From Desulfitobacterium sp. (GTDB lineage Bacteria > Bacillota > Desulfitobacteriia > Desulfitobacteriales > Desulfitobacteriaceae), in assembly GCF_035539115.1 (NCBI RefSeq), contig NZ_DATLJA010000011.1, forward strand, positions 20,564-44,563: a stretch of 24,000 nt of DNA, read 5' to 3'. The notes below the pieces were generated by a model, which worked only from the letters and a program-made list of their open reading frames with translations, searched no databases and had not been told where the DNA came from. The translations under genes and the position numbers were made by a program. Shown piece after piece: positions 1 to 24,000 of this stretch. Positions within the stretch are counted from its first letter, which is position 1, and each line of letters begins with the position of its first letter.

Positions 1-6994: not shown

Positions 6995-7663
6995 TTATGA
7001 CGTTCGCGGTCTTTGTTTTTTATATCTACCAGCGAATAAGACGCCGACAATGAGGATTAGGGTTAAACTCCACCGAAGAATTAAATTGTCTGCAAAAATA
7101 GGCTGTAGAAACGGTTCATCCATTAGCATGGTGGAGGCAGTATAGGCAATAACACCGGCGCCAATCTCAATCAAAGAGGGAATGCGATCTAAGGCTTTAA
7201 TAACTAAGGTACTGCCCCAGACAACGATTGGAATACTAATGAATAAGCCGCAAATAACCAAGAGGTAACTTCCATGTGCTGCTCCGGCGACTGCAATAAC
7301 ATTATCTAGACCCATTACCGCATCGGCAACAATAATCGTCCGAATAGCGCCCCAGATACTTGTACTAGTGGCAACCTCATTGGATTTCTCTTGCGTAAGA
7401 AGTTTATACGCCATTCCCACAAGAAAGATTCCCCCGACAAGTAAGAGCCCCGGAATCTTAAGGAGCCAAACCGCGACAAGGGTAGTCAACGAACGAATAA
7501 TAATCGCACCGAGTGTTCCCCAAAAAATTACTTTTTTCTGATCGTGCTTAGGAAGATTACGGGCGGCTAAGCCGATCACAATTGCATTGTCTCCACCTAA
7601 TACCAAATCAATCATCACAATAGATAAAAGGGCTGTTAAGAAACCATGTCCCAAAAAGTCCAT
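6995..7663 (-). CDS. TerC/YjbE-family integral membrane protein (probable Mn2+ exporter class)
   Basis: 222-aa protein with about 7 TM segments and the duplicated signature GGDNAIVIG...GLDNVIAVAGAA typical of the TerC family. It is preceded by a yybP-ykoY riboswitch. Confidence 0.9.
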   Translation of the reverse strand: MDFLGHGFLTALLSIVMIDLVLGGDNAIVIGLAARNLPKHDQKKVIFWGTLGAIIIRSLTTLVAVWLLKIPGLLLVGGIFLVGMAYKLLTQEKSNEVATSTSIWGAIRTIIVADAVMGLDNVIAVAGAAHGSYLLVICGLFISIPIVVWGSTLVIKALDRIPSLIEIGAGVIAYTASTMLMDEPFLQPIFADNLILRWSLTLILIVGVLFAGRYKKQRPRTS

Positions 7664-7721
7664 TTTTCATCCTCACTCTCTGATCTTCTAATTGTTGTAG
7701 ATTAGGGTTAAAACTTAAAAA

Positions 7722-7850
7722 TCAAAATAAAAAAGACCTTTTACCCCTTATGGGCAAAGGTCTTGCAAACAACATCTCAAGTTGTCAACAAAGCCGGGAA
7801 CGTTAATTCCGTATTGACGGCTTTGCTGTAACAGCTACTCCCCTTTGAAC
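7722..7850 (-). promoter_or_regulatory. yybP-ykoY (Mn2+) riboswitch with intrinsic terminator, leader of the TerC gene
   Basis: The minus strand reads cAAAGGGGAGUAGCuguuacagcaaagCCGUCAAUACgg...cCCGGCUUUGUUGACAacuuGAGAuguuguUUGCAAGACCUUUg. This matches conserved blocks of the family as I recall them from the L. lactis aptamer (GGGGAGUAGC, GUCAAU, GGCUUUGUUGACA, GCAAGACC). The P1.1 3' strand overlaps the terminator aagaccuuugccc-auaa-gggguaaaaggucUUUUUU. Confidence 0.85.
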
Positions 7851-7861
7851 ACTACTCTTTT

Positions 7862-7891
7862 ATTATAAAGCATAATTTACTATTGGGTCAA
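7862..7891 (-). promoter_or_regulatory. Sigma-A-type promoter of the riboswitch-TerC transcript
   Basis: The minus strand has TTGACC (7891-7886), an 18-nt spacer and TATAAT (7867-7862), about 10 nt upstream of the aptamer. Confidence 0.55.
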
Positions 7892-8033
7892 GACTTTTTC
7901 TCTTATCTCAGTAGAGAAATCCATGATGCTCTTGAATTGACTTCTCTAGATTACTAAAATGAGTGTAGAACAATGAAGAAAAATGATAGGTAGGCAAATA
8001 TTCTAAATTAGAGATGAACAAAGGAGATTTGTG

Positions 8034-9182
8034 ATGCATGTTTTAATTGCAGTCGATTCCTTTAAAGGAAGCTTATCCAGCCAAAAGGCCGGTGAGGCAA
8101 TTACGAAGGGGCTTCATAAGGTATTCCCCGAGGCGACGTCCTATATCTTGCCGATGGCTGACGGTGGAGAAGGGACAGTCGAAGCACTGGTCCAAGCAAG
8201 GCAAGGGAGAATTTTAAAAACAAGGGTGACCTCTCCATTGGGAGAGTCAATCGAGGGCTTTCTGGGGGAATTACCTCATGGCGTAGTTGTCTTAGAAATG
8301 GCAGCAGCTTCAGGTTTGCCCCTTGTTCCACTGGAGAAACGGAATCCCCTTGTCACAACGACTAAGGGAACCGGAGAATTGATAACGAAGGCCATGGATC
8401 TTGGAGCACGTGATATTATTCTGGGAATTGGCGGGAGTGCAACGAACGATGGTGGGGCCGGAATGGCTCAAGCGCTCGGCGTAAAACTTCTGGACGAGAA
8501 GGGTAAAGAGCTAAAACCTGGAGGTGGAGATTTAGGCCGACTGGCAAGAATTGATCTCGCTCAGATTGATCCTCGGTTGAAAAGCACGAAGATCACGGTG
8601 ATGTGTGATGTGGACAACCCTTTATGCGGTCCGCAGGGTGCGTCTGCGGTCTTTGGCCCGCAAAAAGGAGCAACTCCTGAAATGGTTCAAAGCCTTGATC
8701 GAAATTTAGAGCACTATGCTCAGATGATTAAAGAACAGCTGGGATTCGATCTCAAGAATGTCCCAGGTGCTGGTGCGGCCGGAGGTTTAGGAGCAGGTCT
8801 ACTGGCTTTTACAGGAGCAGAATTAAAGACCGGGGTAGAGACAATTTTAGATACGGTTAAGTTTGATCAAATGCTGGAAGGAGCGGATCTCGTTGTCACA
8901 GGGGAAGGCCGAATTGATAATCAATCGCTCTATGGAAAAGTACCGATGGGGGTAGCCAAAAGAGCGCTCAAGCATGCTAAGCCGGTGCTTGCCATCGTCG
9001 GGTCGATCGGTCCTGGGGCAGAGGCCCTCTATGATCAAGGTCTCAGTTCGATTGTGAGTATTGTCAATGGTCCAATGACACTGGAAAAATCGATGGAAGA
9101 GGCGTACGAATTGACGATCGAGGCAACGGAAAGAACGTTCCGGGTCTTGCAAATGGGACAACAAATTAGGGGACAAAATTAA
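8034..9182 (+). CDS. Glycerate kinase (GlxK/GarK family)
   Basis: The N-terminus is family-typical (MHVLIAVDSFKGSLSS), with MADGGEGT, GIGGSATNDGGAGM and VVTGEGRID motifs. ATG 8034 sits 7 nt after AAGGAG. GTG 8031 is an alternative start. Confidence 0.9.
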   Translation: MHVLIAVDSFKGSLSSQKAGEAITKGLHKVFPEATSYILPMADGGEGTVEALVQARQGRILKTRVTSPLGESIEGFLGELPHGVVVLEMAAASGLPLVPLEKRNPLVTTTKGTGELITKAMDLGARDIILGIGGSATNDGGAGMAQALGVKLLDEKGKELKPGGGDLGRLARIDLAQIDPRLKSTKITVMCDVDNPLCGPQGASAVFGPQKGATPEMVQSLDRNLEHYAQMIKEQLGFDLKNVPGAGAAGGLGAGLLAFTGAELKTGVETILDTVKFDQMLEGADLVVTGEGRIDNQSLYGKVPMGVAKRALKHAKPVLAIVGSIGPGAEALYDQGLSSIVSIVNGPMTLEKSMEEAYELTIEATERTFRVLQMGQQIRGQN

Positions 9183-10368
9183 GACGGCCTTTGATTGGCA
9201 CGATGGGAATGGTTTATTTTTATACGGTTGAAGCGTTGAATGCAGACCTGTATTCACTCAAAATCGCTCGTTGGCAATTTTGGATTGTTTCGTTGTCGAC
9301 TGCCGGATTATTAGGGACACTGTTCTTGCGCATCGGCAATGGCCGGGAGTTTCTTGATGGTCTGCCGATGTTCTATGCTGGAATCTCGCTGGCCATTCTG
9401 CTAGGTGCCTATAACCTCATCCAAACCCTAAGAAAATATATGCAGCGCATAACCCCCGCATCTGCGATTATGACAGGCGGAATGATTTTTCTCTGCCTTT
9501 TATTAATTCCGAATGTGCTCAACTATACTAACCCCATAGCCGATGAAGCGGTGAAGTATTGGGTCGTCCATCTCTGGGAGGAAATGGCCTTCGAATTGAC
9601 CTCAAGTGGCTTTATTGCCTCATTTTTTATCGCAGCAGGTTTAGCTGAAAAAAAGGATATGGAGAAATGGCTCTATCTCGAAGCCGGTTTGGCGGTTTCG
9701 GGGGGATGTTTGGTACTGGTCATCATTATTACTGGATCGGTTTTCCGGCGATTTGGTTGATTATTGGCGTTGTCTTTAGCGTAATCCAAATGATTCCGGT
9801 GGGCTTGCTTGCCCATTTAACCTATAAAGGATTAAAAAAACATCGACCACTGGATCGACGGGAGAAATTAACGCTTTGGATGATTTTAAGTAGTTTATTT
9901 TATCATTTAACGGGTGCTTCGATGCTCGGAATGATGATGACGATACCCTGGATTAATCTTTATTCGCATGGCACCTATATTACGTCCGGACATGCCCATT
10001 TGGCGTTATTTGGCGTGATGGGTTTTCTCGTTTTGGCTGGATCACACGCTATTTTAAGCAATGGCTATGAATTATCACGTAAGAGTTACTTTTGGGGAGT
10101 TATTGGGGTTGTCTTGCTTAACGCAGGAGTTATCACGATGAGCTCATTTCTTCTTGTGGCAGGTTTGTTGCAAACTTATTTATGGCGATATTTAGGGATG
10201 AATTTTACGCAGGTTCAAGAATTAATTCAACCGTACTTGCTGGCACGGGTGGCAGGGGGGTCACTTTATACTGTCGGAAGTGTTATCCTTGGCTGGAGGA
10301 TGATTAAAGCTTGGTGGCTAACAAGAGAGGATGGAAAAATAGGTGCAGAAGTTTCAAAAAGAATTTGA
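9170..10368 (+). pseudogene. NorB-like heme-copper oxidase subunit I (nitric-oxide reductase / cbb3-type), 5'-truncated and frameshifted
   Basis: ORFs 9191-9760 and 9667-10368 are two frames of one gene. The ligand motifs VVHLWEE (helix VI), GTGHHYYW (helix VII) and SGHAHLALFG (helix X) appear in order, but the frame changes at a G6 run (9700-9705). The frame opens only at 9170, inside the end of the glycerate kinase gene, with no RBS. About 80 N-terminal residues, including the helix II His, are missing. Confidence 0.7.
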
Positions 10369-11101
10369 AGTTCACTACTTTGAGGTGAATTCTTATCAGG
10401 AACTAACCCCGCTTGCTTTGCTCAATTACTTGGAAGAGACCGCGATTGCTCATTCCGAATCGGTTGGATACGGGGTAAACCGGCTGAAAGAAGAGGGGTA
10501 TGGTTGGATTTTAACCCATTGGCAGATTGAATTTGAACAGTATCCTCGCCTCGAAGAGAAAATTAAGATCCAGACTTGGCCTTCGCGTTTCGAACGTTTT
10601 TACGCGGATCGGGAATTTTTAGTTTTGAATGCTGATGATGAAGTGATTGCCCGGGCGAGCTCGTTGTGGATCTTCTTTAATTTACGTAAAAGACGACCAC
10701 TGCGCGTTCCAAAGGAGATCATCGAAGCTTATACGTTTTTCCCAGAGAAAGTCATCTCAACTCCTTTCCCAGACTTTGAGTTCACTCAAAAGGGCAAAAC
10801 GGAACACTGTGAATTTATGGTTCGGCGGAGTGACATTGACACTAATGCCCATGTCAACAATGCCAAATATATTGAATGGGTGCTGGAAACAATTCCTGAA
10901 GAAGTGTACGCTACTTATCGAATTTCTTCACTTGAGGTTGTATACAAAAAAGAAAGCACTTATGGGCAGATGATCCAAGCCTTAACTGAGGAACTGGAGA
11001 GAAGTGATCAGGATGTTCACTATTTACACCGAATTTCGGGAACAGAAGGGGAGCAGGAATTAGCCTTGGCGCGTACGCGTTGGCACAAGGTTACTTTCTA
11101 A
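10343..11101 (+). CDS. Acyl-[acyl-carrier-protein] thioesterase (FatA/B-like, PF01643)
   Basis: 252-aa double hot-dog protein (FEVNSYQELTPLALLNYLEETAIAHSE...GYGWILTHWQIEF...RRSDIDTNAHVNNAKYIEW). GTG start. Confidence 0.85.
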   Translation: MQKFQKEFEVHYFEVNSYQELTPLALLNYLEETAIAHSESVGYGVNRLKEEGYGWILTHWQIEFEQYPRLEEKIKIQTWPSRFERFYADREFLVLNADDEVIARASSLWIFFNLRKRRPLRVPKEIIEAYTFFPEKVISTPFPDFEFTQKGKTEHCEFMVRRSDIDTNAHVNNAKYIEWVLETIPEEVYATYRISSLEVVYKKESTYGQMIQALTEELERSDQDVHYLHRISGTEGEQELALARTRWHKVTF

Positions 11102-11301
11102 TCCGTCAACTTGAGTTTTCTGAGGATAATAGTTTAACCCAATGAGGATATTCTAAAATAGTTTTCTGAATTTGACTAACCTTTTATTGAGAGTTAGTGA
11201 GAAAAACGAAGTGAACACGAGATTGGATTACCTTAGAGTACAAGGTAAGGTATAGCTGATTAGGTTGAGCTAGGAAAATCGCATACGAGGGGAAATATGC
11301 T

Positions 11302-11330
11302 TTGACTTTAATCTCTTTTTCGCATAATAT
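11302..11330 (+). promoter_or_regulatory. Sigma-A-type promoter TTGACT-17-TAATAT driving the second Mn riboswitch
   Basis: The -35 is at 11302-11307 and the -10 at 11325-11330, with an exact 17-nt spacer. It lies about 45 nt upstream of the aptamer core. Confidence 0.55.
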
Positions 11331-11340
11331 ATGGATATAG

Positions 11341-11510
11341 ATTCTTCTGGTTCAAATCTGAAACGGAAGAATGCATAAAGTAAGGGGAGTAGCGAGCGGC
11401 AGAAATGCCGTGGATAGTGTCGTCATTCGGTCCGATGTGGACCCGGCTCTATCAACGTTTATGAAATTGCAAGACCTTACCCACAGCAGGGGGTGAGGTC
11501 TTTATTTTTG
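11341..11510 (+). promoter_or_regulatory. Second yybP-ykoY (Mn2+) riboswitch with intrinsic terminator and no transporter downstream
   Basis: The sequence is GUAAGGGGAGUAGCgagcggcagaaaugccgugg...GUGUCGUCAUUCGGuccgauguggaCCCGGCUCUAUCAACGuuuaugaaaUUGCAAGACCUUAC. P1.1 covaries with the TerC copy (GUAAGG/CCUUAC here, AAAGG/CCUUU there). The terminator is aagaccuuaccc-acagca-gggggugaggucUUUAUUUUU at 11471-11510. Confidence 0.72.
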
Positions 11511-11802
11511 TATCAGGGTGGTGAACGGAGGGATAAAGGATTAAAATTCATGGAAAATTCATTACTATTTCATGATTTCGTCTAACCGCTTTGTTATACT
11601 ATAGGTAATCCATAAACGGCTCGATCCTCTGAACCTGCTAAAACTGAAATCTCTCTTTATATCGAAAATTTAAAAGGATTTTATAGAAAGAAGGTGAAAT
11701 GAAGTCTAAGGATTATAATTTATCTTTATCTGAAAAGTTATAGTTATAAGCGCTGATTGGGAATATGAATAAATAAGGTAGAATTGAAGGGAGAAATTTA
11801 AA

Positions 11803-12483
11803 ATGGGTTTATTTTCTCGTGTCAAAGATTTATTGCAGGCCAACATTACGGATTTGGTGAACAAGTCGGAGGATCCGGAAAAAATGCTGAATCTCTATGT
11901 TGATCGGGCGACTGAAGAAGTAAGGAACTTCCAAATTCAAGTGAATCGCGCCGTAGCCGATAAAATTCAACTTGAAGAGCGAATTGCAACCCTGACTAAA
12001 GAAATTGAGCAACGGACGGAACAAGCGACCTTAGCGGTACAACAGGGCAAAGATGACCTAGCTCGCACGGCACTGACTCTGAAGAAACAGGCAGAAACAA
12101 GTTTGGTAGATTTCCAAACGCAATTAATCGATCAAGCTAAGGCGGTTGAGGATTTACAGGAGAACCTGCGAATTTTAACTGAGAAATTGGCGAAAGCTAA
12201 AATGGAACGAAATAACCTGGTGATGCGTCAACGTCGTGCAGAAACAATGAAAAAGGCGAATGAAGCTGTTTCCGGTATGTCCACTCACGATTCTCTGGCT
12301 GATGTGGATCGGATGAAGGAGCGTGTGGAACGGATGGAGGCGGAAGCAAAAGCTTCCCGGACGATGGTGAACACCGGAAATGCAGTTGAAGATCAATTCG
12401 CGGAACTCGAAAAGAGTAAAGCGAATTCCGAAGTTGAGGATGAACTTGCAAATCTAAAAGCACAGTTCAAGAAGGAAGAATAA
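11803..12483 (+). CDS. pspA: PspA/IM30-family membrane-stress protein
   Basis: 226-aa coiled-coil protein with the family N-terminus MGLFSRVKDLLQANITDLVNKSEDPEKMLNLYV. RBS is GAAGGGAG. Confidence 0.9.
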   Translation: MGLFSRVKDLLQANITDLVNKSEDPEKMLNLYVDRATEEVRNFQIQVNRAVADKIQLEERIATLTKEIEQRTEQATLAVQQGKDDLARTALTLKKQAETSLVDFQTQLIDQAKAVEDLQENLRILTEKLAKAKMERNNLVMRQRRAETMKKANEAVSGMSTHDSLADVDRMKERVERMEAEAKASRTMVNTGNAVEDQFAELEKSKANSEVEDELANLKAQFKKEE

Positions 12484-12517
12484 AGTGTCGAGCGAAAGAT
12501 TAAAGTAGGTGTTGGGC

Positions 12518-13471
12518 ATGAAGAGGTGGACGAAACGATTTAGTCTTGCCATCATGACGCTCATGCTCTTCGCGAGCCAGGCCACAGTGGCCTTGGCTCG
12601 CGCGGGCGGAGGGAAGGGTGGAAGTGTTGGTGGAAGCGCTGGCCGTAGCTTTAGTGGTGGCTCAGCTGCTGGAGGGTTATCTGGTGGCGGGTATTCGAGC
12701 GGGGGCTTTGGCGGCTTCTCCTTTTTCCCATTTTTCTGGGGGCCATCTTTCTTTGGGGGAGGCGGAAGTTCTCTTTTTGGTGGCTTATTTAGCCTAATAT
12801 TTATTCTGATAATTGCTTTTCTGGTCATTAAAGCCTTCCGTTCTTCAAGACGTACTTGGGGAAAACAGCGTGGACCTAGAAAGGGAGAGTGGGAAAAGAA
12901 TCCATCGCCATTGACTCCTGTTGATGTGACGGGCCGACCGATTACCAATGAGGAGAATCTTAAGCGTTTTGGCAAAGCTATACAGTTTACTCGAGATAAT
13001 ATGAGCTATTATGCAGAAACTTTCCCACGTTGGGATCGTGATTTTCTTATTGGACGGGTGCGACAGGTCTATTTTTGGATTCAAGATGCTTGGGCCAGAC
13101 AGGACCTGAGTGAGGGTGAAAATTATTTAAGTTTGACGCTTTTGGCGAAATATCGAACGGATCTTGCTAATCTGCGCAATCGTGGAGAACGGAACGTGAT
13201 CAAAGAGCCAGTTCTTCACCCGGGTGATATCGAGTTTATTCAGAGTCATCTGGATGACTCTGAACAGCATTTTGTCACCATGATTTCTGCTAGTTTGATT
13301 GATTACACGGTGGATGCCTCCGGAAGGATTATTGCAGGTGAAGATGACAATCGTCTCTTCTTTACCGAGTTTTGGGAATTCAACTGGGAGCAGGATCAAT
13401 GGGTACTCTCTAACATTTATCAAGAAGATGCTTTGGAGATTACGAAGATTGCCCGTGGAGATGAACTTTAA
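12518..13471 (+). CDS. Membrane-anchored Tim44-like domain protein with a Gly-rich N-terminal region
   Basis: It has a signal-like N-terminus (MKRWTKRFSLAIMTLMLFASQATVALA), a long G/S/F low-complexity tract and one TM (LFSLIFILIIAFLVI). The C-terminal roughly 170 aa resemble the Tim44-like fold (FLIGRVRQVYFWIQDAW...FTEFWEFNWEQDQWVLSNI). ATG 12518 is preferred over GTG 12509 on RBS spacing. Confidence 0.75.
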   Translation: MKRWTKRFSLAIMTLMLFASQATVALARAGGGKGGSVGGSAGRSFSGGSAAGGLSGGGYSSGGFGGFSFFPFFWGPSFFGGGGSSLFGGLFSLIFILIIAFLVIKAFRSSRRTWGKQRGPRKGEWEKNPSPLTPVDVTGRPITNEENLKRFGKAIQFTRDNMSYYAETFPRWDRDFLIGRVRQVYFWIQDAWARQDLSEGENYLSLTLLAKYRTDLANLRNRGERNVIKEPVLHPGDIEFIQSHLDDSEQHFVTMISASLIDYTVDASGRIIAGEDDNRLFFTEFWEFNWEQDQWVLSNIYQEDALEITKIARGDEL

Positions 13472-13492
13472 TCGTGAAAGAATTTCAAATTA

Positions 13493-13530
13493 AAAAAATC
13501 AGTCGTCTTATTAAAGACGGCTGATTCTTA
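13493..13530. terminator. Bidirectional terminator between the pspA operon and the convergent TVP38 gene
   Basis: The structure is AAAAAAA-tcagtcgtctt-atta-aagacggctga-TTCTT. Confidence 0.6.
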
Positions 13531-13562
13531 AATGAGCTTTCTTCTGCTACTTCCTACGAAAG

Positions 13563-14216
13563 TTAGACTTCTTTGTCCCGTTGATCTAAAAGCGTCCATC
13601 CATACCAAGCGCAGCCGATGATGATAACGCCGATGAGAAGGGCGAGGGTGAAACGCCACGGGTGATTGAAGAGCTCCCAGAAATCATGTCCGACCCAGGA
13701 TTCCCAGGTGATCATGGGAAGTTTACCTAAAAGGCTAGCCCAAAAAAATGAAGCAAATTTCATGGGTGAAATGCCGGCCGCGTAATTGACGGCAGCAGCG
13801 GGTAGAATTGGAATAAGGCGCGCCAGAACAATCAAGTAGAAATTCTTGCCCTCCGAGAGTTTTGCCCATTTTCCAAGCTTAGCCAGTTTTGGTCGAGCCC
13901 ATTCTTGCCCAAGCGTACGTGCCAGTCCGAAGCCAAGGGCCGAACCGAGTAGACTTCCTACTAGAGAAAGAGCAAAACCCAAAGCCCATCCAAAGAGAAG
14001 GGTATTCATCCCGGCGAGAAGAGCGAAAGGAATCATAGGAAATAACCTTTGGATCGAAATAATTAAAAGGTCAAGAAGAAACCCTTTCCAACCGAGTTGA
14101 AGGATAAAGGTCTGGAGGGCCTGGGGGTGCTGGAGTTTCGGGTAAAGAAAGAGGATTAAGACAATCGAGAGAACTAGAGTCAATAAAGAAGCTTTCTTCT
14201 GAGTCGTGCGCATCAC
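13563..14216 (-). CDS. TVP38/TMEM64 (DedA-related, SNARE-associated PF09335) membrane protein
   Basis: 217-aa multi-TM protein with the family pattern LLFGWALGFALSLVGSLLGSALGFGLAR...ARLIPILPAAAVNYAAGIS. Confidence 0.85.
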   Translation of the reverse strand: MMRTTQKKASLLTLVLSIVLILFLYPKLQHPQALQTFILQLGWKGFLLDLLIISIQRLFPMIPFALLAGMNTLLFGWALGFALSLVGSLLGSALGFGLARTLGQEWARPKLAKLGKWAKLSEGKNFYLIVLARLIPILPAAAVNYAAGISPMKFASFFWASLLGKLPMITWESWVGHDFWELFNHPWRFTLALLIGVIIIGCAWYGWTLLDQRDKEV

Positions 14217-14331
14217 TCAATCTTCTCTCCTTTTGTAGTATAGAAAAATTATATCCTATACCTGCCCGATTCACAATGGTGAGTGAGTCAATGTCATTTG
14301 AAGTGGGAAGTTACAGGAAAAAGATTCCCAC

Positions 14332-14369
14332 ACTACGCTTAATATTTGTGATAAAATATTAAGCGTAGT
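14332..14369. promoter_or_regulatory. Perfect 16-bp inverted repeat (ACTACGCTTAATATTT-N6-AAATATTAAGCGTAGT) just upstream of the GGDEF gene
   Basis: Read directly from the sequence. It lies 17 nt before GTG 14386, inside the divergent TVP38/GGDEF control region. Its function (operator or 5'-UTR hairpin) is not established. Confidence 0.5.
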
Positions 14370-14385
14370 ATGGAAATTTAAGGGT

Positions 14386-16206
14386 GTGGAATCTGTGTCC
14401 GAACAAAGATATCGAGAATGTATTCCTCAGCTACATAGTCTTTTTTCTGCTTTATCCGAAGAGGAGTATGAATGGATTTTGGCTAACCGGAAGGAGGTAA
14501 TTTATGTAACTCCTGGTGCAGAAGTTGAAACGGGAATTACAGTTGGCATGCCAATCGAAGAACAACCGTGTCTTCAAGAAGTTTTTGGTAAAAAAACTAA
14601 AGTTGTAAAAAAAATAAAGGGTTGGCGAGCTGATCGAGAGCGTATTAGTTTAATGGTTGGGGTTCCTTTTTTAGATGATGAATCCGGTGAAGTTCGGGGC
14701 GCTCTTCTCTATCTAACAGAATTTCACAATAAAATACAAGCAAACGATATTTTAAGTCTCGCTCAAGATATGACCCGTGAGCAAGACCTAGTTACGGCTT
14801 TGAAAATTGTTACGCATCGGAGTTTAGAACTTTTTCAAGTTTCCGCGGCTGGAGTATGGCTTTGGCAAGAGGGTAAATATGGACTGGCATCCATTAGTGC
14901 CCTTATCGAGCAATTGAGTTCTTATGTAGAGAGTAAAGAATTTCCCTCAAATTTCGGACTGAATTGGGTTAAAAAATCCCCTAAAACAGAAAAGAACGTT
15001 CCTTTACTCTCTATACGGCGCGATCTCGATCTCGACGAAATCGATAAACCTTGGATCAAGACGCTCAAGGAATTTGGTCTTCAGACCCTTGTCAGTATAC
15101 CTCTCAGCCACTTCGGCCAAACATTAGGACAGATTATTCTTTTTGCCCGGGAACTCGAGGATATCAGAGATGAAAATGTTTACTGGCTCCGCCAAATCGT
15201 TCCGTTTGTTTCTTCCTTCGTGTATGAACATCAGCTAAGAATTGCGGCCATAGAACGGGAGCAATCCTTAACCTTTCTGCTGCGAGGAACGGAGATTCTT
15301 GTTCAGGCGGACACGGAAGAACAACTTCTCCGGGAGGCTGGGGAAATGGCTATGGAAATTCTTTTCCTTCCGGGCGGATTTTTCTTTCTGGATGAAGAAG
15401 GAGAATGGCGTATTCGGGCGCCATTCGGTCGTTTGAATCAGGCGGAATGGGCATGGCAAGATTGGGTCTGGCGACAAACGGCCCGGGACGAGTACAAACA
15501 TTTTTCCAATCCCCACAGGGCATCGTATTTTCTGGAGGTTGAGGAGAACCCCGATCAATGGCGAAAGGTTTTGATTCAACCGATTGTGACTCATAGTGGA
15601 ATCATCGGCGAACTTTGGTTAATGGATGATTTGGAATGGGTGGCAGAACAACAACAAGAAATTTTATCGGCTTATGTTCGGGATGTTGGGGTGGCCTTAG
15701 ATACGATTCGTCAGCGCGATGAATTAGCTCGTCTAGCCTCGACCGACCGGCTGACCGGAATTTTAAATCGGCAAGGTTTTGATCTACGAATTCGTGAAGA
15801 AATGGCGGGAACACTCCGTCGCAAATCTTCTTTCTTGCTTTTGATTCTTGACTTAGATTCCTTTAAGCATCTTAATGATACTCAAGGGCATCCGACAGGA
15901 GATCTGGCCCTAAAGATGATCGCCCAAAATCTGAGTGCTTCTGTTCGTGAAGCGGATATTGTCGCTCGGACCGGAGGGGACGAATTTACGGTTGTTTTGG
16001 CGGATGTACACAGTGGCCCTGACGCCCAGCAGGTTATCGAACGAATGAGAAACAGCCTGAATCTTAAGAAATTTGGACTTGACGTTAGTATTGGCGTCGC
16101 TGAATTTCCAGCGGAAGGGCGGAATTATGAAGAATTGTACCGCTTAGCAGACCAACGTCTTTATGTTGGAAAAAATACGGGCAAAGGGCAGACTATTTTT
16201 GGCTAA
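14386..16206 (+). CDS. Diguanylate cyclase (GGDEF) with N-terminal GAF-like sensory domains
   Basis: The C-terminus carries DRLTGILNRQGF...LDLDSFKHLNDTQGHPTGD...RTGGDEFTVVL, an intact GGDEF active site. There is no RxxD-type I-site 5 residues upstream (the sequence there is ADIVARTGGDEF). The start is ambiguous: GTG 14386 or GTG 14395, and the latter has better spacing from AGGGTG. Confidence 0.88.
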   Translation: MESVSEQRYRECIPQLHSLFSALSEEEYEWILANRKEVIYVTPGAEVETGITVGMPIEEQPCLQEVFGKKTKVVKKIKGWRADRERISLMVGVPFLDDESGEVRGALLYLTEFHNKIQANDILSLAQDMTREQDLVTALKIVTHRSLELFQVSAAGVWLWQEGKYGLASISALIEQLSSYVESKEFPSNFGLNWVKKSPKTEKNVPLLSIRRDLDLDEIDKPWIKTLKEFGLQTLVSIPLSHFGQTLGQIILFARELEDIRDENVYWLRQIVPFVSSFVYEHQLRIAAIEREQSLTFLLRGTEILVQADTEEQLLREAGEMAMEILFLPGGFFFLDEEGEWRIRAPFGRLNQAEWAWQDWVWRQTARDEYKHFSNPHRASYFLEVEENPDQWRKVLIQPIVTHSGIIGELWLMDDLEWVAEQQQEILSAYVRDVGVALDTIRQRDELARLASTDRLTGILNRQGFDLRIREEMAGTLRRKSSFLLLILDLDSFKHLNDTQGHPTGDLALKMIAQNLSASVREADIVARTGGDEFTVVLADVHSGPDAQQVIERMRNSLNLKKFGLDVSIGVAEFPAEGRNYEELYRLADQRLYVGKNTGKGQTIFG

Positions 16207-16360
16207 CGTCAATCGGAGCTAAGTTTATTGGCGATATCCCTCCAAATTGTTTTAAGCCTTTTTATAAAGAAAACCCGGCTTTCGCCGAGCATTAGCGAGA
16301 ATGAAAGCCGCTGGTTGCACTTATACTATCTGCCCCCAGACTTATACTTTCTGTTAGTAT

Positions 16361-16410
16361 AAAAAACCGTTGTCTTGTTCCTCGATTTTAAGGAGGTCAA
16401 GACAATGGTT
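16361..16410 (-). terminator. Terminator of the cobTUS operon
   Basis: The minus strand has a 13-bp stem (aaccattgtcttg / caagacaacggtt) followed by TTTTTTA, immediately after the cobS stop. Confidence 0.55.
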
Positions 16411-16412
16411 TC

Positions 16413-17225
16413 TTAGTTTATAAAGAAGGGAACGACGCCGATTAAAAAGAGTAATTCTGAAAGCTCAATGCTGGCACCGTATAGATCCCCGGTTAATCCG
16501 CCCAAGAGGTGCGAGACTTTCTGTGTAAAATAAAAAAGAAAGAGAAAAGCAAGAAGAAGGCCAACCAAGCCGGCCCACCCCAGAAGATAGACAGCAAGAG
16601 CCAAGCAGATCAACCCTTCAATAATAAAAAAACAGGGTCGATTAAGCGAACTTTCGTGGAAACCTTGCCCCAGTCCTGTTTTGCGCGCATACGGATAAAA
16701 AAGTATGCCGAACAAAAATAACCAGCGTGAAAGCGTCGGCATGATTAAAACAGCAAAGAAAGGTCCAAAAGTGCTTAAGGATTGGTAGTTAAGAGAAGAA
16801 AAGTTAGAAGAGAAAGACAGTAAAGAACCGCTTCCTTGTAGAAGCCCTGCTAAGAGAGAGAACTTGAGGAGGAGTATGGCACTTGCGCTTAACGCGCCAA
16901 ACGATCCGACTCGGCTATCTTTCATGATCTCGAGCATTCTTTCTGGAGTTCGGGCGGACCAGAGGGCGTCCATGCTATCCATGAAGCCATCCATATGGAT
17001 ACCGCCTGTCAATAGTAATTCTTCAATCAGCAAGAAAGCGGCAACGACAAGGGGAGGATAAAAACTTCGCAAAAGGAGGGCACTTAAGCTCATAATAATT
17101 CCAAGCAAAAGACCGATGAGCGGATAATAACGCTGGCTGGCTGTAAACTCTTCTTGAGTGACATCCGCGGGCGCAGGAAAAGGCAGTCGCGTCAGAAAGG
17201 TTACGGCAATTAAAAATCCACGCAT
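16413..17225 (-). CDS. cobS: Adenosylcobinamide-GDP ribazoletransferase (cobalamin synthase)
   Basis: 270-aa polytopic protein with the CobS N-terminus FLIAVTFLTRLPFP and the HMDGFMDSMDAL motif. It starts 2 nt after the cobU stop. Confidence 0.9.
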   Translation of the reverse strand: MRGFLIAVTFLTRLPFPAPADVTQEEFTASQRYYPLIGLLLGIIMSLSALLLRSFYPPLVVAAFLLIEELLLTGGIHMDGFMDSMDALWSARTPERMLEIMKDSRVGSFGALSASAILLLKFSLLAGLLQGSGSLLSFSSNFSSLNYQSLSTFGPFFAVLIMPTLSRWLFLFGILFYPYARKTGLGQGFHESSLNRPCFFIIEGLICLALAVYLLGWAGLVGLLLAFLFLFYFTQKVSHLLGGLTGDLYGASIELSELLFLIGVVPFFIN

Positions 17226-17227
17226 AA

Positions 17228-17842
17228 TTACGGACGCTCCTGTTGAGGGTTCAAGGAGTTTAAGAGTTCCTGCCCAGACTGTTTGACTTCGATGGGATAA
17301 CCCGCGACGACATAAAATACTTTATCTGCTTGACGAGCAAGGAGCTGATTGGCACGTCCTGCTAAATCACGGTATGAGCGAGCCATAGGATTATCCGGGA
17401 CGATGCCCTGGCCGACCTCATTCGTCACCATAATGATTTGGGGAGTTATTTCCTGGGCAAGGGTTGCGACTTTCTGGACTTGCTCCAGGATTTTTTCCTC
17501 GGCTTCGGGAGTCAGGGTATCAGGGAAAAGTGATTCTGAGGTAGAACCCAAAGATTTGAGTAAGAGATTGGAAAGCCAGATCGTTACACAATCCAGAAGT
17601 ACGACTGCATTTTTATAGCGAATTTCTTCCAAGACAACCGGAATAGCGAAGGGTTCCTCAATGAGTTGCCAGTTGTCTGGTCGCTGGTGTTGGTGCTTTT
17701 TCACTCGCCAGGTCATTTCCTCATCGAGAACCTGGGCTGTAGCGATATAGATAACGGGTCGACCGGAGTGAGCTGCGAGACGTTCCGCAAAGGTACTTTT
17801 GCCGCTGCGGGCTCCACCGGTGATGAGTGTGAAGTTAGACAT
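17228..17842 (-). CDS. cobU: Adenosylcobinamide kinase / adenosylcobinamide-phosphate guanylyltransferase
   Basis: The true start is taken at Met42 of the listed ORF (MSNFTLITGGARSGKSTFAE), because CobU P-loops sit at the extreme N-terminus. A GGAGG lies upstream. The 41-codon extension to 17965 has no family counterpart. Confidence 0.88.
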   Translation of the reverse strand: MSNFTLITGGARSGKSTFAERLAAHSGRPVIYIATAQVLDEEMTWRVKKHQHQRPDNWQLIEEPFAIPVVLEEIRYKNAVVLLDCVTIWLSNLLLKSLGSTSESLFPDTLTPEAEEKILEQVQKVATLAQEITPQIIMVTNEVGQGIVPDNPMARSYRDLAGRANQLLARQADKVFYVVAGYPIEVKQSGQELLNSLNPQQERP

Positions 17843-18151
17843 TGGGATTATCGGCCTCCATTCCGCTTCCGAGGGCACCCTCGCGTATAGGCCGGGGCGC
17901 TTGTAGACCAAACCTAAGGTCCTGACTCTGATTTGAGGTGGACCGATAACACTTAGACGTGTCATCGCCCGCCAAAATCGTCTCCTGACTCTGTTGGCGG
18001 TTGCGCACGTCGTGTGCGCAACCCTTCTTTCTGGGGTATCGCCAGGGCCTAAGTTTGGTGGCTACTCGCTTTAAGGCCTAAGGGAGGGTTGCCCTCGGAA
18101 GCTGGGCTGTTTCTTAAGGGTAATTTAGGGACTTTGGGGTTAGTTTTTAAG

Positions 18152-18367
18152 TATTCCTTTTAGCCTTTACCTACGGCAAAGCTTGGAAGAGCTGTTTTTG
18201 TATTCCTCTTTGCCTTTACCTACGGCAAAGCTTGGGAGAGCTGCTTTTTGTATTTCTCTTTGCTTTTGCCTTTGGCAAAGCTGAGGGATGATGGGGAGAT
18301 GGAGCGTTAATTAGGGAGCTTCTTTAGTATACCTTTTTATCTTGGCCTTTGGCAAAGCTTTCGAAGA
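18152..18367. repeat. Decaying tandem array of a ~50-bp unit (2 near-identical and 2 degenerate copies), each with a CTTTGCC-N-GGCAAAG hairpin
   Basis: R1 is 18152-18200 and R2 is 18201-18250: tattcct(c/t)tt(t/a)gcctttacctacggcaaagcttgg(a/g)agagctg(c)tttttg. R3 starts at 18251 and R4 spans 18328-18367; both are degenerate (...gcctttggcaaagct...). The array is contiguous with no spacers and abuts the cobT stop codon. Confidence 0.75.
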
Positions 18368-19495
18368 TCAGAACTCTCCTGTGGTCACGCCGGCTGATTC
18401 GAAGGTGGCCATTTCGTCGGCGATTTTGAGGGCGGCTTCGATTATTGGAAACATGAGGACTGCGCCTGTGCCTTCCCCAAGTCTCATGTGAAAATCAAGT
18501 CTGGGTGTGAGTCCGAGTTGTTTTAGGGCTAAGCGGTGACCTTGTTCTTCTGAGTTATGGGAAGAGATCATATAGGGGGCGGAGAGGGGGGCAAGTTTTG
18601 CTGCGGTGAGGGCTGCTGCTGATGAGATAATACCGTCGAGAATGATGGGTACGTGTTGGTAAGCGGCCTCGAGGATTGCTCCAGTTAGTGCAGCAATTTC
18701 GAGTCCCCCAATTTTGGCGAGGGTATCGAGGGGGGCAGCGGGATCAGGCCGATTGACTTCAATTGCGCGTTTAATGACGTCTTGTTTATGTTTCAGGGCA
18801 TCGTCCTTAACTCCTGTACCTCGTCCTGTGACTTCTTCGACCGAGTGTCCTGTAAAGACTGAAACAAGGGCAGCACTTGGAGTTGTATTGCCAATTCCAA
18901 CTTCACCTGTTGCCAAAAGGTTAATTCCTAAGTTGATCGCTTTGGCGGCAACATGGGCACCGGTAAGAAGTGCGAGTAAGGCCTCTTGTCGGGTCATTGC
19001 TGGGCCTTGAGTCATATTATTGGTGCCATTTTTGACGCGGTTGGCCATTAGTTCAGGAGGGTCTAAGGGAGAAGCAATCCCTATGTCTGTGCAGATGAGT
19101 TCAGCTCCGCCATGCTCGGCGAGGACATTAATGCCTGCCCCTCCTTTAAGGTAGCTATAGAACATTTCAACAGTAATTTCCTGGGGAGCTGCACTGACTC
19201 CTTCAGCCACGACACCATGGTCTCCGGCCATAAGAAGGACAGCTTTTCCTTTGATTTTTGGTTGTGAGGTGCGATAGATTCCAGCGAGTTGTTGGGCAAT
19301 ATCCTCTAAGACGCCCAAACTTCTGAGAGGTTTAATTTTCGCATTCAAACGTTCTTGCATGCCAGAGATGGATTCTTGGTCGAGCTTTTCAATTCTGCTC
19401 GTAAGCTCTTTTAAGGCAGCTTCGAGGTCTTGTCCTTCTGCTTCCTTAAGATTATTTAGACCATGGAATTTTTCCCCGTTGTTTAGTGTCGACAT
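18368..19495 (-). CDS. cobT: Nicotinate-nucleotide--dimethylbenzimidazole phosphoribosyltransferase
   Basis: 375-aa protein with CobT motifs (MAGDHGV, GGAGINVLA, GEVGIGNTTPSAAL, LGEGTGA). RBS is GGAGGAG. Confidence 0.9.
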   Translation of the reverse strand: MSTLNNGEKFHGLNNLKEAEGQDLEAALKELTSRIEKLDQESISGMQERLNAKIKPLRSLGVLEDIAQQLAGIYRTSQPKIKGKAVLLMAGDHGVVAEGVSAAPQEITVEMFYSYLKGGAGINVLAEHGGAELICTDIGIASPLDPPELMANRVKNGTNNMTQGPAMTRQEALLALLTGAHVAAKAINLGINLLATGEVGIGNTTPSAALVSVFTGHSVEEVTGRGTGVKDDALKHKQDVIKRAIEVNRPDPAAPLDTLAKIGGLEIAALTGAILEAAYQHVPIILDGIISSAAALTAAKLAPLSAPYMISSHNSEEQGHRLALKQLGLTPRLDFHMRLGEGTGAVLMFPIIEAALKIADEMATFESAGVTTGEF

Positions 19496-19523
19496 TTAAT
19501 CTCCTCCATTTTGTTTATTTATA

Positions 19524-19765
19524 AAAAAATAAAGTCCCGCCACAATTTTTGTTGTGGTCGGGACTTTGCCGTCATCTCCGCCGCTTTCCAATACCCCGGA
19601 AAGACTTTTTCTTCTTAGGCAGGTCTCCTGGCTCAGACTCAAGCGCCCTATCGCTCCTTCCCAGCAAATGCCAGTGGATTAGCGGGGGCTTGTCTTTACA
19701 GTGGTGGGTCCGCACCGGATTAAACACCGGTTTCCCTATTCTCCCCCAAAGGGGCACCTAAAAAA
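19524..19765 (-). promoter_or_regulatory. Cobalamin (AdoCbl) riboswitch with intrinsic terminator, leader of cobTUS
   Basis: The minus strand reads uAGGUGCCCC...AGGGAAaccGGUGuuuAAUCCggugCGGaCCCACCACUGUAA...GAGCCAGGAGACCUGCC, which includes the B12 box. It is followed by aaagucccgaccacaac-aaaaa-uuguggcgggacuuuAUUUUUUU, then the RBS and cobT. Confidence 0.92.
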
Positions 19766-19974
19766 TAACTTTAATTTGAATTTATCTTAAGATTAACAAA
19801 GATTCGGAAAAAGTCAAGAACTAAATATAGGGTGAGGTAACTCATCCTTTTGTTATGGGAATATAAGGTGTCAAATATAGAATGAATTTCAAATCTATGA
19901 TATAATACATCTCGAATAGAGGAAGATAATATGATATTGTACTATAACACTAAAATTGAAGGAGCATAAGAAAG

Positions 19975-21393
19975 ATGAAACGGGGAGAATTGAGGCAATC
20001 GGAAACATTAAAATATCAGGAGTTAGAGGGTAAGCGCTCGCATGGGATAGTGGAAAACCTGAAATATTCTTTTATCTTAGAAGGTTTAGTCATTTACAGA
20101 GTGCTTCGTGAAGATACGGTCGTGGAAAGTTTACAGAACCTATTTACTTCTTTAGCAGAGGAAGAGCTTGATCTTATAAAAGTTCATCAAAACTATTATA
20201 CGTTTTGCGCTCTGGCAACTGAAAAGAATTGGCCTAAGTATTTATGGGATCTTGTCTTAGAGTCGGACAATGTTTTTTCCCGGCAAGCCAGTTTTAAAGC
20301 GTGGGAAAACTTAGATACAGGACTTAAAAATCTCGTGATTCGTGACCTAAAGGCAGTTCGGAGGATTGCCGGTCTTCAACCAGAAGATTTACAACGGATG
20401 GTTTGTGAAAGAATGGAGAAGCAAACTGAACTGCCAGGGGAAGAGTGGCTCGAAAGGCTAGAACAGTGGCCGTTATGGGCTCCCCAAGCAGGCGAAGTCC
20501 AACATGATTCAAGTCGCGCGGGTCAATTTTTAGAAACGACACGGAATGAAGTGAAGAAGGTTTTGCTTGCTGACGATGAGGAAAAAGCTGGACGAGAATT
20601 GGCCACTTTTTACCGAAAAATTGGCGTAGGACTGATGGCCGCCGGATTAGCCTTCAAATGGGATGGGAAAGCTAAGGTCCTTGTTAGTGTTACCCCTGAT
20701 CCGATCCGGAAGGAGCAGTTAATTGGGCAAGAGCGTGAACAAGGCATCCTTTTTGAAAACACGAATTTCTTCCTGGCAGGCTATCCTGCAAATAATGTAA
20801 TTCTTTATGGAAACCGGGGAACGGGCAAATCTTCTTTGGTTAAGGCCCTTCTTCAGGAGTATTGTGATCAGGGACTAAGATTAGTGGAACTTTCCAAACA
20901 AGATTTAACGGATTTTCCGTTGATTATTCGTTATCTCGCGCCTCAACCTCAAAAGTTTATTCTTTTTATTGATGATCTTTCGTTTGAGGAGACGGAGTTG
21001 GCCTATAAAGCGTTGAAGACTGTGTTGGAGGGAGGCTTGGAAAAGCGTCCTGACAATGTGCTTATTTATGCGACTTCGAATCGCCGGCATCTTATTCGCG
21101 AGAACTTCTCCGAACGTCAAGGCGACGAGGTTAATGTCCGGGATACCTTAGATGAAAAGCTTTCCCTAGCGGATCGTTTTGGGATCACAATTACTTTCCC
21201 CTCACCAGACCAGGAGGAATACTTGAGGATTGTGGAAGAATTGGCTGCTCAGGAGGGGTTAACGCTTGAAAAAGCACAGCTTCGTCAGCAGGCGTTGAGG
21301 TGGGTTATGATGCATAATGCGCGTTCAGGTCGTACCGCTCGACAATTCATTGATTATTTGGCGGCTCAACAAAAAGTTAATGAGCAAATCTAG
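19975..21393 (+). CDS. DUF815-family AAA-type ATPase with a long N-terminal extension
   Basis: It has Walker A (LYGNRGTGKSSLVKAL), Walker B (FILFIDDLSFEE) and sensor (IYATSNRRHL) motifs arranged as in PF05673 proteins. RBS is GAAGGAG. Confidence 0.8.
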   Translation: MKRGELRQSETLKYQELEGKRSHGIVENLKYSFILEGLVIYRVLREDTVVESLQNLFTSLAEEELDLIKVHQNYYTFCALATEKNWPKYLWDLVLESDNVFSRQASFKAWENLDTGLKNLVIRDLKAVRRIAGLQPEDLQRMVCERMEKQTELPGEEWLERLEQWPLWAPQAGEVQHDSSRAGQFLETTRNEVKKVLLADDEEKAGRELATFYRKIGVGLMAAGLAFKWDGKAKVLVSVTPDPIRKEQLIGQEREQGILFENTNFFLAGYPANNVILYGNRGTGKSSLVKALLQEYCDQGLRLVELSKQDLTDFPLIIRYLAPQPQKFILFIDDLSFEETELAYKALKTVLEGGLEKRPDNVLIYATSNRRHLIRENFSERQGDEVNVRDTLDEKLSLADRFGITITFPSPDQEEYLRIVEELAAQEGLTLEKAQLRQQALRWVMMHNARSGRTARQFIDYLAAQQKVNEQI

Positions 21394-21396
21394 GTG

Positions 21397-21444
21397 GAAT
21401 CGTAATCTTTAACTAAGAAAAGTGTGGAGAACTCCACACTTTTC
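21397..21444. terminator. 23-bp-arm perfect palindrome acting as a bidirectional terminator
   Basis: The sequence is ctttaactaagaaaagtgtggag-aa-ctccacacttttcttagttaaag. The core stem agtgtggag/ctccacact is flanked by A- and T-runs. It starts 4 nt after the DUF815 stop and ends at the Nramp-remnant stop. Confidence 0.6.
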
Positions 21445-21717
21445 TTAGTTAAAGAGCGTTAAATAGATCAGAACGGCATTAAGCGAGATAATAAGCGTGA
21501 CGATGATAACCCCCACGATATTGGTCAGCTTTTTATTCACTATTTCTCGCATAACAGATTTGCGGCTCGTGATCAAAAGAAGAGGGATAACCGCAGCAGG
21601 AAGAGCAAAACTAAGCGTGACCTGGCTGAGAATCAGGATTTTCATCGGATTGATACCAATCCAGAGGAGAATCATCGCCGGGATCATGGTGATAATTCGG
21701 CGAATATTACACGGCAA
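21445..21717 (-). pseudogene. C-terminal remnant (about the last 87 aa) of a second Nramp/MntH paralog
   Basis: NIRRIITMIPAMILLWIGINPMKILILSQVTLSFALPAAVIPLLLITSRKSVMREIVNKKLTNIVG... aligns by eye, at roughly half identity, to the C-terminus of the intact MntH in this window (INLRRLITMTPALIIIALGVNPMSALVISQVVLSFALPFAIVPMLWITSRKDLMGSLVNQPLTKVAG...). The preceding roughly 340 aa are absent. Confidence 0.75.
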
Positions 21718-22195
21718 TCGGACAGGTTATCGCTCGCAATATGTTTGGCTTTCATGACAGGAAAACCTGGGGACATGTCGATACCATCAGGACTAGGAGC
21801 GGACAGATGGATTACCACTATGATGACCTGGGCAATGTCACGGACCTTACAGATATCTAGGTGAGGACATTGTCAAATACCGTTGGGATGCTTTCGGAGG
21901 CATGTTCGCAGGAGTACTTGCTCCGTATAGTAGCATGGGAATAACAGGGAAAAAATATGATCCCGCGACAGGGCAAGCCTTCTTTGGTTCTCGTTGGTAT
22001 AACCCAATGGTTGAGCGGTTACTTTGCCAGATACTTTCATGGGCCAGATAAAGAGTCCACAAAGTCTGAATGCTTATGCTTATGCTGGAAATAACCCTAT
22101 AAATAGATCGATCCGACGGGACATTGGGATACCTCTACATCTTCGACAATTGGATTCCTATTGACCCCTATGGTGGCGACGAATGGTACAATTAA
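21709..22195 (+). pseudogene. C-terminal remnant of an RHS/YD-repeat protein, with at least 3 frameshifts
   Basis: Successive frames read YTAIGQVIA...MDYHYDDLGNVTDLTDI (a YD repeat), then LGEDIVKYRWDAFGG...GITGKKYDPATGQAFFGSRWYNPMV, then VTLPDTFMGQIKSPQSLNAYAYAGNNPIN, then IDRSDGTLG. This follows the RHS core end pattern (tG..yD..tGL.yf.aRyYdP..GRF...D....P.slN.Y.Y..NNP....DP.G). No single ORF spans it. Confidence 0.65.
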
Positions 22196-22301
22196 CATTA
22201 GTTATCAAAGCAAAACTCAGTTTTACAGCTAGTATTAAACCAACCAAACTTATCAAAATTAAGATCTTCTTTTGACTTTTATGAATACTAAGGTCAGCCA
22301 T
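22158..22301 (-). CDS. Candidate 47-aa single-TM small protein
   Basis: GGAGGAGG lies 9 nt upstream of ATG 22301. The product is MADLSIHKSQKKILILISLVGLILAVKLSFALITNVNCTIRRHHRGQ. The gene is short, overlaps the RHS remnant tail in antisense, and sits after the mntH terminator, so the call is tentative. Confidence 0.3.
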   Translation of the reverse strand: MADLSIHKSQKKILILISLVGLILAVKLSFALITNVNCTIRRHHRGQ

Positions 22302-22324
22302 TAGATATGCCTCCTCCATGTTCT

Positions 22325-22351
22325 TTAACAAAGCTGGGTGTTGCACCCAGC
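22325..22351 (-). terminator. Probable mntH terminator
   Basis: The minus strand has gcugggug-caa-cacccagc followed by UUUGUU, about 50 nt after the mntH stop. Confidence 0.5.
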
Positions 22352-22400
22352 CTTATTGCTTTATGCGCTTTCTCGCTACTAAAACCCGTGGCAGAACCCC

Positions 22401-23684
22401 TTATACGTTACCGGTGAAAGTCAGGTAAAGCAGAACCGTATTTAAACCGACAATGACACTCGTAATTACCCAACCGGCGACCTTGGTTAGAGGTTGATTG
22501 ACTAAGCTACCCATTAAGTCTTTACGACTGGTGATCCATAACATTGGCACAATGGCGAACGGAAGGGCGAAGCTTAATACAACTTGGCTTATTACTAAGG
22601 CACTCATAGGGTTGACACCTAATGCAATGATAATCAAAGCCGGGGTCATTGTAATTAATCTTCGAAGATTAATGGGGATAGTCAATCCAACGAAGCCTTT
22701 CATAATGGTTTGCCCAGCCATGGTACCCACTGCTGAGGACGACAAACCCGATGCCAACAAAGCAATCCCAAAAACTCCACTCGATAGTGGCCCGAGAAGA
22801 GGTTCTAATGATTTGTGTGCTTGTTCAATCGTATCCACAACCATACCATTTCTGAAAAATACTGCAGCAGATACGATGACCATTGCGGCATTAACGATAA
22901 ACGCAATATTCATAGCGATGGCAATGTCGATTCGCTCCATACGTAAATGATTGCGTTTTTGTTCATCAGTATAATCCTTTTTATTTCTGGTCTGAACCAA
23001 CTGCGAGTGAAGATATATTACGTGAGGCATTACCGTTGCCCCGAGCATTCCAACCGCTAATAATACGGCTTCGCCATTAGGAAGTGACGGAATTAGGGTG
23101 TGCATGCCCGCCTGTGTCCAATCTGGCTTAGCCAAAAACAGTTCAATAGTATACCCAATAGTTATAACCGCCACCAAAGCACCAATAATCCACTCGACGA
23201 CCCTTTGACCATATTTCTCCATGTATACGATTAAGAAAGTAAGAACACCAGTAAGTAGACCAGCATAAATCATGGGGATATGGAATAGCAAATACAAGCC
23301 TAATGTTCCGCCAAGAAACTCAGCCAAATCAGTAGCCATAGCTGCAAATTCAGCCTCAAGCCAGAAAAACCAATTGGTCTTTTTCGAGAAAACCTTTGAG
23401 CACATCTCCGGCAGGTTATGCCCTGTAGCTATCCCAAGCTTGGCTGACATACTCTGGAGAAAGATAGCCATCAGGTTACTCCAGAGAATCACCCATACCA
23501 AGTTGTAGTTGAATTGAGAACCGCCACTGATGTTAGTCGCAAAATTACCGGGGTCAATGTAAGCAACACTAACTATAAACGCCGGACCTATATACTTGAG
23601 TCGACCTTTAACCTTTACCAGCCAAGTATCTTTTGGCAATGGCAGTGTAAGCGATGTTTTGGATAAATTAATACCTTCGCTCAT
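22401..23684 (-). CDS. mntH: Nramp-family divalent metal (Mn2+/Fe2+):H+ symporter MntH
   Basis: It carries the Nramp signature (AYIDPGNFATNISGGSQFNY, GATVMPHVIYLHS) and 11-12 TM segments. The start is taken at ATG 23684 (MSEGINL...), 6 nt after TGGGGGT. The listed ATG 23723 lacks an RBS. Confidence 0.9.
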   Translation of the reverse strand: MSEGINLSKTSLTLPLPKDTWLVKVKGRLKYIGPAFIVSVAYIDPGNFATNISGGSQFNYNLVWVILWSNLMAIFLQSMSAKLGIATGHNLPEMCSKVFSKKTNWFFWLEAEFAAMATDLAEFLGGTLGLYLLFHIPMIYAGLLTGVLTFLIVYMEKYGQRVVEWIIGALVAVITIGYTIELFLAKPDWTQAGMHTLIPSLPNGEAVLLAVGMLGATVMPHVIYLHSQLVQTRNKKDYTDEQKRNHLRMERIDIAIAMNIAFIVNAAMVIVSAAVFFRNGMVVDTIEQAHKSLEPLLGPLSSGVFGIALLASGLSSSAVGTMAGQTIMKGFVGLTIPINLRRLITMTPALIIIALGVNPMSALVISQVVLSFALPFAIVPMLWITSRKDLMGSLVNQPLTKVAGWVITSVIVGLNTVLLYLTFTGNV

Positions 23685-23788
23685 TTTGATACCCCCAGTT
23701 TTTCTACTAGAGTCATAAAGCATGTTGAAAGAATATACTGATATAACTAACCAGTATACTTATAAGGTGAGAAAGATTTTCACCTCAA

Positions 23789-23803
23789 TGCTTAAGTTAA
23801 GCA
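23789..23803. promoter_or_regulatory. 15-bp perfect palindrome TGCTTAAGTTAAGCA, candidate MntR operator in the mntH/mntR divergent region
   Basis: Read directly from the sequence. It lies between the divergent mntH and mntR starts. A second imperfect palindrome, GGTGAGAAAGATTTTCACC, is at 23766-23784. Assignment to MntR is inference. Confidence 0.35.
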
Positions 23804-23860
23804 ATTCTTAGCTCAAACGGCCCACAAGTAATTAAAGGTGAAGCAAAGGAAGTGAGGCAT

Positions 23861-24000
23861 ATGCTAACACCTAGCTTAGAAGACTACTTAGAGGAAATAT
23901 ATCGGTTTTCGTTATCCCTTGATACCGTTCGGGTAACGGACATCAGTAACAGGCTAAAAGTTGCTTTGCCCTCTGTTACCAAAGCCCTCTACAAATTAAG
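23861..24000 (+). CDS. mntR: DtxR/MntR-family manganese-responsive repressor, N-terminal part; 3' end lies outside the window
   Basis: The ATG follows AAGGAAGTGAGG. The product MLTPSLEDYLEEIYRFSLSLDTVRVTDISNRLKVALPSVTKALYKL matches the typical MntR/DtxR N-terminal HTH (T.S.EDYLE.IY). It is open to the window end. Confidence 0.85.
   Translation, partial: MLTPSLEDYLEEIYRFSLSLDTVRVTDISNRLKVALPSVTKALYKL

Follow-up and report, generated by a model that had tools for sequence, protein, structure and literature searches.

Every characterised riboswitch of the yybP-ykoY class controls a Mn2+ exporter or a metal-handling membrane protein, those of the TerC/YybP type included (PMC8632737). In the transcriptional ON-type riboswitches of Firmicutes—L. 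lactis yoaB, B. subtilis yybP and ykoY/meeY, and S. pneumoniae mgtA—Mn2+ gives antitermination by way of a short helix, P1.1 (PMC6754395, PMC11087558). The metal is contacted by an invariant adenosine, A41 in L. lactis (UCA41AUUC) and A48 in X. oryzae (PMC6754395), and the alx leader of E. coli ties the class to a signal of membrane and pH stress (PMC13594968). Both E. coli representatives, alx (TerC) and mntP, control exporters and have aptamer-to-ATG distances of 77–113 nt. They act largely at translation and pausing. The phage-shock protein PspA and its relative LiaH are known for protein-based regulation—PspF and sigma-54 in Proteobacteria, LiaRS and sigma-W in Bacillus. The literature searched describes no psp operon with an RNA- or metal-based input, nor did we find there any link between a Mn riboswitch and pspA; the matches to "pspA" referred to the Pspac promoter.

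Here we describe a locus from Desulfitobacterium sp. that would join these two fields. The window is the whole stretch of DNA analysed, 24,000 nt in length. We put the probability at roughly 0.6 that positions 11302–11510 form a functional Mn2+-sensing riboswitch of the transcriptional ON type, serving as the upstream, metal-gated promoter and leader of an operon of pspA and a Tim44-like gene. The usual context of the class (MntP, TerC, UPF0016/GDT1, P-type ATPase or YybP, that is, exporters and metal-related membrane proteins) is not found at this locus, although that context is usual for a yybP-ykoY RNA rather than defining. The features of the locus are as follows.

6995–7663, minus strand: TerC gene (Pfam TerC, E 7.5e-46)
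7711–7855, minus strand: canonical Mn riboswitch before TerC, a comparator outside the unit (RF00080, 25.1 bits)
11302–11330, plus strand: promoter P1 of the riboswitch unit, with –35 TTGACT (11302–11307), a 17-nt spacer and –10 TAATAT (11325–11330)
11341–11372, plus strand: extra 5' hairpin between predicted start site and helix P1.1, ATTCTTC (11341–11347) pairing with GAAGAAT (11366–11372)
11380–11480, plus strand: yybP-ykoY-type aptamer, from RF00080 match, RNAalifold, per-sequence folds, covariation and model R1
11380–11385 with 11475–11480, plus strand: helix P1.1
11384–11393, plus strand: L1 and P1.2 block GGGGAGUAGC, with partner GCAAGACC at 11469–11476
11384–11393, plus strand: conserved block GGGGAGTAGC
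11396–11411, plus strand: helix P2, with a GAAA loop
11413–11422 with 11444–11453, plus strand: helix P3.1
11419–11430, plus strand: conserved block GTCGTCATTCGG
11423–11428, plus strand: L3, UCAUUC
11425, plus strand: L3 adenosine A11425, at the position of the invariant Mn2+-contacting A
11429–11443, plus strand: helix P3.2
11454–11468, plus strand: reduced helix P4
11467–11476, plus strand: conserved block TTGCAAGACC
11471–11510, plus strand: expression platform, a 12-bp intrinsic terminator hairpin (11471–11502) followed by the U-tract TATTTTTG
11511–11802, plus strand: non-coding spacer of 292 nt from terminator to pspA
11547–11600, plus strand: probable internal, regulator-dependent promoter P2, three TTCAT repeats, then an extended –10 TGTTATACT (11592–11600)
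11676–11692, plus strand: purine-rich block GGATTTTATAGAAAGAA(GG) of the pspA leader
11757–11784, plus strand: weak proximal promoter-like site TTGGGA-16-TAGAAT (consensus scan only, 9/12 matches; not conserved)
11803–12483, plus strand: pspA (PspA/IM30 family, 226 aa; Pfam PF04012), the first downstream gene
12509–13471, plus strand: gene for a membrane protein with a Tim44-like domain (320 aa; Pfam PF04280), 25 nt after pspA
13504–13519, unstranded: small palindromic hairpin (pattern scan only) between the convergent Tim44-like and VTT/DedA genes

A sequence-only reading of this DNA had described the promoter, the three conserved aptamer blocks and the overlapping terminator ending at 11510, and all of these are present where it placed them. 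It was also right that pspA is the next gene and a Tim44-like gene follows, as the Pfam matches establish, and that no ORF of 60 aa or more precedes pspA: there is none on either strand between 11101, at the thioesterase gene of the upstream glycerate kinase–COX1–thioesterase operon, and 11803. The PspA protein is a full-length match to PF04012 (PspA_IM30; E 1.5e-36, 126.5 bits against a cut-off of 33.9), residues 2–221 covering profile positions 1–217 of 220, and shares 89% identity with its counterpart in Desulfitobacterium sp. Sab5. The Tim44-like protein has an N-terminal hydrophobic and Gly-rich region. Its gene is probably the second of the operon, the pair being kept in nearly all loci of the family, and the hairpin at 13504–13519 is the probable operon end.

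Assigning the aptamer to its class requires some care with the choice of threshold. RF00080 (Rfam 15) is the top Rfam family at the site, with an E-value of 6.4e-6 locally and of 2.5e-4 when both strands of the entire 24 kb are compared with 4227 families; its score of 28.3 bits lies under the gathering score of 45. Taken literally, this would refute the class assignment of the sequence-only reading, which had named a score below threshold as grounds for doing so. However, the cut-off is uninformative here because validated members and controls also fall below it: using the leaders of E. coli K-12 as references for validated members, we obtained 41.6 bits for mntP and no detection of alx with the same model. 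The window's own TerC-linked copy scores below 45 as well, and no RF00080 match reached the gathering score in 13 relatives. At the gathering score neither window, relatives nor E. coli controls gave a match, and with the controls failing we dropped it as a membership criterion. A practical consequence is that annotation pipelines relying on this threshold under-report the class.

Several other lines of evidence speak to membership. A covariance model built from the pspA-linked copies only, here called R1, found just two matches in 26 kb of E. coli DNA—the mntP (E 0.0025) and alx (E 0.031) leaders—and it also matches copies before TerC and GDT1/UPF0016 genes on which it was not trained, including the window's TerC copy at 30.3 bits. 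Among 17 homologues, 97.1% of cells in the aptamer alignment are paired versus 27–39% in slid controls, and 18 of 29 pairs carry compensatory changes, values attained by none of 500 shuffles, in an alignment that was fitted to the model. The aptamer folds with a z-score of –4.1; RNAalifold recovers P1.1, P1.2, P2 and P3.1, and P3.2 folds in every sequence despite at least eight different stem sequences. P1.1 covaries with the TerC copy (GTAAGG/CCTTAC versus CAAAGG/CCTTTG), as had been claimed. Sequence comparison confirms, in our judgement, that 11302–11510 carries a real member of the yybP-ykoY class.

At the level of individual motifs, the window and the Firmicutes ON-type riboswitches have the same four-helix aptamer, the same L1 and L3 (GUCG-NCA) cores, and a short P1.1 whose 3' strand is the terminator 5' arm. 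The L1 core—GGGGAGUAG on the 5' side (11384–11392) and GCAAGACC on the 3' side (11469–11476)—is invariant in 13/13 pspA-linked copies and common to E. coli mntP (GGGGAGUAGC, GCGAGACC). In L3 the window reads GUCG-UCA(11425)-UUC where L. lactis has UCA41AUUC, and this sequence alignment of GUCG-UCA makes A11425 the likely equivalent of the Mn2+-contacting A. The NCA of L3 is kept in 11 of the 13 pspA-linked copies; L022 and L024 have ACU, with U at the expected discriminator A. Canonical copies in the family (TerC in the window and in L009, GDT1/UPF0016 in L019) have the same L1, L3 and P1.1 cores and terminator logic as the pspA type; the two types are distinct sequence families nonetheless, scoring 30–36 and 83–120 bits with R1, respectively. 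In the pspA type, P2 is long (6 bp) and closed by a GNRA-like loop; the TerC type has a 4-bp CUGU/ACAG stub there. Because P2 differs in length, MAFFT misaligned the 5' halves when copies from both sides were combined, and we used per-helix dissection with covariance-model-based alignment instead.

Two features set the window's sub-clade apart from the Firmicutes ON-type riboswitches within the RNA itself, an internal second promoter being a third difference further downstream. The stem of the extra 5' hairpin is altered in sequence yet complementary in L003 (TTTTCGG/CCGAAAA), L004, L005 and L009. A paper describing a "nascent helix" was considered as a precedent for this hairpin; the helix in question is P1.1, so it provides none. 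P4 is cut to about 2+2 bp in the sub-clade, whereas per-sequence folds give a normal hairpin in distal loci, and P4 has 5 bp in the L021-type aptamer; the reduction may compromise the four-way junction.

The case for a link to pspA comes from conservation across relatives. The promoter–aptamer–terminator unit lies 198–432 nt upstream of pspA and on the same strand in 18 Desulfitobacteriaceae loci, with all three parts intact down to about 74–76% PspA identity, and pspA is the downstream neighbour in every one (18/18). Among the carriers are strains in culture with sequenced genomes: Desulfitobacterium sp. Sab5 and AusDCA, and D. metallireducens DSM 15288 (CP007032.1), whose locus L087 has the aptamer at 2573–2681 and pspA at 3001. 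The gene on the other side of the unit has turned over eight or more times; the neighbours are an acyl-ACP thioesterase, COX1 in either orientation, ProRS, AFOR, TusA/DsrE, a PLP enzyme, a cupin protein and, with a riboswitch of its own, GDT1. In Desulfosporosinus OT and BG, a second pspA that nests beside the window's on the PspA tree was inserted between proS and rimP-nusA together with its promoter, riboswitch and spacer; to judge from such sequences, riboswitch and pspA are a module that moves as one. A metagenome scan seeded with the RNA gave two contigs of sufficient length for a judgement, and pspA lies downstream in both. All matches in the PspA protein search had at least 79% identity, making the survey one of Desulfitobacteriaceae; no riboswitch–pspA pairing was seen in 49 distant pspA loci, from Myxococcota and others. 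Core Desulfosporosinus has lost the aptamer and kept pspA and the Tim44-like gene, which implies that the riboswitch input is dispensable.

The proposed mechanism begins at P1, a near-consensus sigma-70-type promoter that would fire constitutively from a probable start site at about 11337. A TTGAC[AT]-N16/17-TAnnnT promoter occupies the same relative place in 14/14 genome loci. At low Mn2+, the 12-bp terminator (11471–11502; –19.6 kcal/mol) would form and the transcript would end near 11510. When Mn2+ is high, L1 and L3 would dock around the metal and stabilise the short P1.1 helix, withholding the terminator 5' arm AAGACCUUACCC, which includes the P1.1 3' strand (CCTTAC, 11475–11480), and RNA polymerase would continue through the 292-nt spacer into pspA. 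Hairpins of 11–13 bp overlapping AAGACCTTAC, with the P1.1 3' strand in the terminator 5' arm, are found in 14/14 loci, an overlap that is, as far as its sequence tells, the canonical ON-switch platform. Mn2+ binding, antitermination and read-through reaching pspA are each predicted steps, and the rationale we infer is protection of the membrane and the proton-motive force during Mn2+ excess. The sequence-only reading had offered a long leader, an orphan remnant and a stand-alone RNA without choosing among them; comparative genomics—18 loci that keep the unit, turnover upstream, and transfer with pspA—supports the first.

The spacer is a difficulty for the leader. It measures 292 nt at pspA versus about 60 nt at the TerC copy, and pspA-linked spacers span 160–430 nt where those of the known Firmicutes riboswitches are tens of nt. 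A long, unstructured, poorly conserved spacer is atypical for transcriptional riboswitches. Here the spacer is poorly conserved, its structure does not exceed that of shuffles (z = 0.07) and its Rfam matches are at noise level, and we rejected a second structured RNA on these grounds; nor is a second terminator seen between 11510 and pspA. Related purine blocks (GGAATTTT..GGAG, often followed by ATG-TAA) stand upstream of pspA in loci with or without the riboswitch, and we therefore assign the block at 11676–11692 to the leader or promoter region of pspA and not to the riboswitch. A sigma-54 promoter in this conserved leader block was considered and rejected by eye, the spacing of its GG and GC elements being unfit.

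The spacer also contains a conserved promoter region, which the sequence-only reading had missed. Its TTCAT repeats at 11547, 11558 and 11569 are spaced at exactly 11 nt, and the region is the best-conserved part of the spacer in the sub-clade (the window, L003–L006, and partly L009 and L084), while it is absent from more distant riboswitch-bearing loci. By its motifs, 11547–11600 is a probable regulator-type promoter, and it would give pspA in this sub-clade a source of transcripts besides read-through; expression without P1 would be possible, which counts against the leader. As in the PspA/LiaH systems, the window's pspA may have a dedicated stress-type promoter. Our proposal accommodates this site as an independent input, probably dependent on a stress regulator, such that Mn2+ and a further signal would be combined at pspA. 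Of 16 loci, 7 have a spacer without any sigma-70-like or extended –10 match, leaving P1 as the sole recognisable promoter; this is weak evidence, since a simple promoter scan is blind to alternative-sigma promoters. On balance, we lean slightly towards the fuller claim that a Mn2+ riboswitch directly induces the ESCRT-III-like PspA and its Tim44-like partner, with no transporter involved, and that tandem promoters add the input of a protein regulator.

The alternative that survives best, though we consider it unlikely, is that P1 yields a terminated RNA of ~170 nt with a role in trans, or as a buffer or decoy for Mn2+; pspA would be driven by its own promoter or promoters only, and the adjacency would have no meaning in cis. 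Terminated riboswitch RNAs that act in trans are known in other classes, for example SreA and SreB, derived from SAM riboswitches in Listeria. The strong terminator, the long and unstructured spacer, and the conserved internal promoter right after the terminator in the window's sub-clade all agree with such an RNA. However, it gives no account of an orientation and adjacency to pspA kept in 18/18 loci through at least eight upstream turnovers, of co-transfer with pspA, or of the seven loci lacking a recognisable spacer promoter, and the overlap of P1.1 and terminator, retained everywhere, would be superfluous in a constitutive sRNA.

It is decidedly doubtful that the unit chiefly terminates transcription from the upstream operon, or that read-through from P1 interferes with the internal promoter, in which case Mn-dependent read-through would act negatively or neutrally and add no pspA mRNA. 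No separate terminator is seen between the thioesterase gene (11101) and the riboswitch, the internal promoter lies only about 40–90 nt past the terminator, and the hairpin that survives in core Desulfosporosinus stands directly after the upstream GDSL-lipase gene. An insulator, however, has no need of the near-consensus promoter that every locus carries, and the internal promoter is missing in half of the loci.

We hold it still less probable that the RNA is something other than a Mn2+ sensor—a look-alike, a variant specific for another metal or for pH, or an aptamer inactivated by the reduction of P4. The score under the Rfam cut-off would fit this, but validated members fail the same cut-off; the minimal P4 of the sub-clade, the U at the discriminator A in L022 and L024, and the alkaline-pH response that E. 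coli alx also has (PMC13594968) would fit it too. Against these stand L1 and L3 cores identical to those of the canonical copies, the presence of A11425, purifying selection with compensatory changes, and the cross-detection of mntP and alx by R1.

An orphan remnant, in which an exporter cargo was deleted and the riboswitch is decaying beside pspA by accident, is very improbable. It draws on the lack of a transporter downstream and on the existence of true remnants, five Desulfosporosinus loci where only a terminator hairpin (GACCTTAC..GTAAGGTC) is left ahead of pspA and the aptamer is gone. The sequence-only reading proposed searching relatives for a gene between riboswitch and pspA, and the search found no exporter there in any of the 18 loci; the unit is intact in all of them, with compensatory substitutions. 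Conserved linkage, transfer as a module and a maintained aptamer lead us to reject this reading for the window locus. A small protein hidden in the spacer as the true cargo—for instance the ORF MKSKDYNLSLSEKL at 11699–11743, or the GGAG-N6-ATG-TAA start-stop of relatives—is scarcely credible: several leaders do pair an SD-like purine block with an ATG, but there is no conserved micro-ORF or peptide, divergent spacers share no peptide 6-mers, lengths and frames differ, the ATG is missing in several loci, and the purine block also occurs in riboswitch-less loci.

We return, then, to the riboswitch as a metal-gated leader of pspA. Compared with the Firmicutes ON-type riboswitches, one difference is the cargo: a peripheral membrane-remodelling and stress protein with its Tim44-like partner, and no transporter. 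If true, this conserved wiring extends the yybP-ykoY regulon to a membrane-stress effector and gives a handle on two open problems—what Mn2+ excess damages, and which signals Psp-type systems answer—as the inducer of a Psp-type system would here have a defined chemistry and be RNA-encoded. Mn(IV) reduction, with which these anaerobic carriers are associated (PMC12569786), yields Mn2+ at the cell surface and so supplies an ecological rationale. With cultured and sequenced carriers available (D. metallireducens, Sab5 and AusDCA), the hypothesis is directly testable. The pairing, conserved throughout a clade of anaerobic Firmicutes, suggests that rising Mn may switch on membrane protection in these bacteria; Mn2+ would then be a chemically defined trigger of a phage-shock-type response in metal-reducing Desulfitobacteriaceae, and damage to the membrane or the proton-motive force would be a selected-for consequence of Mn2+ excess.

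The unit at 11302-11510 (+) is probably, at a probability of roughly 0.6, a Mn2+-gated leader of pspA. Its elements, and those between it and the genes downstream, are as follows:

11302-11330 (+): promoter TTGACT-17-TAATAT, a hexamer match
11341-11372 (+): extra 5' hairpin ATTCTTC/GAAGAAT, between the predicted start site and helix P1.1
11384-11393 (+): conserved block GGGGAGTAGC, with one further copy at 7834-7843 (-)
11471-11502 (+): intrinsic-terminator-like hairpin, then TATTTTTG; the single such site in the region scanned
11547, 11558 and 11569 (+): three TTCAT repeats spaced exactly 11 nt apart, then an extended -10 (TGTTATACT) at 11592-11600
11676-11692 (+): purine-rich block GGATTTT..GAAAGAAGG in the pspA leader
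11803-12483 (+): pspA, encoding a full-length PspA/IM30 protein; first gene after the unit
25 nt past pspA (+): start of a gene for a Tim44-like-domain protein

The elements named in the sequence-only reading (promoter, conserved block, terminator, ORF-free gap and pspA) were all found in place; no ORF of at least 60 aa lies on either strand between the end of the acyl-ACP thioesterase gene (11101) and 11803. A TerC protein is encoded downstream of the minus-strand GGGGAGTAGC site. The 3' strand of P1.1 is contained in the 5' arm of the terminator (AAGACCUUACCC)—an overlap described for Mn2+-dependent antitermination (PMC6754395, PMC11087558). The L3 loop reads GUCG-UCA-UUC, and its adenosine at 11425 would correspond, as judged from the sequence, to the invariant Mn2+-contacting adenosine of known aptamers (A41/A48; PMC6754395).

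The analysis shows the anatomy, the conservation of structure, the relationship to experimentally validated members, the lack of any gene or terminator in between, and the evolutionary linkage with pspA; ligand binding, antitermination, read-through of 292 nt and the physiology are inferred, with the following mechanism proposed. The riboswitch promoter would fire constitutively; without Mn2+ the terminator would fold and a transcript of ~170 nt would stop near 11510, and with Mn2+ the docking of L1 and L3 would stabilise P1.1, terminator nucleation would be blocked, and polymerase would cross the spacer to transcribe pspA and the Tim44-like gene. The unit would work like the transcriptional ON switches of L. 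lactis and B. subtilis. Four points set it apart: what kind of gene it precedes, its long spacer, the covarying 5' hairpin (11341-11372), and the reduced P4. This 5' hairpin has other stem sequences in four relatives (L003, L004, L005, L009), and no precedent for it was found in the literature searched. In the window's sub-clade P4 is shrunk to ~2+2 bp and has an A-rich bulge; in remoter loci it is a normal hairpin of 3-5 bp.

The host genome belongs to Desulfitobacteriaceae, and the window's PspA shares 89% identity with the Desulfitobacterium sp. Sab5 protein. A protein-seeded scan limited to a single genome for each species gave 29 family loci, 13 of them with an aptamer detected by R1, a covariance model built from pspA-linked copies alone; there are 18 riboswitch loci once the window, two metagenome contigs, D. 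metallireducens, and Desulfitobacterium sp. AusDCA are counted in. In all 18, aptamer and pspA share a strand, the aptamer 198-432 nt upstream with no intervening gene, and the 14 loci inspected in detail all have a near-consensus promoter (TTGAC[AT]-N16/17-TAnnnT) ~45 nt upstream of the aptamer and an 11-13 bp terminator overlapping P1.1. The constant downstream neighbour is pspA, in most cases with the Tim44-like gene next; the upstream neighbour changes (acyl-ACP thioesterase, COX1 on either strand, ProRS, aldehyde:ferredoxin oxidoreductase, TusA/DsrE, a PLP enzyme, a cupin protein) and in one arrangement is a divergent GDT1 gene carrying its own riboswitch. On the PspA tree the riboswitch occurs in 16 of the 17 members of one clade and in 0/14 members of the clade of core Desulfosporosinus. 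Two strains, Desulfosporosinus sp. OT and BG, have a syntenic pspA-Tim44-like locus without a riboswitch, together with a second pspA between proS and rimP-nusA that sits beside the window on the tree; because this second copy brings promoter, riboswitch, and spacer, riboswitch and pspA moved as one module. Conserved linkage and module transfer narrow the three possibilities first raised (pspA leader, orphan, stand-alone RNA) to the Mn2+-gated leader, and the orphan is rejected here.

Several neighbourhoods deserve separate mention. In locus L019 two Mn riboswitches stand back to back and divergent, 2945-3064 (-) before a GDT1/UPF0016 exporter gene (2256-2822, -) and 3656-3766 (+) before pspA (4001, +); such an arrangement may have given rise to the pspA copy. 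A flotillin/SPFH gene lies directly upstream of pspA in some Desulfosporosinus (L025 2154-3647, L028 2448-3953, +), as would suit a neighbourhood concerned with membrane organisation and stress. In the window, a gene of the COX1 family (haem-copper oxidase subunit I-like) is broken into two overlapping ORFs (9191-9760 and 9667-10368, +); it is either a pseudogene with a frameshift or a product of misassembly, since D. metallireducens (L087 188-1651, 487 aa) and L005 (1812-3197) each carry the orthologue as one uninterrupted ORF. Also in the window are a strong cobalamin riboswitch (RF00174, 109.7 bits, 19601-19776, -) upstream of a cobT/cobU/cobS-like string (18368-19495, 17228-17965, and 16413-17225, all -), and a perfect palindromic hairpin at 21405-21456, with a spurious miRNA-family match on both strands, which is probably a bidirectional terminator because it lies between a gene end (21393) and the next ORFs.

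That the unit makes a stand-alone terminated RNA is possible, if doubtful. The 292-nt spacer from terminator to pspA matches no RNA family, has no second terminator, and shows no excess of structure over its shuffled versions (z = 0.07). Its length, its lack of structure and its putative internal promoter would suit a stand-alone RNA, which would leave the strict cis linkage and co-transfer with pspA unexplained. The TTCAT repeats and extended -10 directly after the terminator are the best-conserved part of the spacer in the window's sub-clade, recur in L003, L004, L005, L006, and L084, and are absent from remoter riboswitch-bearing loci. Going by the motif only, 11547-11600 may be a second promoter depending on a DNA-binding regulator, the repeats looking like the binding site of a response-regulator-type activator; it would give this sub-clade an independent additional input. 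In seven of the remoter riboswitch loci the whole spacer lacks a match to a sigma-70-like or extended -10 promoter, and in those lineages the riboswitch promoter appears to be the only recognisable one upstream of pspA. The purine-rich block is present with and without the riboswitch and is therefore assigned to pspA's own leader/promoter region. Relatives often carry it as GGAG-N5-6-ATG-TAA, a 'start-stop' mini-ORF that has a strong Shine-Dalgarno and lies ~100-190 nt before pspA (L008, L010, L011, L012, L013, L016, L022, L024, L030, L085); in Desulfosporosinus a conserved TTGCAA-N17-TAAAAT comes next, and the ATG is lost in L017, L029, and L031. An insulator or interference role for the unit is improbable, as its own strong promoter would be needless.

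A non-Mn or inactive aptamer is quite improbable, given intact cores and covariation. Tests that do not depend on the Rfam score favour the Mn riboswitch class. RNAalifold recovered P1.1, P1.2, P2, and P3.1 from 13 pspA-linked homologues, and P3.2 forms in all sequences folded, its stem sequence differing widely. In a 17-sequence alignment, itself fitted to the model, 97.1% of cells are paired (27-39% with slid partners), compensatory changes occur in 18/29 pairs, and 0/500 shuffles match the observed values. Run against E. coli DNA (26 kb), R1 matches the mntP and alx leaders and nothing else, and it also picks up untrained copies ahead of TerC and GDT1/UPF0016 genes in the fetched loci. Leaving aside the gathering score, which is uninformative, the RNA appears to have all testable yybP-ykoY sequence and structure features. 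Two pspA-linked aptamers (L022 3666-3778, L024 3705-3811) have GUCG-ACU-AAG in L3, with U or a 1-nt insertion at the Mn2+-contacting adenosine position, and may be specificity variants.

RF00080, the Rfam yybP-ykoY family, has no match anywhere in the window at the Rfam 15 gathering score; under permissive thresholds it is the best family at 11377-11527, with 28.3 bits where the cut-off is 45 (E-value 6.4e-6 in a 601-nt search, 2.5e-4 over the whole window). The sequence-only reading named a below-threshold score as one possible refutation; formally the score does fall below, but the argument is inapplicable with this model copy because other members fall short too. The TerC-upstream copy (7711-7855) scores 25.1 bits, below the pspA-side copy; 0/13 relatives' aptamers reach the gathering score, copies before TerC and GDT1 genes included; the validated E. 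coli mntP leader (L081 7462-7576) scores 41.6 bits, also under 45; and the validated alx leader (L082 6372-6504) has no match at E<=1. Annotation resting on the 45-bit cut-off will under-call the family, missing mntP, alx, and TerC- and GDT1-linked copies.

An orphan remnant at the window locus is very improbable, as the comparative data contradict it; the remnant reading suits those riboswitch-less Desulfosporosinus in which a terminator-like hairpin remains. Five such loci, mutually related and possibly stemming from one event, have a GACCTTAC..GTAAGGTC hairpin in the equivalent place (~100-fold enriched over the remaining loci), just past the upstream GDSL-lipase gene (L012 3808-3840, L013 ~3802, L015 ~2445, L030 ~3736, L008 ~3735, all +); that of L012 still has CAAGACCTTAC. 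The hairpin is probably a terminator left behind when its aptamer was deleted, and perhaps now terminates the GDSL-lipase gene. A hidden micro-ORF cargo is scarcely credible, contradicted by the same comparisons, with no conserved peptide encoded in the spacer among relatives.

PspA-family proteins guard membrane integrity and proton-motive force, and such protection is a plausible rationale for wiring pspA to Mn2+. Cultures that reduce Mn(IV) are reported to be enriched in Desulfitobacterium and Desulfosporosinus (PMC12569786). The cargo named in the literature searched comprises MntP, TerC (Alx, YkoY/MeeY), YybP, P-type ATPases, and UPF0016/MneA; no link between pspA and a riboswitch of this or any class was found there, though the gene-context tables of two 2015 discovery papers might mention one. 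The pspA-linked unit belongs to an established riboswitch class but is wired in a new way throughout the family, which would place pspA under its regulation.

Follow-up and report, generated by a model that had tools for sequence, protein, structure and literature searches.

A predicted structured RNA element between cobT and cobU, restricted to a small clade near Desulfitobacterium metallireducens

The window analysed here, a 24,000-nt stretch of a Desulfitobacterium sp. contig, carries a cob operon on its minus strand in which cobT and cobU are set far apart. The unusual length of this gap had been pointed out in an initial sequence-only reading of the window, and 525 nt indeed lie between the cobT stop (18368) and the cobU ATG (17842). 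In a scan of the window against Rfam, the cobalamin riboswitch (RF00174) upstream of cobT was the sole match at the gathering threshold. The genes and features of the locus are:

19601..19776, minus strand: the operon's cobalamin riboswitch (RF00174, 109.7 bits), with a terminator hairpin and U-tract after it
18368..19495, minus strand: cobT, DMB phosphoribosyltransferase family (PF02277, 1.6e-129)
18326..18355, minus strand: promoter-like site just after cobT, TTGCCA-18-TATACT, a 10/12 consensus match
18146..18370, minus strand: tandem-repeat array, four copies of a 49-nt unit with 100, 90, 67 and 61% identity
17862..18102, minus strand: the whole structured element, a predicted rod (P1-P4) capped by a junction with P5, P6 and P7
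17855..17859, minus strand: cobU Shine-Dalgarno sequence GGAGG, 6 nt past P1 in the window copy and 35-60 nt past it in relatives
17228..17842, minus strand: cobU, adenosylcobinamide kinase / guanylyltransferase (PF02283, 1.2e-60)

The upper part of the gap is taken up by the 49-nt tandem array, which went unmentioned in the sequence-only reading. Each unit carries a GCUUUGCC-N3/4-GGCAAAG(G) hairpin and a AGGAAUAC tail, the final unit reaches into the stop codon of cobT, and copy number differs among relatives; the array is a feature separate from the structured element below it. The site at 18326..18355 may be an internal promoter for cobU-cobS, judging by its consensus match, a criterion by which two promoter-like sites were found where 2.7 were expected.

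Folding of positions 17843-18151 yielded a minimum free energy of -131 kcal/mol, compared with -89.6 +/- 5.8 kcal/mol for shuffled sequences (z = -7.18; 0 of 100 shuffles equal), and the fold contains all four helices that had been proposed from the sequence. The outer helix, in which CUUCCGAGGGCA (18101-18090) pairs with UGCCCUCGGAAG (17877-17866) on the minus strand, had been placed exactly, as had the second helix, CACCAAACUUAGG (18060-18048) with ACCUUAGGUUUGGUC (17920-17906), although the latter holds one G·U pair in the conserved register and not two. Both local hairpins, at 18001-18021 and 17969-18000, are likewise present. The outer 3' arm had been put about 15 nt before the cobU ribosome-binding site; its real distance to GGAGG (17859-17855) is 6 nt. 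The element has a G+C content of 58%, against 44% for the window. In the model, P1-P4 build an interrupted rod of roughly 45 bp, and P5, at the cap, encloses P6 and P7. The parts of the window copy are, from 5' to 3' on the cob mRNA:

18084..18102, minus strand: P1 5' arm, containing CUUCCGAGGGCA
18075..18079, minus strand: P2 5' strand, AGGCC, from the consensus structure
18041..18069, minus strand: P3-P4 5' strand, including the second helix named above
18021..18027, minus strand: P5 5' strand, GAAGGGU, whose partner is lost in the window copy
18002..18020, minus strand: P6 hairpin, 7-8 bp, G+C-rich, previously given as 18001-18021
17969..18000, minus strand: P7 hairpin with an apical mini-hairpin and AGGA loop, previously described as "B12-box-like"
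17945..17966, minus strand: insertion hairpin GAUGACAC-GUCUAA-GUGUUAUC, in the window only, replacing the P5 3' strand
17899..17926, minus strand: P3-P4 3' strand, containing the second CAGAGUCAGGA copy
17889..17893, minus strand: P2 3' strand, GGCCU, from the consensus structure
17865..17882, minus strand: P1 3' arm, the only part surviving in D. metallireducens

In three further metagenomic lineages (L019/L020, L023-L025 and L030), homologous copies of ~225-245 nt are placed immediately 5' of cobU, and a fourth (L036) carries the 3' half only, on a contig that starts within the element. Carriers L019, L023 and L030 come from the sequencing runs SRR23193557, SRR23961900 and SRR9313735, respectively. 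All carrier lineages are related to Desulfitobacterium metallireducens, the site relative to cobU is the same in every one, and the helices proposed from the window are conserved in the copies, the 5' half of the window copy being nearly identical to its L019 counterpart. The copies fold far better than shuffled sequences, with z = -7.2 for the window copy and -8.7 and -6.8 for homologous copies. Deletion remnants are found in two lineages, L031 retaining the stem only and D. metallireducens the 3' arm of P1 only, and seven relatives lack the element altogether. The internal deletion of L031 is bordered by the GGCCU repeat found at both P2 strands. Having been deleted wholly or partly several times, the element is dispensable, and its role, whatever it be, is therefore not essential. 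D. metallireducens, which holds nothing but this remnant, is the only cultured relative.

Several contigs begin at or in the element, L002 and L036 just past the P6 palindrome and L031 at the P1 5' arm. Contig breaks inside the element (L002, L036) were considered as a sign of multiple copies, a reading we discarded since they come just past the perfect P6 palindrome, where de Bruijn assembly would be expected to break.

Where the element is retained, it is 77-88% identical between lineages, compared in the same genome pairs with 47-64% at third codon positions of cobU and about 57%, with many gaps, in the flanking spacer; in relatives, the stretch from P1 to the ribosome-binding site is 37-70% identical. 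These identities indicate that the element is under purifying selection where kept. Its divergence ranks as that of cobU does, which is the order that vertical descent predicts.

The consensus structure comprises 66 pairs, with 96% of cells paired. Compensatory substitutions support the proposed helices: both sides have changed in 7 of the 66 pairs, a number reached in 0 of 500 shuffles and compared with 0-1 in slid controls, in a test of low power that rests on four full, fairly close sequences. In P1 (17 pairs, 95.5% of cells paired), one pair has changed on both sides, from U-A to G-U, and two changes on one side have given G·U. Together with P2, P1 makes up 22 pairs in 24 columns, broken by a 4-nt internal loop and two bulges of one column each. 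P3-P4 has 23 pairs, 98.9% of cells paired and two compensatory pairs, and in its 5' strand begins a 24-nt block, ACCAAACUUAGGCCCUGGCGAUAC, that is invariant in 4/4 full copies and extends ~5 nt beyond the 3' end of that strand into the junction. P6 has 100% of its cells paired, with compensatory change in three of seven pairs; the lower stem of P7 has one compensatory position with three pair types, and its apical stem, either GUC/GAC or GGCA/UGCC depending on the copy, adds to the covariation. The junction strands are the least conserved parts of the element and most of them vary; conserved single-stranded or loop sequences include GAUAC, AUCAG, the AGGA loop of P7 and the P6 loop.

P5 is where the window departs from its relatives. 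In these, GAAGGGU pairs with ACCCUUC, closing the P6/P7 junction. The unpaired P5 cells come mostly from the window row, which alone contains a 19-column insertion, predicted by folding to form the hairpin listed above; L030 also breaks one pair (80/170, AA). The window copy is thus a derived variant, in which P5 has been broken by the 19-nt insertion and a spacer deletion has brought P1 near the ribosome-binding site.

Among the consensus pairs, seven cells are G·U and none A·C, a pattern that speaks for an RNA made from the strand of the cob mRNA, and L031 has one more G·U in P1. Free energy was rejected as a strand criterion, being uninformative: the antisense fold is as good as the sense fold or better. 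For the choice of strand we relied on the substitution pattern instead. The antisense fold could also speak for a stand-alone or processed trans-acting small RNA, made from either strand, for which the cob operon would be an incidental place or a host transcript. Such an RNA would be in keeping with the compact rod shape of the fold, its high stability and its conserved loops, and the terminator scan flagged the plus-strand P6 hairpin, which is followed by a partly T-rich tail. However, this antisense tail is weak and unconserved (CCUUUGCUGUG in L030), the element is neither directly flanked by a promoter-like site nor followed by a sense-strand terminator, the substitutions favour the sense strand, and the position relative to cobU is invariant in all carriers. 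We consider a small RNA of this kind improbable.

The patchy distribution with its deletion derivatives (the L031 stem, the D. metallireducens 3' arm) raises the further possibility of a decaying insertion, a non-autonomous MITE, BOX or Correia-type element or other foreign DNA that entered the spacer of an ancestor and has no host function. The P1 arms, imperfect inverted repeats of ~19 nt, resemble terminal inverted repeats, the G+C content exceeds that of the window, the element adjoins a tandem-repeat array as modular BOX elements do, and similar short sequences, GCGAAUACUAG and CGAAUCCUAG, occur on both sides in L019 and L023. These loosely similar motifs lie 15-45 nt away from the P1 arms, however, and no direct repeat abuts the arms as a clear target-site duplication would. 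Nor could a second copy be found. A blastn and nhmmer profile search of 217 kb of related loci recovered cobU-linked copies only; no second copy is present in the 24-kb window or in the ~28 kb of the source contig (window plus L001), and blastn against phage and plasmid collections gave no match. Pattern searches agree, with 0 matches for both outer arms as a single pattern in GTDB representative genomes, 0 for the invariant 23-mer in JGI metagenomes and IMG/VR, and nothing for a degenerate 3'-arm pattern in IMG/VR. The sole match of that degenerate pattern in JGI metagenomes (L035) lies inside a high-G+C coding region and was dismissed as chance. Dispersed intergenic repeats such as pneumococcal BOX, Neisseria Correia, ERIC and REP are multi-copy. 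The element shares with them its inverted-repeat arms, adjoining tandem sub-repeats and variable presence among close relatives, but in these searches it was found at one locus only, and it has accumulated compensatory, RNA-strand-specific substitutions. Its divergence tracks that of the host gene, it is far more conserved than neutral sites, and the compensatory and G·U-only substitutions indicate selection on an RNA fold, all of which makes a decaying insertion unlikely.

The gap had also been described as free of open reading frames. This is not literally so, as the window has a 57-aa ORF with a GTG start at 17835-18008 and cobU can be extended upstream in frame to 17965, but no frame is open across the homologues. 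Each of the six frames is broken or shifted in one homologue or more, save a short antisense frame that stays open with non-conservative changes, and the helix covariation accounts for these. A chimeric protein query that joined every open six-frame translation of the element, designed to pick up mis-called ORFs on other contigs, matched nothing at E <= 1. A coding gene, a leader peptide and an antisense micro-ORF were ruled out by this comparison of frames across homologues.

Taken together, conservation, covariation and position show, at the level of sequence, a lineage-restricted, vertically inherited structured RNA predicted to reside in the cob mRNA of a small clade near D. metallireducens. 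The sequence-only reading had offered three options: a divergent or degenerate corrinoid-sensing element, on account of a B12-box-like motif, a processing or stability element, or a novel cis-regulatory RNA. Its structured RNA on the transcribed strand, its unusually long spacer and its lack of a canonical class all stand, and the second and third options are both compatible with the data; corrinoid sensing and the B12 box are not supported. No Rfam family, Cobalamin and AdoCbl-variant included, matches the window copy at E <= 10 (17700-18500, both strands), and none matches the homologous copies of L020, L025 and L030 at E <= 5, both searches returning only noise such as miRNA and snoRNA models; the genuine riboswitches in these operons reach 109-111 bits with the Cobalamin models. 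The GGGAA and GGUG-N-AAUCC (P3) core is, as had been observed, lacking in the element, and is found in the real riboswitch at 19601-19776. The element's 12-nt GAGUCAGGAGAC resembles the B12 box GAGCCAGGAGAC of that riboswitch, but this stretch, the only similarity between the two, scores 19, against 16.7 +/- 2.3 for shuffled sequences (maximum 28), and is not significant; we rejected an origin by duplication of the riboswitch on the same grounds.

The homologous copies give a structural explanation for the resemblance. The putative box is the top of the small P7 hairpin, whose stem covaries, reading GUC-AGGA-GAC in the window and L023, GGCA-AGGA-UGCC in L019 and L030, and GGCA-GGGA-UGCC in L036. 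The B12-box sequence AGYCMGGAGACC is correspondingly not conserved, its place being taken by GAGUCAGGAGAC in the window and L023, GAGGCAAGGAUGCC in L019 and L030, and GAGGCAGGGAUGCC in L036; as far as these copies tell, it is structure and not sequence that is conserved at the top of P7. The reported duplication of CAGAGUCAGGA is real in the window, exactly at 17993-17983 and 17930-17920, but is not kept in relatives, where the second copy reads CAGGGCCAGGA, CAGAGCCAGGA or CAGAGCCAGUG, and it is therefore an accident of the window sequence. A B12-box-like string beside cob genes is thus a coincidence here, exposed only through the homologous copies, and calls for caution. Although the element shares operon, strand and a structured RNA 5' of a cob gene with the Cobalamin riboswitch (RF00174) and AdoCbl-variant (RF01689) of clan CL00101, it has no covariance-model match, core, terminator or sequestering platform, and is not a member of either. 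From these searches, the element matches no known RNA family (Rfam 15), and in a full-text literature search we came across no account of one like it.

An alternative is an orphan riboswitch or protein-binding leader whose P4/P5/P6/P7 junction would recognise either a regulatory protein or a metabolite from nucleotide-loop assembly, namely cobinamide, a lower-ligand base, alpha-ribazole or a cobamide. Such binding would alter cobU-cobS translation or Rho-dependent read-through. The place directly 5' of cobU on the mRNA strand, the covarying multi-helix junction, the strongly conserved GAUAC, AUCAG, P7 AGGA loop and 24-nt block, and the G+C-rich composition within an A+T-rich spacer are all consistent with such a leader, and flanking C-rich, G-poor stretches could, on inspection of the sequence, load Rho. 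Yet nothing resembles an expression platform. No sense-strand intrinsic terminator follows the element (minus strand, 17000-20000), matches within it being confined to the plus strand, and the ribosome-binding site is near P1 in the window copy alone, lying 35-60 nt off in relatives across an unconserved spacer. Anti-Shine-Dalgarno pairing by CCCUCC of the 5' arm was discarded, as the L023 variant CCCACC breaks it and the two sites are ~270 nt apart; a CsrA-type reading of the AGGA loop was dropped too, there being a single site and no support. In length and stability the closing helices also go well beyond what a P1-type switch would allow, most junction strands vary, the window copy lacks P5 at the core of the junction while the rest is still conserved, no known aptamer class is matched, the operon already has a cobalamin riboswitch, and close relatives have lost the element repeatedly. 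On balance, an orphan leader is possible but doubtful. Its boldest form has little probability: a new aptamer class forming a second, independent sensor in the nucleotide-loop-assembly operon for something on which the upstream cobalamin riboswitch cannot report, such as cobinamide, a lower-ligand base or alpha-ribazole, or the site of a dedicated RNA-binding regulator, that would tune cobU-cobS apart from cobT. The rod would then provide the scaffold, and binding would take place at the P4/P5/P6/P7 junction, to which the conserved GAUAC and AUCAG strands and the AGGA loop belong.

The explanation we tentatively prefer, with a probability of about 40%, is that the structured cob mRNA element would act as a post-transcriptional processing or stability module rather than as a ligand sensor. 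P1 and P2 (17 plus 5 predicted pairs) form a conserved, covariation-supported and near-continuous duplex of about two helical turns, as in RNase III-type stems, and their 22 pairs in 24 columns would be too stable for a ligand to open. A static structure rather than a switch is further suggested by the missing terminator and the poorly conserved 35-60-nt spacer between P1 and the ribosome-binding site, by the low conservation of the junction strands, where a pocket would be expected, and by the loss of P5 tolerated in the window copy and the survival of the outer stem only in L031. In this mechanism, the stable rod would be an exonuclease barrier, a target for a double-strand nuclease, or both, and would let the cobT and cobU-cobS portions of the transcript meet separate fates. 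Alternatively, it might protect the 5' end of a cobU-cobS transcript starting at the putative promoter after cobT. Either route would give the cobT : cobU-cobS ratio a control that does not depend on the upstream cobalamin riboswitch.

If functional, the element would represent an uncatalogued RNA family in cobamide nucleotide-loop assembly and a second RNA layer beside the cobalamin riboswitch, placing the cobT : cobU-cobS ratio under its own control in some Desulfitobacterium-related anaerobes, with a reach limited to a very narrow clade. The natural variants (stem-only, 3'-arm-only, P5-broken and full deletions) offer a ready-made series for tests of function.

Structured RNAs inside operons have precedents. 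The EAR or epsC RNA of Bacillus, which is in Rfam and brings about processive antitermination from within an operon, is likewise conserved, structured, located between operon genes and not at the 5' end, cis-acting and narrowly distributed, but the element shows no sequence or structure match to it in the Rfam scans and has no evident downstream terminators to override. Orphan G+C-rich intergenic structured RNAs are known from low-G+C Firmicutes, among them raiA, OLE and candidates from GC/IGR-length screens. Like these, the element is long, G+C-rich, structured and covarying in an A+T-rich genome and has no known function; unlike them, it has no match in Rfam 15 and is far narrower in distribution, being restricted to a handful of lineages in one genus-level clade.

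The closest parallels for the preferred processing or stability role are intra-operon structures such as that of cggR-gapA, which is cut by RNase Y and where a 5' stem-loop protects the gapA mRNA, RNase III stems in polycistronic mRNAs, and the REP hairpins in malE-malF. The element is similarly stable, lies between cistrons without a terminator and would permit differing upstream and downstream expression, and its P1 and P2 duplex roughly matches an RNase III substrate in size. It differs in being much larger and more elaborate, with seven helices and two junctions, and more conserved in sequence than a barrier hairpin needs. A plain stabiliser hairpin would need no such conservation, so the invariant 24-nt block and the conserved P6 and P7 loops suggest a specific partner, be it protein, RNA or ligand.

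The element lies in the cob operon of an uncultured Desulfitobacterium-group member (ENA assembly ERZ27250357), whose CobU shares 82% identity with that of Desulfitobacterium metallireducens DSM 15288. Along the minus strand, a Cobalamin riboswitch is followed by cobT, a 525-nt gap, cobU and cobS:

19601-19776, minus strand: Cobalamin riboswitch (RF00174, 109.7 bits), with terminator hairpin and U-tract
18368-19495, minus strand: cobT
between cobT and cobU, minus strand: 525-nt gap
18146-18370, minus strand: tandem repeat, four copies of a 49-nt unit (copy identities 100, 90, 67 and 61%)
17862-18102, minus strand: structured RNA element
17228-17842, minus strand: cobU
16413-17225, minus strand: cobS

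The tandem repeat takes up the cobT-proximal 225 nt of the gap, its last copy overlapping the cobT stop codon, and each unit consists of a GCUUUGCC-N3/4-GGCAAAG(G) hairpin and then an A-rich stretch, AGGAAUAC; relatives contain one to three degenerate units of this kind, with or without the structured element. The helices and motifs described in the sequence-only reading were all recovered in position and sequence, and all four helices are present in the minimum-free-energy fold of 17843-18151, which reaches -131 kcal/mol against -89.6 +/- 5.8 for shuffled sequences (z = -7.2; 0 of 100 shuffles as good). The G+C content of the element is 58%, against 44% for the window. The outer 3' arm, placed by that reading about 15 nt from the cobU ribosome-binding site, in fact ends 6 nt before GGAGG, and the supposedly ORF-free gap is overlapped by two ORFs, neither of which is conserved among homologues. 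The mechanical cobU ORF has 41 additional upstream codons, beginning with an ATG (17965) within the element (17843-17965, minus strand); judging from the ribosome-binding site and alignment with all relatives, translation truly begins with the ATG at 17842. Automated gene calling could make cobU too long at 17843-17965, and the same over-extension may explain the annotated lengths of 210-216 aa for the CobU homologues P0010 and P0011.

A search of related genomes revealed copies of the element at the same site in other lineages. We collected the cobU loci from the nearest relatives by CobU and sorted their cobT-cobU spacers into four states (L-numbers, related loci; percentages, CobU identity to the window):

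Full element, same place: L019/L020 (86%), L023-L025 (82%), L030 (76%)
Partial, 3' half only, cut by the contig end: L036 (73%)
Remnant: L031 (86%), reduced to the outer stem, with P1 and P2 fused across a GGCCU repeat and ~170 nt of interior deleted; D. metallireducens L021/L022 (82%), 3' arm only
Without element, spacers of 75-260 nt: L026 (82%), L032 (78%), L034 (75%), L027 (76%), L037 (71%), Desulfitobacterium sp. Sab5 L003 (71%), Peptococcaceae MAG L004 (65%)

In a CobU tree with weak bootstrap support, carriers and non-carriers are interleaved, with L030 near the base of the clade. The remnants in L031 and D. metallireducens prove that deletions of the element did occur, and the simplest history is a single gain followed by several losses. 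We consider a decaying insertion improbable. A dispersed family is likewise unlikely on the loci and sequence collections covered: no second copy was detected in the window and 217 kb of related loci, in GTDB representative genomes, in JGI metagenomes, in IMG/VR, in phage and plasmid collections, or among predicted proteins (six-frame chimeric query). The one JGI match, L035, was a chance match. Two independent Logan contigs, L002 and L036, have their first position just a few bases from the 3' side of P6, a perfect palindrome (GGUUGCGCAC-ACGAC-GUGCGCAACC), a pattern that we read as an assembly-graph break and not as evidence for a repeat or copy number; a third, L031, starts at the P1 5' arm instead.

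Copies of the element from different lineages are 77-88% identical, whereas in the same genome pairs cobU third codon positions are 47-64% identical and the flanking spacer is ~57% identical and gap-rich. Since the element is better conserved than either, and its divergence ranks as that of cobU does, we conclude that it is under purifying selection and was inherited vertically, with no recent transfer. An RNAalifold consensus of the four full copies contains 66 pairs in six computed helices, with 96% of cells paired; splitting the long third helix into P3 and P4 gives the names P1-P7. The proposed helices covary, as seven of the 66 consensus pairs are changed on both sides, a count reached by 0 of 500 shuffles; sliding the partners by 1-3 columns as a control leaves 0-1 such pairs. 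P6 alone has three compensatory pairs, and the P7 apical stem alternates between GUC/GAC and GGCA/UGCC. Free energy is uninformative on the strand, the antisense folding equally well or better. The consensus pairs, however, contain seven G·U cells but not one A·C (one-sided binomial ~0.008), with one further G·U in P1 of L031; because transitions should yield both equally, this favours the cob mRNA strand. That the element instead works in trans as a small RNA seems very doubtful. No reading frame is kept open across the homologous copies. Taken together, the comparative evidence shows that the structured RNA fixed 5' of cobU is conserved, non-coding and on the sense strand, and that it is dispensable and deletion-prone.

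The window copy has peculiarities of its own. In relatives, P5 (GAAGGGU with ACCCUUC) closes the P6/P7 junction; in the window, a 19-nt insertion replaces its 3' strand and forms a separate hairpin (17945-17966). The closeness of P1 to the ribosome-binding site is also window-specific, since the spacer between them, 35-60 nt in relatives, has been deleted. The 5' half is nearly identical to that of L019.

The sequence-only reading had seen duplicated B12-box-like motifs and possible corrinoid sensing. No Rfam model, including Cobalamin and AdoCbl-variant, matches the window copy (E <= 10), nor does any match three homologous copies (E <= 5), and the sole similarity to the operon's own Cobalamin riboswitch is 12 nt, inside the shuffle range. 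The "B12 box" forms the upper part of hairpin P7, where the stem covaries, and the second copy of CAGAGUCAGGA, located in the P4 3' strand, is variable among relatives. B12 sensing thus failed every test, and the element, showing none of three defining features of the Cobalamin riboswitch clan, is no member of it.

We infer that the element works as a static structure, through mRNA processing or stability, and not as a ligand-operated switch, because P1 and P2 together form a long, very stable closing duplex of 22 pairs, no terminator follows, the P1-to-RBS link is unconserved, most junction strands vary, the window copy does without P5, and L031 persists as a stem-only form. By analogy with intercistronic stabilisers and with sites of RNase III or RNase Y, it would separate cobT from cobU-cobS in the transcript; it could also protect a cobU-cobS transcript begun at an internal promoter. 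Against a mere barrier, one 24-nt block is invariant and the loops are conserved, which points to a specific partner, and for this reason a riboswitch or protein-binding leader, although unlikely, is kept as the main rival to a static structure.

A consensus scan detected a promoter-like TTGCCA-18-TATACT at 18355-18326 (minus strand). At the equivalent position (~18326-18355 in the window), cobT-cobU spacers of nearly all relatives, whether they carry the element or not, conserve GCAGGTAAAA-N11/12-(T)AGGCGAATACTAGAAC (L023 3520-3560, L019 ~205-245, also L021, L026, L027, L032, L034 and L037), which we take to resemble the Bacillus sigma-H promoter consensus (RnAGGwWW ... RnnGAAT). Such a promoter would be separate for cobU-cobS and possibly active in stationary phase, and the 49-nt array may have arisen by repeated duplication of the promoter-like motif.

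The element resembles EAR/epsC intra-operon structured RNAs, processing stems and orphan G+C-rich intergenic RNAs of low-G+C Firmicutes, but matches none in Rfam 15, and we regard it as a family that is not catalogued, though its general kind is known. The element is real and conserved and comes with natural deletion variants, but it is confined to a very narrow clade and non-essential, its mechanism being inferred.

Relatives have a long hairpin just 3' of cobT with a 12-14 bp stem (GAGCUGACCUCGG...CCAGGUCAGCUC) and no U-tract (L023 ~3430-3475, L019 ~85-135, L021 ~3760-3805, L026 ~2787-2830); the stem covaries (GUUGACCUUGG/CUGAGGUCAAC in L019), and in the window tandem repeats take its place. 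Elsewhere in the window, a short ORF at 21445-21717 (minus strand) matching Nramp (PF01566), an 80-aa product in the source contig's gene calls, lies ~700 nt downstream of a full-length Nramp gene (22401-23723) and probably represents a gene fragment or what remains of a pseudogene. Overlapping ORFs at 9191-9760 and 9667-10368 (plus strand), both with COX1 (PF00115) hits in those gene calls, look like a heme-copper-oxidase-like gene that has been split or frameshifted. A perfect 24-bp inverted repeat with 2-nt spacing (21406-21455) directly 3' of a DUF815 AAA-ATPase gene (19975-21393), and a 92% 24-bp inverted repeat (14324-14377) upstream of a GGDEF gene, may be bidirectional terminators or protein-binding palindromes.
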